Below, one piece after another: positions 1 through 64,000 of a stretch of DNA of 64,000 nucleotides. The notes beneath the pieces are model-generated. The model did not search any database. It worked only from the letters and a program-made list of their open reading frames with translations, and was not told the origin of the DNA. Numbering within the stretch: position 1 is the first letter of the stretch; every line of letters begins with the position of its first letter. Origin of the DNA: an uncultured Gammaproteobacteria bacterium (GTDB lineage: Bacteria > Patescibacteriota > Patescibacteriia > Patescibacteriales > UBA12465); assembly GCA_964540285.1 (NCBI GenBank), contig CAZILW010000001.1, positions 63,703 to 127,702 on the forward strand, read 5' to 3'. The position numbers were made by a program, and so were the translations under genes.

Positions 1-120
1 ATCAACAAAGACTAGTCTTATAGCCTGCTTTAGCCTAAAACTTGCCTGTCCAATTAAAACTTGTTGTAATTTTTCAATAGTCATAATAAGCACATTCTAT
101 CATTTTAAATAAAATAACAC

Positions 121-152
121 AATAAAAAACAAAACAGCCCCTTTCGGGGCTG
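121..152 (-). terminator. Rho-independent terminator downstream of RRM gene
   Basis: GC hairpin cagcccc/ggggctg with tttc loop (135-152). On the minus strand it is followed by a U-rich tract (rc of aataaaaaacaaaa), immediately 3' of the CDS ending at 169. Confidence 0.6.
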
Positions 153-168
153 TTTCTATGGCTTAAAA

Positions 169-465
169 CTAGTTTCTATATCCACCTCTTCCTCCACCAA
201 AACCACCACTAGGGCGATCTTCTTTTGGTCTGGCAATATTAACAACAATGTTTCTTCCACCTAAATCAGTTCCGTTCAAAGTATCAACAGCCTTTTGAGC
301 TTCTTCCTCAGAAGACATCTCAACAAAACCAAATCCCTTTGACCTACCAGTCATTTTATCAATGATAATAGCAACTGACTCAACTGTACCAACTTGAGAA
401 AAAAAATCTTTCAATTCTTCTTCTTTAGTGGCGAAAGGTAAACTACCTACAAATAATTTTTTCAT
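169..465 (-). CDS. RNA-binding protein, RRM domain with Gly-rich C-terminus
   Basis: RNP motifs KLFVGSL (RNP2) and KGFGFVEM (RNP1); RGG/GGF tail. Likely true start is MKKLFVG inside the 169..483 ORF. Confidence 0.8.
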   Translation of the reverse strand: MKKLFVGSLPFATKEEELKDFFSQVGTVESVAIIIDKMTGRSKGFGFVEMSSEEEAQKAVDTLNGTDLGGRNIVVNIARPKEDRPSGGFGGGRGGYRN

Positions 466-635
466 AACAATATTCTTATACAAATAAATTAATAAACAAG
501 CCGACCTTTTTTAAATTATCTCTAACTCTCACGAACATTTTATTTGTGCAAGAATATTAGAAAAGCCTTGTTTAGCATATTTAAATATTACACTAAAAAA
601 ATAAAAATAGCAAGAGATTAAAAAAAACAGATCAA

Positions 636-2159
636 TTAATTTATTTTTAATAAATTATCCAAATACTCTCTACTATTAGACAAGCGAGGAACCTTGTTTT
701 GTCCACCCAACTTGTTCTTACTTTTCAACCAATCATAAAATAAATTTTTTCTAGCAATATTTATTTTTGGTAAAGACAAAACCATATCTCTATATCTTTT
801 AGCTTCGTAATCAGAATTTAAAGTCTTTAAAGCATCATCTAAATCCCTTGTAAATTTTCCTAAATTTTCTGGCTCTTTTTCAAACTCAATTAACCATTCA
901 TGTCCACCTTTATTTTTACTATCTATAAATATCGGACAGACTGTATAATCATTAATACTGGCTTGATTTTTCTCCAAAGCAATTTCTAGTGCCTTATCAG
1001 TATTGCCAACCATTAACTCTTCTCCAAAAACATTTATAAAATGCTTAGTTCTGCCAGCTATTTTTACTCTCAAAGGCTTGAGACATGTAATTTCTAATGT
1101 GTCGCCTATTAAATAGCGCCAAAGACCTCCATTTGTAGAAATTGCTAAGGCATAAGTTTTACCTAACTCCAAATCTCCAACCATTAAAGTTTCGGGGTGT
1201 TTTTTATCTAATTCTGATAAAGGAATAAACTCATAAAAAACACCAATATCAAGCATTAAAAGCATATCATCTCGCTTCAAGTCGTCATTAAAGGCAAAAA
1301 AACCTTCTGAAGCATTATAAATTTCCAAATAATTCATTCTATCTCCTGGAATAATCTCTTTAAATTGTTGACGATATGGAATAAAGCTGACACCACCATG
1401 CATAAATAGCTCTAAATTAGGCCAAACATCAAAAATATCTTTTTTTTGAGAAATTTCCAAAACCTTTTTTAAAAGCAAAAGAGTCCAAGAAGGAACCCCG
1501 GCCAAGGCCACGATATTTTCATTTATTGTTTCTTTGGCCATTTCTTCTAATTTTTTTTCCCAGTCACTCATCAGGGCTACTGATATTTTTGGAGATCTAA
1601 AAGGACTAGCCCAAAAAGGAAGGTTGTTCATTAAAATAGCCGACAAATCACCACAGCTAACATTTTCAAAATTAGAATCAAAAGAGCCTCCAATAGAAAT
1701 TGTTTTTCCTAAAAAGATATTAGTCTCTGGTTTAATTTTAAAATAACAAGCTAAAACATCCTCACCCCCTCTATAATGGCAATCATTTAAAGACTCGTTT
1801 GATATTGGGATTATTTTACTCTTAGAACCAGTGGTGCCTGATGATTTTGCTAAATAATTTATTTTACCTGGCCATAAAACATTTTCCTCCAGAGAACAAA
1901 TTCTATCTATTTCTGGCCTTAAATCATCATAAGAAGAAACGGGAACAATCTTTTTAAAAAAACAAAAAGCATCTTCAGCTGTTTTGCTTTCAATTATTTT
2001 TTTATAATTATATTTTTCTCCCCAAAAAGTTTTTTGAGATCTATTTAGTAAATCAAAAAAAACCTCCAGTTGGGTTTCAACTGGATTGTTTTTAAAAAAC
2101 CTTATCTGACGATAGCGAGAAGCAAATTTTAATTTAATAAAAAAATTAAGTGGAAACAT
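636..2159 (-). CDS. GH3 auxin-responsive-promoter family protein (ANL-type acyl-adenylating enzyme)
   Basis: 507 aa. N-terminal region with KSSGTTGSKSKIIP adenylation-type P-loop-like motif and overall GH3-like length and architecture, as in bacterial GH3 homologues. Confidence 0.55.
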   Translation of the reverse strand: MFPLNFFIKLKFASRYRQIRFFKNNPVETQLEVFFDLLNRSQKTFWGEKYNYKKIIESKTAEDAFCFFKKIVPVSSYDDLRPEIDRICSLEENVLWPGKINYLAKSSGTTGSKSKIIPISNESLNDCHYRGGEDVLACYFKIKPETNIFLGKTISIGGSFDSNFENVSCGDLSAILMNNLPFWASPFRSPKISVALMSDWEKKLEEMAKETINENIVALAGVPSWTLLLLKKVLEISQKKDIFDVWPNLELFMHGGVSFIPYRQQFKEIIPGDRMNYLEIYNASEGFFAFNDDLKRDDMLLMLDIGVFYEFIPLSELDKKHPETLMVGDLELGKTYALAISTNGGLWRYLIGDTLEITCLKPLRVKIAGRTKHFINVFGEELMVGNTDKALEIALEKNQASINDYTVCPIFIDSKNKGGHEWLIEFEKEPENLGKFTRDLDDALKTLNSDYEAKRYRDMVLSLPKINIARKNLFYDWLKSKNKLGGQNKVPRLSNSREYLDNLLKIN

Positions 2160-2214
2160 TTATTTAAACAAAACAAAAAAAGATAAATAAATAATTTAAA
2201 TCTAAAAAAATTAA

Positions 2215-2445
2215 TTATTTTTTAGTCCTGCCCAAAAAGCAACAAAATGGTCTTCTAACTGCCAAATAAACTGTAGATAAACCAACTAAACCATAAACAA
2301 ATCTAGAAAGGCAATTTAAACCATCGAAGTCAAAACAAAGAAACCCAACTAAGTTAAAGTTAAAGAATCCAACCAAACCCCAGTTTAAACCACCAACTAA
2401 AACAAGAATAATGGTTAAACAATCTAAATAATTTAGACTTTTCAT
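2215..2445 (-). CDS. DUF378-family small membrane protein
   Basis: 76 aa, two TM segments; GGLNWGLVGFFNFNLV motif characteristic of DUF378/YuzA-like proteins. Confidence 0.6.
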   Translation of the reverse strand: MKSLNYLDCLTIILVLVGGLNWGLVGFFNFNLVGFLCFDFDGLNCLSRFVYGLVGLSTVYLAVRRPFCCFLGRTKK

Positions 2446-2516
2446 AGTTTTAAAATTTTAATTATGTTTCGAGCTAATATTTTTTATTTTAACATTTTTT
2501 TAAATAAAACCAAATA

Positions 2517-2545
2517 TTGACAATATGTTAAAAATATGATATAAT
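2517..2545 (+). promoter_or_regulatory. Sigma70-like promoter (TTGACA-17-TATAAT)
   Basis: TTGACA at 2517-2522, 17-nt spacer, TATAAT at 2540-2545, about 27 nt upstream of the ATG at 2573. Confidence 0.55.
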
Positions 2546-2572
2546 TAAAAGACGTACCTAAAAAAATAAAAA

Positions 2573-2797
2573 ATGGAAATAAACGTAAAGTTTAAGAACC
2601 AAACTTATGTGGCTCAAATGACAATAGCCGATTTTGAGCATAAAAAAAAATATTTTCCTTCAAGGTTAGTCAGTGTTAAAGGCTTTGGCGGAATAGAAAT
2701 GAAGATACCAATTGGATTTCTAGTTTTTGAATCAGAAAACAATAGTGGTTCTTCAGCTTATTGCCAAAGAGGTTTTTTAGAAGAGGACACAAAATAG
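2573..2797 (+). CDS. Hypothetical small protein (74 aa)
   Basis: ORF with a consensus promoter upstream and an intrinsic terminator overlapping its stop; no recognisable domain. Confidence 0.45.
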   Translation: MEINVKFKNQTYVAQMTIADFEHKKKYFPSRLVSVKGFGGIEMKIPIGFLVFESENNSGSSAYCQRGFLEEDTK

Positions 2798-2812
2798 TGT
2801 CCTCTTATTTTT
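2782..2812 (+). terminator. Rho-independent terminator
   Basis: 9-bp stem agaggacac/gtgtcctct, 6-nt loop, followed by tatttttttattt on the plus strand. Confidence 0.65.
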
Positions 2813-4582
2813 TTATTTCCTCTCTTTAATTTCCTTTGAAATCATTTCGAAAAAATCATCAGATGAGAAAATTTCAGTATCATTTCCCCCTCTCTTTCTA
2901 ACTGCAAAAATATTTTCCTCCATTTCTTTATCTCCAATAACCAAAACATAAGGAACTTTTTCAATAGTAGCTTTCCTGATTTTATTTCCCATGGTCTCAT
3001 TGTTAATATCCAGCTCAACTCTAATTCCCCTTTTCATAAATTCTTCTCTTGTTTTTTGACAATGATCTATATGCTTTTCTCCAACCGATAGAATCTTCAC
3101 CTGAACTGGAGATAGCCATACAGGAAAAGCTCCGGCAAAGTGCTCAATAAGCAAAGCTAAAAACCTTTCATAAGAACCAAGTATAGCTCTATGAACCATA
3201 ACTGGTGGTTTATCCTGACCATCTTTATCAGTATAACTTAAATTAAATCTTTTTGGTGTAGCAAAGTCAACCTGAACAGTTGGAATTTGGATTTCTTTAC
3301 CAATAGAATCTCTAAACATAAAGTCTAACTTTGGACCATATAAAGCTGCCTCTCCTTCTTGTCTTTTGGCTTTTAAATCCATCTCATCAGAAACCTCTTG
3401 GAGCATAGCCTCACAAACATCCCAATCTTCACTATCACCAATATATTTATCTGGATTAGCATAATCCCTCACTGACAAAGAAACCCAATGATTATCCCAC
3501 AGACCCAGCGCACAATAAAACTCCTTAATAATACTCACCATTCTTTTTATTTCATCTTTTACCTGGTCAATTGTGCAAAAAGTATGCCCATCTTCAACAG
3601 TAATGGCATAAACACGAGAAAGTCCTCCTACTTCGCCAGTTTTTTCTGCTCTATATTGCTTTTCTGATTCCATATATCTAATTGGCAAATCTCTATAAGA
3701 GCGAGTGCGAGAAGCATAAATTTGTGTTTGATGAGGACATTGAACTGGCTTCATAACCATTTGGTGCCCCTTAGCAGAAGAAACATGAAATAATTCATCG
3801 CTAAATTTTTTGGCATGACCAGAAAGCTCATATAAATCAATTTTAGCTAAATGAGGAGTCATGACCTTTTGAAAGCCATAAGAGCGACAAACAGACTCTA
3901 TATGATGACGAAGTTCATCAATAATAATCATGCCCTTAGGAGTAAACAAAGGAAGTCCTGGACCAACTAAATCAGAAAAGCAAAACAAATCTAATTCTTG
4001 TCCTAGTTTTCTATGGTCTCTCTTCTTGGCTTCTTCTACCATTTTTACATAATTATCTAACTCTTCTTTGGTGGAAAAAGATAGGCCGTAAATTCTAGTT
4101 AACATTTTATTTTTTTCATCACCACGCCAATAAGCACCAGCTAGCTTATCAAGTTTAAAAGATCCTAACTGAATTTTCCCGCTTGATTCAATGTGAGGGC
4201 CACGACATAAATCAATAAAATCTCCTAACTGATAAAAACTAACAATCTCCTCCCCTTCTGATTTTAGCTCTTTTAAAATATCGACCTTATAAACATCATC
4301 ACTTTTTTCAAATTTTGAAATAGCTTCGTCAATGTTCATTTCTGATCTAGTAAATTTCAAATTTTGCTTCACGATATGTTTCATTTTTTTTTCAATTTCA
4401 ACTAAATCACTATCTCCTATTTTTTGATCAAAAAAATCAATATCATAATAAAAGCCATTATCAATATCTGGTCCAATAGCAAATTTAGCCTGAGGATAAA
4501 TTTGCATTACGGCCAATGCCATAATGTGAGCCAAGGAGTGTCTTTGCATTTCTAGCTCACTTTTTTCATTTTTGTTTTCCAT
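2813..4582 (-). CDS. thrS: Threonyl-tRNA synthetase (lacks N-terminal TGS domain)
   Basis: 589 aa. Editing-domain HSLAHIMA..GFYYD motif, class II catalytic core and C-terminal anticodon-binding domain. Confidence 0.9.
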   Translation of the reverse strand: MENKNEKSELEMQRHSLAHIMALAVMQIYPQAKFAIGPDIDNGFYYDIDFFDQKIGDSDLVEIEKKMKHIVKQNLKFTRSEMNIDEAISKFEKSDDVYKVDILKELKSEGEEIVSFYQLGDFIDLCRGPHIESSGKIQLGSFKLDKLAGAYWRGDEKNKMLTRIYGLSFSTKEELDNYVKMVEEAKKRDHRKLGQELDLFCFSDLVGPGLPLFTPKGMIIIDELRHHIESVCRSYGFQKVMTPHLAKIDLYELSGHAKKFSDELFHVSSAKGHQMVMKPVQCPHQTQIYASRTRSYRDLPIRYMESEKQYRAEKTGEVGGLSRVYAITVEDGHTFCTIDQVKDEIKRMVSIIKEFYCALGLWDNHWVSLSVRDYANPDKYIGDSEDWDVCEAMLQEVSDEMDLKAKRQEGEAALYGPKLDFMFRDSIGKEIQIPTVQVDFATPKRFNLSYTDKDGQDKPPVMVHRAILGSYERFLALLIEHFAGAFPVWLSPVQVKILSVGEKHIDHCQKTREEFMKRGIRVELDINNETMGNKIRKATIEKVPYVLVIGDKEMEENIFAVRKRGGNDTEIFSSDDFFEMISKEIKERK

Positions 4583-4603
4583 ATAATTTTAATTAAATTA
4601 ATA

Positions 4604-4795
4604 AATAAAAAAATCTCGCTCTAATAAATACACAAAATGTACGTACTAGAACGAGATTTCTCCCGCGGTTCCATCTAGTTTCCTCAAAAGAGGCCACTTA
4701 ATTTTTATCAAACAAAACTTAGTTTTTACTGGTGTAAAAATTGCCCAAAGACAACTATGGTTGGTAGCCACAGCAATCGTTTTGATTGATAAGTT
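4604..4795 (-). ncRNA. Candidate T-box riboswitch leader of thrS
   Basis: Minus-strand leader contains AACUAGAUGGAACCGCGGG (plus coordinates 4662-4682), matching the T-box core AGGGUGGNACCGCG including the UGGA bulge and ACCGCG. Its 3' half overlaps a terminator hairpin AAAUCUCGUUCUA/UAGAGCGAGAUUU followed by U7, ending about 20 nt before the thrS ATG. ACCA candidate specifier sites (Thr codon ACC) lie upstream. Confidence 0.5.
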
Positions 4796-4858
4796 TATTA
4801 TATAATAATCTTATAAGAAAAGCAAATAAGCCAAATTAAAAAAGTAATTTCAATAAAA

Positions 4859-5635
4859 CTAATTAATTTCAAAAAAATTCAAAGCAATAGTAGTGTTAAT
4901 ATTAATATTGCTAATTAAATAAGACATTAAGTTACCATTGACTTGAGGAACAACCTCTTCGGAGTTAACATACAAAGTTCCCACTACGCCAAAAGGATAA
5001 GTATTATACTGTATTTCAACAATAATATTTGACCCTTCTAAAACCTCAACACCTCCAAATTCATTAACATCAGTTATTGTACCAACCACAAAACCATCAT
5101 CTATAATTCTAATAAAATCAAAAGTGGTATACCCTGCGCCACTATAATTTATACCAAAACTAACAAAAACACTCCCCGCCCCACCAGTGTTTCCACTACT
5201 ACCTATTATTATTCCCCCTGGGGTCATTTGTTTAGCTCCTTGGGGTAAATCTGAGACTTGTTTGCCGGTACAGAAATCTATGGTATAGCTGGCACCATTG
5301 TTTTGAGGAGTGTAGATATAGGTATTAGATGCAGATTGACAGTTTCCATCAGCTGGAGTAGGAGAGGAAGGAATATTGTACATAAATACATTATTGCTAG
5401 ATTCAGACTCTATGATACCACTATTCCATTCTTCTTCTGTAGGATATCTTCCATTTTCATTGAAGAATAGTTCTAGGGCAGTTTGTACTTGTTTCATATC
5501 GGCCATTCTTTTACTATCTCTAGCATTTTGTCTGGCTTGTTGTAGGGCTACTACAGCAAGGGTTGCTAATATACCAATAATAGCTATTACTACTAGGAGT
5601 TCGATGAGGGTAAACCCTCGTTTTTGTTTGAACAT
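4859..5635 (-). CDS. Type IV pilin-like protein (prepilin N-terminal cleavage/methylation domain) with Gly/Ser/Thr-rich C-terminal domain
   Basis: N-terminus [20 protein letters not shown] is the class III signal and N-methylation motif. The first 70 aa are about 80% identical to the N-termini of the two FISUMP-pilin genes. Confidence 0.85.
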
Positions 5636-5650
5636 ATTTTTAATAGTCTA

Positions 5651-5740
5651 ATCGCGTGGATACGGAACCCCGTGCCAGAACCCCGTGTCGCATAGCGACT
5701 ATACGGGGAAGACTATACGGGACGAATGTCTTTACGCGAC
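5651..5740. ncRNA. Candidate structured RNA element (GC-rich cloverleaf-like fold)
   Basis: GC-rich island in an AT-rich spacer. The closing helix tcgcgtg(5652-5658)/tacgcga(5733-5739) encloses three hairpins: acgg-aacc-ccgt (5662-5673); ccccgt[gtcgc-ata-gcgac]tat-acgggg (5681-5708); aagac-14nt-gtctt (5709-5732). Strand undetermined. Confidence 0.4.
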
Positions 5741-5780
5741 ATAATTTTTGGTATTAATTATATTAATATTTTTTTAGGGT

Positions 5781-5868
5781 ATTTAGGATAGTTAGGATAC
5801 TTAAGATAATTAGGATAAAAAAATATCCTAACACTCCTAAATATCCTAATAGTCTTAATAATCCTAAA
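5781..5868. repeat. Palindromic array of TTAGGATA / TATCCTAA octamers
   Basis: Three forward copies (5783, 5793, 5810) and three to four inverted copies (5825, 5843, 5861) symmetric about an A7 centre. It lies just 3' of the SDR gene stop and about 150 bp upstream of the pilin start. Confidence 0.6.
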
Positions 5869-5870
5869 AA

Positions 5871-6899
5871 TTAAAATCCATTCAACCCTATCGTTCTCAT
5901 TTGTTTATTGGCTTGCAAATCAAGAATTGTTTTCTTTAGACCGTTTTCTAAAGTTACAACCGGCATCCAGCCAAAATCATTTCTCATTCTATAGGTATCT
6001 GGAATAAATAATTGAGACATAAAAAGTTTGCTTGGTTCAAAAACTATTTTAGATTTAGAATTAGTAAATTCAACAATCATTTTAGCTACATCGTAAAGCT
6101 TTGTGTCAATTTCACAGCCAACGTTATAGGGACCAGAAAAATCAGAGCGCATAACTTTAATAGCTGCGTCAATCATGTCATCTACATAACACAAAGATGA
6201 TGAAAAATTTTGATCTCCAAAAATAACTATATCATCCCCATTTAAAGCATTATTAACAAAGTCCGGTAGCATTTGATCATCTCGCAAGGCCATTCTCGGA
6301 CCGTAAGTTCTAAAAAGTCTTATAATTTTAGCATCTAGGCCAAAAAGCTCTCTATAAGTACTGACCATAGTTTCAGCAAATCTTTTACCCTCATCATAGC
6401 AAGCCCTAGCGCTTAGAAAGTCAACCATTCCAACATAATCCTCTTTAACTTTATTTTTATCAGAGCTATCTTGTCGCAAACCATAAACAACTGAAGATGA
6501 AAATTGAATAAATTTAGATTTATATTTCAAGGCAATATTTAAAGCATTTTTAACAACCAAAGAATTGGCCAAAACTATTTTTTCTTTGTTTTGATCAAAA
6601 TTTCTAGGAGACATTGGACAGGCTAAATTATAAATTTCTTGAATGCCCTGAAAAGAAATTTTAAATTTATTTAACTCAGGTCGAAGCTCTAAATCTAATT
6701 CTTCAGTCAAATCATGATTTATAAAAACAAAATCGGGATTAGACAAAAGATGTTCAATATTTTTAGCATTACTACTACAAAAATTATCAACACAAATAAC
6801 CTTATTATCCTTAATAAGCTCATCACACAAATTTGATCCAATAAAACCAGCACCACCCAATACTAATATATTTTTTTTATCAAAAATTACTGGAGACAT
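5871..6899 (-). CDS. NAD-dependent epimerase/dehydratase (UDP-glucuronate decarboxylase / UDP-sugar 4-epimerase family SDR)
   Basis: GGAGFIGSNL Rossmann motif near the N-terminus and extended-SDR architecture; 342 aa. Confidence 0.8.
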   Translation of the reverse strand: MSPVIFDKKNILVLGGAGFIGSNLCDELIKDNKVICVDNFCSSNAKNIEHLLSNPDFVFINHDLTEELDLELRPELNKFKISFQGIQEIYNLACPMSPRNFDQNKEKIVLANSLVVKNALNIALKYKSKFIQFSSSVVYGLRQDSSDKNKVKEDYVGMVDFLSARACYDEGKRFAETMVSTYRELFGLDAKIIRLFRTYGPRMALRDDQMLPDFVNNALNGDDIVIFGDQNFSSSLCYVDDMIDAAIKVMRSDFSGPYNVGCEIDTKLYDVAKMIVEFTNSKSKIVFEPSKLFMSQLFIPDTYRMRNDFGWMPVVTLENGLKKTILDLQANKQMRTIGLNGF

Positions 6900-6951
6900 A
6901 AAAAAATATTAATTATAAACAATATAATTATACAATTTTAAAAAAATAAAA

Positions 6952-9018
6952 TCAATTATACGTTTCAATATAAGCCACCGAAACTCCACCTGAAAAATTA
7001 CTATCCAAAGAGTAAAAAGAAGAAACTAGTTCACCTTTAACATTAAAAGCTCTTACATGAGGAGCTCCGCCCGGTCCAGCACCACAAATTATCTCATCTA
7101 TTCCATCCTTATTTAGATCTCCAATCGATAAATTAACTCCTCCTCTAAAATTCTCCCCGTAAGCCAATATTTTTTTTCTTTCTTTACCAAAATTATCAAA
7201 AATTTTAATTTCTGATAAACGTCCTGGTCCAGGAGAGGTTATTATTTCTTTTTTATTTTTAGTTTTTTGACCGTAAACATTAGCTACGGCTACTTTGACC
7301 CCACCATAAAAATTATTTTCATAAGCAAAAAACTGGCCTTTTAACTTAGCCTGATTATCAAAAATACGAACGTGAGGACCACCACCAACACCAGCTCCGG
7401 TTATAATTTCAGAAACTCCATCTCCATCAATATCACCAACAGCAACATTAACACCACCTCTAAATTTTTCATCATAGGCAAAAAACTGACCTTTTAAATT
7501 GCCACGAACATCAAAAATACGAACGTGAGGACCACCACCAACACCAGCTCCGGTTATAATTTCAGAAACTCCATCTCCATCAATATCACCAACAGCAACA
7601 TTAACACCACCTCTAAATTTTTCATCATAGGCAAAAAACTGACCTTTTAAATTGCCACGAACATCAAAAATACGAACGTGAGGACCACCACCAACACCAG
7701 CTCCGGTTATAATTTCAGAAACTCCATCTCCATCAATATCACCAACAGCAACATTAATTCCCCCACGAAAAGAGTCATCATAAACGTTAAAATTGTTTAA
7801 AAGTTTGCCCTTATTATTACTAAAACTTAAAGAATAAATATTTTTATCCGACTGATAACTTTTAACCTCAGCTTGAGGAGCGAACAAAAACATTCCTGAT
7901 AAATTTTGCCACTTTTCATCAGCCCATCTGGCGGAATTTAAAGCATTAACCCGGCCAATCCCTAATTGATCCTTATAAGAACTATTAAGAATATTAATAT
8001 CATCCGAACTTTTAAGTAAAATATCTAGCAATTCTCTTTGGTTTAATTTAGGGTTTATCTGCTTAATTAATCCTAGAGTTCCACTAACAACAGCGGCCGA
8101 CATAGAAGTTCCCGACCAATAGCCTTGATATTCTGAATATTTATTATTTTCTAAATCATAAAATGAAGTAGAAAAGAAACTAAGACCAGGAGCAGAAATA
8201 TCAACACACCTTGATCCATAGGATGAAAAACTTGCCTTTTGATCCATAGAATCTAAAGCTGAAACACCCAAAACAAAACTAGATGAATCATAAAAATCAA
8301 AACAAGCTGGATAACTCGAATTTTTATTTAAATTAAAATTATTATTTCCAACAGCCGAAACAACTATAACGCCAGCTCTATGAGCCCTCTTGATAGCATC
8401 CTCAAATCCCTGATTATAATCAGGCCCAGAAAAGCTCAAGTTTATAATATCAGCTCCGTTATTTACAGCATAATCAATCGCCCTAATAACATCATTAATC
8501 CTTCCCTCACCTTTTTCATTTAAAGCTCTAAGAGCCATAATCTTTGATTTACTAGCAATACCACTTATTCCCAAATCATTGTCGGTTCTAGCAGCTATTA
8601 TTCCAGAAATCATAGTTCCGTGATTTAAACCATCATCATTAGAGCTAGAAGATAATACGGGTCGAGGATTTGGTGTGTTTTCAACAAAATTCCAACCAAA
8701 AATATCATCTATAAAGCCGTTTCTATCATCATCTAGACCATTTTCAATTTCTAAATTATTAATCCAAATATTTCCATGCAAATCAGGATGATCAATATCA
8801 ACTCCCGAATCAATAACCGCTATAACAGGAGACTCGCCCCTAAGATCATAACCCCAAGTATAAGAAGCTCCTATTTTTTTTAAATACCATTGATTTTTAT
8901 AATACTCATCATTTGGTGATGAAAAAGTTTGAGCCTTAACTAAATTAAAATTAGATAAAAATAAAAAAAACGCTAAGAAAACTGCCGCTACTTTTTGTTT
9001 GGCTTTAAATCTTAGCAT
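6952..9018 (-). CDS. Secreted subtilisin-like serine protease (S8) with C-terminal FG-GAP repeats
   Basis: Signal peptide. Catalytic triad motifs VIDSGVD (Asp), HGTMISG (His), GTSMSAAVVSG (Ser). Five C-terminal repeats FRGGVNVAVGDIDGDGVSEIITGAGVGGGPHVR (FG-GAP with DxDGDG Ca-binding loop). Confidence 0.85.
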   Translation of the reverse strand: MLRFKAKQKVAAVFLAFFLFLSNFNLVKAQTFSSPNDEYYKNQWYLKKIGASYTWGYDLRGESPVIAVIDSGVDIDHPDLHGNIWINNLEIENGLDDDRNGFIDDIFGWNFVENTPNPRPVLSSSSNDDGLNHGTMISGIIAARTDNDLGISGIASKSKIMALRALNEKGEGRINDVIRAIDYAVNNGADIINLSFSGPDYNQGFEDAIKRAHRAGVIVVSAVGNNNFNLNKNSSYPACFDFYDSSSFVLGVSALDSMDQKASFSSYGSRCVDISAPGLSFFSTSFYDLENNKYSEYQGYWSGTSMSAAVVSGTLGLIKQINPKLNQRELLDILLKSSDDINILNSSYKDQLGIGRVNALNSARWADEKWQNLSGMFLFAPQAEVKSYQSDKNIYSLSFSNNKGKLLNNFNVYDDSFRGGINVAVGDIDGDGVSEIITGAGVGGGPHVRIFDVRGNLKGQFFAYDEKFRGGVNVAVGDIDGDGVSEIITGAGVGGGPHVRIFDVRGNLKGQFFAYDEKFRGGVNVAVGDIDGDGVSEIITGAGVGGGPHVRIFDNQAKLKGQFFAYENNFYGGVKVAVANVYGQKTKNKKEIITSPGPGRLSEIKIFDNFGKERKKILAYGENFRGGVNLSIGDLNKDGIDEIICGAGPGGAPHVRAFNVKGELVSSFYSLDSNFSGGVSVAYIETYN
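7290..7760. repeat. Perfect 153-bp tandem repeats (about 3 copies) inside the S8 protease gene
   Basis: Unit starting gaggaccaccaccaacaccagctccggttataatttcag recurs at 7374, 7527 and 7680 with 100% identity over two full units. Encodes identical 51-aa FG-GAP repeats. Confidence 0.85.
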
Positions 9019-9044
9019 ATTTTTTATCTTTTTTTTAAAAAAAT

Positions 9045-9656
9045 TTATTCAACTGTCTTCTCTTCTTTCTTTTCTGCTGCAGGCGCTGTTTCGACTGGCT
9101 TTTCCTCTACAACAACCTCCTCCTTAGGCTCAATTACTGTAACCACTGAATCGTCTGGATTGTTAAAAATTTTAAAACTGGCAGGGACCTTAATATCTTT
9201 AACATGAATAGCCTGACCAAATTCTAAAATAGTCGAGATATCAACTGTTATGTGATCAAGTAAGTCACCAGGTAAACATTCTACTGATAATTCGTCTAAG
9301 TTTTTAACCAATAAACCACCCAACTCTTTAACAGCCTTTGATTCTCCAATAAATTGCAAAGGAATTTCAGCTGAAACAACCCTGTTCATATCAACTTGAT
9401 AAAAATCAACATGAATAACAAAATTTTTAACAGGATCTTTTTGAATTTCCTTAATTAAAACATTCTTTTTTTCGCCATCAATTTCTAATTCAATCAAATT
9501 AGATTCTCCAGCTAAAGAATAAACCTTTGCAAATTCATTGGCTTTAAGTTTTAAGGTTTTGTTTTCCACGCCCAATCCATAAAGAACGCCAGCAACAAAA
9601 TCTCTTCCCAACTTTTCACCTTTCTCTCTTTTTTCTGCTTTTAGTTTAATTTCCAT
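9045..9656 (-). CDS. rplY: 50S ribosomal protein L25 / general stress protein Ctc
   Basis: N-terminal L25 fold sequence MEIKLKAEKREKGEKLGRDFVAGVLYG plus C-terminal Ctc-like extension. Confidence 0.8.
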   Translation of the reverse strand: MEIKLKAEKREKGEKLGRDFVAGVLYGLGVENKTLKLKANEFAKVYSLAGESNLIELEIDGEKKNVLIKEIQKDPVKNFVIHVDFYQVDMNRVVSAEIPLQFIGESKAVKELGGLLVKNLDELSVECLPGDLLDHITVDISTILEFGQAIHVKDIKVPASFKIFNNPDDSVVTVIEPKEEVVVEEKPVETAPAAEKKEEKTVE

Positions 9657-9704
9657 ATATTTTAATTTAATATTAAAAGCTAATTATTTTAAGCTTTAAT
9701 TTTA

Positions 9705-10805
9705 TTATGATTTTGATTTAATAATTATATTTTGAACTATTCCTATTAAAATAAAACTAGCCAAAGTAGCGCTGCCACCATAGCTAACGAATGGGAGCGA
9801 AATTCCAACAACTGGCACCACTCCAACATTCATACCAATATTAATAAACATTTGAATAAAAATCAAGACCAAGGCACCCAAAACAAAAAAAATGGCAAAA
9901 TCATCATTCATTTTCCTAATTAACACCAATAATCTAGAGAATAAAATAAAATAAATAATCAAAACCAATCCAGCTCCTAAAAAACCCAACTCTTCCGAAA
10001 TAACAGAAAAAATAAAATCATTTTGAGCTTCTGGTAAAAATTTTAATTGAGACTGAGAACCAAAACCAACCCCTCGACCAGTAAGACCTCCGGATCCAAC
10101 CGCAATCAAAGCTTGGGAAACATTATAGCCCTCACCCAAAGAATCAGCCGTAGGGTTAAGAAGGGTTAATATTCTATTTTTTTGATAATCTTTTAAATAA
10201 AAATTCCAAGATAAAAAAGCTAAAAGAAAAAATGGAATAATAATTAAAAGCAAATATTTTTTATCCATTCCGGCCAAAATAAGCATTATAAACCATAAAG
10301 CCAGCATAATCATTGATGGTCCAAAGTCTGGCTGAAGTAAAACTAAAAAAACAAGAAAAAAAGACCCAAGAAAAGAAAGACTTAGCATTCTAAATGGTCT
10401 GTTCTTAAAAATAGAATTAGAAAAAAAACTAGACAGAAAAATTATAAGAATTATTTTAACAAATTCAACTGGCTGAAGGCTAAAACCAAAAATATCAAAC
10501 CAACCGGTTGTCCCCCTAACTGTTTTTCCTAAAAATAAAACAGCCACCAATAAAAATACTCCTAATATATAAATATACTTATTAAGACTTTTAATTAAAC
10601 TATAATCAACAAAGGAGGTAAAAAAAAGCAAAAAAACACCAAGAACAATGTAAAATATTTGCTTCTTAAAATTTATAAGACTGACAGTTTCCTGCCCGAG
10701 AGCAATACTATATATCTCAATCAAACCAAAAAGAGACAATAAAAAAACAGCAGAAAAAATAATCCAATCGAATTTCAAAAAATGTTCTTTGATTCTTGCA
10801 AGCAT
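9705..10805 (-). CDS. rodA: SEDS-family peptidoglycan glycosyltransferase (RodA-like)
   Basis: 10 TM segments. Conserved SEDS C-terminal region GSGGLTGRGVGFGSQSQLKFLPEAQNDFIFSVISEELGFLG. A second SEDS paralogue next to murG is the FtsW candidate. Confidence 0.75.
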   Translation of the reverse strand: MLARIKEHFLKFDWIIFSAVFLLSLFGLIEIYSIALGQETVSLINFKKQIFYIVLGVFLLFFTSFVDYSLIKSLNKYIYILGVFLLVAVLFLGKTVRGTTGWFDIFGFSLQPVEFVKIILIIFLSSFFSNSIFKNRPFRMLSLSFLGSFFLVFLVLLQPDFGPSMIMLALWFIMLILAGMDKKYLLLIIIPFFLLAFLSWNFYLKDYQKNRILTLLNPTADSLGEGYNVSQALIAVGSGGLTGRGVGFGSQSQLKFLPEAQNDFIFSVISEELGFLGAGLVLIIYFILFSRLLVLIRKMNDDFAIFFVLGALVLIFIQMFINIGMNVGVVPVVGISLPFVSYGGSATLASFILIGIVQNIIIKSKS

Positions 10806-10814
10806 TCAGTTATA

Positions 10815-11588
10815 TTAATGAAAATGAAATAAAAACTTTATTAAAATCATAAGACCTAGTCCAAGAAAAATTCCACCTAATTGACTTAAGGTTTTTTTCA
10901 TAGAACATTCCTTTTTTAATTCTGGAATAAGATCAGAAGATGCAATATAAATAAATCCTCCAGCAGTTATTGGAATTATAAAGTCTATAAAGCCTTCAGA
11001 ATAAAAACTAAAAACTATGGCTATTAAGGCGCCCAACAAAGAAAAAAGACCAGAAAGAAAGTTAAACAATAAGGCTTTTTTAACTTTGTAACCAGCGTGA
11101 ATTAAAACTCCAAAATCACCTATTTCTTGAGGTATTTCATGACTAATAACAGCAATTGTGGTTACTATCCCCAAGTTAACATCCAATAAAAAAGCTCCGG
11201 CAATAATCATTCCGTCAATTAAATTATGTAAAGCATCACCAATTAAATTCATCTTACCAACTGGATGAATATGATCCTCTGAAGTTGGAATATGACAATG
11301 ACGCCAGTGTATTATTTTCTCTAAAATAAAAAATAATACAATGCCACCCAAAACACCAAACCAAACAAAATCAGTATGATCATGACCGAACTGATGAGAT
11401 TTTTCTAAAATTTCTGGAAGTAAGTGTAAAAATGCATCGCCCAAAAGAGCTCCGGCCGATAAACTAACCAAAAACATTATTATTTTTTTTAACCTTCCCA
11501 AAGACAAGCTCAAGAAAAAAACTCCTATTAAAGAAAATAAAGAGGTTACAAAAGAAGCAATAATTATATAGAGATGAATATTAGTCAT
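10815..11588 (-). CDS. ZIP-family divalent metal transporter (ZupT-like)
   Basis: HEIPQEIGDFGVL ZIP signature, His-rich loop HWRHCHIPTSEDHIHP, 8 TM segments. Confidence 0.8.
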   Translation of the reverse strand: MTNIHLYIIIASFVTSLFSLIGVFFLSLSLGRLKKIIMFLVSLSAGALLGDAFLHLLPEILEKSHQFGHDHTDFVWFGVLGGIVLFFILEKIIHWRHCHIPTSEDHIHPVGKMNLIGDALHNLIDGMIIAGAFLLDVNLGIVTTIAVISHEIPQEIGDFGVLIHAGYKVKKALLFNFLSGLFSLLGALIAIVFSFYSEGFIDFIIPITAGGFIYIASSDLIPELKKECSMKKTLSQLGGIFLGLGLMILIKFLFHFH

Positions 11589-11622
11589 AAAAATTCTTAT
11601 TTTTATTTTTTTAATTTTTTAA

Positions 11623-12084
11623 TTATTTCTTCTTATTTTCTTTTTTCTTCTTATTTTCTTTTAAAACAGACTTTTTGACCAATGGTTTCTTTTTGGCTAA
11701 GTCAATATTTTTATTCTTTTTTTCGAACTCAGAGATTACCTTTTTTAAACCCTCTACTGCCAAGACAGAACAATGAACTTTTTGTTTAGGCAAACCATTA
11801 AGCTCAGAAACAATTTTGTTCCAATCAAACTTTTTAGCCTCCTCTAGAGTTTTTCCTTTGACCATTTCAGTCATCACTGAGGCAGTTGCGATATTGGAAG
11901 CACAACCAAAAGATAAAAATTTTATATCTTTTATTTTTTGATTCTTTACTTTAAGAGTAAAAAATAATTGATCACCACAAACCATATTTCCCACTTCAGC
12001 TACGGCATCTGGGTTTTTTATTTCGCCAATATTTTTTGGTTGACGAAAATGTTTTAACGTTTTTTTACTATAATTTAATGACAT
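11623..12084 (-). CDS. iscU: Fe-S cluster assembly scaffold, IscU/NifU-N type
   Basis: Conserved Cys motifs CGD, GCASN and HCS; downstream of the cysteine desulfurase gene. Confidence 0.8.
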   Translation of the reverse strand: MSLNYSKKTLKHFRQPKNIGEIKNPDAVAEVGNMVCGDQLFFTLKVKNQKIKDIKFLSFGCASNIATASVMTEMVKGKTLEEAKKFDWNKIVSELNGLPKQKVHCSVLAVEGLKKVISEFEKKNKNIDLAKKKPLVKKSVLKENKKKKENKKK

Positions 12085-12202
12085 ATATTTTATTATTGAC
12101 TAAGTATTATTTATAATTTAACATATAATTAAGATGAGATTCGAGGTGAAAAAAATTAGGTTGGAGCTAATAACAATTTAACACACCAAAACAATCTCAA
12201 AT

Positions 12203-12229
12203 CCCGACCCACATTTTTTCGTGGGTCTT
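12203..12229. terminator. Hairpin with T-tract between nifS and iscU
   Basis: gacccac-attttttc-gtgggtc followed by ttttta on the plus strand; a weaker U-tract on the minus strand. Function and strand uncertain. Confidence 0.35.
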
Positions 12230-12230
12230 T

Positions 12231-13385
12231 TTATTTAACAGAACTAAACTTTCTAAGACGGCCAACTGTTTTTATCAACTCTTTCACAACTCTATCAACC
12301 TCTTTTTTATTGTTATACCTTCCGAATGTAAAGCGAATATTGCTATTCATATATTCATCGCTTACCCCGATGGCCTTAATGACCGAAGAAACTCTTAAAT
12401 TTTGAGCAGAACAAGCTGAACCGGTCGAAACATGAATTCCCTTAAGAGATAAATCAATTAAAATCGCCTCTCCCTCTATTCCTTCAAACATAACATTTAA
12501 ACTGTTTGGTGTTTTATACTTCAAGTCTCCATTTAATCGAATATTTTTAATATTCTTTTTTAACTCTTTCCAAAAATAATCTCTTATTTGTTTTACCTCT
12601 TTCAGGTATTTATCTCTCTCTTGATAAGCAATTTTTAAAGACTCAGTTAATCCAACAATCCCAGCCATATTATAAGTGCCCGACCTTAGACCATCTTCTT
12701 GTCCCCCGCCAACGATAATTGGTTTTATTTTTATATTCTTATTAACATAGGCCAAACCGACCCCCTGCGGTCCATAAAATTTATGAGCTGATAAGCTTAA
12801 AAAATCTACTTGCCATTTTTTAATATCAATTTTTAAATATGGAACGGCTTGAACGGCATCAGTATGAAAATAAATATTTTTTTCTTTGGCAATTTTACCA
12901 ATTTCAACTATTGGTTGAATAGAACCAATTTCATTATTAACCGTCATAACTGAAATCAAAACTGTTTCTGCTTTTATTTTTTTCTTTAATTCTTCCAAAA
13001 TCACTACCCCATTTTTATCAACCGGAATATAGTCAAACTTAAAGCCTTCGTCTAAAAGTTCTCGAGCTGAAGACAAAACGCAAGGATGTTCAATAGCTGA
13101 AATTAAAAAATGATTACCTTTATCGGTATTAGCCCTCATCACCCCCTTGATTATTAAATTATTAGCCTCAGTGGCGCTAGAAGTAAAAACTATATTATTT
13201 TGATCTCCATTTATAATTTTAGCTATTTCTTTTTTACATTCAGCAACTTTTAAATCATTTTCCTGACCCATAAAATGTATTGAAGAGACATTGCCGTATT
13301 TATCTTCAAAATAAGGCATCATCTTTTTCAATACTCTTTTGTCTATTTTAGTAGTAGCAGCATTATCTAGATAAATATTTGCCAT
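12231..13385 (-). CDS. nifS: Cysteine desulfurase (class V aminotransferase, NifS/IscS)
   Basis: PLP-lysine region SLSAHKFYGPQGVGLAYV, active-site Cys in HVSTGSACSA; 384 aa. Confidence 0.85.
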   Translation of the reverse strand: MANIYLDNAATTKIDKRVLKKMMPYFEDKYGNVSSIHFMGQENDLKVAECKKEIAKIINGDQNNIVFTSSATEANNLIIKGVMRANTDKGNHFLISAIEHPCVLSSARELLDEGFKFDYIPVDKNGVVILEELKKKIKAETVLISVMTVNNEIGSIQPIVEIGKIAKEKNIYFHTDAVQAVPYLKIDIKKWQVDFLSLSAHKFYGPQGVGLAYVNKNIKIKPIIVGGGQEDGLRSGTYNMAGIVGLTESLKIAYQERDKYLKEVKQIRDYFWKELKKNIKNIRLNGDLKYKTPNSLNVMFEGIEGEAILIDLSLKGIHVSTGSACSAQNLRVSSVIKAIGVSDEYMNSNIRFTFGRYNNKKEVDRVVKELIKTVGRLRKFSSVK

Positions 13386-13389
13386 ATAT

Positions 13390-14091
13390 TTATTTTAATA
13401 TAACTCTTTCAATCACAACATCTTTCATCGGTCTATCACTTCCGTCAGTATCAACTAAAGAAATTTTATCAACCACTTCCATGCCAGAAATTATTTTACC
13501 AAAAACTGGATGTTTACTTGAAAGTGGCTCTTTGTCAAAATCTAAAAAAGTATTATCTTTAACGTTGATAAAAAATTGAGAACCACCGGAATTTGGACCA
13601 GAGTTAGCCATCGAAATAGTGCCTCTTAAATTACTAAGCTCTGGACCAGAAACATGTTCGTCAGAAATTGCATAACCAGGTCCGCCAGTTCCCCACATAG
13701 CCACCATTGAATCGTCTTTTGTCAGAGGATCACCACCTTGAATCATAAAATCAGCAATTACTCTATGAAACTTAATTCCATCAAAATATCCACTTTCAGC
13801 TAAATTCAAAAAATTAGCGACAGTTTCAGGCATTTTTTCATTAAAAAACTCAATTGTGAAACTACCTTCACTGGTTTGAAATTCAACTTGAGAATATTTT
13901 TTTAAAATATCTCTATTTGTCATTTCTTCTTTATTTAATTTAATCATATTTTTTTGATTATTAATTATTAAATTATTATTTTTATTTGAATTTTGACTAT
14001 AATCAATTCTTTTTGGCTCTTGTTTACCACAAGCAGATAAAATAAAAATTGATAAAAACAAAATTGTTGAAATAAATATTTTTTTGTTCAT
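13390..14091 (-). CDS. Cyclophilin-type peptidyl-prolyl cis-trans isomerase, lipoprotein
   Basis: FHRVIADFMIQGGDP ... GTISMANSGPNSGGSQFFIN cyclophilin motifs. Lipobox LSAC after a signal peptide. Start taken at the internal MNKK because the longer ORF overlaps the cca gene. Confidence 0.8.
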   Translation of the reverse strand: MNKKIFISTILFLSIFILSACGKQEPKRIDYSQNSNKNNNLIINNQKNMIKLNKEEMTNRDILKKYSQVEFQTSEGSFTIEFFNEKMPETVANFLNLAESGYFDGIKFHRVIADFMIQGGDPLTKDDSMVAMWGTGGPGYAISDEHVSGPELSNLRGTISMANSGPNSGGSQFFINVKDNTFLDFDKEPLSSKHPVFGKIISGMEVVDKISLVDTDGSDRPMKDVVIERVILK

Positions 14092-14116
14092 ATTTTTTAT
14101 TATTAATTTTATTTTT

Positions 14117-15598
14117 TTAAACTTTAAATTTTTTCTTAATATTTTTATCGTCCTCACTTCTTTTTTCTTCAATAACTTCTTTGGCCTTTTCTCTTAATTC
14201 TTCTAAATTTAACTTATCAAGCTCTTTAACTCTTTTTATTAAAATTTCTTTCTCATTCAACTCTGGATTTTCCAAAACTTCTGCCAGCAAAACATCTAAA
14301 ATTGCCCCCATTTTTGGTCCTGGCTCCATTTTTAATTCGGATATCATAATATCACCATTTACTTTTAGCATCTTAACCGAAACTGGATCGTTTTGAACTT
14401 TCTCCATCATATACTGAAGATGACGAAGTTTGTATGGCATAGCCTTGGGCGTACCAGAACCCAAACGATCAGCAACCCTCAAATCAATCAAATCGCTCAA
14501 ATTTTCTCTTCCAGTTTTAGCAATAAGCCTTCTAACAGAAGCAGCAGTAACCTCTCCCACATTATAATAAAACATGTGATTTTTTACCAGATTAACCACC
14601 ATTTCAGTATCTTCTCTAGAAAATTTAAGTCTGTCCATTATTTTTCTAGTAATTTTTGCTCCAATATATTCATGATTATAAAAAGTTCTACCACCATTAA
14701 TAATCTTCATGGAAGCTGGTTTCCCTATATCATGCAAAAGAGCTGCTAGGCGAACCTGCCATTTTTTACTAGGACAAGATTTTAAAGACAATAAACTATG
14801 TCTTAAAACCGTATAAACATGGTGATGATTTTGCTCCATCTTTTCACCTAACAGAATTTCGGGAATTATATATTGCAGTAATTTCAAATCTTTTAACCTT
14901 TCAATTCCTTCCATAGCTTTGTCTGATGACAAAATTTTAACTAACTCATCTTTAATTCTTTCTTTGGCAATAAATTTTATACTACCAGCCATCTTAACAA
15001 TCGCCCTTTCCGTTTTTGGCTCTAAATCAAAGTTAAGTTGACAAGAAAATCGAACAGCTCTCATCATTCGAAGTGCATCTTCTTTAAAACGATCAAGAGG
15101 TTCACCAACAGCTCTGATAATTTTTAATTTAATATCCTTAAGACCTCCAAAAAAGTCTACTAAATAAAATTCCTGATCATTTATTTCTATTTTTTTAGAA
15201 TTATATTTCCCCTGATTCTTTCCTGGCAAACACAAAGCCATAGCATTTACTGTAAAGTCACGTCGAGACAAATCTTTATCTAACTCTTTTTCAAAAACGA
15301 CTTCGTCTGGTCGGCGATGGTCTCTGTATCCACTTTCACTTCGATAAGTTGTTATTTCTATCACCGAAATCGCCCTGTCATTTTCATCTCTCACTGGCAA
15401 TAAAACAGTACCAAAATCATTTTCATACCTAGCATCATCAAAAATCTTTAAAATATCTTCCGGCAAAGCATTGGTGGTAATATCAAAATCCTTAGGCTCT
15501 TTAGCCATAAGTAAGTCACGGACACAACCACCCACCAGGTAAGCCTCAAATCCATTTTCTTCAATTTTTCTTAATATTTCTAAAGATTTTTCAAACAT
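14117..15598 (-). CDS. cca: CCA-adding tRNA nucleotidyltransferase with HD domain
   Basis: Pol-beta-like head GGCVRDLLMAKEPKDFDITT and HD motif LAALLHDIGKP. Consistent with tRNA genes lacking an encoded CCA. Confidence 0.85.
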   Translation of the reverse strand: MFEKSLEILRKIEENGFEAYLVGGCVRDLLMAKEPKDFDITTNALPEDILKIFDDARYENDFGTVLLPVRDENDRAISVIEITTYRSESGYRDHRRPDEVVFEKELDKDLSRRDFTVNAMALCLPGKNQGKYNSKKIEINDQEFYLVDFFGGLKDIKLKIIRAVGEPLDRFKEDALRMMRAVRFSCQLNFDLEPKTERAIVKMAGSIKFIAKERIKDELVKILSSDKAMEGIERLKDLKLLQYIIPEILLGEKMEQNHHHVYTVLRHSLLSLKSCPSKKWQVRLAALLHDIGKPASMKIINGGRTFYNHEYIGAKITRKIMDRLKFSREDTEMVVNLVKNHMFYYNVGEVTAASVRRLIAKTGRENLSDLIDLRVADRLGSGTPKAMPYKLRHLQYMMEKVQNDPVSVKMLKVNGDIMISELKMEPGPKMGAILDVLLAEVLENPELNEKEILIKRVKELDKLNLEELREKAKEVIEEKRSEDDKNIKKKFKV

Positions 15599-15700
15599 TT
15601 TAATATTTTTTTACTTATATAGCCAATATATTATATATTTTTTATTAGTCTTTGGCAAATAAAAATACCGGCCAAAACCGATATTTTATTTATCTGAAAA

Positions 15701-16489
15701 CTAAATTTTAGATTGTAAAAATAATAGCAATTCTTCAAATTTATTAACATTATTTAAAAGACTTAAATTATCTTGGTTCTTCAGTAGATTTTTAATATTT
15801 CCTTCCTGCTCTTTAAGAGATTTTAATATTTTATTCAAAATATTTTTACTTAAATCATCAGAATTTTTATTTTCACTCATATTTTTAACCAAAGAAATCA
15901 AGTCATCTTTAGTTAAACCCAAAAAGAAAGCTGGAATATTTTTCATTTTACTTATTTTTATTTTCTGATCATTATCAAGTTTTATACCGTAATCTAATTT
16001 AACTCCTCCTTTCAAGTTTATTTTCTCCACTTTTTCTCTTTTTTTATCAGAACCATCATTATCACCCATCCCCAAAACCTGATCAAAACCACAAACCACA
16101 AAACCAGTCTTTTTATCAACTAAAACATTATCAACTCCATGCTCGTAATCATCATACCTTGAAGACCTAACAACAATAAAACGATCACCTATTATTTTAT
16201 TTAAAAAAACAGTTATCGCTAATTCGGCCATTTGCGGAAAATCTTTTTTATCTCCATAAACTTCACTTTTTACAGAAACAATATCTTTGTGAAGTTTCTC
16301 GTCTTCACCTATCATCTTAATACTTCCGTCCTTTTCAATAAAATCTCCGTAAAAATCGTTAAACTCTTTAGATATTTTTTCTAATTCATTATTTAAAAAC
16401 CTAAAAGACTCTTCCATATTTATATGGGGCTTTTTATCTTTAGAAAATTGGTTCAAATCTATTTTTCCTAATATTTTTAATTCTGACAT
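15701..16489 (-). CDS. Hypothetical protein (262 aa)
   Basis: Long ORF with no recognisable motif; Lys/Asp-rich. Confidence 0.5.
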   Translation of the reverse strand: MSELKILGKIDLNQFSKDKKPHINMEESFRFLNNELEKISKEFNDFYGDFIEKDGSIKMIGEDEKLHKDIVSVKSEVYGDKKDFPQMAELAITVFLNKIIGDRFIVVRSSRYDDYEHGVDNVLVDKKTGFVVCGFDQVLGMGDNDGSDKKREKVEKINLKGGVKLDYGIKLDNDQKIKISKMKNIPAFFLGLTKDDLISLVKNMSENKNSDDLSKNILNKILKSLKEQEGNIKNLLKNQDNLSLLNNVNKFEELLLFLQSKI

Positions 16490-16504
16490 AAATTTATAAA
16501 TTAT

Positions 16505-19015
16505 TTAATTTAATAAAGTAGTAAAAGCAACAACATTACCATAAGAAATTCCCTTCTCGTTCACAGCATAAGCTCTGAAATAATAAGTCGTGTTAGGATG
16601 TAAAATATCAATAGTTTTGCTAAATACTGAATTATGATTGGTTATTCTAATAATATTTACATTGTTGGAGATATATTCAAGATTATTATGATCGGCCCAA
16701 ATAATTCCTCTGGCATAAACCGTACCACCTCCATTGGCCGTCACCTGACCATTTAATGTGGCTACATTAGCGGTCAAATTGGTAGCTGACTCAGTGGACA
16801 CGGTAGGAAGAGATATTGCAGGAAAGTCTTCTCCTTTTATGCACCTAACGGAAATGCCACTATAGTCGTACGCATTGTTATATATTGGATTAACGTCAGT
16901 ATTTGTTAAAATATAGTAACGAGTAGTGCTAAGAGTAGCAATTGATAATGTCCAAAAATTAGCCCGAGTTCCAATATAGGAAAAATTAGTCGTCTTAATT
17001 CCGGATGGTAAAATTGAAAAATTAAAATAATTAGTACCAACAGAAGAAGAATTGTCCCAACGAGGATGATCACTAACATTACAAACACCGCCTAAGGAAG
17101 AATCGACCATTCTACAAGATTTTAAGGTTAGAGAATTGTTTGATCCAATGGAATTATTAAGCTCAACAAAATCAGAGTAAAAAGGAACTCTCCATCCAGG
17201 CGGACAAATTCTTCTAGGGTCAGAAACGGCTAACATTGAATAAAGTTTTCCGTAGGATGCATAACTAGAATTATCCTCATAAAAAGTCCAAACAGGATAA
17301 TTTAAATTAGACCAAGAACCAGCCTGGTTTGTAATAGAATCTCCATTTCTAAATTTGTCCGTTCTTAGGTTTTCGGCGAGCCAACATTTAGTTCCAACAC
17401 CTATTGTTTGATAAATGTATCCGTTGTAATCAACTGCATAACTCCCAACACAAGGATCTAGGGTAGTAAAAGCAACAACATTACCATAAGAAATTCCCTT
17501 CTCGTTCACAGCATAAGCTCTGAAATAATAAGTCGTGTTAGGATGTAAAATATCAATAGTTTTGCTAAATACTGAATTATGATTGGTTATTCTAATAATA
17601 TTTACATTGTTGGAGATATATTCAAGATTATTATGATCGGCCCAAATAATTCCTCTGGCATAAACCGTACCACCTCCATTGGCCGTCACCTGACCATTTA
17701 ATGTGGCTACATTAGCGGTCAAATTGGTAGCTGACTCAGTGGACACGGTAGGAAGAGATATTGCAGGAAAGTCTTCTCCTTTTATGCACCTAACGGAAAT
17801 GCCACTATAGTCGTACGCATTGTTATATATTGGATTAACGTCAGTATTTGTTAAAATATAGTAACGAGTAGTGCTAAGAGTAGCAATTGATAATGTCCAA
17901 AAATTAGCCCGAGTTCCAATATAGGAAAAATTAGTCGTCTTAATTCCGGATGGTAAAATTGAAAAATTAAAATAATTAGTACCAACAGAAGAAGAATTGT
18001 CCCAACGAGGATGATCACTAACATTACAAACACCGCCTAAGGAAGAATCGACCATTCTACAAGATTTTAAGGTTAGAGAATTGTTTGATCCAATGGAATT
18101 ATTAAGCTCAACAAAATCAGAGTAAAAAGGAACTCTCCATCCAGGCGGACAAATTCTTCTAGGGTCAGAAACGGCTAACATTGAATAAAGTTTTCCGTAG
18201 GATGCATAACTAGAATTATCCTCATAAAAAGTCCAAACAGGATAATTTAAATTAGACCAAGAACCAGCCTGGTTTGTAATAGAATCTCCATTTCTAAATT
18301 TGTCCGTTCTTAGGTTTTCGGCGAGCCAACATTGATTACCTATAACAACAGTTTTATAATTATAACCATTATAAACAATACTTTGACCACAATTTAAAGA
18401 GTCAACAACACATTCACCACCCTGACAAACATAACCATTATTACAAGATGGCTCACATAAATACTGGGAATCTATCAAATCAAAACTATTGTTAGTTTCT
18501 TCGCCACTATTGTTCTGATCACCAGGCTCATCACCGCCACCATTATTATCACCACCACTATTATCTCCCAAGCAGTCATAATTCATTATACCTCCAGGAG
18601 TAGCACATTTTAAACCTTCAGATAGGTTAGAGACATCATTTCCTAGACAAAATGATAAAGTGTAGGTAGAATTATCTTCGCTTACTTGATAGTAGAAGTT
18701 ATTTTGACTGGCATCACATACTCCATCAGCTGGATAAGGAGCAGAAGGAATATTATACATAAGTACTTGACCACTGGAAGTAATAAGAGAACCGCTTAAC
18801 CATTCTTCTTCAGTAGGATATCTTCCCTGTTCATTAAAAAATAATTCTAGGGCTGTTTGAGCTTGTTTTATATCAGCTAGTCTTTTACTATCACGAGCTC
18901 TAGAGCGAGCTTGTTGTAGGGCTACCACAGCTAGAGTAGCAAGTATTCCAATAATAGCTATTACTACTAATAACTCGACGAGAGTGAAGGCTTTTTTATA
19001 CTTTATTGGATTCAT
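16505..19015 (-). CDS. Prepilin-N-terminus protein fused to two FISUMP domains and Fn3-like modules
   Basis: N-terminus [20 protein letters not shown] (prepilin motif); Gly/Asp/Asn-rich linker. Two 315-aa repeats each contain CWLAENL...GKLYSMLAV...CPPGWRVP...SVRCIK, which matches the TIGR02145 FISUMP domain pattern. Confidence 0.8.
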   Translation of the reverse strand: MNPIKYKKAFTLVELLVVIAIIGILATLAVVALQQARSRARDSKRLADIKQAQTALELFFNEQGRYPTEEEWLSGSLITSSGQVLMYNIPSAPYPADGVCDASQNNFYYQVSEDNSTYTLSFCLGNDVSNLSEGLKCATPGGIMNYDCLGDNSGGDNNGGGDEPGDQNNSGEETNNSFDLIDSQYLCEPSCNNGYVCQGGECVVDSLNCGQSIVYNGYNYKTVVIGNQCWLAENLRTDKFRNGDSITNQAGSWSNLNYPVWTFYEDNSSYASYGKLYSMLAVSDPRRICPPGWRVPFYSDFVELNNSIGSNNSLTLKSCRMVDSSLGGVCNVSDHPRWDNSSSVGTNYFNFSILPSGIKTTNFSYIGTRANFWTLSIATLSTTRYYILTNTDVNPIYNNAYDYSGISVRCIKGEDFPAISLPTVSTESATNLTANVATLNGQVTANGGGTVYARGIIWADHNNLEYISNNVNIIRITNHNSVFSKTIDILHPNTTYYFRAYAVNEKGISYGNVVAFTTLDPCVGSYAVDYNGYIYQTIGVGTKCWLAENLRTDKFRNGDSITNQAGSWSNLNYPVWTFYEDNSSYASYGKLYSMLAVSDPRRICPPGWRVPFYSDFVELNNSIGSNNSLTLKSCRMVDSSLGGVCNVSDHPRWDNSSSVGTNYFNFSILPSGIKTTNFSYIGTRANFWTLSIATLSTTRYYILTNTDVNPIYNNAYDYSGISVRCIKGEDFPAISLPTVSTESATNLTANVATLNGQVTANGGGTVYARGIIWADHNNLEYISNNVNIIRITNHNSVFSKTIDILHPNTTYYFRAYAVNEKGISYGNVVAFTTLLN
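16518..18333. repeat. Two tandem copies of a 945-bp unit with about 870 bp of 100% nucleotide identity, inside the pilin-FISUMP gene
   Basis: Copy A 16518-17388 is identical to copy B 17463-18333 (offset 945). The identical false ORFs 16906..17088 and 17851..18033 reflect this duplication. Confidence 0.9.
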
Positions 19016-19152
19016 TTATATAAAATTAATTATTTCTTTTTTCAAACTTTTCACTCTTCTTTTCTTTTAATCTCTCAAAAATTAAATAAACCAAAACAAC
19101 AGAAAAAATAAGAATAAAAATAAAATCCCAAAAATTAAACATATTTTTACAA

Positions 19153-19467
19153 TTATTTAAGTTTGACAGCTGTTCCATAAGCGAGTATCTCTGAAGCCCC
19201 TTGGGTAATCATGGAGGTGTTTAGCTTCATGCCAATTATAGCATCAGCCCCCAACCTTCTTGCATCCTCTTCCATTCTATAGATAGCTTCCTCTCTGGAC
19301 TCAGCTTGTAATTTTGTATATTCACTTATTTCTCCTCCAACAATATTTTTTAAACCAGCAAAAATATCACGACCAATATTTCTAGCCCTGACAGTACCAC
19401 CCCGAACAACACCCAAAATTTCTTTTATCTCCCTTCCAGGAATTTGCTCTCCCGTTGTAATAATCAT
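19153..19467 (-). CDS. YbjQ/UPF0145-family protein
   Basis: 104 aa with typical UPF0145 sequence MIITTGEQIPGREI...GGEI..Y...L...R..A...M...A...GADAIIG. Confidence 0.75.
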   Translation of the reverse strand: MIITTGEQIPGREIKEILGVVRGGTVRARNIGRDIFAGLKNIVGGEISEYTKLQAESREEAIYRMEEDARRLGADAIIGMKLNTSMITQGASEILAYGTAVKLK

Positions 19468-19493
19468 AAAATTTGAAATTATTTTTTAAAAAA

Positions 19494-19661
19494 TTAATCT
19501 ATTGATTTAAAAAAATCACAATGACCAGTTAAAGGAACTTCAGCCCTTGCTTCACTACAAAAACCATGATCACCATGGTTTTTAAAACTTGTACATTTTT
19601 GACATTGCAAATCTTCATTGTGATAATCATCAACAAAGTCAGCCTCTATTTCGTGAGCCAT
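19494..19661 (-). CDS. Small Cys/His-rich hypothetical protein
   Basis: CQKC ... HGDHGFC ... GHCDFF candidate metal-binding pattern. Start assumed at MAHEIE. Confidence 0.4.
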   Translation of the reverse strand: MAHEIEADFVDDYHNEDLQCQKCTSFKNHGDHGFCSEARAEVPLTGHCDFFKSID

Positions 19662-19716
19662 ATTTTTTAGATAATAATAAGTATTTTGTGTTTGTATAAA
19701 AAATTTATACAAAAAA

Positions 19717-19938
19717 CTAATTTTTGGTTACTTTTTTATTTTTGCTAAATCCAAATATGTATATAATTTCCAGTATTGCCAAAGAATTAACCAAAAGCAT
19801 AGCAATAAACCACCATTTGTGGTTATTTCTAGCAGATTTCCAAAGAGCAATCCCTTTCCACGGAATAGTCCAAATAATTAAAATTGAAATAAAAATTATA
19901 AAACCACTGCCTAATTGTTGTAATTCATTCATAAACAT
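19717..19938 (-). CDS. Small membrane protein (2 TM)
   Basis: 73 aa, two hydrophobic helices, WKGIALWKSARN motif. Confidence 0.5.
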   Translation of the reverse strand: MFMNELQQLGSGFIIFISILIIWTIPWKGIALWKSARNNHKWWFIAMLLVNSLAILEIIYIFGFSKNKKVTKN

Positions 19939-19967
19939 TAAAACTAATTATAAGCACTTTGTTAAAA

Positions 19968-20225
19968 TTATTCATCAAAAATATGAATTTCAGCCTTAGT
20001 CTCCTCTATTTTATTTAAAAGATTCAATAATTCTAATATTTTCAGCTCTTCTCCTTTTAGAGCTAACAAAATCATACCTGGGCAGTGTTCTGTACAACTT
20101 TTTTGAACATTAACCCCCATCCTTGAAATAATCAAATGTCCATTTTCAGTTAATAAACTATTGATTTCACTGGAGTTTTGTTGTCTATTAGTAGTTAAAA
20201 TTGTAATACTGGCTAATTTTTCCAT
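19968..20225 (-). CDS. Putative iron-only hydrogenase system regulator (TM1266-like small ACT-type protein)
   Basis: 85 aa. Immediately downstream of the [FeFe]-hydrogenase gene. Size and pattern fit the hydrogenase-associated small regulator family. Confidence 0.4.
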   Translation of the reverse strand: MEKLASITILTTNRQQNSSEINSLLTENGHLIISRMGVNVQKSCTEHCPGMILLALKGEELKILELLNLLNKIEETKAEIHIFDE

Positions 20226-20239
20226 AAAATTAAAATTAA

Positions 20240-21973
20240 TTATTTATTTTTTCTATTTATATATTTGGTGTGTAATACTTTATGTGATAACTTACTGTTT
20301 TTTACCCAATTGACCGCCTCTAATGCATCTCGATTTTCATGAGCAGTTCTTATCTTCTCTTTTTTATCACTACTATACAATCCCTCCATTCTCTTTTGAA
20401 CTATTTCCATTGAGCTCGGTATAATTTGTCCTCCTCCACCAATACAACCTCCAGGACAAGCCATAACCTCTATATAATGATATTTTTTTAACTTTGATAA
20501 AACTTCTTTTATATTACCAATTCCGCTAACAACCGCCACATTAAGCTTGTTTCCGTTTAAATCAATAACCGCCTCTTTAACTCCTTTCAGCCCTCTAACC
20601 TCTTTAAATTCAATTCTAGAGTGGCAAATTTTGGCTTTTTTTGAGTCTTTACAGACAAAATGATTAGCAGTTCTAAGAGCTGACTCCATAACACCACCTG
20701 AAGCTCCATAAATCACCGCCGCACCACTACCATCATTAAATAAATCATTAGATTTTTCTGGTTTTAGATTTTTAAAATCAATACCATTTTTCTTAATTAA
20801 AAAAGCCAACTCTCTAACAGTAATAACTTCATCTACCGGATAAAGACCATTAATTTTAAGCTCTGATCTTCGAGATTCAAACTTCTTGGCTGTACAAGGC
20901 ATTATAGAAACAGTAATTATATCTTTGGGTTTAATATTTTTTTTATTCGCCCAATAAGTTTTTATAACTCCACCCAGATGAATTTGAGGCGATCTTGATG
21001 TTGTTAAGTGAGGTATTAAGTCTGGTCGATAAAATTCTAAATATTTTACCCAAGCTGGGCAACAAGAAGTTATCATTGGAAGCTTGGCCTTTTTGTCCCC
21101 TAATCTTTCCAATAACTCCTCGGCCTCGACCAGAGTTGTTATATCTGCCCCCAAGTTAACATCAATAACTTGATCAAAACCAATTTTTTTCAAAGCCGTA
21201 ACCATTTGACCAGCGGCATTATAACCATAAGGAAGGCCAAACATTTCTCCAATTGAAATTCGAGTAGATGGAGCAATCATTGCTATTAACTTTTTACCTT
21301 TCTTATTAGACAAAATATCTTCAACCTTGTCCCAATTATATTGCTCTTGAGCTGAGGCTACTGGACAATGCAAAGCACACTGCCCACAATAAATACAATC
21401 AATATTTTTATCTTTAACTGGAACTATTTCTTGCTTATAACCCTTACCCTCCTTTTTTAAATAATTTATTTTTTGAATATTAGAGCAAGCATCAATACAA
21501 TTTCGGCAGTCTATACATTGACTACCGTCAATTTCCACAGAATTAGAAAACTTGTAAGTTTTTCTCTGTCCTTTACGATCATTAAAGCTGGCAATATTTA
21601 AACCATAACGCCTAGCCAAAGAAAGCAAATCACAACTAAATCTAGAAGTGCAATTAACGCATTTTTCAATATGAGCTGAAAATATTAATTTTAAATTAGT
21701 GTCTCTCGATAATTTAACCTTAGGAGAGTTGGTAAAAACCTCCATACCATCGCAAGCCACAGTCGAACAAGAGGTCATTAAACGATTAAAACCCTTAACT
21801 TCAACTACGCAAACTCGACAATTGGCTTTAACATCTAGATCGGGATGATTACAAAGCGATGGAATAAAAATATTATTTCTACTGGCAACTTCTAATATTT
21901 TTTCGCCAACAAAACAGTCATAATTTTTACCATCAATTTTTATTTTTATTTTTTTATTTTTTTCTTTTAACAT
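20240..21973 (-). CDS. hydA: [FeFe]-hydrogenase catalytic subunit (HydA, NAD(P)-dependent multimeric type)
   Basis: N-terminal 2Fe-2S ferredoxin domain. Two 4Fe-4S motifs (CIDCRNCIDAC, CIYCGQCALHCP). H-cluster motifs L1 TSCCPAW, L2 MPCTAKK, L3 EVMACPGGCIGGGGQ. Confidence 0.9.
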   Translation of the reverse strand: MLKEKNKKIKIKIDGKNYDCFVGEKILEVASRNNIFIPSLCNHPDLDVKANCRVCVVEVKGFNRLMTSCSTVACDGMEVFTNSPKVKLSRDTNLKLIFSAHIEKCVNCTSRFSCDLLSLARRYGLNIASFNDRKGQRKTYKFSNSVEIDGSQCIDCRNCIDACSNIQKINYLKKEGKGYKQEIVPVKDKNIDCIYCGQCALHCPVASAQEQYNWDKVEDILSNKKGKKLIAMIAPSTRISIGEMFGLPYGYNAAGQMVTALKKIGFDQVIDVNLGADITTLVEAEELLERLGDKKAKLPMITSCCPAWVKYLEFYRPDLIPHLTTSRSPQIHLGGVIKTYWANKKNIKPKDIITVSIMPCTAKKFESRRSELKINGLYPVDEVITVRELAFLIKKNGIDFKNLKPEKSNDLFNDGSGAAVIYGASGGVMESALRTANHFVCKDSKKAKICHSRIEFKEVRGLKGVKEAVIDLNGNKLNVAVVSGIGNIKEVLSKLKKYHYIEVMACPGGCIGGGGQIIPSSMEIVQKRMEGLYSSDKKEKIRTAHENRDALEAVNWVKNSKLSHKVLHTKYINRKNK

Positions 21974-23012
21974 CTTTTTTTAAAACCTTTGAACTTTTTT
22001 GGGAAATAATTAAAGGTTCGTAAATATTTTTAAAATAACTTAAAACAGCTATCGGAACAGAAGTTCCCAATGCACAAAAAGAAGATAAAAATAAATTGTC
22101 GCATAAATCATTAAATCTTTTTTCTTTTCTTATTTCTGATCCAAGCTCTTTAAACATTTCATAAAGACGAAAAGTTCCCTCTCGACAAGGAGTACACTGA
22201 CCGCAAGAATTATCTCTGAAAAAACCAAGCCAATAATTTAATAATTTTTCTGGAAAATGTTTTTCCATTTTATAAATAGTAATTGAACCAGCGCCATCAA
22301 CTCTTCTCTTTAATTGTCTACTATTTAAGACTTCGCCAGAAGCGTCACCGCCAATTTGAACAAAAAAATCGTATTCAGGATAATTAGCTGTTTGTTTTAA
22401 AATCTCATCAATATTTAAACTGTCTGGCAAAAAATAAACCCCTTTATTTTTTTTATCAAAATTAATAGAATAAAATCTTTTATTTTGATATTTATTTTGA
22501 CTAACCAAATAAACATTATAAATAGTTTCGACATTATTTATTAAAGTTGGCTTACCGTAAAGACCGCTGCAAGTTGGAAAAGGTGGTCTAATACGAGGCT
22601 CAACATCCTTACACTCTATAATATTTAAAATTGTTGTTTCCTCTCCGGCAATATAACCAGAATTTATTGGTTTAAGGAAAAAAACCATTTTACCCTTCAA
22701 TCCAGCAGAATTGGCTAATTTGTTTAATTTATTTTTTGAATTATAAAGATTCTTGTTTAAATAAAAATAAATTTTTTTAGCTTTAATAAAATCAGATGCG
22801 ATTTTTATTCCTTTTATTAATTCTTCTGGATGATTATTTATTATATAAGCGTCTTTATGTATTCCTGGCTCCCCCTCTGCCCCATTTATTACTAAATATT
22901 TTTCTAAACTATTTTCATTTTTAACCGCCTGCCATTTTAAATGAACGGGAAAAGAAGCGCCACCACGACCAAGTAATCCAGCTTTTTTAATTTTATCTAA
23001 AATATTAGTCAT
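21954..23012 (-). CDS. NuoF-like NADH-binding flavoprotein subunit of hydrogenase (HndC/HydB-like, short form)
   Basis: GRGGASFPVHLKW, YLVINGAEGEPG and CGQCTPCREG, the NuoF 51-kDa motifs. Only 352 aa; the canonical C-terminal 4Fe-4S motifs are not obvious. Confidence 0.7.
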   Translation of the reverse strand: MTNILDKIKKAGLLGRGGASFPVHLKWQAVKNENSLEKYLVINGAEGEPGIHKDAYIINNHPEELIKGIKIASDFIKAKKIYFYLNKNLYNSKNKLNKLANSAGLKGKMVFFLKPINSGYIAGEETTILNIIECKDVEPRIRPPFPTCSGLYGKPTLINNVETIYNVYLVSQNKYQNKRFYSINFDKKNKGVYFLPDSLNIDEILKQTANYPEYDFFVQIGGDASGEVLNSRQLKRRVDGAGSITIYKMEKHFPEKLLNYWLGFFRDNSCGQCTPCREGTFRLYEMFKELGSEIRKEKRFNDLCDNLFLSSFCALGTSVPIAVLSYFKNIYEPLIISQKSSKVLKKDVKRKK

Positions 23013-23013
23013 A

Positions 23014-24027
23014 TTACCACTTTAGATATTTTATTAAATCTACTAAACGACAAGAATATCCCCATTCATTATCATACCAAGCAATAACTTTTAACAAATC
23101 ACCATCCATAACTTTAGTCAAAGAAAGGTCAACAATAGTACTGTGGTCATTTTTGACTATATCGCTTGAAACCAGTGGTTCAGTTGAAGCTTCAATAATA
23201 TTTTTAAATCTAGCTGTTTGTGAAGCTTTAACAAAAGCCTTGTTAACATCTTCGGCAGTAACCTTTTTCTTTAAAACAAAAACGGTGTCGCACAAAGAAC
23301 CAACCACTACCGGAACTCTAACTGCTAAACCATCAAAAGTTCCAGCCAAAGAAGGGATTGTTAGAGCAATAGCTTTGGCTGCCCCAGTTGTTGTTGGTAC
23401 AATATTTAAAGCAGCGCTACGGGCTCTTCTTAGATCTTTATGCGGACCATCAACTAAATTTTGATCAGCTGTATAAGCATGAATAGTTGTCATTAAGGCC
23501 TTTTTGATACCAAAATTTTTTCTAATAACTTCAGTTACTGGAGCTAAGCAGTTGGTTGTACAAGAAGCACAAGATAAAATATTATCATTTTTATTAATCT
23601 TTTCCTCGTTAACACCAATAACAATAGTTTTAACCTTATCCTCGCCCTTAGAAGGGGCCGAAAGAACGACTTTTTTAGCGCCAGCTTTGATATGCAAGCC
23701 CAAGCCTTCTTTATTAGTAAATCTTCCAGTGCACTCCAAAACAACATCAACTTTCATTTTAGCCCAAGGCAAAAGAGATGGGTCTTTCTCTGAAAAAACT
23801 GGAATTTTTTTGCCGGCAATGATTATATTTTTTTCGTCAGATGAAACTTTTTTATCATAAACTCCATAGGCTGAATCATATTTTAAAAGATGAGCTAAGG
23901 TTTTAGTATCGGTTAAATCATTTATGGCTACTATTTTATAGTTAGGATTTTTATCAATAATAATTTTACAAACAGCTCGGCCAATGCGACCAAAACCATT
24001 AATAGCAATGTTCAATTTTTTTGGCAT
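23014..24027 (-). CDS. gap: Glyceraldehyde-3-phosphate dehydrogenase, type I
   Basis: INGFGRIGR NAD-binding motif and active site SCASCTTNCLAP. Confidence 0.9.
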   Translation of the reverse strand: MPKKLNIAINGFGRIGRAVCKIIIDKNPNYKIVAINDLTDTKTLAHLLKYDSAYGVYDKKVSSDEKNIIIAGKKIPVFSEKDPSLLPWAKMKVDVVLECTGRFTNKEGLGLHIKAGAKKVVLSAPSKGEDKVKTIVIGVNEEKINKNDNILSCASCTTNCLAPVTEVIRKNFGIKKALMTTIHAYTADQNLVDGPHKDLRRARSAALNIVPTTTGAAKAIALTIPSLAGTFDGLAVRVPVVVGSLCDTVFVLKKKVTAEDVNKAFVKASQTARFKNIIEASTEPLVSSDIVKNDHSTIVDLSLTKVMDGDLLKVIAWYDNEWGYSCRLVDLIKYLKW

Positions 24028-24086
24028 AAATTTTATTTTCCACTCTAATACAAGAGGGTTATTTTAATTATAAATATCTATTTTAA

Positions 24087-24578
24087 TTACAATCTATCAT
24101 AAAGATTAGAGGCTATTTTATCAACCTCTATCATAAAAGATTCTTTTTCCTCTAATGTTGATTCAGAATATTTTTTACTATCAACATTCTTAACTAAAGA
24201 TGAAAGCTTTTCAGCTAAATCGTCAACATTAATCGATTTTTCTCTAGCCAACTCAACAACCAAAGATAACTGAGAAACTCTATTATAGGAAAGTTTATTT
24301 TGATTTAAAGCTTCCTCTATTTTTATCATCTCATTATTATCTCTCCCTAAATTTTTCCAAATAATTTCTCGAGCTGAATCAAATTCTTGTCCAAACAATT
24401 TTTTTCCTTGAGAATCTTCTATGTAGAACTCTGGAGAATTAATAATTTTTTCTAATAAACTTTTTAATTCATTATCATTTTTTTCACTTTTTGTCTTTTT
24501 TTCTTTCAAAAAAATATTAAAATTAGCTACACTTAAAAATGGTTTTTCTTTTTTCTTGCTAAAAAAATTTTCAAACAT
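24087..24578 (-). CDS. Hypothetical protein (163 aa)
   Basis: ORF with no recognisable motif. Confidence 0.45.
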   Translation of the reverse strand: MFENFFSKKKEKPFLSVANFNIFLKEKKTKSEKNDNELKSLLEKIINSPEFYIEDSQGKKLFGQEFDSAREIIWKNLGRDNNEMIKIEEALNQNKLSYNRVSQLSLVVELAREKSINVDDLAEKLSSLVKNVDSKKYSESTLEEKESFMIEVDKIASNLYDRL

Positions 24579-24698
24579 ATTTTTTTATATTAATATCAAA
24601 CAAGTATTGACTTTTTTAAAAAATAATGTAATTATAGCTAGTTATATGTAGAGTATAGCACAAAAAATAACAGCACACAAACAAAAAAACGAGATAAA

Positions 24699-24932
24699 AT
24701 GGGAGAAAAATGGATTTCCGAGAAGGACATACTGGGGTTGGATATATTGTCCTTCACCAGAAAGGTCAAAGAGGTGATAAAAGAAAAACCCGATGACATC
24801 TTCAGCGAGGAAAAGCGACAAATAAGACTTTGCCTCATTAAGCTTTTAACTGAAAATCGCGAAAATATCGTGATCGAGGTAAAAAGAGAAATGGCCAAAA
24901 AAGTTAATCAACTAATGGCTATGGGTAACTAA
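24699..24932 (+). CDS. Small hypothetical protein, paralogue A (77 aa)
   Basis: Shares the pattern EIL..F..KV.EIL.........I.L......L.L........I..EIAK.VN.LI with the adjacent 74-aa ORF. Confidence 0.45.
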   Translation: MGEKWISEKDILGLDILSFTRKVKEVIKEKPDDIFSEEKRQIRLCLIKLLTENRENIVIEVKREMAKKVNQLMAMGN

Positions 24933-24984
24933 AAAACCCAAATCAATTTAGTTCTTTTAAAAAATTTTAAATTAAAAAATAATT

Positions 24985-25209
24985 GTGATGATTAGTGAAG
25001 ACGAAATTTTGAATATGAATAACATTGACTTCATGATAAAAGTCAGAGAAATTCTTGACAAAAATCAAAGGCCTGAAAACAGAATAGATATAAATGAAAT
25101 AAAATTATCAATATCCAATCTCTTTCTTGTTAAAGATTTAGAACTAAGAACAAAAATAAGAATGGAAATTGCTAAAGATGTAAACAAACTAATCTCCAAT
25201 ATTTATTAA
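24985..25209 (+). CDS. Small hypothetical protein, paralogue B (74 aa)
   Basis: Paralogous to 24699..24932; followed by a bidirectional terminator. Confidence 0.45.
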   Translation: MMISEDEILNMNNIDFMIKVREILDKNQRPENRIDINEIKLSISNLFLVKDLELRTKIRMEIAKDVNKLISNIY

Positions 25210-25255
25210 AAAAATAAAAGCCCAAATGAAAGATGGGCTTTTTTATTTTTATTCA
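25201..25255. terminator. Bidirectional rho-independent terminator
   Basis: aagccca-aatgaaaga-tgggctt hairpin (25219-25241) with T-tracts on both strands. Serves the plus-strand small genes and the minus-strand PSP1 gene. Confidence 0.65.
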
Positions 25256-26076
25256 GATTTTTTCTTTTTATGACGATTAATATCAACTTCAACCACTACA
25301 TCATTTTCACCATCCTTTTCCCCTCTAAACAAAACATTGACTGATTGTTTTAATATGTGATGACCAACCACCTCCCCTCTTCGACCGTCAACATTAACCC
25401 TAGTTCCTATTGGAGGTAAATTTTTAGATAATTCAACATAACCCTCGTACTCATAAGAAAGACAACACATAAGTTTTCCGCACATACCAGAAACACGCTC
25501 ACTGCCACGATGAGAAACTTGTTGCGACTCAGCCATTTCTGAACCTATAGAAAAAAAATCTTTCATAAACCCTCGACAACAAAGAACTCTTCCGCAATGA
25601 CCAAAATCACCACTAATTTTTGCCTCATCCCGACTACCGATTTGAGTTAAGCGAATAACACCTTTAAAGTGAGTACTTAGATCTTTAACTAAACTTCTAA
25701 AATCAACCCTATTTTCTGAGTAAAAAGCAAAATTAATTCTATTTTTATCTAAAGAAAAATGAACATCGACTAATTTCATGGGTAGATCATACTTCTTTAT
25801 TAAATTACGACAATAATTTAAAGCATCCTCTTTTTCTGCTCCTAAGGTTATCTTAGACAAGTCATCTTCGCTAGCAAGTCTTATAACTGGTTTTATTTCA
25901 TCCTCAATTCTGTTTAGCTCATCTTTACTCAACTCTTTAAAATCAAAAACCTCTCCAATCTCCTGACCGAATTCAGTTTCCACAATTACAACATCTCCTT
26001 CTTTTAACTCCAGTTCTCCAGGGTTAAAATTATACTTCTTATCCCAAGAAGCAAATTGTATTTGAACAACTTTCAT
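25249..26076 (-). CDS. PSP1 C-terminal domain protein (YaaT/RicT-like)
   Basis: Cys motifs HCGRVLCCRGF and MCGKLMCCLSYE typical of the PSP1 domain. Confidence 0.8.
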   Translation of the reverse strand: MKVVQIQFASWDKKYNFNPGELELKEGDVVIVETEFGQEIGEVFDFKELSKDELNRIEDEIKPVIRLASEDDLSKITLGAEKEDALNYCRNLIKKYDLPMKLVDVHFSLDKNRINFAFYSENRVDFRSLVKDLSTHFKGVIRLTQIGSRDEAKISGDFGHCGRVLCCRGFMKDFFSIGSEMAESQQVSHRGSERVSGMCGKLMCCLSYEYEGYVELSKNLPPIGTRVNVDGRRGEVVGHHILKQSVNVLFRGEKDGENDVVVEVDINRHKKKKSE

Positions 26077-26148
26077 ATTTTACAATCATATAAATAAAAC
26101 GAACATTAAGTTCGTTTTATTTTATGAGAATTATTTTTTAGATAAAAA

Positions 26149-26943
26149 TTACAGAGATAATCTAACGAACTTAGAAATAGAAGCGCCTTCTAGAATTTCT
26201 GATATTTTTTTCTTATCGTCCTTAATGTACTCTTGATCTAGTAAACAAATTTCTGAATAATATTTTTTTACTTTTCCTTGTAAAATATTTTCAATCATAT
26301 TCTCTGGTTTACCTTCTTTAATCAACTGCTCTCGATAAACATCTTTTTCTTTTTCCAATTCAGCGCTAGGAACCTCTTCACTGTTTAAATAACGAGGATT
26401 AGCAGCAGCAATATGCATGGCAATATCAGAAGCTAAATTAAATTTACCGACTTGATCAATAGCTACCAAAACACCAATTTTACCGCCTAAATGAGAATAA
26501 GAGGCAACTGTTTGCCCGGAAACAATTGAGAATCTGCCTAGAGCTAATTTTTCACCAATAACCCCACTAAGATTATTAATATTCTCCTCTACAGTAGAAT
26601 CACCTAATTTTGCTTTTAACAGCTCTTCCTCTGAACTTGGTTTATTTGTTTTTACGATCTCTAATATTTGCCTAGCTAGTTCTTGAAATTTTTCATTTCT
26701 AGCTACAAAATCAGTTTCAGAGTTTAATTCCAGGGCATAGGCTTCATTTTTTTCATCATTAGTTAAAACAACAATAATGCCTTCAGCAGCGTCTCTTTCA
26801 CTTCTTTTAGCAGCCTTAGCTATTCCCTTTTTTCTTAAAATTTCAATAGCCTTATCCAAATCACCACCGGCTTCATCTAGGGCTTTTTTACAGTCAACCA
26901 TTCCAGCACCAGTTCTCTCTCTCAATTCCTTTATTTGTTCCAT
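26149..26943 (-). CDS. tsf: Elongation factor Ts
   Basis: N-terminal UBA-like ELRERTGAGMVDCKKAL and EF-Ts dimerisation core. Confidence 0.9.
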   Translation of the reverse strand: MEQIKELRERTGAGMVDCKKALDEAGGDLDKAIEILRKKGIAKAAKRSERDAAEGIIVVLTNDEKNEAYALELNSETDFVARNEKFQELARQILEIVKTNKPSSEEELLKAKLGDSTVEENINNLSGVIGEKLALGRFSIVSGQTVASYSHLGGKIGVLVAIDQVGKFNLASDIAMHIAAANPRYLNSEEVPSAELEKEKDVYREQLIKEGKPENMIENILQGKVKKYYSEICLLDQEYIKDDKKKISEILEGASISKFVRLSL

Positions 26944-26965
26944 ATAATTAATAATTAATTATAAA

Positions 26966-27658
26966 TTAACTTAATTTAATATTTTTTGCATTTAAAAGAT
27001 TGTCTTTAATACAATCCAAAATCAATGTAACGGTTTTAGTGGCGTCATCATTAGCTGGTATTGGAAACTTAGCCAATTCAGGGTTAACATTTGTATCGCA
27101 AATAGCAATAATTGGAATGTTTTTAGAAATAGCCTCGGCTACAGCAGTCTTTTCTTCTTTTAAATCCCAAATAAAAATAGCATCGGGTAAACGAGTCAAT
27201 CCTGTCAAACCGCCAACTCTTTCTTCTAATCTCTTAATCTCTCTATCAAAATCTAATTGTTCTTTTTTAGTATATTTGGCTAATTTTCCGCTTTCCTTAT
27301 CATTTAATAAATCCTGATATTTTTTTATTGACTTTTTAATAACTAAAAAATTAGTTAAAAGGCCTCCCAACCACTTACCAATAATATAAGGAGATTTAAT
27401 AGCCTCAGCCATTTCTTTCATTTGAGATTTAACTTGCTTCTTGGTTCCAACAAAAAGAACGATCTTATCTTCTTGTTTTAATTTAATCATATACTCTAAG
27501 GCCTTTTTTAGTTGCTCTTGAGTTTTTTCAATGTTAATAATATAGATACCATTTTTTTTAGTAAAAATAAATGGTTCCATCTTTGGATGCCAGCGATTGG
27601 TTCTGTGACCAAAGTGCATACCAGCTTTTAACATTTCTTCCAGTTTTGGAATATTCAT
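26966..27658 (-). CDS. rpsB: 30S ribosomal protein S2
   Basis: MLKAGMHFGHRTNRWHPKM and full S2 fold. Confidence 0.95.
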   Translation of the reverse strand: MNIPKLEEMLKAGMHFGHRTNRWHPKMEPFIFTKKNGIYIINIEKTQEQLKKALEYMIKLKQEDKIVLFVGTKKQVKSQMKEMAEAIKSPYIIGKWLGGLLTNFLVIKKSIKKYQDLLNDKESGKLAKYTKKEQLDFDREIKRLEERVGGLTGLTRLPDAIFIWDLKEEKTAVAEAISKNIPIIAICDTNVNPELAKFPIPANDDATKTVTLILDCIKDNLLNAKNIKLS

Positions 27659-27845
27659 ATTTTTCTTTTTTGGTTTATTAATATTGATAATTCAAATATT
27701 AACAAACTCCTACTGCTTTCTATATTTATAAGAAAAATGCAGAAAGCATGATTTTTTAAATTATAAAAATGCTCAAAACAGGTAGTTTTAAGCCTATTTT
27801 AATTATATATTATTTTATATTTTGAGTCAATATTAAAAGAATCTA

Positions 27846-28577
27846 TCAAAAATTTAAATAAGTCAATTTTTTTCTTATAAAACCTTGAAAGTTTTTGTTT
27901 ATTTCCAGGTTTAATAAACAATAAAAATCGCTCTTTTTTATAAAATTTTTCAAAATTAATAAGTCTTTGCTTATTTTTAAGTTATTATCTTTGTTTAAAG
28001 ATTTATTGAAAAGCTCTCTATTAAAACAGCTATTACAAACAACCCCTCCCTTATCAAAATTAATAAAATCTAAATTATCCACACATCCACAATCAACACA
28101 TTCAGATACCTGATAGGAATAACCCAACACTTCAAGCAATTTAAATTTAAAAATATCACTCAAAAAATCAAGTTCTTTTAGATTTTTATTTTTAATAAGT
28201 TTAGCCGAATCATTAATCATCTTTAAAAAATTATTTAAAAAAATAAAAAGATCAAAATCTGCTTGCCCCTCTTTCACATACTGATTAAAAAAATTTAAAA
28301 TCTTACCACTTAAAAAAAGTGAATTATAGTCATTTTTTAAGTTCAAAAAAGAGTCTTGGCTAATAACACTACCAACACTTAAACCATTTTTATTTTTAAT
28401 TATCATTAAATCTACAAAATTAAAAGGTTCAAGATGGGCTACCAACTTAGATCCCTGTTTTCTGGCTCCTCTAGCGCTTAAGACAAGTTTTCCAAAATCT
28501 AAAGTATAAAAAAAAATCAAAGCATCATTATCTTTGTATGGCAGTCTGTTTAATATTATAGCTTTTGTTCTTATCAT
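27846..28577 (-). CDS. recO: DNA repair protein RecO
   Basis: N-terminal OB-fold start MIRTKAIIL and C-terminal zinc motif CVDCGC ... CNSC. Confidence 0.7.
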   Translation of the reverse strand: MIRTKAIILNRLPYKDNDALIFFYTLDFGKLVLSARGARKQGSKLVAHLEPFNFVDLMIIKNKNGLSVGSVISQDSFLNLKNDYNSLFLSGKILNFFNQYVKEGQADFDLFIFLNNFLKMINDSAKLIKNKNLKELDFLSDIFKFKLLEVLGYSYQVSECVDCGCVDNLDFINFDKGGVVCNSCFNRELFNKSLNKDNNLKISKDLLILKNFIKKSDFYCLLNLEINKNFQGFIRKKLTYLNF

Positions 28578-28954
28578 TTTCTATCTAAATAAGATTGAAG
28601 AATTATCATGGCAGACAAAGAATCTCTGTTATTATTTATTTTTTTATTCATTATAGAGTCCGCTTGAACGCTGGAAAGCCTTTCATCAATTAAAACCACC
28701 CTAATCTCATCTCTATTAATATTATTTTCAATAAAGTTAATAAACCTTAAAAAATTGGGATTATCAGTATCTTTTCCGCTCATTTTTTTTGGATTTCCGA
28801 TAACTAAAAAATTTATTTTTTCATCACTTACGACTTTAAGCAATGCAGATGGACTAGAAACAACCTTAAAAGGAGTGGAAATTCCATTTTCACTATCAGC
28901 TAGGGCCAAGCCTATTCTTTTTTCACCCCAATCAACACCTAAATATTTAATCAT
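28574..28954 (-). CDS. ruvX: Holliday-junction resolvase-like RuvX/YqgF
   Basis: MIKYLGVDWGEKRIGLALAD RNase H-like start; 126 aa. Confidence 0.85.
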   Translation of the reverse strand: MIKYLGVDWGEKRIGLALADSENGISTPFKVVSSPSALLKVVSDEKINFLVIGNPKKMSGKDTDNPNFLRFINFIENNINRDEIRVVLIDERLSSVQADSIMNKKINNNRDSLSAMIILQSYLDRK

Positions 28955-29784
28955 TTTTCAGTTAAAATTATATTGCCATCTTCAATAATGGCAATTGAAT
29001 GCTCGTAATGAGAACTTAAGGATCCATCGGAGGTTATAAAAGTATATGTATTTTTAGCCACCTTAATATTAAATTTACCAGCATTAATCATTGGTTCAAT
29101 AGCTATAACCATCCCAGGTCTTAAAACTAAATTTTCGCTACTTTTTTCTCCTATCTCGTAATTAAAAACATGGGGCTCCTCATGAGCCTTATAACCAACA
29201 CCATGACCAACTAAATCTCTAACAACACTAAAGCCATTTTTAACAACAAAACCCTCTATTGCCTTACCAATATCATTTAAAGTTGCTCCCGGCTTAGCCT
29301 TGCTTATTCCCAAATACAGAGCATCTTTTGATATTTTAATTAATTTAGTAGCATCTTTTGATATCTTACCCACAGGAACTGTTCGACACATATCAGTATA
29401 AAAACCACCACCCTTAGAAAGGTGATTAAATGGTCGATTGTTTTTTTTAGCTTCTTCCTTGCTCTGAATTGGCCATTCCATTCCAATATCTAGCCCAACT
29501 ATATCGCCTGATTTTAAAACTCTATTTGGCAAAGCCGCCCCATGAACAACCTCATTGTTTATAGAGACACAAAGAGTTGATGGAAAAAAAATTTTACCTC
29601 CCATTGGGTAATTTTTAAAGGCTGGACGACCGCCTTTTAACTCAATCAAAGATGTGGCTAGGTTTTCTAAATCCTCTGATTTAACACCAGGTTTAACTAT
29701 TTTACAAACCTCATCTAAAACTTCCGAGAGGATTTCACCCCCCCTTTTTAATATTTTTATCTCTTCTAAAGTCTTAAGTTTCAT
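28951..29784 (-). CDS. map: Methionine aminopeptidase type I
   Basis: Metal ligands in DIGMEW ... HGVGYKAHEEP ... IEPMIN. Confidence 0.9.
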   Translation of the reverse strand: MKLKTLEEIKILKRGGEILSEVLDEVCKIVKPGVKSEDLENLATSLIELKGGRPAFKNYPMGGKIFFPSTLCVSINNEVVHGAALPNRVLKSGDIVGLDIGMEWPIQSKEEAKKNNRPFNHLSKGGGFYTDMCRTVPVGKISKDATKLIKISKDALYLGISKAKPGATLNDIGKAIEGFVVKNGFSVVRDLVGHGVGYKAHEEPHVFNYEIGEKSSENLVLRPGMVIAIEPMINAGKFNIKVAKNTYTFITSDGSLSSHYEHSIAIIEDGNIILTEK

Positions 29785-29790
29785 TATTTT

Positions 29791-30078
29791 TTACTTATAA
29801 TTTTCTAAAATTTTTTTAAAATTTCTAGTATCTTGCTTGGTCGTTTTTGGATCTTTATCAAACTCTCTTAAGGCAGAAACTCTAGTTGAAAGTGGTATTT
29901 TACCATTATCTTTAATGGTTTTACTTAATTTTTCAAAAATTTTTATAGCCAGCTCTTTATTATTTTTTAATCCTGAAAACTGACCATATCTAACCATACT
30001 AGAAAACTTTCTAGAAAAACCACCACTACCACTCATTTTGAAAGAATGTCCAGTTGTTGGCAATTTTTTAGATAGCAT
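29791..30078 (-). CDS. Hypothetical protein (95 aa) occupying the position where adk/infA usually lie
   Basis: ORF between secY and map; no recognisable motif. Confidence 0.4.
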   Translation of the reverse strand: MLSKKLPTTGHSFKMSGSGGFSRKFSSMVRYGQFSGLKNNKELAIKIFEKLSKTIKDNGKIPLSTRVSALREFDKDPKTTKQDTRNFKKILENYK

Positions 30079-30124
30079 AAGAAATAGTCATTAAGTATTA
30101 TGCTGTTATTATACTAAAATGACA

Positions 30125-30160
30125 ACAAAAAAACAAGGAAGTTGTCCTTGTTTTTTCTAT
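30125..30160 (-). terminator. Rho-independent terminator after secY
   Basis: caagga-agttg-tccttg hairpin with U7 tail on the minus strand, 10-40 nt 3' of the secY stop. Confidence 0.65.
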
Positions 30161-30171
30161 TTTTGAAAGAA

Positions 30172-31440
30172 TTAAATACTATCGTAATCTCTCATGGTTA
30201 TCTGAGACTCAATTTGCTTAACCGTTTCAATAACAACCGAAACAACGATCAACATACTAGTTCCACCAATAGCCAATGTTTGCATGCCAGTAAAATATTT
30301 CATAAGTAACGGCAATACAGCAATAACACCTAAAAACAAAGAACCTGTTAACAATATACGTCTACTAATGCCTTGTAAATATTCACTGGTATGTCTACCT
30401 GGTCTAATTCCAGGAATAAATCCTCCTTGTTTTTGTAAGTTTTCAGCTATTTGGTCTGGCTTAAATACTATTTCAGTGTAAAAATAAGTAAAGCCAACAA
30501 CTAAAATAAAATAGAATATACCATAAAATAATTGATTTTCAAAAACCTTTATTATCCAGGTTGAAGCATTAGCCAAAATAGCATATTTAGAAGATACAAA
30601 AAATTGAGCAATCATTGTTGGAAAAACAATAATAGAAATAGCAAAGATAATCGGGATAACGCCAGCTGTATTTACTCTTAAAGGTAGATGAGTGCTAGTT
30701 CCACCAAAAGCTCTATTACCCCTTATTTGTCTAGCGTACTGAACCGGAATATTTCTTTGACCTTCGTTAATAATAACTATTCCAACGATTGTTATTAAGG
30801 TTATAAAAATAAAACCTAAAAGCATAAACAACTGAGACTGGTCAAAAGTAAATATTATTCTTTGAAGACCAGTTGGCAAACCAGCTATAATTCCAGCAAA
30901 TATCAAAAGAGAGATTCCATTGCCAATTTTCTTTTCCGAAATAAGCTCTCCAATCCACATCAAAAATATAGTACCAGCTGTTATAGTTATAATAATAGTT
31001 AATAAGTCAAAATAACCTCCACTTAAAATTCCAGCTCCAGAACTATTAAGCAATTTAATCATTCCGTAAGCCTGAATCATAGCTAAAGGAACAGTCCCTA
31101 GTCTAGTCCAGGTATTTATCTTTTGACGACCAGCCTCTTCTTTTTGCATCTCTTCTAGTTTAGGTGATATCATTCCCAGTAACTGAAAAATGATAGATGA
31201 AGTGATATAAGGAGCTATACCCATCATAACTATTGAAAAGTTGTCCATACTACCACCAGAAAAGACGTTTAGCATTCCTAAAAACTGATTTGAAGAAAAA
31301 ATATCTCTTAAAACTTCAACATTAACACCAGGAACTGGGATGTGAGCAAAAAGTCTGAAAAAAGTTAACATTAACAAAACAAAAAGTATATTGTTTCTTA
31401 AATCTCTAATTTTCCAAATTTTTGTTATTTTATCAAACAT
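30172..31440 (-). CDS. secY: Preprotein translocase subunit SecY
   Basis: 10-TM SecY with conserved plug and TM motifs; 422 aa. Confidence 0.95.
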   Translation of the reverse strand: MFDKITKIWKIRDLRNNILFVLLMLTFFRLFAHIPVPGVNVEVLRDIFSSNQFLGMLNVFSGGSMDNFSIVMMGIAPYITSSIIFQLLGMISPKLEEMQKEEAGRQKINTWTRLGTVPLAMIQAYGMIKLLNSSGAGILSGGYFDLLTIIITITAGTIFLMWIGELISEKKIGNGISLLIFAGIIAGLPTGLQRIIFTFDQSQLFMLLGFIFITLITIVGIVIINEGQRNIPVQYARQIRGNRAFGGTSTHLPLRVNTAGVIPIIFAISIIVFPTMIAQFFVSSKYAILANASTWIIKVFENQLFYGIFYFILVVGFTYFYTEIVFKPDQIAENLQKQGGFIPGIRPGRHTSEYLQGISRRILLTGSLFLGVIAVLPLLMKYFTGMQTLAIGGTSMLIVVSVVIETVKQIESQITMRDYDSI

Positions 31441-31448
31441 ATTTTATA

Positions 31449-31874
31449 TTATTTTTCTAATGTTTTTTTTACACTCTCGCTCATTTTAATGTTTTCAAAC
31501 TTTAAACCTTTAACAGTTAAAACATCCTTGCCCAAAACTTTAACTGACTGATTTTTCTTGGAAATAAGCTTTTTAGTAAATAAAGTTTCTGGACTAACAG
31601 TTTCATTGTCTTTAAAATTATCATTAATAGCTTTAATACTAACAACTTGATTTTTGTCATTTAAAGATTTAAACCCTCTAGTCTTTGGAATTTTTAAAAG
31701 ATTTTGCTTCATACCCAATCTTTTTAATTTTCCACGACTAACACCAGAACGAGATTTTTGACCTTTTAAACCGCGCCCGCTATAAGTACCTGAACCAGAA
31801 GAATTACCTCTACCAATTCTCCTTTTCTTTTTCATAGTACCGCTTCCTTTTTTTATATTATCTAGTGTAATCAT
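31449..31874 (-). CDS. rplO: 50S ribosomal protein L15
   Basis: KKKRRIGRGNSSGSGTYSGRGLKGQKSRSG. Confidence 0.9.
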   Translation of the reverse strand: MITLDNIKKGSGTMKKKRRIGRGNSSGSGTYSGRGLKGQKSRSGVSRGKLKRLGMKQNLLKIPKTRGFKSLNDKNQVVSIKAINDNFKDNETVSPETLFTKKLISKKNQSVKVLGKDVLTVKGLKFENIKMSESVKKTLEK

Positions 31875-31894
31875 ATCTTTTATAAAAATTATTT

Positions 31895-32554
31895 TTATTT
31901 TTTGGATTTAATTTCTTTTTTTTCTGTTTTTTCTAAAGATTTTACATCATTTACATTATTTTTTTCAACACCCTTTTTAGGAACAAAAGTTTTTCTTTTT
32001 AATTTTGAAAAAGCTAGAATTGTACATTTAGCATTATTTACTTTATTGTTTGTTCCTAAAATTTTACTAGTAACATTTTTAACTCCAGCCAAATCCATAA
32101 TAACTCTTACAACTCCTCCAGCGATAACACCTCTTCCCTTAGCAGCTGGTTTAAACAACAGTTTAGCTGATCCAAATTTAGAATCTATTTGATGAGGGAT
32201 GGTGTCATTATAAATAGGAACTTCTAATATATTCTTTTTAGCCTTATTAACAGCCTTATTAACAGCTAATGTTACATCAGCTCCCTTACCCAAAGCAACT
32301 GCGATTCTACCCTTTTTATCACCAATAGCTACACAAGCTCTAAAACTCATTCTTTTTCCACCCTTCATAACCCTGGTTACACGAGCTAAGTCTAAAATTC
32401 TCTGTTCAAACTCTTCTTTTGGTCTTTCTCCAAATCTTTTTCCTCGACCAGCAAAATCCTTTTTCTTTTTATTAAAAGCAGGATTATTAAAAGGCTTTTC
32501 AATAGTTGAAGTATTTACCTGTTTTTTTTCTTCTTGTTTTTTTTCTTCCGACAT
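31895..32554 (-). CDS. rpsE: 30S ribosomal protein S5 (with about 45-aa N-terminal Lys/Glu extension)
   Basis: dsRBD and S5 C-terminal domain sequence RVTRVMKGGKRMSFRACVAIGD...GRGVIAGGVVRVIMDLAGV. Directly abuts rplO, so no L30 gene is present. Confidence 0.95.
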   Translation of the reverse strand: MSEEKKQEEKKQVNTSTIEKPFNNPAFNKKKKDFAGRGKRFGERPKEEFEQRILDLARVTRVMKGGKRMSFRACVAIGDKKGRIAVALGKGADVTLAVNKAVNKAKKNILEVPIYNDTIPHQIDSKFGSAKLLFKPAAKGRGVIAGGVVRVIMDLAGVKNVTSKILGTNNKVNNAKCTILAFSKLKRKTFVPKKGVEKNNVNDVKSLEKTEKKEIKSKK

Positions 32555-32588
32555 AATATTTAAAAACTTATATATAAATAAATTATAA

Positions 32589-32948
32589 TTAAAACTTCAA
32601 CCCAGCTTCACGAGCGCCATCAGCCACAGCCTTAACTCTTCCGTGATATTTGTAACCACCACGATCAAAAACCGCCTCTGAAATATTAGCTTTAACGGCC
32701 TTTTCTCCTAGAAGCTTACCTAACTGAAAGCTTTTTTCAACTTTTTTCATTTTACTAGAATCTTTTAACTCCTTAGAATTAACACTAAATAATGTCTTAC
32801 CACTAACATCGTCTATTAATTGCAAATAAACTCCAATATTAGATTTAAAAACACTTAGTCTTGGCTTACTAGAAGTACCATTAATCTTCATTCTGATTTT
32901 TTTATGTCTTCTGGCTAATTTATTTTTTATTTCTTTCTGCTTATTCAT
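32589..32948 (-). CDS. rplR: 50S ribosomal protein L18
   Basis: PRLSVFKSNIGVYLQLIDD...GGYKYHGRVKAVADGAREAGLKF. Confidence 0.95.
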   Translation of the reverse strand: MNKQKEIKNKLARRHKKIRMKINGTSSKPRLSVFKSNIGVYLQLIDDVSGKTLFSVNSKELKDSSKMKKVEKSFQLGKLLGEKAVKANISEAVFDRGGYKYHGRVKAVADGAREAGLKF

Positions 32949-32981
32949 ATGTAAAAAATTTATTTATAAATATTATTAAAA

Positions 32982-33521
32982 TTATTTAGCAGCAGCTTTA
33001 CCAGCTTTTCTTCTAATAACCTCATCACTATATTTAATACCCTTTCCTTTGTATGGCTCTGGTAATCTTAATTTTCTAATTTGAGCAGCAACCTCTCCAA
33101 CTAACTGCTTATCAATACCACTAATAGTCAAACTATTACCCTCAACAACAGCTGAAATGCCCTGAGGTAGAGGAAATTCTATTGGATGAGAAAAGCCCAA
33201 GCTAAGATTTATTTTATTTCCAGCAACAACCATCTTATAACCAACACCCTTGAATTCTAATTTTTTTTCAAAGCCATCATTAACACCTGTGACCATATTG
33301 TTTACTAAAGCCCTATACAAACCCCATAAAGATTTCTCCTTTTTGTTTTCTGGGTTAGAGACCTTAACTAAAATTTCCCCATCAACAACTTCAAGTTTAA
33401 CCTCTTTTAAGAAGTTTGTTTTTAATTCACCTTTTGGTCCCTTGATGGTTATTGTTCTATTTTCGATTTTAACATCAGTTCCGCTTGGTATTTTGATTGC
33501 TAATTTTCCTAGTCTTGACAT
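32982..33521 (-). CDS. rplF: 50S ribosomal protein L6
   Basis: Two-domain L6 sequence MSRLGKLAIKIPSG...GKGIKYSDE. Confidence 0.95.
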   Translation of the reverse strand: MSRLGKLAIKIPSGTDVKIENRTITIKGPKGELKTNFLKEVKLEVVDGEILVKVSNPENKKEKSLWGLYRALVNNMVTGVNDGFEKKLEFKGVGYKMVVAGNKINLSLGFSHPIEFPLPQGISAVVEGNSLTISGIDKQLVGEVAAQIRKLRLPEPYKGKGIKYSDEVIRRKAGKAAAK

Positions 33522-33579
33522 AATAATGGTATTATAATTTTAAAATTAAAAATAATTTTAAAAGCATCTATCTTAAAAA

Positions 33580-33999
33580 TTAATAAATTTCACAAATAAA
33601 TTCTCCACCAATCTTATTTTTTCTGGCCTCCATATTGGTCATTAAGCCCTTAGATGTAGAAATTATAGCCAAACCAAAACCATTCAAAATAGTTGGGATA
33701 TTATCTTTATCAATATAAACTCTCCTTCCTGGTTTGCTTATTCTTTTTAGAGAACTTACTCTTGGTCGACCGTCAGCTTCATACTTCAAAACTAATCTGA
33801 TTTGATCAAATTTTGAACTTTTGTTTTTTTGTAAATCTTGCCCACCCTTAATTATTTCAGCCTTGCTTATAAAACCCTCTTTTTCTAATATTTTAGCAAT
33901 ATTAAATTTTATTTTGCTCATTGGCAAAAAAACATCTGCCTTTCTTACGGTAGAGGCGTTTCTAATTCTGGTTAGCATGTCTGCGATTGGATCTATCAT
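33580..33999 (-). CDS. rpsH: 30S ribosomal protein S8
   Basis: MIDPIADMLTRIRNA start. Confidence 0.95.
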   Translation of the reverse strand: MIDPIADMLTRIRNASTVRKADVFLPMSKIKFNIAKILEKEGFISKAEIIKGGQDLQKNKSSKFDQIRLVLKYEADGRPRVSSLKRISKPGRRVYIDKDNIPTILNGFGLAIISTSKGLMTNMEARKNKIGGEFICEIY

Positions 34000-34044
34000 A
34001 ATATTTTAATTAAATAAAAGTATATAATTTAATAAATAGTTGGA

Positions 34045-34230
34045 TTACCAACTTGCTTTTTTAATTCCTGGTAAATCTCCGTTATCAGCTAATTCCCTAA
34101 AGCAAATACGACATAAATCAAAATCTCTCATATACCCCCTATTTCTACCACATCGCCAACATCGATTTATCTTTCTAGTTGAAAATTTTGCTTGTCTTTT
34201 AGCTTTTACAATTAATGCTTGTCTAGCCAT
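34045..34230 (-). CDS. rpsZ: 30S ribosomal protein S14, type Z (zinc-binding)
   Basis: 61 aa with CWRCGR ... CRICFRE. Confidence 0.95.
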
Positions 34231-34244
34231 ATAAATATTTTTAA

Positions 34245-34799
34245 TTATTTTTTATTACCTTCCTCTTTTTTAAAAGGAAAACCAAACATTCTGAATAACT
34301 CTAAACCTTCTGCTTTATTTTTAGCACTTGAATCAACTATAACCTCTAATCCGTGAATATTATTAATATCATCAACTTTTACCTCTGGAAAGGCGGTGTT
34401 TTCTTTAAAACCAATAGTCAAATTACCCTGCTTGTCAACTGAAGTTTCAGATATACCTCTAAAATCTCTCACCCTGGGAAAGCTAACATTAAGCAATTTT
34501 TCCAAAAAATGATACATTCTCTCTCCTCTAAGAGTAACCATTATTCCAATAATCATACCCTCTCTAACCTTAAATGAAGAAATTGATTTTTTGGCTTTTG
34601 TAAAAACTGGCTTCTGTCCAGAAATTTTAAGTAAAGTTTTTTCAATATTATCAATATAATCTTTATCTTTTACTCTTCTACCAAAACCAACATTAATAAC
34701 AACTTTTTTTATTTTAGGAACTAAAAGCCCGTTAGAATAATTAAATTTCTCTTTTAAAGCTGGGACTATTTCTTTTTGATATTTTTCTTTTAAACTCAT
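34245..34799 (-). CDS. rplE: 50S ribosomal protein L5
   Basis: L5 N- and C-domains. Confidence 0.95.
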
Positions 34800-34822
34800 A
34801 CTATTATTTTAATATATTTTAA

Positions 34823-35149
34823 TTAATCTATAGTTTCGCCACACTTCTTGCAAACTCTAAACTTTTTAGAAACAGAATCAACTCCTTTTTCTCCTAATTT
34901 ATAAGAAACTCTTGTATTTTTTCCACATTTAGGGCAAATTAAAGCAACATTTGAAATATTAATTAAACCAGGAAATTCAATTCTTTGTCCTTTTTCTCCT
35001 TGTTTTTGTGGTCTTAAATGTTTAATTAAAATATTCAAGCCTTCAACACTAACCCTTCCATCCTTAGGAAATATTTGTAAAACCTTGCCTGTCTTACCGC
35101 TGTCTTTACCGGCTAATATTTTAACTTTGTCTCCTTTTTTTATCTTCAT
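34823..35149 (-). CDS. rplX: 50S ribosomal protein L24 (with C-terminal CxxC...CxxC motif)
   Basis: KOW motif KKGDKVKILAGKDSGKTGKV. The C-terminus carries CPKCGK...CKKCGE where B. subtilis L24 has no Cys. Confidence 0.95.
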   Translation of the reverse strand: MKIKKGDKVKILAGKDSGKTGKVLQIFPKDGRVSVEGLNILIKHLRPQKQGEKGQRIEFPGLINISNVALICPKCGKNTRVSYKLGEKGVDSVSKKFRVCKKCGETID

Positions 35150-35176
35150 ATCAAAAAATTTAATTTAATAAATCAA

Positions 35177-35548
35177 TTATAAAACCTCTGGGGCTAAAGA
35201 AGCTATTTTAGTAAAACCAGCTCTTCTAACTTCCCTGGCCACTGGACCAAAAATACGAGTTCCCTTTGGCTCTTTTTTTTCCTTATCAATAATAACACAA
35301 GCATTGTCATCAAATCTTAAGTAAGTGCCATCCTTTCTTCTGACCTCTTTTTTTGTTCTAACAATAACAGCCTTAACCACATCACTTTTTTTAATAGGCA
35401 TGTGGGGGTTGACTGATTTAACAGTAGCCACAATAATATCACCAACAGTGGCGTATCTTTTTTTGTAACCACCCAAAACCCTAATACACAAAACTTCTTT
35501 AGCTCCGGTATTATCAGCAACTTTTAATCGACTTTCTACTTGTATCAT
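35177..35548 (-). CDS. rplN: 50S ribosomal protein L14
   Basis: [17 protein letters not shown] start, internal to the longer ORF. Confidence 0.95.
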
Positions 35549-35578
35549 ATATTTAATATTTAAAAACAATTAAAATTA

Positions 35579-35836
35579 TTAACTATAAATTACTCTCCAT
35601 TTTTTATCCTTGCTAATCGGACGACATTCTACAAACACAACCTTGTCACCAATTTTAAATTTATTCTCCTCATCGTGAACTTTATATTTCTTACTAGAAA
35701 CATATCTTTTCTGATATTTTTTATTGATTTTAGCAATATCAACAGAAACGACAATTGTTTTGTCAGATTTATCACTAACAACAACTCCTGAGAATTTTTT
35801 TCTAATAATTTTTTTAACTTCTTTTTTATTTTCCAT
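35579..35836 (-). CDS. rpsQ: 30S ribosomal protein S17
   Basis: OB-fold S17 sequence. Confidence 0.9.
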   Translation of the reverse strand: MENKKEVKKIIRKKFSGVVVSDKSDKTIVVSVDIAKINKKYQKRYVSSKKYKVHDEENKFKIGDKVVFVECRPISKDKKWRVIYS

Positions 35837-35843
35837 ATTATTT

Positions 35844-36071
35844 TTATTTATTCTCTTCTTTTTTATTATTTTCTAAATCAATAGAGTTTTTGCCAGAGTT
35901 TAGAAGTGTCAAAACTTGAGCCACATTTTTTCTAATATTCCTAATTTCTCTAATATTCTTTAATTGACGATTAGAATCCTTAAATCTAAGCTCTCTTAAT
36001 TCTTCTCTCCATTTAGCAAGCAAAGAATGAAGTTCAGATTCTTTTTTAGTTTTTAATTCTTTTAAATCCAT
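35844..36071 (-). CDS. rpmC: 50S ribosomal protein L29
   Basis: MDLKELKTKKESELHSLLAKWREELRELRFK. Confidence 0.9.
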   Translation of the reverse strand: MDLKELKTKKESELHSLLAKWREELRELRFKDSNRQLKNIREIRNIRKNVAQVLTLLNSGKNSIDLENNKKEENK

Positions 36072-36094
36072 ATTTTAATTATTTATTTTTATAA

Positions 36095-36502
36095 TTAATC
36101 TTTTTTAACAACCTTGCACTTAACCGGTAACTTATATGCTGCCAAATTTAAAGCTTCTACAGATTCTTTTTCTGTCAAACCATCAATTTCATACATAATC
36201 ATTCCTGGTTTAACTGGAGCAATATAGTGGTCAACACTTCCCTTACCTTTACCCATTGGAATTTCGCCACCCTTTTGAGTAACTGATCTATCAGGAAAAA
36301 TTCTGATCCAAATTTTACCATTTTTCTTAGTAAATTTAGCAATAACCCTTCTGGCTGCTTCTATTTGACGAGAACTAATCCAACAAGCTTCTAAACTTTT
36401 TAAACCATAAGATCCGAAATCAACATTAAGCAGACTGCTGGCCTTACCACCTCTCTTAGCTTTATGCATTTTTCTATGTTTAGTTTTTTTTGGCATTAAC
36501 AT
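36095..36502 (-). CDS. rplP: 50S ribosomal protein L16
   Basis: MLMPKKTKHRKMHKAKRGG start and L16 core. Confidence 0.95.
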   Translation of the reverse strand: MLMPKKTKHRKMHKAKRGGKASSLLNVDFGSYGLKSLEACWISSRQIEAARRVIAKFTKKNGKIWIRIFPDRSVTQKGGEIPMGKGKGSVDHYIAPVKPGMIMYEIDGLTEKESVEALNLAAYKLPVKCKVVKKD

Positions 36503-36614
36503 ATTTTTTGTTTAAGACTCTTGAGATCACCGAGATCCTTAGATTGCTTTTTTAATTTTATTTTAAAAGTTATTTAAGAATCTTGATAAGTTCAAGAATC
36601 TTGATAATCATAAA

Positions 36615-37274
36615 TTAATTCTTCTTAAAAACTTCACCTTTATATATCCAAACTTTAATTCCAATAGCACCATAAGTAGTATTAGCAGCTCCTCTGGCGT
36701 AATCAATATTAGCCCTTAAAGTACTAAGTGGAAGTTTACCAGAAATTAATTTTTCAGATCTAGCAATTTCAGCACCATTAAGACGACCACCAACCACAAC
36801 CTTTACACCCAATGCTCCAGCTCTTTCTATTCTAGAGATAGCTTGCTTCATAACTTTTCTAAATGGAACCCTTTTTTCTATTTCTAAAGCCATTGCTTGC
36901 ACATTGATTTGGGCGCTTAAATTAGGATTTTCTACTTCTTTAATGTTTATGCTTAAATCATCTAGTCTTATCTTCATCGGATTGCATAAAAATTTTCTAT
37001 GAAGCTTCCTTTTTAATTCTTCAACACCATTTCCACCTCTCCCAATAATAATACCTGGCTTACCAGTATAAACATCAACTGTGATTCTTCCAGAATCCCT
37101 ACTAATTTCAACTTTATCAATCCCTGCTTCTCTAAACTCCTTTAAGATATATTTTCTAATCAAAACATCTTGCTTAACATTTTTAATGTAATTATTACCA
37201 GCACTAAACCAAGTTGAAGGCCAAGTCTTAATAATTCCCATTCTTAGTATTTTTGGATTAACTTTTTTACCCAT
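36615..37274 (-). CDS. rpsC: 30S ribosomal protein S3
   Basis: MGKKVNPKILRMGI, KH domain and S3-C domain. Confidence 0.95.
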   Translation of the reverse strand: MGKKVNPKILRMGIIKTWPSTWFSAGNNYIKNVKQDVLIRKYILKEFREAGIDKVEISRDSGRITVDVYTGKPGIIIGRGGNGVEELKRKLHRKFLCNPMKIRLDDLSINIKEVENPNLSAQINVQAMALEIEKRVPFRKVMKQAISRIERAGALGVKVVVGGRLNGAEIARSEKLISGKLPLSTLRANIDYARGAANTTYGAIGIKVWIYKGEVFKKN

Positions 37275-37306
37275 ATTTTTTATTAAATAAAATTTTTAAT
37301 CAATAA

Positions 37307-37828
37307 TTATCCAGCTTTTCTTCTAAAAACCTTGTTAGCAAAACTTTTATTAGAAGATTTTAATTCATTTTTTGTTTTATCAACCTCTTTTTCTACTTTG
37401 TCATCTTTTTTGGCCTTTTTAGCTTCTTTAGAAACTTCGTCTAATTTTACTGGAGCCTCAACCTTAACTTTTTTAGCTTCTTTCTTACCGCTATCAACTA
37501 TTTCAGATAAAATAACAGTAACATGACTCATTTTTTTTCTTAAAATAGTGGCCCTACCATGAGCTCTAGGTAACCATCTCTTCAAAACTCTTCCTTCATC
37601 AACCTTAATCTCCTTGATAGTTAAATTACTCTTATCTAAATCATAATTATTAACAGCATTAGCAACTGCTGAATCTAACAATTTCAACATTGGTTTAGCT
37701 GATTTCTTATTTAAAAATTTCAATTGATTGGCAGCTTTATTTACATCCAAACCACGAACCAAGCCGGCAACTAATCTAGCCTTTCTTGGAGCTACTCTTA
37801 AGTGTTTTAAACTGGCTCTAACTTCCAT
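37307..37828 (-). CDS. rplV: 50S ribosomal protein L22 (with about 60-aa Lys/Glu-rich C-terminal extension)
   Basis: MEVRASLKHLRVAPRKARLVAGLVRG. Confidence 0.95.
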   Translation of the reverse strand: MEVRASLKHLRVAPRKARLVAGLVRGLDVNKAANQLKFLNKKSAKPMLKLLDSAVANAVNNYDLDKSNLTIKEIKVDEGRVLKRWLPRAHGRATILRKKMSHVTVILSEIVDSGKKEAKKVKVEAPVKLDEVSKEAKKAKKDDKVEKEVDKTKNELKSSNKSFANKVFRRKAG

Positions 37829-37858
37829 ATTTTTAATATATTATGATTATTTAATTAA

Positions 37859-38146
37859 TTATTTCTTAGCCTGTCCTTGGGCTTTAGCCATTTTTCCTCC
37901 ATGTCCAACAAATTTCTTAGTAATAGAAAATTCTCCTAACTTATGACCAACCATATTTTCCACAATATAAACAGGAACATGCTGTTTTCCATTATGAACC
38001 CCGATGGTTTTTCCAACCATTTCTGGAGTTATTGCGCAGGCCCTATCCCAAACCTTAATAACAGTTTTATCTTCTGGAGACATTGCCTTTATTTTTGCTA
38101 ATATTCTTTGGTTAACGTATGGTCCTTTTTTCAAACTTCTTGCCAT
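37859..38146 (-). CDS. rpsS: 30S ribosomal protein S19
   Basis: [11 protein letters not shown] ... GHKLGEF. Confidence 0.95.
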
Positions 38147-38166
38147 AATATTATAATTAAATTATC

Positions 38167-39012
38167 TTATTTCTTCTTTTTAGAAGGTCTTCTTTTAACA
38201 ATCAGCTTATTGGATCTTCTTTTTTTTCTAGTTTTAACACCTAAAGCTGGTTTACCCCATTTAGTTTTTGGACCTTTAAGACCAATTGACTGTTTTCCCT
38301 CTCCACCTCCATGAGGATGATCGTTTGGATTCATAGCCGTTCCTCTTACGGTTGGTCTAATTCCTAAATATCTTTTTCTTCCAGCTGAGCCAATTTTAAT
38401 ATGCATTTTATCTGGATTACTAACCTGTCCAACAGTACAAAGAGATTCTTTTTTAATTAAACGGATTTCTCCTGATGGCATTTTTACTTGAGCAAACTTA
38501 CCCTCAATACCCATAACAGAAACTGAATTTCCGGCCCCTCTAGCAATTTTAGCACCCTTTCCTGGCTCTATTTCAATATTGTGCACAGAAATACCAGCTG
38601 GTATAAATTTAAGAGGCATTGAATTTCCGGTTTTTATTTCAACCAATTCTTTAGAGCTAACAATCTTATCTCCAACTTTCAATCCAACTGGAGCTAAAAT
38701 ATATTTTTTATCACCATCAAGATAAGAAACTAAAGCAATACGAGAACCTCTGTTTGGATCATATTCAATAGTTTTGACAACCGCCGGAATGTTAAATTTA
38801 TCTCTTTTAAAATCAATAACTCTAATATATCTTTTTGAACCACCTCCACGATGTCTAACGGTGATTTTACCCTGATTATTTCTACCACTTTTTTTCTTTT
38901 TTATTTTTAAAAGTTTTTTTTCAGGTGATACATTGCGAGAAATATCTGAAAAATCATCATAGGTAGCATGACGTCTCTTTGGTGTATTTGGTTTTGTTTT
39001 TTTAATTGCCAT
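38167..39012 (-). CDS. rplB: 50S ribosomal protein L2
   Basis: L2 RNA-binding domains with GGGSKR and HRGGG motifs. Confidence 0.95.
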   Translation of the reverse strand: MAIKKTKPNTPKRRHATYDDFSDISRNVSPEKKLLKIKKKKSGRNNQGKITVRHRGGGSKRYIRVIDFKRDKFNIPAVVKTIEYDPNRGSRIALVSYLDGDKKYILAPVGLKVGDKIVSSKELVEIKTGNSMPLKFIPAGISVHNIEIEPGKGAKIARGAGNSVSVMGIEGKFAQVKMPSGEIRLIKKESLCTVGQVSNPDKMHIKIGSAGRKRYLGIRPTVRGTAMNPNDHPHGGGEGKQSIGLKGPKTKWGKPALGVKTRKKRRSNKLIVKRRPSKKKK

Positions 39013-39034
39013 ATCCTTAATAAATTATATTATT

Positions 39035-39472
39035 TTAAACTCCTTCGTAAATTGATATAGACTCACCCTTTTTAAGGGAAACTAGGGCCTTTTTAAAATC
39101 TTTTCTTTTTCCACTAATCTTACCCCTGTTAATAACCTTACCCTTAACCTTAATAATATTAACCTTTTCTGGTTTTACTCCATAAACTTCAAATATAGCC
39201 TTAGCCACTTCAATTTTGTTAGCAGAGTTAGAAACAATAAAGGCATACTGGTTTAAAGAGCCAAGGTTAGCAGCCTTTTCAGTTATCAACGGTTTAACCA
39301 AAACCCTATAAGCTACTGAGCTTTTAGAACCCTTAGAGCTCTTTTCAACGCCTTCACTGTAAAGATCTTTCATTGACTTTTCTTCTTTAACCTTTTTTTC
39401 TTTATTTAAATCAATAACTTCTTTTTCGTTATTTTCAGAATCATTTGTTTTTTTAGCAGTAAATATTCCCAT
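39035..39472 (-). CDS. rplW: 50S ribosomal protein L23 (with about 50-aa N-terminal extension)
   Basis: YRVLVKPLITEKA ... L23 core. Confidence 0.9.
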   Translation of the reverse strand: MGIFTAKKTNDSENNEKEVIDLNKEKKVKEEKSMKDLYSEGVEKSSKGSKSSVAYRVLVKPLITEKAANLGSLNQYAFIVSNSANKIEVAKAIFEVYGVKPEKVNIIKVKGKVINRGKISGKRKDFKKALVSLKKGESISIYEGV

Positions 39473-39490
39473 ATTTTTAAAAAAATTTAA

Positions 39491-40153
39491 TTATTCTTTT
39501 GAATATCTTTCGTTAATTTTCTTAATTGCAGACTCTGAAATTAACAAATTTCTATTTTTTAATAAATCAACAATATTGATATTTTCTAAATTAATTATCT
39601 GAACACCAGATAAATTGCGACCAGAATTAACAGTTTTAACATCCTTGCTGTCATTTACAAATAAAACGCTTCGTCTCTTTTTTGAATCAAACCCATCAAA
39701 ATTTTTCTCTAATTTTTTCAAAGAATCATTAAAAATTTTAGTTTTAAATTCAGCCATTTCAATTTTATCAACCACTACTAAATTGTTATTTTTAAGTCTG
39801 TCAGAAAAGACCATCATTAAAGCTTTTTGCTTCATTTTTTTATTAATTTTTTTAGAAAAATTACGATCTTTTCTAGGACCAAAAGTAACACCTCCGCCAA
39901 TCCATAAAGGAGATCTGCTAGAACCAGCTCTAGCCCTGCCAGTTCCCTTTTGTTTCCATGGTTTTTTACCACCACCTCGAACCTCTGATTTAGTTTTAGT
40001 ATGGGCCAAAACTTGTCTTTCATTAGCTGTTTGAGCAACCATAGCTTGATGAACCAAATCATTGTTAATCTCTAAAGCAAAAACCTTATCAGAAAGTTTT
40101 AACTCTCCGGCTTGCTCACCATTTTGATTGTATATATTTACTTTAACAGACAT
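39491..40153 (-). CDS. rplD: 50S ribosomal protein L4
   Basis: GGGKKPWKQKGTGRARAGS. Confidence 0.95.
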   Translation of the reverse strand: MSVKVNIYNQNGEQAGELKLSDKVFALEINNDLVHQAMVAQTANERQVLAHTKTKSEVRGGGKKPWKQKGTGRARAGSSRSPLWIGGGVTFGPRKDRNFSKKINKKMKQKALMMVFSDRLKNNNLVVVDKIEMAEFKTKIFNDSLKKLEKNFDGFDSKKRRSVLFVNDSKDVKTVNSGRNLSGVQIINLENINIVDLLKNRNLLISESAIKKINERYSKE

Positions 40154-40191
40154 AAAATTTATATCAAATTTATTTTATTAATTATTTAGCC

Positions 40192-41022
40192 CTATTCTTT
40201 ATTTAAATCTTCGCTTACTTCTTCTTTTTTCTCATCTAAATTTTCTTCTTTATTTTCCTTAATTTCAACATTATTATCTTTTTCCTTCTCACTATCTTTT
40301 TTTTCTTCACTGCTATCTTCAGTTAATTCAACTTTTTCAACTTCGATTTTTTCTACATCTTTAGACTCTTCTTTATTTACGTTTTCCTTTACAACTAAAT
40401 CACCTTCACCCTTAATAATAACTAAAGAATTAACAGCTCCAGGAACAGCTCCTTTTACATACAAAATATTATTTTCCAAATCAATATCAATTACTTCCAT
40501 ATTTTTAGTAGTAACCCTGTCACCACCCATTCTGCCACCCATTCTAGTTCCTTTAAAAACATGAGCTGGGCCTTTAGCACCAACAGAACCAGAAGCTCTT
40601 AGTTGATCTTTATTTCCATGAGTTTTTTTAGAACCAGAAAAACCATGTCTTCTAACAACACCCTGAAAACCTTTTCCTTTAGATGTTCCAGTAACATCAA
40701 CAATATCTCCACTGACAAAAGTAGAAACATCAATCATCTTGCCAAGTTCTATATTTGAATTATCCTCTTTTAATCTAAATTCTCTCAAATATCTAACATC
40801 TTCACGACCCAAAGCCTTTTTTAAATGTCCCTTAACCGGTTTAGAAATATTTTTAGCCTTTCTTTCTCCGTAAGAAATTTGAACAGCCTTATAAGAATCG
40901 CTCTTATCATTTTTAACTTGAGTAATAAAACAAGGACCAGCCTGAACAAGAGTACAAGGAACAACTTTATCCCCTTGCCAAATCTGAGTCATTTTAATTT
41001 TTTTTCCTAGTATGAATTTCAT
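40192..41022 (-). CDS. rplC: 50S ribosomal protein L3 (with about 70-aa acidic Glu/Lys C-terminal tail)
   Basis: MKFILGKKIKMTQIW ... GKGFQGVVRRHGFSG. Confidence 0.95.
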   Translation of the reverse strand: MKFILGKKIKMTQIWQGDKVVPCTLVQAGPCFITQVKNDKSDSYKAVQISYGERKAKNISKPVKGHLKKALGREDVRYLREFRLKEDNSNIELGKMIDVSTFVSGDIVDVTGTSKGKGFQGVVRRHGFSGSKKTHGNKDQLRASGSVGAKGPAHVFKGTRMGGRMGGDRVTTKNMEVIDIDLENNILYVKGAVPGAVNSLVIIKGEGDLVVKENVNKEESKDVEKIEVEKVELTEDSSEEKKDSEKEKDNNVEIKENKEENLDEKKEEVSEDLNKE

Positions 41023-41301
41023 ATATATTAAAAAATTATCTAATAAAATAAAAACTGGTCCTCAACAAAAACCAGTAGCAGAAACTTTATATTATAAAAA
41101 GTAAAAGCTTAAATTTGTTTTTGTTGAAAAAAATACCTCCTATATAAATGATTGATAAATCTTTAAGGGACTTTCTTCTTATCTTAAAAGAAAGAAGAGT
41201 TTCCGAAAAAATAAACAATCAACTAATTTCAATTTAACTTATTTTAAAAAAATACAAAATAAAACAAAACAATAACCACTAGTGTGATATCCACTAATAT
41301 T

Positions 41302-41655
41302 CTAATCCATTTTTATTTCTAAGTCAACCCCTGAAGGAAGAGATAAGCTTGTTAAATCTTCGATAGTCTTAGCTGATGGTTCAATAATATCAATAAGTCT
41401 TTTATGAGTTCTCATTTCATACTGATCTCTAGCGTTTTTATGTACGAAAGTTGAACGATTAACAGTGTATTTTCTCTTTTCTGTAGGAAGTGGAACTGGG
41501 CCTGAAACTTGAGCATCAGTTCTTAGTGCTGTCTCAATTATAGTCTTGGACGCCTGATCAATTATTTTGTGATCAAAAGCCTTGATTTTAATACGAATCT
41601 TGCTTTTTGATTCACTGCTGTCCTTCTTGGTGTTCTTTTTTTTACTTTCAACCAT
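41302..41655 (-). CDS. rpsJ: 30S ribosomal protein S10
   Basis: [16 protein letters not shown] ... core; short Lys/Ser N-terminal extension. Confidence 0.95.
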
Positions 41656-41739
41656 ATGGATTTACGATTAAATGTGCAAAAATTTAAAAGATCTTCTTAC
41701 TATATGCACATTTTAATTTTATATTTTATTTTAAATTAT

Positions 41740-41792
41740 AAATTATTTTAAATAAACATTATAAGCCCGTCTTTTTTCAAAAACGGGCCTAA
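41740..41792 (-). terminator. Candidate terminator after tuf
   Basis: gcccgt/acgggc stem (41765-41788) with a U-rich 3' flank on the minus strand, directly 3' of the tuf stop. Confidence 0.45.
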
Positions 41793-41796
41793 ATAT

Positions 41797-42984
41797 TTAT
41801 TTGATAATTTTAGCTACAACACCAGCTCCAACTGTTCTACCACCTTCACGAATAGCAAATCTTTGCTTTTCTTCAAGGGCAATAGGGGCAATTAATTTAA
41901 CTTTTAGATTAACTGTATCACCAGGCATAACCATCTCAACTCCTGCTGGCAATTCAATTTCACCAGTTACATCAGTTGTTCTGATGTAGAATTGAGGTTT
42001 GTAACCTTTAAAAAATGGTTTATGTCTTCCACCTTCATCTTTACCTAAAATATAAACTTCAGCTTCAAATTCTGTATGCGGTGTAACTGTTCCTGGTTTT
42101 ACTAAAACTTGACCTCTTTCTACTTCATCTTTTTTAGTACCTCTTAAAAGTAAACCAGCGTTATCACCAGCCTCACCTCTGTCCAAAGATTTGTTAAACA
42201 TTTCTACTCCAGTAATGGTAGTTTTTTTTGTTTCCATTAAACCAACGATTTCAACCTCGTCACCAACATTAACAACACCTCTTTCAATTCTACCTGTACA
42301 AACAGTTCCTCTTCCTTCAATTGAGAAAATATCCTCAATCGGCATTAAGAATGGTTTGTCCAAATCTCTTTCTGGAGTTGGAATATAATCATCCAAAGCT
42401 TTAAGTAAGTCTGTTATTGGTTGCGCATCTGGACCTGTTGGATTCTCTAAAGCCTTTAAAGCACTTCCTCTGATAATTGGAGTAGCATCTCCAGGGAATT
42501 CGTATTTCTTTAATAAATCTCTAATTTCTTCTTCAACTAAATCAATTAACTCTTTATCCTCTACCATGTCACATTTATTTAAAAATACAACGATGTAAGG
42601 AACACCAACCTGACGAGCCAACAAGATGTGCTCTCTAGTTTGAGGCATAGGACCATCAGTAGCTGAAACCACTAAGATAGCACCATCCATTTGAGCGGCA
42701 CCAGTGATCATGTTTTTAACATAATCAGCGTGACCAGGACAATCAACGTGAGCATAGTGTCTACCTTCTGTTTCATACTCTTGATGAGAAGTAGCAATTG
42801 TGATACCTCTTTGCTTCTCTTCAGGAGCATTATCAATCTCATCAACTCCTCTTTGAGTTGCTTTCATACCCTGAGCATTAGCTACAGTTAAGATAGCTGC
42901 TGTCAAAGTTGTTTTCCCATGATCAACGTGACCAATTGTTCCAACGTTGACATGAGGCTTACTGCGTTCAAATTTGTCTGCCAT
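41797..42984 (-). CDS. tuf: Elongation factor Tu
   Basis: [30 protein letters not shown] start and GTPase motifs. The start lies internal to the 41797..43032 ORF. Confidence 0.95.
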
Positions 42985-43122
42985 TTTTTTGAAAACACGA
43001 CCTCCTTTTGGAGTTACTTGCCTCAAAGGCAACCAGCCGTTTTTATTAATTATTAATAAATTTATTTATAAACAAGCAAAAATAGCTAAAGAATTAACTA
43101 TTTCCAATTTGTTTTATTCAAT

Positions 43123-43392
43123 TTAGTTTTCTGCTTCTTCTTTTACTTGCGGTGGTATCTTCCAATTATTAGAACTTTTTACATTTCCACTAACAACACT
43201 TTCATCTTCCTTGATGTTATCAATATTTTTTTTCTCTGTCAAGTCCTTTTTTTTATCATTAGAAATCAAACCCTCATACTGATCTAAGCTCATCAAGACG
43301 AAAGAATCTTCTGGCTCGCTATTATCAAAAACAATAATACGATCACCTGTTTTTTTTGACAAATTTATAACTTGTTTTAATTGTTTGGACAT
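43123..43392 (-). CDS. Hypothetical protein (89 aa)
   Basis: ORF between the pilin-LamG genes and tuf; no recognisable motif. Confidence 0.4.
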   Translation of the reverse strand: MSKQLKQVINLSKKTGDRIIVFDNSEPEDSFVLMSLDQYEGLISNDKKKDLTEKKNIDNIKEDESVVSGNVKSSNNWKIPPQVKEEAEN

Positions 43393-43457
43393 AAAATAAT
43401 ATTTTAATTATAACTAAGTATTATAATGAAAAATTAAATTATGTCAACAGGTAAAAA

Positions 43458-44615
43458 TTAATAATTAATATAAATATTTTGATAATCATGATTATATAAT
43501 TGTAAAATTTCATCAGCGCTTAAAACTCGATTATAAATTCTCGTCCTACCAATCTCACCTAAAAAATTCCAAGGATTTCCACCTATAATACCATTGCCCC
43601 AACTACCTGAGCCAAAGGTCAAGTCATTTATATTATCAATTTTTGCATATTCATTTAAAATTTTAGTACTCCAATTTTGTCCATTTAAATAGAAGCTAAA
43701 TACTTGACTTTGCCCAGTTCCACTGTAGGTCATAACCGCCTGATACCAGTCATTCAAATCTATTGAGTATCGATCTGTTATTCTATGAATACCGTCACCC
43801 CTAATAACAGCATAAATATCTATAATATTTGTTGTCAAATTATTATATTGAATATTTATTCCAAAACCAGTTCCACCTTTACCTTTAGAAACAACCCCAG
43901 CATTTCTACTATAAACATCATCCAAACAAATTTCATTCATTTTCATCCAGGTAACTATAGTAAAGTCATCGTATGTGCCAAAATCAAATTCATTTCCCTC
44001 TTGATAATAAGCTCTAGCCAATATATTCCCACTCGGAGAATTTCCGGAATATTTTGGTTTTATAGAATAAGGATTAAAACCCCAAATAGTATTATTTCCA
44101 ACAAAAACATCATTATTTCTAGTATAGTCAAAGGCTGTTTGTCCCTCACCTTCGTCAAACTTCCAAAAGCCAACTAAACCATCTACAATAACTTTTTCAT
44201 GACAATCATCATGCACAACATCATTAGAGTCAAGACATTTTAAGCCAGAACTATAATTATCAATACTTCCCTCCAAAAAAAATTCTAAACTATAATAATC
44301 ATTTTTTAAATCTTTATAATAAATAATGTTACTGGGAATATTATTATAAAAAACACTACCATTAGATCCAATAATCTGACCACCACCCTCAATAACCTCT
44401 GTGTCCGGATACCCTCCCTCTATCATCTTGTAGGCCTCGAGTGCCATTTGAAACTCTTTTATTTCCGATAAAACTTTTTTATCCCTAGCTGACCTTTTAA
44501 TAACATTAACTGAGGCAATAGCTACGGTTGTTACTAAAGAAATAATTAAAATAACAATTATAAGCTCTATAAAAGTGAAGGCTCTTCTTTTGTTGTTTTT
44601 AAAAAGAAAACTCAT
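43458..44615 (-). CDS. Prepilin-N-terminus protein fused to LamG/ConA-like lectin domain
   Basis: N-terminus KRRAFTFIELIIVILIISLV. C-terminal GEIGRTRIYNRVLSADEILQLYN is the Laminin_G_3 (PF13385)-type ending. Confidence 0.8.
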   Translation of the reverse strand: MSFLFKNNKRRAFTFIELIIVILIISLVTTVAIASVNVIKRSARDKKVLSEIKEFQMALEAYKMIEGGYPDTEVIEGGGQIIGSNGSVFYNNIPSNIIYYKDLKNDYYSLEFFLEGSIDNYSSGLKCLDSNDVVHDDCHEKVIVDGLVGFWKFDEGEGQTAFDYTRNNDVFVGNNTIWGFNPYSIKPKYSGNSPSGNILARAYYQEGNEFDFGTYDDFTIVTWMKMNEICLDDVYSRNAGVVSKGKGGTGFGINIQYNNLTTNIIDIYAVIRGDGIHRITDRYSIDLNDWYQAVMTYSGTGQSQVFSFYLNGQNWSTKILNEYAKIDNINDLTFGSGSWGNGIIGGNPWNFLGEIGRTRIYNRVLSADEILQLYNHDYQNIYINY

Positions 44616-44640
44616 ATTCTATATTAATTAATAAATAAAA

Positions 44641-45840
44641 TTAATTTTGATAGTATTCTTTAATATTGTTATACAAACCAAAAACCTCTTCCGCTGATAA
44701 AGGCTTATTAAAATACATTGCATCGTTTATACGACCTTGAAAATAGGATTCGGTAGTGCTACCACCCTTGCCTAGAAACATAGGCTTGTCAGTTCCTATA
44801 TTCATCACGGTATTTTCGATTTCAGATATCAACTGACCATTCTTGTAAAATCTACGAAAATAACCATCATCAGTTAAAACAATAAAATGCCAACCATCTG
44901 GGTATTTACTTAAAACATAATCTTCTATGGACCACCATTGCCTGTCAACAGAATCAATTGAATTTTGACTAGCAATTTTACCAGAATAAAGGGCTAGTCC
45001 CCAACGACCCAAACTCAAACCAGTACCCCACAACAATCCTCCTGAACCCTGTGGTTTTGTACCATCCAACCAAAGAGCTAAAGAATATTCTGTTTGTTTT
45101 GGCATTGTTGAAATATTAAAAAAATCATCAACTCCATCGAAATAAACAAAGCCGTCAATTAGTTTAGGCTGCAAGTCAATATTAGATTGTTCAGCATTTT
45201 TTCTTTGATAAGAAAGGTCAAAGATTGTTTGAACCATTTCACTGTTATCAGGATTAAGCTTAACCCCACCATCAGAAGACAAAAAGAGAATTAAATTATT
45301 ATAAATGTTGCTATTTTGAAAATAACTAAACAAATTATAAGTCTTACCTCTATTTAAGATGACTCCATTCCCACTACTAACAAAATCTAAATAATCCAAA
45401 CAGGCGCCTCGACAACAAGAAAAGTCAAAAATACCAGCAGAACTAAAACATTTATTTCCAGGACTAAAATTTTCATTAAAATTTTCAACCTCTAAAGCAA
45501 TATCATAACTTAAATCCGAAGAATTAAAAAAATAATCAACACCCTCAGGAATGTTTTCTAAAAAAATTAAACCAGAAGAACTACCAACAAGAGCTTGTCC
45601 CGAAATCAATTGTTCAGGATATCTGCCTTCAACATTTTTATAACTCTCTAAGGCTATTTGAACTTGGCTTATATCGTTAATTTTTTTTAAATCTTTACCT
45701 CTACTTCTAGACCTAGAAATGTTAACCATCACTAAAGTAGAAATTAAAGCAATGATAAAAACGACCACTAAAATTTCAATAAAGGTAAAAGCCTTTTTGT
45801 TTTTAAATAGATAAATATTCATATCGTTAATATAAAACAA
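44641..45840 (-). CDS. Prepilin-N-terminus protein fused to LamG/ConA-like lectin domain (paralogue)
   Basis: N-terminus KKAFTFIEILVVVFIIALIS; C-terminus GRINDAMYFNKPLSAEEVFGLYNN. Confidence 0.8.
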   Translation of the reverse strand: MFYINDMNIYLFKNKKAFTFIEILVVVFIIALISTLVMVNISRSRSRGKDLKKINDISQVQIALESYKNVEGRYPEQLISGQALVGSSSGLIFLENIPEGVDYFFNSSDLSYDIALEVENFNENFSPGNKCFSSAGIFDFSCCRGACLDYLDFVSSGNGVILNRGKTYNLFSYFQNSNIYNNLILFLSSDGGVKLNPDNSEMVQTIFDLSYQRKNAEQSNIDLQPKLIDGFVYFDGVDDFFNISTMPKQTEYSLALWLDGTKPQGSGGLLWGTGLSLGRWGLALYSGKIASQNSIDSVDRQWWSIEDYVLSKYPDGWHFIVLTDDGYFRRFYKNGQLISEIENTVMNIGTDKPMFLGKGGSTTESYFQGRINDAMYFNKPLSAEEVFGLYNNIKEYYQN

Positions 45841-45859
45841 TTATAACAAAAAAATAATT

Positions 45860-45910
45860 TAATTAAAACAAAAAACGGAGCTCTGTTATTTGCTCCGTTT
45901 TTTATTTTCA
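45860..45910 (-). terminator. Rho-independent terminator after fusA
   Basis: acggagc-tctgttattt-gctccgt hairpin (45875-45898) with U-tract on the minus strand (a T-tract on the plus strand too). Confidence 0.65.
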
Positions 45911-45921
45911 ATTTTTGTAAA

Positions 45922-48006
45922 TTATTTACCAGCCTTTTCCTTGATTTGCTCTAAAATATTTCTTGGAACTTCATTATAATGAGAAAATTCCATTGAATAA
46001 TTAGCCCTACCTTGACTCATTGATCTTAGAGATGTTGCATAACCAAACATTTCTGCTAGAGGAACTTTAGCTAAAACAACTTTAGCATTTCCTCTGTCAG
46101 TCATTTCTTCTATTTGACCTCTCTTGGCATTTAAATCTCCGATTATATTCCCCATGTATTCTTCTGGGGTAGTAACCTCGACCTTCATAACTGGTTCAAG
46201 TAAAACTGGGCTAGCCTTTTGACAAGCATCTTTGAAGGCAAAAATAGCAGCCATTTTAAAAGCGATTTCAGAAGAGTCTACCTCGTGATAAGAACCATCA
46301 TAAACAGTAACTTTAACATCAACCATTGGATAACCAGCTAAAATACCACTCTCCATAGCTTCTTTAACACCCTTTTCAATAGCTGGGATATATTCCCTTG
46401 GAATAGCACCGCCCTTTACCTCATCAACAAATTCATAAGTTTTTCCACCTTCATTAACTTGCGGTTCTAATCTTAAATAACAATGTCCGTATTGACCACG
46501 ACCACCAGATTGTTTAGCATACTTATGCTCAGCCTCAGCTTTTTGCTTAATAGTTTCCCTGTAAGAAACTTGAGGATTTCCAACATTAGCCTCAACTCCA
46601 AACTCTCTTCTCATGCGATCAACGATGATATCCAAGTGAAGCTCTCCCATACCAGAAATCAAAACTTGTCCGCTTTCTTCATCACTTTCAACTCTAAAAG
46701 TTGGGTCTTCTTCAGCTAGTCTATTTAAAGCAATACCCATTTTTTCTTGATCAGCCTTAGTTTTTGGCTCAACAGCAATCTTAATGACTGGCTCTGGGAA
46801 AACAATTGATTCAAGTAATAAAGATTTTTTCTCATCACATAAAGTATTTCCAGTTGTAGTGTCTTTTAGTCCAATAACAGCAGCGATATCTCCTGCTTTG
46901 ATTTCTTTAATTTCTTCTCTGTGATTAGCATGCATACGAACTAAACGACCAATTCTTTCTTTATTGCCAGTAGAAGAATTAACAATATAAGAACCAGAAC
47001 TCAAAACTCCACTGTAAACCCTAACAAAACAAAGCTTACCAACAAAAGGGTCAGTGGCAATTTTAAAAGCCAAACCAACAAAAGGCTCTTTTTCATCAGG
47101 CTTAACAATTGTTTTTTTAGTTTCATCATTAACATCAGTAGCTTCTATCTCTGGAACATCAAGAGGTGAGGGTAAATAATCACAAACAGCATCAAGAGCT
47201 TTTTGAACACCAATATTTTGTAAAGCTGTTCCACATAAAACAGGATAGATTCCATTAGATATAACCCCCCTTCTTAAAGCTGATTTCAATTCTTCAACAG
47301 TAATTTGCTCACCACTTAAATATTTTTCAGTTAAAGTATCGTCAAATTCAACAACTCTTTCAACCAATTCTCCATGATACTTTTCAACCTTATCAATCAT
47401 ATCAGCTGGGATTTCAGTTTCAATTATATTCTCGCCAAAATTTCCTTCGAACTTATAAGCCTTTTTTTCTAAAACATCAATAACTCCAGAAAAAGTACTT
47501 TCAGAACCAATTGGCAATTGATAAGCAACAGCTTTTGGATTTAATCTTTTTTTAATAGAGTCCAAGCTCATATAAAAATCAGCGCCAGTTTTATCCATCT
47601 TATTAACAAAACAAAGTCTTGGAACTTTATACTTATCAGCTTGACGCCAAACAGTTTCCGATTGAGGCTCTACACCTTGAGAACCATCAAAAACAGCAAT
47701 AGCACCATCTAAAACACGAAGTGATCTTTCAACTTCTACAGTAAAATCAACGTGTCCAGGAGTATCAATTATGTTTATCTTATTATCCTTCCAAAAACAA
47801 GTTGTGGCAGCTGAAGTAATAGTAATACCTCTTTCTTTTTCTTGTTCCATCCAATCCATATCAGCGGCTCCATCATGAGTTTCTCCGATTTTATGTTTTT
47901 TACCAGTATAAAAAAGAACTCTCTCGCTAAAAGTTGTTTTTCCGGCATCAATATGAGCCATGATACCAATGTTTCTAAATTTATCCAGCGTATAATCTTG
48001 CGACAT
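45922..48006 (-). CDS. fusA: Elongation factor G
   Basis: [17 protein letters not shown] and full five-domain EF-G; 694 aa. Confidence 0.95.
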
Positions 48007-48093
48007 ATGTTATTTAAAGAGTTTTAAGAGTTTTAGTACTTTCAAGACTCTTAGGATACTTATATTTAATTATTATATTATATATTTAATTCT

Positions 48094-48314
48094 ATATTTT
48101 GAGTGAAATTTGAGGAAAAGACGAGAAGCGAAGTGAGTCGTATTTTAATACGATGAACGAGCCTCGCAGTCTTTGACAAAAAATTTCACCAAAACTTTTT
48201 CTCCTAAAACTTTATATTTTGAGTGAAATTTGAGGAAAAGACGAGAAGCGAAGTGAGTCGTATTTTAATACGATGAACGAGCCTCGCAGTCTTTGACAAA
48301 AAATTTCACCAAAA
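48094..48314. repeat. Two tandem copies of an ~101-bp hairpin-forming element (18-bp spacer) between rpsG and fusA
   Basis: Copy 1 48094-48194 and copy 2 48213-48314 are identical. Each has terminal inverted repeats gtgaaattt/aaatttcac and an internal tcgtat-ttta-atacga hairpin. Confidence 0.85.
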
Positions 48315-48326
48315 TTTAAAGTTTTA

Positions 48327-48794
48327 CTATCTGGAGAAATGAGCAAATGCCTTATTAGCCTCCGCCATCTTATGAACAGTTTCTCTCTTTCTAACAGCCG
48401 CACCCTCTCCGTTTGATGCATCTAAAATTTCAGCGGCTAGTTTTTCAGCCATTGATTTTCCTTTTCTGTCTTTAGCGGCTGAAATAATCCAATTACAACC
48501 AAGATAAAACCTTCTCTCCCCCCTTACTTGAAAAGGAACTTGATAGTTGGCACCACCAACTCTTTTACCTCTAACTTCAAGCAATGGAGACACTTTTTTT
48601 AAAGCTTTATTAAAAATATGTCTTGGATCGTGCTTGGTTTCTTGACGAATTAAATCAAAAGCATCATAAGTAATCTTTTGAGCTACTGATCTTTTACCAT
48701 CAACCATAACGTAATTTATAAATTTGGCAATATTTTTATCACCATATTTTAAATCATTTTCTATTTTTCTTTTTGGAGCTTGTTTACCTCTCAT
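48327..48794 (-). CDS. rpsG: 30S ribosomal protein S7
   Basis: S7 fold sequence. Confidence 0.95.
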   Translation of the reverse strand: MRGKQAPKRKIENDLKYGDKNIAKFINYVMVDGKRSVAQKITYDAFDLIRQETKHDPRHIFNKALKKVSPLLEVRGKRVGGANYQVPFQVRGERRFYLGCNWIISAAKDRKGKSMAEKLAAEILDASNGEGAAVRKRETVHKMAEANKAFAHFSR

Positions 48795-48858
48795 AATTTT
48801 AAAATTACCAGCTATAGCAATTTTTATTAATTTATATCAATTTTATGTTAATTAAATT

Positions 48859-49278
48859 TTAAGCCTTTGGTTTTTTAGCACCATAACAACTTCTTCCCTG
48901 TCTTCTAGCTTCAACACCTTGAGCATCATAAACTCCACGAACAACTTTATATCTAACACCTGGTAAATCTTTTGTTTTTCCACCCTTAATAAGAACGATT
49001 GAGTGTTCTTGTAAGTTATGTCCCATTCCAGGAATATAGGCAGTCACCTCCATACCATTTGATAAACGAACACGAGCAATTTTACGTAAAGCTGAGTTCG
49101 GCTTCTTAGGGGTCATGGTAGTAACCTTAAGACAAACACCCTGTTTAAAAGGAGAGCCACTTTTAGTAACTTTTTTCTTACGATGTAAAGAATCTAAGCT
49201 GGTACGCAATGCTAAGTTCTTTTTTCTCTTACTGGAAGGTTTTCTTCCTTTTCTAACTAACTGATTGATAGTTGGCAT
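48859..49278 (-). CDS. rpsL: 30S ribosomal protein S12 (with about 14-aa insertion near the N-terminus)
   Basis: [12 protein letters not shown] ... [10 protein letters not shown] ... GHNLQEHS ... DLPGVRY. Confidence 0.95.
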
Positions 49279-49371
49279 AAAAATTATTTAAAATTTTATT
49301 AATTTATACTATATTTTGTACTATTTATACAAATAAAAACACAAACAACACAATTCTTGAATGTGTACAAA

Positions 49372-49403
49372 GAATTTAGCAAAAAAAAGATAATAAGTCA
49401 AGA
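49372..49403 (-). promoter_or_regulatory. Candidate sigma70-like promoter for rpsL
   Basis: On the minus strand, TTGACT (rc of 49398-49403), 17-nt spacer, TAAATT (rc of 49372-49377). Confidence 0.35.
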
Positions 49404-49410
49404 ATGCTAA

Positions 49411-51612
49411 TTATTCCTTAATACATCTAATATAACGACCATAAATAGAACTAATAGGCACAGTACTTGTCGTCAAAATTATTGATCCGCCAGTGTTGTA
49501 TATATAATACAAACCTGTCCCAAGATCGTCTATGGTTCTCGTCCAAAGCCAAAAACCACTTCCAAAATAAGGCCACTGTGTTGAATATTTATGACCACCA
49601 GGAAGCAAAGAAAAGCCAAGATCATCGGTGCCATAAACAGTATCAGATGCCCAATATGGATGCTCTGAAGTTACACATTCACCTCCCAAAGGAGAATTAA
49701 CTTGGCGACACGATCTTAAATTGTAAACATTATATGCACCAATACTGTTGACCAAAGAAATAAAATCATCTCTGGTTGGCACTATCCAGCCATCAGGACA
49801 AACCCCCCTAGGATCAATTATGGTATAAGAAGAATAAACATAACCATAAAGATTTCCATAAGTAGAAAGAAAGTCATACAAAGGATAATTCGCTCCACTC
49901 CAACTTCCAGTTACCCGAGGAATACTGTCACCATTTTTAAACTTATCAGTTTTAAGATTTTCTTTAAACCAGCATTGATCGCCGATAGCAACCGTTGGAT
50001 AATTATAACCATTATAAGAAACAGAACTTAAGCCCGAACAAGGATCTGTGGTTGTAAAAGAAAGAACATTGCCATAACCTACTCCAACTTCATTGACAGC
50101 ATAAGCTCTGATATAATAAGTTTTTCCAGCTTGAAGACCATAAAAAACATCAGAAACAAAAGAGGAGGAACTTAAAGTTGAATGTAAAAACTTTGAATTA
50201 CCATCACCGATTAAGGGATTATCATTTTCACTCCAGACAACACCACCAGAATGAACAGGAGATCCGCCATCATTACTTATTGTTCCCCCAGAAAAAGCTC
50301 TATTTGCTGAAACATTATTTACAACACCAGTAATAACGCTAGGGATGGTTTTAGGGCTAGTGTCTGTTTTTTTAATACATCTAATATAGCGACCATAAAT
50401 AGAGTCAATAGGAACAGTACTCGCCGTCGAAATTGTTGGTCCGCTTGTATTATATATATAATACAAGCTAGACCCAGTACTATTAGCAGTTGAAGTCCAA
50501 AGCCAAAAACCACTTCCAAAATAAGGCCACTGTGTTGAATATTTATGACCACCAGGAAGCAAAGAAAAGCCAAGATCATCGGTGCCATAAACAGTATCAG
50601 ATGCCCAATATGGATGCTCTGAAGTTGCACATTCACCTCCCAAAGGAGAATTAACTTGACGACACGATCTTAAATTGTAAACATTATACGTACCAATACT
50701 GTTGACTAAAGAAATAAAATCATCTCTGGTTGGCACTATCCAGCCATCGGGACAAACCCCTCTAGGATCGGTTATAGTATGAGATGAATAAACATAACCG
50801 TAAAGATTTCCATAAGTAGAAAAAAAATCATAAGCTGGATAATAAGAAGAATTACTATGATAAGAAATCCAAGAAGGTATAGTTGATCCCCAGCTTCCAG
50901 TTACCCGAGGAATACTGTCTCCATTTTTAAATTTATCAGTTTTAAGATTTTCTTTAAACCAGCATTGAGCTCCGATGCCTACTGTTTGGTAGGTGTGGCC
51001 GTTATAGGTGATATTTTGACCACATTCAAAAACATCAAGAACACAAGAACTGTTTTGACAAATATAACCAGACTGACAATCAGGATAACAAACATTGAGA
51101 TTTGGATTTTCATTATTATCTCCTCCTCCGGTGTCTCCGCCTCCAGTGTCTCCGCCTAGGCAATCATAATTCATTATTCCTCCAGGAGTAGCACATTTTA
51201 AACCTTCAGATAGGTTAGAAACATCATTGCCTAGACAAAATGATAAAGTGTAAGTAGAGTTATCTTCGCTTACTTGATAGTAGAAGTTATTTTGACTGGC
51301 ATCACATACTCCATCAGCCGGATAAGGAGCAGAAGGAATATTATACATCAGTACTTGACCACTTGAGGTAATAAGAGAACCACTTAACCATTCTTCTTCA
51401 GTAGGATATCTTCCCTGTTCATTAAAGAATAATTCTAGGGCTGTTTGGGCTTGTTTAATATCAGCTAGTCTTTTACTATCACGAGCTCTAGAGCGAGCTT
51501 GTTGTAAAGCTACAACAGCTAGAGTGGCCAGTATTCCAATAATAGCAATTACTACTAGAAGCTCAACGAGGGTAAAAGCTTTTTTGTTTTTTTGAAAATT
51601 GTTTTTAAACAT
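49411..51612 (-). CDS. Prepilin-N-terminus protein fused to two FISUMP domains (paralogue of 16505..19015)
   Basis: The first ~150 aa are nearly identical to 16505..19015. Two FISUMP units (CWFKENL...GNLYGYVYS...CPDGWIVPT...RCIK) are about 90% identical to each other. Confidence 0.8.
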   Translation of the reverse strand: MFKNNFQKNKKAFTLVELLVVIAIIGILATLAVVALQQARSRARDSKRLADIKQAQTALELFFNEQGRYPTEEEWLSGSLITSSGQVLMYNIPSAPYPADGVCDASQNNFYYQVSEDNSTYTLSFCLGNDVSNLSEGLKCATPGGIMNYDCLGGDTGGGDTGGGDNNENPNLNVCYPDCQSGYICQNSSCVLDVFECGQNITYNGHTYQTVGIGAQCWFKENLKTDKFKNGDSIPRVTGSWGSTIPSWISYHSNSSYYPAYDFFSTYGNLYGYVYSSHTITDPRGVCPDGWIVPTRDDFISLVNSIGTYNVYNLRSCRQVNSPLGGECATSEHPYWASDTVYGTDDLGFSLLPGGHKYSTQWPYFGSGFWLWTSTANSTGSSLYYIYNTSGPTISTASTVPIDSIYGRYIRCIKKTDTSPKTIPSVITGVVNNVSANRAFSGGTISNDGGSPVHSGGVVWSENDNPLIGDGNSKFLHSTLSSSSFVSDVFYGLQAGKTYYIRAYAVNEVGVGYGNVLSFTTTDPCSGLSSVSYNGYNYPTVAIGDQCWFKENLKTDKFKNGDSIPRVTGSWSGANYPLYDFLSTYGNLYGYVYSSYTIIDPRGVCPDGWIVPTRDDFISLVNSIGAYNVYNLRSCRQVNSPLGGECVTSEHPYWASDTVYGTDDLGFSLLPGGHKYSTQWPYFGSGFWLWTRTIDDLGTGLYYIYNTGGSIILTTSTVPISSIYGRYIRCIKE

Positions 51613-51621
51613 TGATAAAAA

Positions 51622-53478
51622 TTATTCTAAAACTGCTTTAATTCTTCTAACACCAGAACTAGAACTCTCTTCTTTTTGTATTTTAAATACACCTAAATTC
51701 TCCAGGCTTTCAACATGCGGACCACCACAAATTTCTTTGGAAAAATTACCAACAGAATATACTTTTACCTTCTCTCCATATTTGGACTCAAAAACACCAG
51801 TCGCCCCCATTTGCTTAGCTTCATCTAAAGTCATCTCACTACAATCAACTGCTAGTCCCTTTTGAATATTTTCATTTACTAAATCTTCAACTTGTTTTTT
51901 TTGTTCATCAGTCATTTTTTCTGGATGAGAAAAATCAAAACGAAGTCTTTCAGCAGTAATATTGCTTCCTCTTTGAGCGACATGATCACCCAAAACCCTC
52001 CTAAGAGCTTCTAGTAGTAAATGAGCTGCGGTATGAAGCTTGGTTGTCTCCTCGCTTTGATCAGCCAACCCCCCCTTGAATTTACCAGCGCTAGCCGTTT
52101 TAGATAATTCCTGATGTTTGTTTAAAGCTTGATTATATTCATCCAAAAAATTATCTGATTTAGAAATATTTTTTTCTTCTATAATCTCTAGTGTCATCTC
52201 GAGTGGATAGCCATGACTTTGAAATAAATTAAAAGCAATTTCACCATTAATCTTTTCCCCTTTTTCAACCAAGCTATTTAAAACTCTTTCCCCTTTTTCT
52301 ATGGTTTTGTTAAATTTCTCTTCTTCTTCATTTAATGATTTGAAAATAAATTCTCTATTTTTATCTAATTCACTATAAGAATCTTTATAGAATTCAACTA
52401 TAACTTGGCTAAGCTCAGCAATAAGATTTTTTTGTTCTATTTTTAATTGTTTCAAATAACGCACCGCCCTTCTGATAAGACGTCTAATAATATAACCTTG
52501 GTCGGTATTGGATGGGCTAAGCCCCTTGTCATCTCCCAATAAAAAAGTAGCACCTTTTATATGATCAGCTATAACTTCAAAAGCTTTTTTATTATCCTCA
52601 TATTTAAGTCCAGAAATATTTTCGAGTCTATCTACAATAGAACCAAGAGAGTCAATTTTAAAAATATTGCCTAAATTATTTTTTACCATTACAATTCGCT
52701 CCAGTCCCCCACCAAAATCAACATTTTTGTTTTCTAATTCTTTCCAACCATCGACTGTTTTTTGGTATTGCATAAAAACAGAATTGCCAATTTCAATAAA
52801 TCTTCCACAATCACAATTCAAATGACAATGCTCACCAAATTTTGGATCATGTTCTTTGCCGGTATCATAAAAAGTTTCACTATCTGGACCACCTAATTCT
52901 CCAATGGCATCGCCTCTCTGCCACCAATTTTTGTCTCGATAAGCAAAGATTCTATCTTTGGAAAAATCGAGCTCTATACCAGGCCCTTCATCTCCCTTGG
53001 TAATTGTTTCTGGACCTTCACTGGCTTCAATTCCGTATTTTTTGTAAATATTTTTTAAAATTGCAATAGACTCTTCATCTTTGACTATGCTTTTGCCGTC
53101 ACCAACATAAACAGTCTGATAAATTTTATTAATATCAAAGCCTAGCTCTTCTATTAAAAATTCAAACCACCAATTGAGTTGCTCTTCTTTAAAATAATTA
53201 CCCAAGCTCCAATTACCAAGCATTTCAAAAAAGGTATTATGACGACCATCACCAACGTCGTCAATATCTTCGGAACGGAAACATTTCTGACTATTTACTA
53301 AACGAAGGCCAGCTGGATGTTTTTCACCTAAAAGATATGGCACCAAAGGAAACATACCAGAATTGGTAAATAAAAGACTAGAATCATTTTCAGGAATGAG
53401 CGATGAAGACGATATCAGGGCGTGTTGTTTTTTTTGAAAAAATTCAAAATATTTCTGTCTAATTTCACTGGTTTTCAT
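51622..53478 (-). CDS. alaS: Alanyl-tRNA synthetase, compact form (618 aa, lacks C-Ala domain)
   Basis: Catalytic-core motifs FTNSGM and WGGP-like region; editing-domain HTAAHLLLEALRRVLGDHVAQRGS. Confidence 0.85.
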   Translation of the reverse strand: MKTSEIRQKYFEFFQKKQHALISSSSLIPENDSSLLFTNSGMFPLVPYLLGEKHPAGLRLVNSQKCFRSEDIDDVGDGRHNTFFEMLGNWSLGNYFKEEQLNWWFEFLIEELGFDINKIYQTVYVGDGKSIVKDEESIAILKNIYKKYGIEASEGPETITKGDEGPGIELDFSKDRIFAYRDKNWWQRGDAIGELGGPDSETFYDTGKEHDPKFGEHCHLNCDCGRFIEIGNSVFMQYQKTVDGWKELENKNVDFGGGLERIVMVKNNLGNIFKIDSLGSIVDRLENISGLKYEDNKKAFEVIADHIKGATFLLGDDKGLSPSNTDQGYIIRRLIRRAVRYLKQLKIEQKNLIAELSQVIVEFYKDSYSELDKNREFIFKSLNEEEEKFNKTIEKGERVLNSLVEKGEKINGEIAFNLFQSHGYPLEMTLEIIEEKNISKSDNFLDEYNQALNKHQELSKTASAGKFKGGLADQSEETTKLHTAAHLLLEALRRVLGDHVAQRGSNITAERLRFDFSHPEKMTDEQKKQVEDLVNENIQKGLAVDCSEMTLDEAKQMGATGVFESKYGEKVKVYSVGNFSKEICGGPHVESLENLGVFKIQKEESSSSGVRRIKAVLE

Positions 53479-53498
53479 ATGTATTATTTATAATTAAT

Positions 53499-54524
53499 TT
53501 ATTTTAGAATATTAACCTCTGCTTCTAGGATTATACCAAACTTATCAAAAACATTTTTCTTCACCAAATCAACCAAAAACAAAACATCTTTTTGACTAGC
53601 ACTACCATGATTTACTAAAATTAAAGCTTGGCTTTCGTAAACTCCAGCATCACCATGGCGATAGCCCTTCATGCCGGCCTGCTCTATTAGCCAGCCAGCT
53701 GGAATTTTTACCCCCTTCTCATCAGGAAAACTTTTGATATCTGGAAATTTTTCTTTTAAAGTTTTAAACTCGGCTTCACTGATTACTGGATTTTTGAAAA
53801 ATGAACCAGCATTAGGAATTATCATTGGGTTTGGCAATTTTGAATTTCGTATTTCTTGAATTATTTCTGTTATATCTTTTAATCTTGGCTTGTCTATTTT
53901 TTTCTCGGCTAATTTATTTTTTATATCGCCATACTCTAAATTAAACTTTTCTTTTTTGCTTAATTTTAGTTCTAGCCACAAAATAAAATATTTGTTTTTA
54001 AATTTATTTTTAAAAATACTATCACGATAAGCAAACTCACAATCTCTCAAGTTAAAATATTTTTTCTCACCCGTTTTCAAGTCAATGGCACATAAATTAT
54101 AAAAAACATCTTTTAGCTCCACGCCATAGGCACCAATATTTTGCACCGGTGATGCTCCAACTGTTCCAAAAATATAAAACATATTTTCTATACCGTAATA
54201 ATTGTGCGATATAGTAAAATTAACCATTTTTGACCAAGCTTCTCCACTATATGATTTCACAATAGCAAAATCTTCGTTTTCGCCCACAACTTCCATTCCC
54301 TTTATTTCATTTTTGATTACTAAACCACTAAACCCCTTGTCAGAAAACAAAATATTAGAGCCACCACCCAAAATAAAAATCTTTTTAGCTCTTTTCTTAG
54401 CCCATTTAATTGAATTTATAAATTCTTCTTCACTTTTAACCACTACAAAATATTTAGCCAAACCACCAATTTTAAAAGTAGAATAATCAGCTAATTTTAT
54501 ATTTTTTTTAATTTCTAATTCCAT
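53499..54524 (-). CDS. murB: UDP-N-acetylenolpyruvoylglucosamine reductase
   Basis: FAD-binding LADYSTFKIGGLAKYF and C-terminal substrate domain. Confidence 0.85.
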   Translation of the reverse strand: MELEIKKNIKLADYSTFKIGGLAKYFVVVKSEEEFINSIKWAKKRAKKIFILGGGSNILFSDKGFSGLVIKNEIKGMEVVGENEDFAIVKSYSGEAWSKMVNFTISHNYYGIENMFYIFGTVGASPVQNIGAYGVELKDVFYNLCAIDLKTGEKKYFNLRDCEFAYRDSIFKNKFKNKYFILWLELKLSKKEKFNLEYGDIKNKLAEKKIDKPRLKDITEIIQEIRNSKLPNPMIIPNAGSFFKNPVISEAEFKTLKEKFPDIKSFPDEKGVKIPAGWLIEQAGMKGYRHGDAGVYESQALILVNHGSASQKDVLFLVDLVKKNVFDKFGIILEAEVNILK

Positions 54525-54527
54525 ATA

Positions 54528-55970
54528 TTAAATATCTTTAGAAGATATATTAAGCAATTTGTAAGCTACTCGAAAAATATCGCCAGCACCCAAAAGCAAA
54601 ATTACTTTATCTTTGCCAGCTACTTTTCTTAAATCTTTTTCAATATCAGAAAAATTTTTAAAATATTTTAATTCTTGCTTGATATTATGTTTTAAATTAT
54701 ATTGCTCTATTTTTTTCATTAAATCAAGACTGGAAAGCTTTTGAGCTTTTTCTCGTGCTGAAGTATATATTTCCATTAAATATAAATTATCAGTTAACTC
54801 AAAACTTTTAACAAAATCATCAAACAAAGCTTTAGTGCGACTTACGGTGTGAGGATGAAAAACAGTAATTATTTTTTTATCATTATATCTTTGTTTAACT
54901 GCCTGAAGACATGCTTTTACTTCAGTTGGATGATGTCCATAATCATCAATAATAACAGAATCATTATAAACACCTAAAACATCAAAACGACGAGAGGCAC
55001 CAGTAAACAAAAATAAATTTTTTCTAATTTTTTCTAAATCAACTTTTAATTCTAGGCAAGAGGAAATTACAGCCAGAGCATTATAAATATTGTGACTGCC
55101 CATTAATTTTATCTTGAATTTTCCTAGATTTTTACTGCTTTGATATAAAGTAAAACTTTGTCCGTATCTTTCAGTTTTTATATTTTCTATTTTATATAAA
55201 TACTCATAATTTAGCTTATCTATATTTTTTATCTTTTTATTATCATTTAAGGTATAAAAAATATTTTTACCTTGATTAAATTTGCTAATTTTTAAGCACT
55301 GAATATCATCTATATTAGTCACCAAAAAACCTGATTTGGGTATTTTTTTTACAAAATCTGCAAAAACTTTGAAATAAGCCTTTTTATCTTTAAAATAATC
55401 GGGATGATCAAAGTCAATATTGTTTAAAACAACCATTTGTGGATTGAAATACTGCAATTTATTTTGATACTCGTCGGATTCTAACACAAAATATTTTGAT
55501 TTTCCCAACAAAGAACTACCCTTAAATTGTCTAACATAAGAACCAGATAAAACATTAGGAGAAAAATTAGATTTAAATAAAGTATAACCCAACCAAGAAG
55601 TAACAGTTGTCTTACCATGACTGCCGCAAACAGAAATACCAAAATATTGGTTAAACAAATATCCAACCGTCTCAGCATAGGTTACAATTTTAACACCTTT
55701 TTTATTTAAATATTTAAGCTCTATATTTTTCTTAATATCAAAAGCTGAAGAACGAATAACTAAATCAATCTTTTCTGGAAAATCTTTTAAGGAAAATCCA
55801 TGTTTAACTTTTATTTTGGAATTAGCAAGTGTTTTATTGGTTTGAAATTCTTCTTCCACGTCGGAACCAGAGACTTTAAATCCCTTAAAAACCAAAAACT
55901 GAGCTAACATGGCCATGCCAACCCCCTTAATCCCAATCATATAAATATTGTCCTTTTTATTTAAAATCAT
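54528..55970 (-). CDS. murC: UDP-N-acetylmuramate--L-alanine ligase
   Basis: MIGIKGVGMAMLAQFL, GSHGKTT P-loop and Mur ligase domains. The true start may be the internal MIGIKG. Confidence 0.9.
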   Translation of the reverse strand: MILNKKDNIYMIGIKGVGMAMLAQFLVFKGFKVSGSDVEEEFQTNKTLANSKIKVKHGFSLKDFPEKIDLVIRSSAFDIKKNIELKYLNKKGVKIVTYAETVGYLFNQYFGISVCGSHGKTTVTSWLGYTLFKSNFSPNVLSGSYVRQFKGSSLLGKSKYFVLESDEYQNKLQYFNPQMVVLNNIDFDHPDYFKDKKAYFKVFADFVKKIPKSGFLVTNIDDIQCLKISKFNQGKNIFYTLNDNKKIKNIDKLNYEYLYKIENIKTERYGQSFTLYQSSKNLGKFKIKLMGSHNIYNALAVISSCLELKVDLEKIRKNLFLFTGASRRFDVLGVYNDSVIIDDYGHHPTEVKACLQAVKQRYNDKKIITVFHPHTVSRTKALFDDFVKSFELTDNLYLMEIYTSAREKAQKLSSLDLMKKIEQYNLKHNIKQELKYFKNFSDIEKDLRKVAGKDKVILLLGAGDIFRVAYKLLNISSKDI

Positions 55971-55994
55971 AAATATTATAAAATTATTATAACA

Positions 55995-56036
55995 TATTTA
56001 AATAAATAAAAAAGTGGAATCAATGACTCCACTTTA
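55995..56036 (-). terminator. Rho-independent terminator
   Basis: agtgga-atcaatgac-tccact hairpin (56013-56033) with U-tract on the minus strand, 3' of the 205-aa gene. Confidence 0.6.
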
Positions 56037-56062
56037 AAATAAACATACTTTTAAAAAACAAC

Positions 56063-56680
56063 CTAATCTCGCCAGGTCATTCTTTCCAGGCAATAAGGAC
56101 TTGCGCCCCATAAGAAATTGTCACTTTGACCTCCCTCAAAATATTCCCAATCAACCTTAGGGTGCTCACCTCTATAGACGTGAATAATAGAAGGTTCTCT
56201 AACGGTTTCAAAAAAAGAATTAAGAGATTTGACATAATACTTGCACAAAACATTTTCATGCAAACAAAGAGCTAAAGACTCTGACAGCGTTAAAAATCTT
56301 TTAGGATCAATAAAACCCTCAGAACTAGAAGAATTTTCATTTATACCTAAAAGATAATAGGGCCTCTTTGATGTTGGTATCAAATCATAGACATCGCCAT
56401 GATTAAAATAGGAATATCCTTTATTACCATTAAATTGTAAAAACTGAGCTTGATTAAAAACCCCAACAATATTAAATGGTATAACTGGAACAAACCAAAC
56501 ATCAAAAGAAAAGCCCCTGTCTTCAAACTCTATAACTCTAGAAACAACTCTTTCTCTAAATTCCATTAAAAAAAGCAAGGGGTCGGTCATAATACAGGCT
56601 GGAACATCCAAGGAGGCCAGTCTGTCTATTTGAGAGTCAAACAATTTCATTGCCCTCTTGGCAATTTTTTTTCTTTTCAT
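56063..56680 (-). CDS. Hypothetical protein (205 aa)
   Basis: ORF with its own terminator; no recognisable motif. Confidence 0.45.
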   Translation of the reverse strand: MKRKKIAKRAMKLFDSQIDRLASLDVPACIMTDPLLFLMEFRERVVSRVIEFEDRGFSFDVWFVPVIPFNIVGVFNQAQFLQFNGNKGYSYFNHGDVYDLIPTSKRPYYLLGINENSSSSEGFIDPKRFLTLSESLALCLHENVLCKYYVKSLNSFFETVREPSIIHVYRGEHPKVDWEYFEGGQSDNFLWGASPYCLERMTWRD

Positions 56681-56731
56681 TGAAAATAATTTTTAAAGTA
56701 CAGACTATTTTATTTTAGTTATTAACAAAAA

Positions 56732-57487
56732 TTATTCTTTTTTGCTTTTATTAAAACTTTCAAAAGCTTTAAGTATTTCAACTGGAGTTACAAAAACTAT
56801 AGTATTTGATTGATCAGATGATATATCATTTATTGACTGCAATGTTCTTAGATGCAATGCTCCATCAGAAGATGACAATATTCGAGCAGCATTAGACAAA
56901 TTCTCAGCAGCTGCTAACTCTCCCTGAGCATTAATAATAACGGCTCTCTTTTCTCTTTCAGCCTCTGCTTGCTTGGCAATAGTTCTCTCCATTGATTCTG
57001 GTAAAATTATATCTTTCAGTTCAACATTATTTACTTTTAAACCCCAAGCGTCTGTTTCCTTGTCAACTATTTCTCTTATTCTGTCGGCAATTTTATCACG
57101 ATTAGCCAAAAGTTCGTCCAAGGTTGTTTCTCCAACAATATTTCTCATGGTTGTTTGAGCATACTGAGAAATAGCATAATAAAAATTTTCAACCTCAATA
57201 ATAGCTTTAGATGAATCAGAAATTTTATAATATAAAACAGCATTAACTGTCACCGGAACATTGTCTCTGGTAATAGCTCTTTGGTCTGGAACGTCAACTG
57301 CCTTAATTCTAATATCAACTTTTTTAAAAGTTTGAAAAACTGGCCATAAAAACTTCCAACCAGGTGTCATAACCCCAGAAAATCGCCCCATTGTAAATTT
57401 AACACCTCTCTCGTATTGATTTATTTGTTTTAAGGAAGATAAGAAAAAAACAAAAACAAAAATTGAAAAAAAGATAAAAAAATTCAT
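56732..57487 (-). CDS. SPFH/Band-7 (stomatin/HflC-like) membrane protein
   Basis: N-terminal TM plus SPFH core and coiled-coil EAEREKRA region. Confidence 0.85.
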   Translation of the reverse strand: MNFFIFFSIFVFVFFLSSLKQINQYERGVKFTMGRFSGVMTPGWKFLWPVFQTFKKVDIRIKAVDVPDQRAITRDNVPVTVNAVLYYKISDSSKAIIEVENFYYAISQYAQTTMRNIVGETTLDELLANRDKIADRIREIVDKETDAWGLKVNNVELKDIILPESMERTIAKQAEAEREKRAVIINAQGELAAAENLSNAARILSSSDGALHLRTLQSINDISSDQSNTIVFVTPVEILKAFESFNKSKKE

Positions 57488-57566
57488 ATTTTTAAAATTT
57501 AAAAATAAATAAATCTAACATAAAAATATTAACATAAAAAAATAAAAAAACAAATAAATTTTATGA

Positions 57567-57595
57567 TTGACAAAAAGAGCTTTTTTTAGTAAAAT
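57567..57595 (+). promoter_or_regulatory. Sigma70-like promoter (TTGACA-17-TAAAAT)
   Basis: TTGACA 57567-57572, 17-nt spacer, TAAAAT 57590-57595, upstream of the plus-strand ORFs. Confidence 0.5.
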
Positions 57596-57619
57596 TTATT
57601 AAAATATTACAATAAAGAA

Positions 57620-57796
57620 ATGGATTTAGAAATAGAAAAAAAGATAGAGGAAATAAAAGTTGTCTATCAAGAATACACAAATCAAATAAAAAAATTAAAG
57701 CTTAGACAAGAAGGTATTGTTCTAAATTTTATAAAGTTAAAAGAAGAAGAGCATTTAAAAAAAATACGACAGGAAATAAAAAATAATTATCAATAA
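57620..57796 (+). CDS. Small hypothetical protein (58 aa)
   Basis: Short ORF MDLEIEKKIEEIKVVYQEYTNQIKKLKLRQEG... between the promoter and the 500-aa gene; not in the supplied ORF track. Confidence 0.3.
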   Translation: MDLEIEKKIEEIKVVYQEYTNQIKKLKLRQEGIVLNFIKLKEEEHLKKIRQEIKNNYQ

Positions 57797-57798
57797 AT

Positions 57799-59301
57799 AT
57801 GAAGAAGGAGATAATAAAAAAAGAAAACTCAGACCTAGAAATTATCGATTTAGCAGAAGAAAATATTGAAGAAAAAAACAATATTTTTGAAAAAGCTAAA
57901 AGGATAATAAACGAAACTAAAGAAAAAATAAACCAACAAAAAGAAGATAATAAAAAATCTTATGAAAAACTTCAAAGTGATTTGAAGAATTTTTTAGTTG
58001 CTATAGAGGGAACAAAAAGTATTTATAAAAAAGACCAACATGCTTTTCTAGAAAAACAAGAAAATTATCAACCTCTAAAAGAGATAAATGAAATACAAAA
58101 AGAAATTGACCTTCTAGTAAATGAATTAGAATTAAAAATAAATAAGATAGAAAATAAAATAAAACAACATCCAAGCCCAGAGGAAATTAAATCAAGGTTG
58201 GAAGTTAGAGATTCAAACCAAGAAGAGCAAGAAAGATTTTCAGAAAGAATACCAAGTCACCAAAAGGAAGCTCTCAAAATTTGCTCTAAAATATTTAATA
58301 AATGTCAATATCCTTGGTATCTAACTGGTTCTATAGCTTTTTTAATAAACGCCTCTGAAAGCAAAAAACAACCAGATGATATTGATATTATTTTTCATGA
58401 AAAAGATTTTGATGAAATGTCACAAGAATTTAAAGCATTAGGATTTGAGACAGGAATAGCAAAAAATACTGGTTGTCCCTTTATAAAAGGAAAAATTAAA
58501 ATTGAAGATGAAAATGGAGAAACAAAAGAAATTGAGGTAGAGGCCTTTGGACAAAAAACCGAAGAACCCAATGGTTTAATAAACCCAGGGGCAAAAAACA
58601 CTAAATATGAAATAATTAAAAATAAAGTATCTGAAAATGAACAAGAAGATTTTAATATTTTAGACAAATCTGGCCAGGTGGAATTATATTTTAAGAGCCT
58701 GGTAAACGAAATAAAAGGTTTTAATTTTGAAAGCTTTTTAGAAGAGGGTGGTGAAGCTGGAAATGAAAACAAATCCAAAAAATTTATCAACAGAATAGCT
58801 AATCTTTTTGAGTTAAATGATAACAACAAACTAGAAATAATAAAAAAAACAAGAGGGCTTTGTAAAAACGAAGAAGAGGTTTTATTACTAAGAAACTTTA
58901 TTGATATTAGCAAAAAGTTTAAAGAAGAAAAATACAAAGGAAAGGGTTTGGAAAATGTCTACAACGACGGTCATCTACAAATAGCCGTAGAAAATTTAAA
59001 AAAAGAAATCAGTCGAGAGCAGAAAATTCTAAAAGACAGCTATTTAGAAATATCAAATGAAATGAAAAAAGCCAGTCTAATGAACGAAAAAGAAAGACTA
59101 GATCTAATCAACAAAATAGACCAAGAGATTTATTCAAAAAAAGATATGATCGATAACTTCTTAAAAAACCACAAAGAAATAAATAGTGAAAACGAAGGAA
59201 ATAAAGATTTACCAATTTATATTTTTATCAGCAAGTTTAAAGAAAATTTTATAAATCCCTTTTGCGAAAAAATGGCTAACTTTAAAAAGGAATTAATTTA
59301 A
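57799..59301 (+). CDS. Lys/Glu-rich coiled-coil protein with possible minimal nucleotidyltransferase-fold core
   Basis: 500 aa. Central LTGSIAFLINASESKKQPDDIDIIF fits the hG[GS]-x(9-14)-DhDh NTase motif. Confidence 0.35.
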   Translation: MKKEIIKKENSDLEIIDLAEENIEEKNNIFEKAKRIINETKEKINQQKEDNKKSYEKLQSDLKNFLVAIEGTKSIYKKDQHAFLEKQENYQPLKEINEIQKEIDLLVNELELKINKIENKIKQHPSPEEIKSRLEVRDSNQEEQERFSERIPSHQKEALKICSKIFNKCQYPWYLTGSIAFLINASESKKQPDDIDIIFHEKDFDEMSQEFKALGFETGIAKNTGCPFIKGKIKIEDENGETKEIEVEAFGQKTEEPNGLINPGAKNTKYEIIKNKVSENEQEDFNILDKSGQVELYFKSLVNEIKGFNFESFLEEGGEAGNENKSKKFINRIANLFELNDNNKLEIIKKTRGLCKNEEEVLLLRNFIDISKKFKEEKYKGKGLENVYNDGHLQIAVENLKKEISREQKILKDSYLEISNEMKKASLMNEKERLDLINKIDQEIYSKKDMIDNFLKNHKEINSENEGNKDLPIYIFISKFKENFINPFCEKMANFKKELI

Positions 59302-59305
59302 TAAT

Positions 59306-59494
59306 ATGGAGGATTTAAAAATGGAAACAATTTTTTCCCCGGAAGAAATAAACAAATTGAATGAAAAAACAGATCCTAAGGATCTGGAAAAGTTTTTTTT
59401 GGAAATTTTTATCAAAAATGGTGACCCTGAAACAGAGGCTAAAGAAAGAGCCAGGGAATGGGCCCAAGAAATAAGCGGTAAAAAAATTGAATAA
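59306..59494 (+). CDS. Small hypothetical protein (62 aa)
   Basis: ORF immediately downstream of the 500-aa gene. Confidence 0.35.
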   Translation: MEDLKMETIFSPEEINKLNEKTDPKDLEKFFLEIFIKNGDPETEAKERAREWAQEISGKKIE

Positions 59495-59496
59495 TT

Positions 59497-60573
59497 CTAA
59501 AAAAACGATTTAACAATGGCAATCATTTCTTGGTTGCCATTTTTTATTACCCCAGAAGAATTAATAGATATTTTTTTTCTAAAATCTTCATCAAGTAAAA
59601 CACTTTTAATTTTTTGTAAAAATAAAGCGGGATTAAGACTTTTCTCCTCCAAAACAATGGCAGCATTTTTTTTCTCAAATTCTTGAGCATTATATTCTTG
59701 ATGAGAATTAGGCATGGGTATTAAAATGCTTGATTTTTCTAAGAAAGAAATCTCCGTTAAAGTTGAAAGTCCGCACCTAGAAATAACTAAATCAGAAACG
59801 AGCATTAATTTAATAAGCTCTTGATGTTCTAAAAAACCAACTTTAATATAGTTTTTTAGATCAAGCAGATCATTCAAATCACGACCCGCTTCTCCGCTAA
59901 TATGAAAAACATTACTCAATAAACTCAACTCTTTAACAGTAGAAAAAATTAAATTATTAATGAATAAAGAGCCAGTCCCACCGCCCAAAACAAGAACTAG
60001 GGGTAATTTACTGTTTAAACCATATTTATCATAAATATCATTCTTATTTATATTGTTAAAGCAGTTTAATTCAACTCCAATATTTCCTATCAATCTAGCT
60101 TTTTCACCGTAAGCCTTAACTGATTTTTCAAAAGTTATTGTTATTATTTTAGAAAATGGTGCCATTAATTTATTAGCTAAACCAGGAACAACATCTTGCT
60201 GATGAATTAAAACTGGAACCCTCAAAATCCAAGAAGCAAAAACCAAAGGAACAGAGACAAAGCCACCAGCGCTAATAACTAATCCAGGTTTTTCTTTTAA
60301 AATTAAAAACAATGCCTGCCAAAAAGCAATAAAAATTTTAAACAAATCAAAAAAATTTTTAAAAGAAAAATAACGCCTAAATTTTCCAGCAAAAATACTC
60401 TGGTATCTAATACCCTCCGGTTCAATTATTTTTTTCTCTATTCCCTTATAACTGCCTACAAATAAAAAATCGAAATCATTTTTTAAATTTCTATATATAA
60501 AAATCAAGGGAACAACGGGACCACCCGTCCCCCCACCACTTAAAATTATTTTATTTTTTTTATTTTTTAACAT
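59497..60573 (-). CDS. murG: UDP-GlcNAc:undecaprenyl-PP-MurNAc-pentapeptide GlcNAc transferase
   Basis: KIILSGGGTGGPVVP N-terminal G-loop and GT28 C-terminal domain. Confidence 0.85.
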   Translation of the reverse strand: MLKNKKNKIILSGGGTGGPVVPLIFIYRNLKNDFDFLFVGSYKGIEKKIIEPEGIRYQSIFAGKFRRYFSFKNFFDLFKIFIAFWQALFLILKEKPGLVISAGGFVSVPLVFASWILRVPVLIHQQDVVPGLANKLMAPFSKIITITFEKSVKAYGEKARLIGNIGVELNCFNNINKNDIYDKYGLNSKLPLVLVLGGGTGSLFINNLIFSTVKELSLLSNVFHISGEAGRDLNDLLDLKNYIKVGFLEHQELIKLMLVSDLVISRCGLSTLTEISFLEKSSILIPMPNSHQEYNAQEFEKKNAAIVLEEKSLNPALFLQKIKSVLLDEDFRKKISINSSGVIKNGNQEMIAIVKSFF

Positions 60574-61723
60574 AAAAACTATTCTTTTTATCGACTGCTT
60601 GACGACTAATATTAAGCAAAACCCCAAAAGCGGCTAATAAAATAGACAAAGATGTTCCTCCAGCACTTACAAAAGGCAAAGGAACGCCTGTCATTGGAAC
60701 CAAATTAATCATTCCAGCAATATTTAAAAAGGCCTGAAAAAATATCCAAACAGAAATACCAACAGCCAAAGACTGACCAAAAAGGTCTGGGGCTCGTCCG
60801 GCAATCTTCATACCCCTGATAAAAATAAAAAGGTAAATTAAAAGCAGTAAAACCGAACCGATAAAACCAATTTCCTCAGCAATTATAGGAAAAATTGAAT
60901 CCGCCCAAACCTCTGGCAAATAATTAAACTTCTGCCTGCTCTCACCCAAGCCCCTCCCCCACAAACCACCAGAGCCAACAGCAATTAATGACTGGTTAAC
61001 TTGGTAGCAAATATCTCTATCAAAACTTGGATCCTGTAAACATTTAACTCTATTTATTTGATATTCTTTTATTATGCCATTTTTATTTTCTGAATTCATG
61101 GAGTTAAAAACAAATAAAACGCCAATAACCATTATTAAAAATAAAACAAATAAATGACTAATATTGCCACCAGCAACCAAATAAACCATTAAAGCAACAA
61201 AAAATATAATTAAGAAAGTTCCTAAATCTGGTTGTTTTAAAATAAAGGCCCCAATAATTGTTAAAACTGTTAAAAAAGGAAAAATCCCAGTAGAAAATTT
61301 TTTTAAATCATCCTTTTTTGATTCTAACCAGCCCGATAAATAAAATAAAAAAAACAATTTAACGAACTCTGAAACCTGAAAAGATTTACCAAAAATAATT
61401 ATCCAACTATAAGATGTTCCATATTCATTTCTAAGACCTGGGACAAAAACCAACAGCAAAAGAATTACTGATAAAATTAAAAAAAGGAAAGAGTGTCTTT
61501 TTAAAAAATGATAATCAATTTTAAAGAAAACAAAAAACAAAAACAAACCAAGAACCAAACCAAAAAGCTGTCCTCTAACATAGTGATAAGGTTCTCCAAA
61601 GTTAGATTGTGAAATAGCTAGTGAAGCACTAAAAAGCATCACCAAACCAAAAACAACTAAAATAGGAATAATAAACAATAAATAGTTATCAACTGGTGCT
61701 TTTTTTTTATTTCCTATATTCAT
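60560..61723 (-). CDS. ftsW: SEDS-family lipid II flippase/polymerase FtsW
   Basis: SEDS C-terminal motif GSGGLWGRGLGESRQKFNYLPEVWADSIFPIIAEEIGFIG; lies between mraY and murG. Confidence 0.85.
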   Translation of the reverse strand: MNIGNKKKAPVDNYLLFIIPILVVFGLVMLFSASLAISQSNFGEPYHYVRGQLFGLVLGLFLFFVFFKIDYHFLKRHSFLFLILSVILLLLVFVPGLRNEYGTSYSWIIIFGKSFQVSEFVKLFFLFYLSGWLESKKDDLKKFSTGIFPFLTVLTIIGAFILKQPDLGTFLIIFFVALMVYLVAGGNISHLFVLFLIMVIGVLFVFNSMNSENKNGIIKEYQINRVKCLQDPSFDRDICYQVNQSLIAVGSGGLWGRGLGESRQKFNYLPEVWADSIFPIIAEEIGFIGSVLLLLIYLFIFIRGMKIAGRAPDLFGQSLAVGISVWIFFQAFLNIAGMINLVPMTGVPLPFVSAGGTSLSILLAAFGVLLNISRQAVDKKNSFYVKK

Positions 61724-61729
61724 AAAAAA

Positions 61730-62782
61730 TTAAAAAGAAAAACTTTTATCAAGCAAAAAAATCATTAAACCAACGGCAGCAACCACTGCTGAAATTAGCC
61801 AAAATCTCATAACAATTTTAGCCTCAGTCCAGCCACAAGCCTGAAGATGATGATGAATTGGGGCAGATAAAAAAACCTTCTTCTTTCTAATTTTTTTAGA
61901 AAGAATTTGAATAATAACTGATAATGATTCTAGTAAAAAAATAAAACCAATAAAAGGTAAAAGAAATACATTATTTGTTAGCAAGGCTATTATTCCTAAA
62001 GTAACTCCCAAGCTCATAGAGCCGGTATCCCCCATATAAAATCTAGCCGGAGGAATGTTGAACCATAAAAAAGCTAAAAGAGCTCCCACAATAACAGCAC
62101 AGAAGGTGGCCAAATCATATCTGCCCATAGCAAAAGATATAATTCCATAAGAAGCGTAAGAAACCAATAAAGTTCCACCAGCTAAACCATCAAGACCATC
62201 AGTTTCATTAACCGAAAAAGATGTGGCTACAATTATAAAAATAAATACAGGAATATACCACCAACCAATCTGAAAATAACCCAAAAAAGGAAGATGAATT
62301 AAAGCCCAGTCCAACTTAAAATAAAACCATAAAGCACCAAAAACAGCAATCATGGTATAAATCAATAATCGATGTTTCATTTTTAAACCTCCACCGCCAA
62401 AAACGCCTTTACCAGAAACATCTAACCAATCATCGAGCAAACCAATAAGAGCTGATGCCATAAGCGCCCCTAAAGGAAGTAATGTTTCTTTTTGAGATAA
62501 AAAATTAAGATGAGACAAAATGCTACCTGGAAAAATCAAACTCAAATAATAAAAGAAAAGAATAAGAAAAAATAAAGTACCCCAAATTAATATACCACCC
62601 ATAGTTGGAGTGCCAGCTTTATGAGCATGCAATTCACTAAAAACAGGAGTTGAGCCATTATTTCTTATTTTCTTGCCCAGTTTATTTTTATACAAAAAAT
62701 TAGTTAAAATTGGTGTCCACAAGACAGTAAAAATAAAAGCAAAAGTTGATAAAAATAAAATTTTAATTACATGAAATTCCAT
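61730..62782 (-). CDS. mraY: Phospho-N-acetylmuramoyl-pentapeptide transferase
   Basis: NETDGLDGLAGG and MGDTGSMSLG motifs. Confidence 0.9.
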   Translation of the reverse strand: MEFHVIKILFLSTFAFIFTVLWTPILTNFLYKNKLGKKIRNNGSTPVFSELHAHKAGTPTMGGILIWGTLFFLILFFYYLSLIFPGSILSHLNFLSQKETLLPLGALMASALIGLLDDWLDVSGKGVFGGGGLKMKHRLLIYTMIAVFGALWFYFKLDWALIHLPFLGYFQIGWWYIPVFIFIIVATSFSVNETDGLDGLAGGTLLVSYASYGIISFAMGRYDLATFCAVIVGALLAFLWFNIPPARFYMGDTGSMSLGVTLGIIALLTNNVFLLPFIGFIFLLESLSVIIQILSKKIRKKKVFLSAPIHHHLQACGWTEAKIVMRFWLISAVVAAVGLMIFLLDKSFSF

Positions 62783-62786
62783 AGAG

Positions 62787-63209
62787 CTATCTAAAATTAA
62801 TTAAATAAATAACTAGTATTGATAAAAACAAAAAAATTTGAGTTATTAAAAGAAAAATAGAACTAAAATAAAAGATAAAATTAAAATCAAAAATTTTCTT
62901 TCTAAAAAAGAATAATAAAAAAATATTATTAATTAAAATTAAAAACAAACTAACAGCTGGAATTATAAAAACATCATGCTTGTCGCCAATCAAATCAATT
63001 CCAACATCAACATTATAATGAAGTATTAATCTATTTTGAGTAACATTATCATAAATATAATAAGAAAAACCCCATAAAGAAATATTAAAAATCAAAAAAA
63101 CAAATAAAAAAAACTTAACCCTTAAGGGTCTGTAAAAATTATTCAAAAGAGATTTAAAACCGCTCAAAAGATTACTTGAGCTGTCGTATATTTTTATAAA
63201 TAAACTCAT
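62787..63209 (-). CDS. Hypothetical membrane protein (140 aa)
   Basis: Three to four hydrophobic helices; upstream of mraY. Confidence 0.4.
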   Translation of the reverse strand: MSLFIKIYDSSSNLLSGFKSLLNNFYRPLRVKFFLFVFLIFNISLWGFSYYIYDNVTQNRLILHYNVDVGIDLIGDKHDVFIIPAVSLFLILINNIFLLFFFRKKIFDFNFIFYFSSIFLLITQIFLFLSILVIYLINFR

Positions 63210-63304
63210 AACTATTGATACAAAATATCAAATTAAGTTTAGCATATTTTAAAAATAATATAAAATATGTTAAACTTTAAAAGAATTAGACATAAAATAA
63301 TAAT

Positions 63305-63976
63305 ATGAAAATCGCCTGCGTAATTCCAGCCTTCAATGAAGAAAAAAGTATTAGTCAAACAATTGAACAAGTAAAAGACTTAGTTGATTTAATAGTTGTT
63401 GTAGATGACAAATCAAGCGACAATACTAAAAAAATACTAAACAGTATAAACGAACAAAAATTAAAAAAAATTTATCATCCGATAAACCTAGGACAAGGAG
63501 CGGCGCTTCAAACTGGAAATGAGTATTGCTTAAAAAATGGTTTTGATGTAATTATTCATTTTGATGCTGATGGACAATTTTTGGCTAGCGATATCAACAA
63601 AATGATTAAACCAATAATAAACGAGGGGTATGATTTAGTTATCGGCTCAAGATTTTTAGGTATTGAATCTAATATTCCAAGTTTTAAGAAAAATATTATC
63701 ATGCCAATGGCTAAAATATTTAACATTCTATTTTTTGGCATTAAAACAAGTGATCCCCAAAATGGTTTTAGAGCCATGAGCAAAGAAACAGCTTTAAGAA
63801 TAAAAATAGAAAATGACAGAATGGCTCACTGCACCGAAATACTAGCCAAGGCTTTTAAATACAAATTAAAAATAAAAGAAGTTCCGATTAAAGTTATTTA
63901 TCATGAATTTGGTCAAAAATTTTCTGGAGGTTTAAAAATAATAAAAGATTTAATCTTAAAAAAAATAAGCGGATAA
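63305..63976 (+). CDS. Family-2 glycosyltransferase (dolichyl/polyprenyl-phosphate sugar transferase-like)
   Basis: MKIACVIPAFNEE ... VVDDKSSDNT ... DADGQ motifs. Confidence 0.85.
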   Translation: MKIACVIPAFNEEKSISQTIEQVKDLVDLIVVVDDKSSDNTKKILNSINEQKLKKIYHPINLGQGAALQTGNEYCLKNGFDVIIHFDADGQFLASDINKMIKPIINEGYDLVIGSRFLGIESNIPSFKKNIIMPMAKIFNILFFGIKTSDPQNGFRAMSKETALRIKIENDRMAHCTEILAKAFKYKLKIKEVPIKVIYHEFGQKFSGGLKIIKDLILKKISG

Positions 63977-64000
63977 TTAAATTTTAAAAAAACTAATAAA

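What the first reader, a model, noticed from the sequence alone, without database searches (positions are those of the whole stretch)
49411..51612. Second pilin-FISUMP paralogue next to rpsL whose 5' ~430 bp is ~95% identical to the first
Two paralogous pilin-FISUMP genes bracket the ribosomal super-operon, one immediately upstream of rpsL and one about 30 kb away. Their first ~430 bp (18600-19015 vs 51180-51612) are nearly identical, while the C-terminal FISUMP cargo has diverged.

This cassette-like organisation, a conserved pilin handle with variable cargo, fits homologous-recombination-mediated cargo shuffling. The inverted-or-direct long identical segments could also mediate rearrangement of the intervening essential region. 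Inside this gene the two FISUMP units are themselves about 97% identical at the DNA level (49560-49760 vs 50500-50700).
Basis: seen in the sequence. Interest (0 to 1): 0.6.

Follow-up and report, generated by a model that had tools for sequence, protein, structure and literature searches.

The report
Pilin adhesin paralogues sharing a recombined handle
Two large pilus-subunit genes of an ultra-small (Patescibacteria) bacterium carry the same anchoring module joined to very different binding modules, because that module was copied between them by recombination; the protein type is already catalogued and the process is ordinary, but it is clearly documented here.

Summary
Gene B (49411-51612, minus) and gene A (16505-19015, minus) share a 432-nt segment at 93.1% identity, not 95%. 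It encodes 144 identical residues. The remaining aligned codons are 55% identical. The repeats are direct.

Both genes are modular type IV pilins: prepilin leader, pilin module, disordered linker, then FISUMP and Fn3 modules. This architecture is already catalogued (Raynaud 2021).

B sits between alaS and rpsL in four related genomes. Synonymous divergence is 0.37 for the A/B handle and about 1.6 for the A/B cargo. Between the window and its nearest relative it is 0.55-1.0. So the handles coalesced after that speciation and the cargoes before it. This indicates partial gene conversion, not whole-gene duplication with uneven selection.

Metagenome contigs show two further mosaic junctions inside A's handle, though these could be assembly chimeras. 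Related genomes carry at least three to six paralogues of this handle with different cargoes.

I found no silent cassettes, recombinase, G4 motif or DGR, so programmed switching is unsupported. Crossing-over between A and B would delete essential genes. The adhesin function is inferred only.

The parts
49411..51612 (-). Gene B: 733-aa modular type IV pilin (leader, pilin module, linker, FISUMP, Fn3, FISUMP)
   Evidence: ORF. Pfam N_methyl 1.6e-8, T2SSG, Fib_succ_major 1.6e-51 in 2 stretches; TIGR02145 3.8e-38. AF2 model shows four folded domains and a disordered linker. The exact protein is encoded on L001 and L002.
51577..51612 (-). B leader peptide MFKNNFQKNKKA, with predicted prepilin-peptidase cleavage before FTLVE
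   Evidence: Read from the sequence; N_methyl/TIGR02532 match. It differs from A's leader MNPIKYKKA.
51154..51585 (-). B copy of the shared handle (pilin module, residues 10-153)
   Evidence: 432 nt, 93.1% identical to 18566-18997, 144/144 aa identical, dS 0.37, dN 0.003. AF2 gives helix 15-66 plus a beta-sheet, pLDDT about 90.
51031..51153 (-). Gly/Asp/Asn-rich linker followed by a Cys-rich knot (CYPDCQSGYICQNSSC)
   Evidence: pLDDT below 50 for residues 154-191. Unalignable between A and B.
50368..51027 (-). B FISUMP unit 1
   Evidence: Pfam stretch 211-414; unit boundaries; tblastn.
50053..50340 (-). B Fn3-like domain
   Evidence: AF2 beta-sandwich, residues 425-520. Foldseek PDB hits to titin and other Fn3 domains, E about 3e-5, TM(target) 0.65-0.79.
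49414..50043 (-). B FISUMP unit 2
   Evidence: Domain-only AF2 model has pLDDT 84 and pTM 0.85.
49541..49840 (-). Core of B's internal repeat (partner 50495-50794): 96% over 300 nt, about 140 nt identical
   Evidence: (D4). Within this core B1-B2 identity (95-100%) exceeds orthologous B1-X1 and B2-X2 identity.
16505..19015 (-). Gene A: 836-aa paralogue (leader, same handle, linker, two FISUMP+Fn3 units)
   Evidence: The YbjQ-to-A junction and handle are confirmed in L036-L040 and L042.
18566..18997 (-). A copy of the shared handle
16518..18333 (-). A internal tandem duplication: two 871-nt exactly identical copies (16518-17388 and 17463-18333), period 945
   Evidence: (D3). The unit1-unit2 junction is confirmed by L038. 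One-unit versions occur in L004, L027 and L036.
4859..5635 (-). Gene C: 258-aa pilin with a related handle (65% nt, dS about 1.2-1.3) and a non-FISUMP tail
43458..45840 (-). Genes E (43458-44615) and D (44641-45840): two prepilin + LamG modular pilins between fusA and tuf, with a more divergent handle (36% aa)
   Evidence: The homologous position in L003 holds three Laminin_G_3 genes.
48859..49278 (-). rpsL, immediately downstream of B (132-nt spacer)
   Evidence: PF00164 on L001-L003.
51622..53478 (-). alaS-like gene, whose stop lies 9 nt upstream of B's start codon
   Evidence: PF01411/PF07973. alaS-pilin-rpsL synteny in L003, L006, L007 and L023.
27846..28954 (-). RecO (27846-28577) and RuvX (28574-28954): homologous-recombination proteins encoded in the same window
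   Evidence: Pfam RecO_N/RecO_C and RuvX. Context only.

Best explanation
B is a modular type IV pilin of a Falkowbacteria-like Patescibacteria genome. A prepilin leader and a complete pilin module of about 145 residues (the 'handle') are joined through a disordered linker to FISUMP-Fn3-FISUMP cargo. The gene is resident between alaS and rpsL throughout this clade (shown). Its handle and that of paralogue A descend from one copy that was transferred between the two loci by homologous recombination (partial gene conversion). The transfer happened after the lineage split from its nearest sequenced relative, whereas the cargoes separated long before that split (shown by synonymous-site dating). 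Since the transfer, the two handles have accumulated only silent changes, so the protein module is under very strong constraint (shown). The likely reason is that every such subunit must be processed by the same peptidase and fit the same pilus core (inferred). Across the family the handle is the common assembly adaptor. It is also the only long stretch of homology between loci, so occasional RecA-type exchange within it produces mosaic handles and can re-pair handle, flank and cargo (suggested by mosaic contigs and by patchy identity in other genomes). The cargo is most likely a surface-exposed ligand-binding module used for attachment to host cells or particles (inferred by analogy only).
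For: Architecture.
- Pfam and NCBIfam hits.
- AF2 model: pilin head (pLDDT about 90), linker (pLDDT below 50), two FISUMP domains, one Fn3.

Synteny.
- alaS-pilin-rpsL in L003, L006, L007 and L023.

Dating.
- A/B handle: dS 0.37, dN 0.003. A/B cargo: dS 1.57, dN 0.56. Fisher test on synonymous differences: p = 5e-11.
- Window vs L003 orthologues, dS: alaS 1.02, fusA 0.74, murB 0.73, rpsL 0.55, B cargo 0.67, B handle 0.89.
- The handle is therefore not intrinsically slow-evolving, yet the paralogues are closer to each other (93%) than B is to its orthologues (72-87% nt).

Mosaics at the A locus.
- L004/L027 equal the window with 0 mismatches over 2,097 nt. They have 21 mismatches in the preceding 214 nt of the handle and an unrelated M50-peptidase flank. 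Clustering probability is about 1e-22.
- L041 equals the window for 944 nt (YbjQ plus the first 278 nt of the handle), then has 45 mismatches in 157 nt with a P0127-like handle end. Clustering probability is about 1e-38.

Other genomes.
- Patchy high identity occurs between paralogue handles: PHAI01 L010/L013 at 96% and 91% in nt 120-240; JALNZW01 L014/L020 at 95% in nt 60-120.

Substrate and machinery.
- Exact runs of 59, 49, 44 and 41 nt remain between A and B.
- RecO and RuvX are encoded in the window.

Intragenic conversion.
- The B1/B2 core is 95-100% identical, against 78-97% for the orthologous comparisons.

Function by analogy.
- Modular pilins PilB and PilC of S. sanguinis (PMC8179133, PMC9934059).
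- Lectin-like PilX1 and PilX2 of Saccharibacteria TM7x are needed for host binding (PMC11623550).
- FISUMP occurs among DGR-diversified ligand-binding target domains (PMC11661182).
Against: - No orthologue of A was found in any other species; the best hits are 43-50% identical. I therefore cannot show that A had a different handle before the exchange.
- Direction and donor are unknown, and a third paralogue outside the window could be the source of both handles.
- The mosaic contigs are short MEGAHIT or JGI metagenome contigs. They could be de Bruijn-graph chimeras between paralogues or strains, and no reads were available.
- L027's left flank is 97.5% identical to a contig (L033) whose pilin handle is 100% identical to that of a different GTDB species representative. 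This raises the chimera risk.
- The protein searches are not exhaustive: one search failed to return B or P0122.
- No pilus machinery genes lie in the window.
- FISUMP has no solved structure or tested function. The best Foldseek hit, the Lcl C-terminal domain, is not significant (E = 1.8). hhalign to DUF1566 gives 10% probability.
Confidence: 0.7

Rival explanations
1. Domain shuffling rather than conversion. A was created recently when a copy of B's handle (or that of another paralogue) was fused onto a pre-existing handle-less FISUMP-Fn3 gene at the YbjQ locus.
For: No A orthologue was found in other species. Handle-less FISUMP-Fn3 proteins are abundant in other phyla. The dating result fits this equally well.
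Against: A and B share the whole architecture beyond the handle: acidic/Gly linker, a Cys-rich knot with a shared GY-x-CQ core (CEPSCNNGYVCQGGEC in A, CYPDCQSGYICQNSSC in B), FISUMP, Fn3, FISUMP. That argues for whole-gene paralogy. Pilin-FISUMP fusions with this handle are the norm at several loci in the clade.
Confidence: 0.15
2. Plain whole-gene duplication with no recombination. The handle stayed similar through purifying selection while the cargo diverged through relaxed or diversifying selection.
For: dN of the handle is about 0, and the cargo has high dN (0.56).
Against: Silent sites differ four-fold (dS 0.37 vs 1.57, p = 5e-11). Between orthologues the handle is not slower than the cargo at silent sites (0.89 vs 0.67). 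The identity boundaries are abrupt on both sides.
Confidence: 0.06
3. A programmed, high-frequency variation system: pilE/pilS-like cassette conversion, a shufflon, or a DGR that swaps or mutates cargo on a constant pilin.
For: The constant-5'/variable-3' layout resembles R64 PilV and Neisseria PilE. FISUMP is a known DGR target domain elsewhere. Mosaic contigs exist.
Against: Every handle and FISUMP copy in the window lies in a complete ORF with its own start codon and leader; there are no silent or truncated cassettes. No recombinase or RT was found among the ORFs scanned, and no YxDD reverse-transcriptase motif. No G4 motif is present, only chance-level short inverted repeats, and mismatches are not adenine-specific. 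29 fixed silent differences show that A/B exchange is rare. B is 100% identical in two other assemblies.
Confidence: 0.05
4. Assembly artefact: the shared segment, or A's perfect internal duplication, was produced by mis-assembly of repeats.
For: Handles and internal repeats clearly disturb assemblies. L006 has an N-gap inside the gene. L007 lacks one unit. L036 switches to a flank that is about 96.5% identical after the repeat.
Against: A's and B's handles, each with its unique flanks, are reproduced at 99.8-100% in independent contigs from several samples. The 30 A/B differences are stable. A's unit1-unit2 junction is present in L038.
Confidence: 0.04

Closest known systems
Modular type IV pilins (S. 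sanguinis PilB/PilC; survey of Raynaud et al. 2021, PMC8179133)
   Same: An N-terminal pilin module with a class III signal peptide is joined by a linker to a bulky extra module presented by the pilus. The survey's Dataset S1 lists IPR012902-IPR011871 (40 proteins, fifth most common) and IPR012902-PF13385 (229 proteins, most common). Many of the representative proteins in its figure are from candidate-phyla bacteria. That IPR011871 is the FISUMP entry is from my memory of InterPro, not tested here.
   Different: B and A carry several extra modules (FISUMP-Fn3-FISUMP, and two FISUMP+Fn3 units). Their handle is a full-size pilin module matching stand-alone pilins of about 145 aa. The paper does not address recombination between the pilin modules of paralogues.
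Lectin-like minor pilins PilX1 and PilX2 of Saccharibacteria TM7x (PMC11623550)
   Same: They are Patescibacteria pilins with large C-terminal domains. They were shown to contribute to host binding, with glycan-binding folds predicted.
   Different: The C-terminal folds differ (jelly-roll, beta-propeller). [quoted passage not shown] No shared-handle paralogy is described.
Neisseria pilE/pilS antigenic variation
   Same: RecA-dependent gene conversion between pilin gene copies produces mosaic pilins. Conserved sequence serves as the homology anchor (established knowledge; PMC2188307 and PMC4877100 listed).
   Different: In Neisseria, silent 5'-truncated cassettes donate variable 3' sequence to one expression locus at high frequency, helped by a G4 element. 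Here all copies are complete genes, the exchanged stretch is the conserved module, no G4 exists, and the A/B exchange is old (dS 0.37).
R64 shufflon (PilV C-terminal switching by Rci)
   Same: A constant pilin N-terminal part is combined with alternative C-terminal segments that determine binding specificity (established knowledge).
   Different: The shufflon uses a site-specific recombinase and short inverted sfx repeats at a single locus. Neither is present here.
DGR-diversified C-type-lectin-like, DUF1566 or FISUMP target proteins
   Same: FISUMP is reported as a variable-region-bearing target domain in 43 proteins (PMC11661182). This supports a ligand-binding role.
   Different: There is no RT, no template repeat and no adenine-specific mismatch pattern in this window.

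Membership tests
Type IV pilin / prepilin (class III signal peptide) | Short basic leader ending in G/A, then F/M, a hydrophobic stretch and Glu at +5 | tested here: met
   B has MFKNNFQKNKKA|FTLVE and A has MNPIKYKKA|FTLVE. PF07963 E = 1.6e-8 and 1.8e-7; TIGR02532 above its cut-off. Position -1 is Ala, not the usual Gly.
Type IV pilin / prepilin (class III signal peptide) | Long N-terminal alpha-helix packed on an antiparallel beta-sheet head | tested here: met
   AF2 model: helix 15-66, strands 87-147, pLDDT 86-95. T2SSG PF08334 is just above its cut-off. This is a prediction, not an experimental structure.
Type IV pilin / prepilin (class III signal peptide) | Dedicated machinery (prepilin peptidase, assembly ATPase, platform) in the genome, and incorporation into filaments | not testable with these tools
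   No pil machinery genes were found in the 64-kb window among the ORFs inspected. The rest of the genome is not available.
Modular pilin (sensu Raynaud et al. 2021) | Pilin module plus at least one extra domain not specific to pilus biology, joined by a linker | tested here: met
   The architecture IPR012902-IPR011871 is listed in their Dataset S1.
FISUMP (TIGR02145 / PF09603) | Match to the family model above the curated cut-off | tested here: met
   B: PF09603 175.7 bits (cut-off 33.9) and TIGR02145 131.9 bits (cut-off 41.65), two stretches. A: 196.1 and 176.2 bits.
FISUMP as a C-type-lectin-like / DUF1566-related binding fold | Significant structural or profile similarity to a solved lectin-like domain | tested here: inconclusive
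pilE/pilS-type antigenic variation | Silent, promoterless, 5'-truncated donor cassettes | tested here: not met
   tblastn finds only the four FISUMP units and five handles, all inside complete ORFs. Only this window was tested.
pilE/pilS-type antigenic variation | G-quadruplex-forming sequence near the expression locus | tested here: not met
   No G4 motif on either strand of the window.
Shufflon (Rci/sfx) | Site-specific recombinase and short inverted repeats flanking invertible C-terminal segments | tested here: not met
   Only 18-21-nt imperfect inverted repeats were found. No recombinase appeared among the scanned ORFs or in the annotations of syntenic loci.
Diversity-generating retroelement target | Nearby RT, and a TR/VR pair differing at adenines | tested here: not met
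   No RT-like ORF, and B1/B2 mismatches are spread over all four bases. B is 100% identical across three assemblies.
Gene conversion between paralogues (concerted evolution) | In the converted tract only, paralogues within a genome are closer than orthologues between genomes, with abrupt boundaries | tested here: met
   Handle: A/B 93% vs B/orthologues 72-87% nt; dS 0.37 vs 0.89. Cargo: A/B 55% nt, dS 1.57 vs B/L003 0.67. The orthologue of A itself is missing.

The most novel reading that the evidence does not exclude
In these episymbiotic bacteria the identical pilin module may act as a portable homology region. It would let whole binding modules, leaders and chromosomal positions be re-paired between at least four pilin loci within a population. 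These are the YbjQ, alaS/rpsL, M50-peptidase and methyltransferase/prfA loci. The result would be a slow combinatorial adhesin-shuffling system that sets host or substrate range. Selection would keep the handle protein identical across loci. Silent divergence between the two direct repeats that flank essential genes would be tolerated, or even favoured, because it lowers lethal deletions.
Probability: 0.25. Interest if true: 0.6.

Novelty: new member of a known kind. Interest (0 to 1): 0.38.

Why it matters
Type IV pili are nearly universal in Patescibacteria and, in the cultivated members, are needed for host attachment. Which host or surface a cell can attach to probably depends on the extra modules carried by pilins like these.

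Each genome in this clade holds several pilins that share one assembly module and carry different cargo. Showing that this module is exchanged between loci gives a concrete, testable route by which attachment repertoires are reassorted in organisms that cannot yet be cultured.

It also has a practical side. The shared handle and the perfect internal repeats break, collapse or chimerise short-read assemblies. Pilin repertoires in such MAGs are therefore likely to be under-counted or mis-joined.

Tried and rejected
- DGR hypothesis. Mismatch spectra are not adenine-specific, and the only YxDD motif lies in an epimerase. Rejected for this window.
- pilE/pilS-like or shufflon-like systems. I found no silent cassettes, no G4, no meaningful inverted repeats, and no recombinase among the Pfam-scanned ORFs.
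- Promoter and terminator scans around both genes gave counts equal to shuffled controls and are uninformative.
- Rfam and tRNA scans of the whole window found nothing.
- Search for an orthologue of A. The metagenome scan returned only a 99%-identical one-unit version. The protein search gave nothing between 50% and 99% identity.
- Search for the full-length 'F' paralogue implied by L041, using a chimeric query. It returned only P0127 and P0125 from other organisms.
- The protein database searches proved non-exhaustive. Searches did not list B, although B is on record. Absences from those lists are therefore weak evidence.
- In one search my L004 rows were out of register by one base and should be ignored.
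Full report
WHAT IS THERE

The window (31% G+C) comes from a Patescibacteria genome close to Candidatus Falkowbacteria, judging by the source names of its nearest homologues and loci.

Gene B (49411-51612, minus strand, 733 aa) lies 9 nt downstream of an alaS-like gene and 132 nt upstream of rpsL. Gene A (16505-19015, minus strand, 836 aa) lies 32.6 kb away, between a YbjQ-family gene and a 262-aa gene of unknown family.

Both proteins match three kinds of model:
- the prepilin N-terminal methylation motif;
- GspG/T2SSG-type pilin models;
- the FISUMP domain, twice (PF09603, TIGR02145).

An AlphaFold model of B shows five regions:
- a canonical pilin, with helix 15-66 and a beta-sheet up to residue 147, pLDDT about 90;
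- a disordered Gly/Asp/Asn linker (154-191);
- a FISUMP domain (about 200-415);
- an Fn3 domain (425-520), with Foldseek hits to titin and other Fn3 structures at E about 3e-5;
- a second FISUMP domain (530-733).

THE OBSERVATION

The shared segment is 18566-18997 vs 51154-51585. It is 432 nt long, has no gaps and is 93.1% identical. All 144 codons encode the same residues.
- It starts exactly at the Lys-Lys-Ala|Phe-Thr-Leu codons. The leader peptides and upstream DNA are unrelated.
- It ends at ...NYDCLG, where the linker begins.
- Beyond that point the aligned codons are 55% identical.
- The copies are direct repeats.

B's two FISUMP units are 86% identical overall and 96-100% identical over a 300-nt core. 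A contains two exactly identical 871-nt copies, with a period of 945 nt.

Independent contigs reproduce B (L001 and L002, 100%). They also reproduce A's handle with its YbjQ flank (L036-L040 and L042). The similarity is therefore not an artefact of this assembly.

The observation itself is sound.

Gene C (4859-5635) has a related handle (65% nt identity) and a non-FISUMP tail. Two further prepilin genes with LamG cargo lie between fusA and tuf (43458-45840). The window therefore encodes five modular pilins.

IS IT A WHOLE-GENE DUPLICATION OR A MOSAIC?

Synonymous sites answer this.

| Comparison | dS | dN |
|---|---|---|
| A/B handle | 0.37 | 0.003 |
| A/B cargo | 1.57 (saturated) | 0.56 |
| B vs L003, cargo | 0.67 | 0.064 |
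| B vs L003, handle | 0.89 | 0.119 |
| alaS, window vs L003 | 1.02 | 0.051 |
| fusA, window vs L003 | 0.74 | 0.026 |
| murB, window vs L003 | 0.73 | 0.062 |
| rpsL, window vs L003 | 0.55 | 0.006 |

The handle/cargo difference in synonymous changes gives Fisher p = 5e-11.

The control is the syntenic orthologue of B in the nearest relative, L003. Its DNA is about 85% identical to the window across alaS to fusA. The table shows that the handle does not evolve slowly at silent sites between species.

Handle identity by nucleotide is 93% for A/B, but only 72-87% between B and its syntenic orthologues in L003, L007, L006 and L023.

The A and B handles therefore share an ancestor younger than the speciation, while their cargoes share one much older. 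This is the signature of partial gene conversion. Less likely, it reflects a recent fusion of a copied handle onto an older cargo gene. Because no orthologue of A was found, I cannot exclude the fusion variant, and I give it 0.15.

A SECOND LAYER: RECENT MOSAICS

Metagenome contigs from other samples carry A-locus variants whose junctions lie inside the handle.

L004 and L027:
- They are identical to the window over 2,097 nt, from 18769 down to 15728, apart from lacking one 945-nt unit.
- They have 21 mismatches in the preceding 214 nt.
- Upstream they carry a different leader and a Peptidase_M50 gene instead of YbjQ.

L041:
- It is identical to the window for 944 nt, covering YbjQ and the first 278 nt of the handle.
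- It then has 45 mismatches in 157 nt.
- Its handle end resembles the paralogue found at a methyltransferase/prfA locus in relatives.

The clustering of mismatches is far beyond chance, at about 1e-22 and 1e-38.

These contigs are either true recombinants or de Bruijn-graph chimeras. A chimera would itself require another pilin locus in the population to share a long exact stretch of handle with A. Either way, very recent sharing of handle sequence between loci is implied. However, a single genome carrying the mosaic is not proven.

Related genomes also show patchy near-identity between paralogue handles.

Within B, the FISUMP cores are more alike than either is to its orthologous unit. Conversion therefore also acts inside the gene.

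The window encodes RecO and RuvX. A and B still share exact runs of 41-59 nt.

WHAT IT IS NOT

- I found no silent cassettes.
- I found no reverse transcriptase and no adenine-biased mismatches.
- I found no G4 motif and no meaningful inverted repeats.
- I found no recombinase among the scanned ORFs.
- The 29 fixed silent differences show that A/B exchange is rare.
- The repeats are direct and enclose rpsL to secY, so a crossover between them would be lethal.

COMPARISON WITH WHAT IS KNOWN

Raynaud et al. (PMC8179133) defined modular pilins. Their survey lists prepilin + IPR011871 (40 proteins) and prepilin + PF13385/LamG (229 proteins) among the commonest architectures, and several of its representative proteins are from candidate-phyla bacteria. 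The equation of IPR011871 with FISUMP is from my memory of InterPro.

In Saccharibacteria, pilins with lectin-like C-terminal domains contribute to host binding (PMC11623550). FISUMP occurs among DGR-diversified target domains (PMC11661182), which fits a ligand-binding role.

FISUMP itself has no solved structure or significant structural neighbour in my searches. Adhesion is therefore an inference by analogy.

I found no paper linking pilins, gene conversion and candidate-phyla bacteria.

ODDITIES LEFT OPEN

- The two handles have zero amino-acid differences against 29 silent ones. The same module shows dN/dS of about 0.13 between orthologues, which predicts about 16 replacements.
- B's orthologues in L003 and L007 each carry a 1-nt deletion inside the handle.
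- A's copy number differs between assemblies. L038 confirms the two-unit junction, whereas L004, L027 and L036 have one unit, possibly through assembly collapse.

VERDICT

The feature is real and the description accurate. The 'handle plus variable cargo' reading is right, and recombination in the handle is well supported.

It is nevertheless an instance of two known things: modular pilins, and gene conversion between paralogues. It is not a new mechanism. It has moderate interest for the biology of episymbiotic bacteria and for metagenome assembly.

Noticed in passing
window 43458-45840 (-): Two prepilin + LamG (PF13385) modular pilin genes are inserted in the str operon between fusA and tuf. 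The relative L003 has three such genes at the same place. B sits directly upstream of rpsL, so pilin genes are repeatedly embedded in the translation-gene cluster in this clade.
   Followed up: partly
window 48088-48317: Two tandem 110-nt direct repeats (97% identical) fill the rpsG-fusA intergenic region. The sequence is conserved at 93-95% in L003 and L006. There is no Rfam match.
   Followed up: no
L003 about 10388; L007 about 10090: The syntenic orthologues of B in two sister species each have a 1-nt deletion inside the pilin module. This splits the gene: in L003, into a 182-aa pilin fragment plus a 570-aa handle-less FISUMP ORF. These could be pseudogenes, off-phase variants or assembly errors.
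   Followed up: partly
window 16518-18333; L004, L027, L036, L038: A's perfect 945-nt-period duplication is present in the window and at the junction in L038. It is reduced to one unit in three short-read contigs. L036 also switches to a flank that is about 96.5% identical after the repeat. This is either copy-number variation or assembly collapse.
   Followed up: partly
window 6952-9018 (-), repeats 7271-7782; L028: An S8 peptidase with FG-GAP-like 153-nt tandem repeats is 688 aa here but 637 aa in contig L028. The difference is exactly one repeat unit (51 aa).
   Followed up: no
window 4859-5635 (-): Pilin C represents a second handle class (...[28 protein letters not shown]). The same C-terminal third recurs, joined to FISUMP-like or repeat-rich cargo, in L010, L012, L014, L015, L017 and L020 of other genomes. 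This is another sign of modular reuse.
   Followed up: partly
window 27846-29784; L033 13032-17267: After map, the r-protein cluster is followed by RuvX, RecO, rpsB and tsf. The infA-rpmJ-rpsM-rpsK-rpsD-rpoA-rplQ block is elsewhere in this clade: in L033 it follows a Peptidase_M50 gene. That M50 gene is also a pilin-FISUMP insertion site in L034 and L004.
   Followed up: partly
window 1-64000: There are no tRNA genes and no Rfam family at gathering threshold in 64 kb. In particular, no ribosomal-protein leader was detected in a window dominated by r-protein operons.
   Followed up: no
The word-indexed protein search did not return B in any of the three searches, and (the handle query) also missed P0122. 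Both contain the query at 97-100% identity and are on record. Hit lengths tracked query length, so absences in those lists are not reliable.
   Followed up: no
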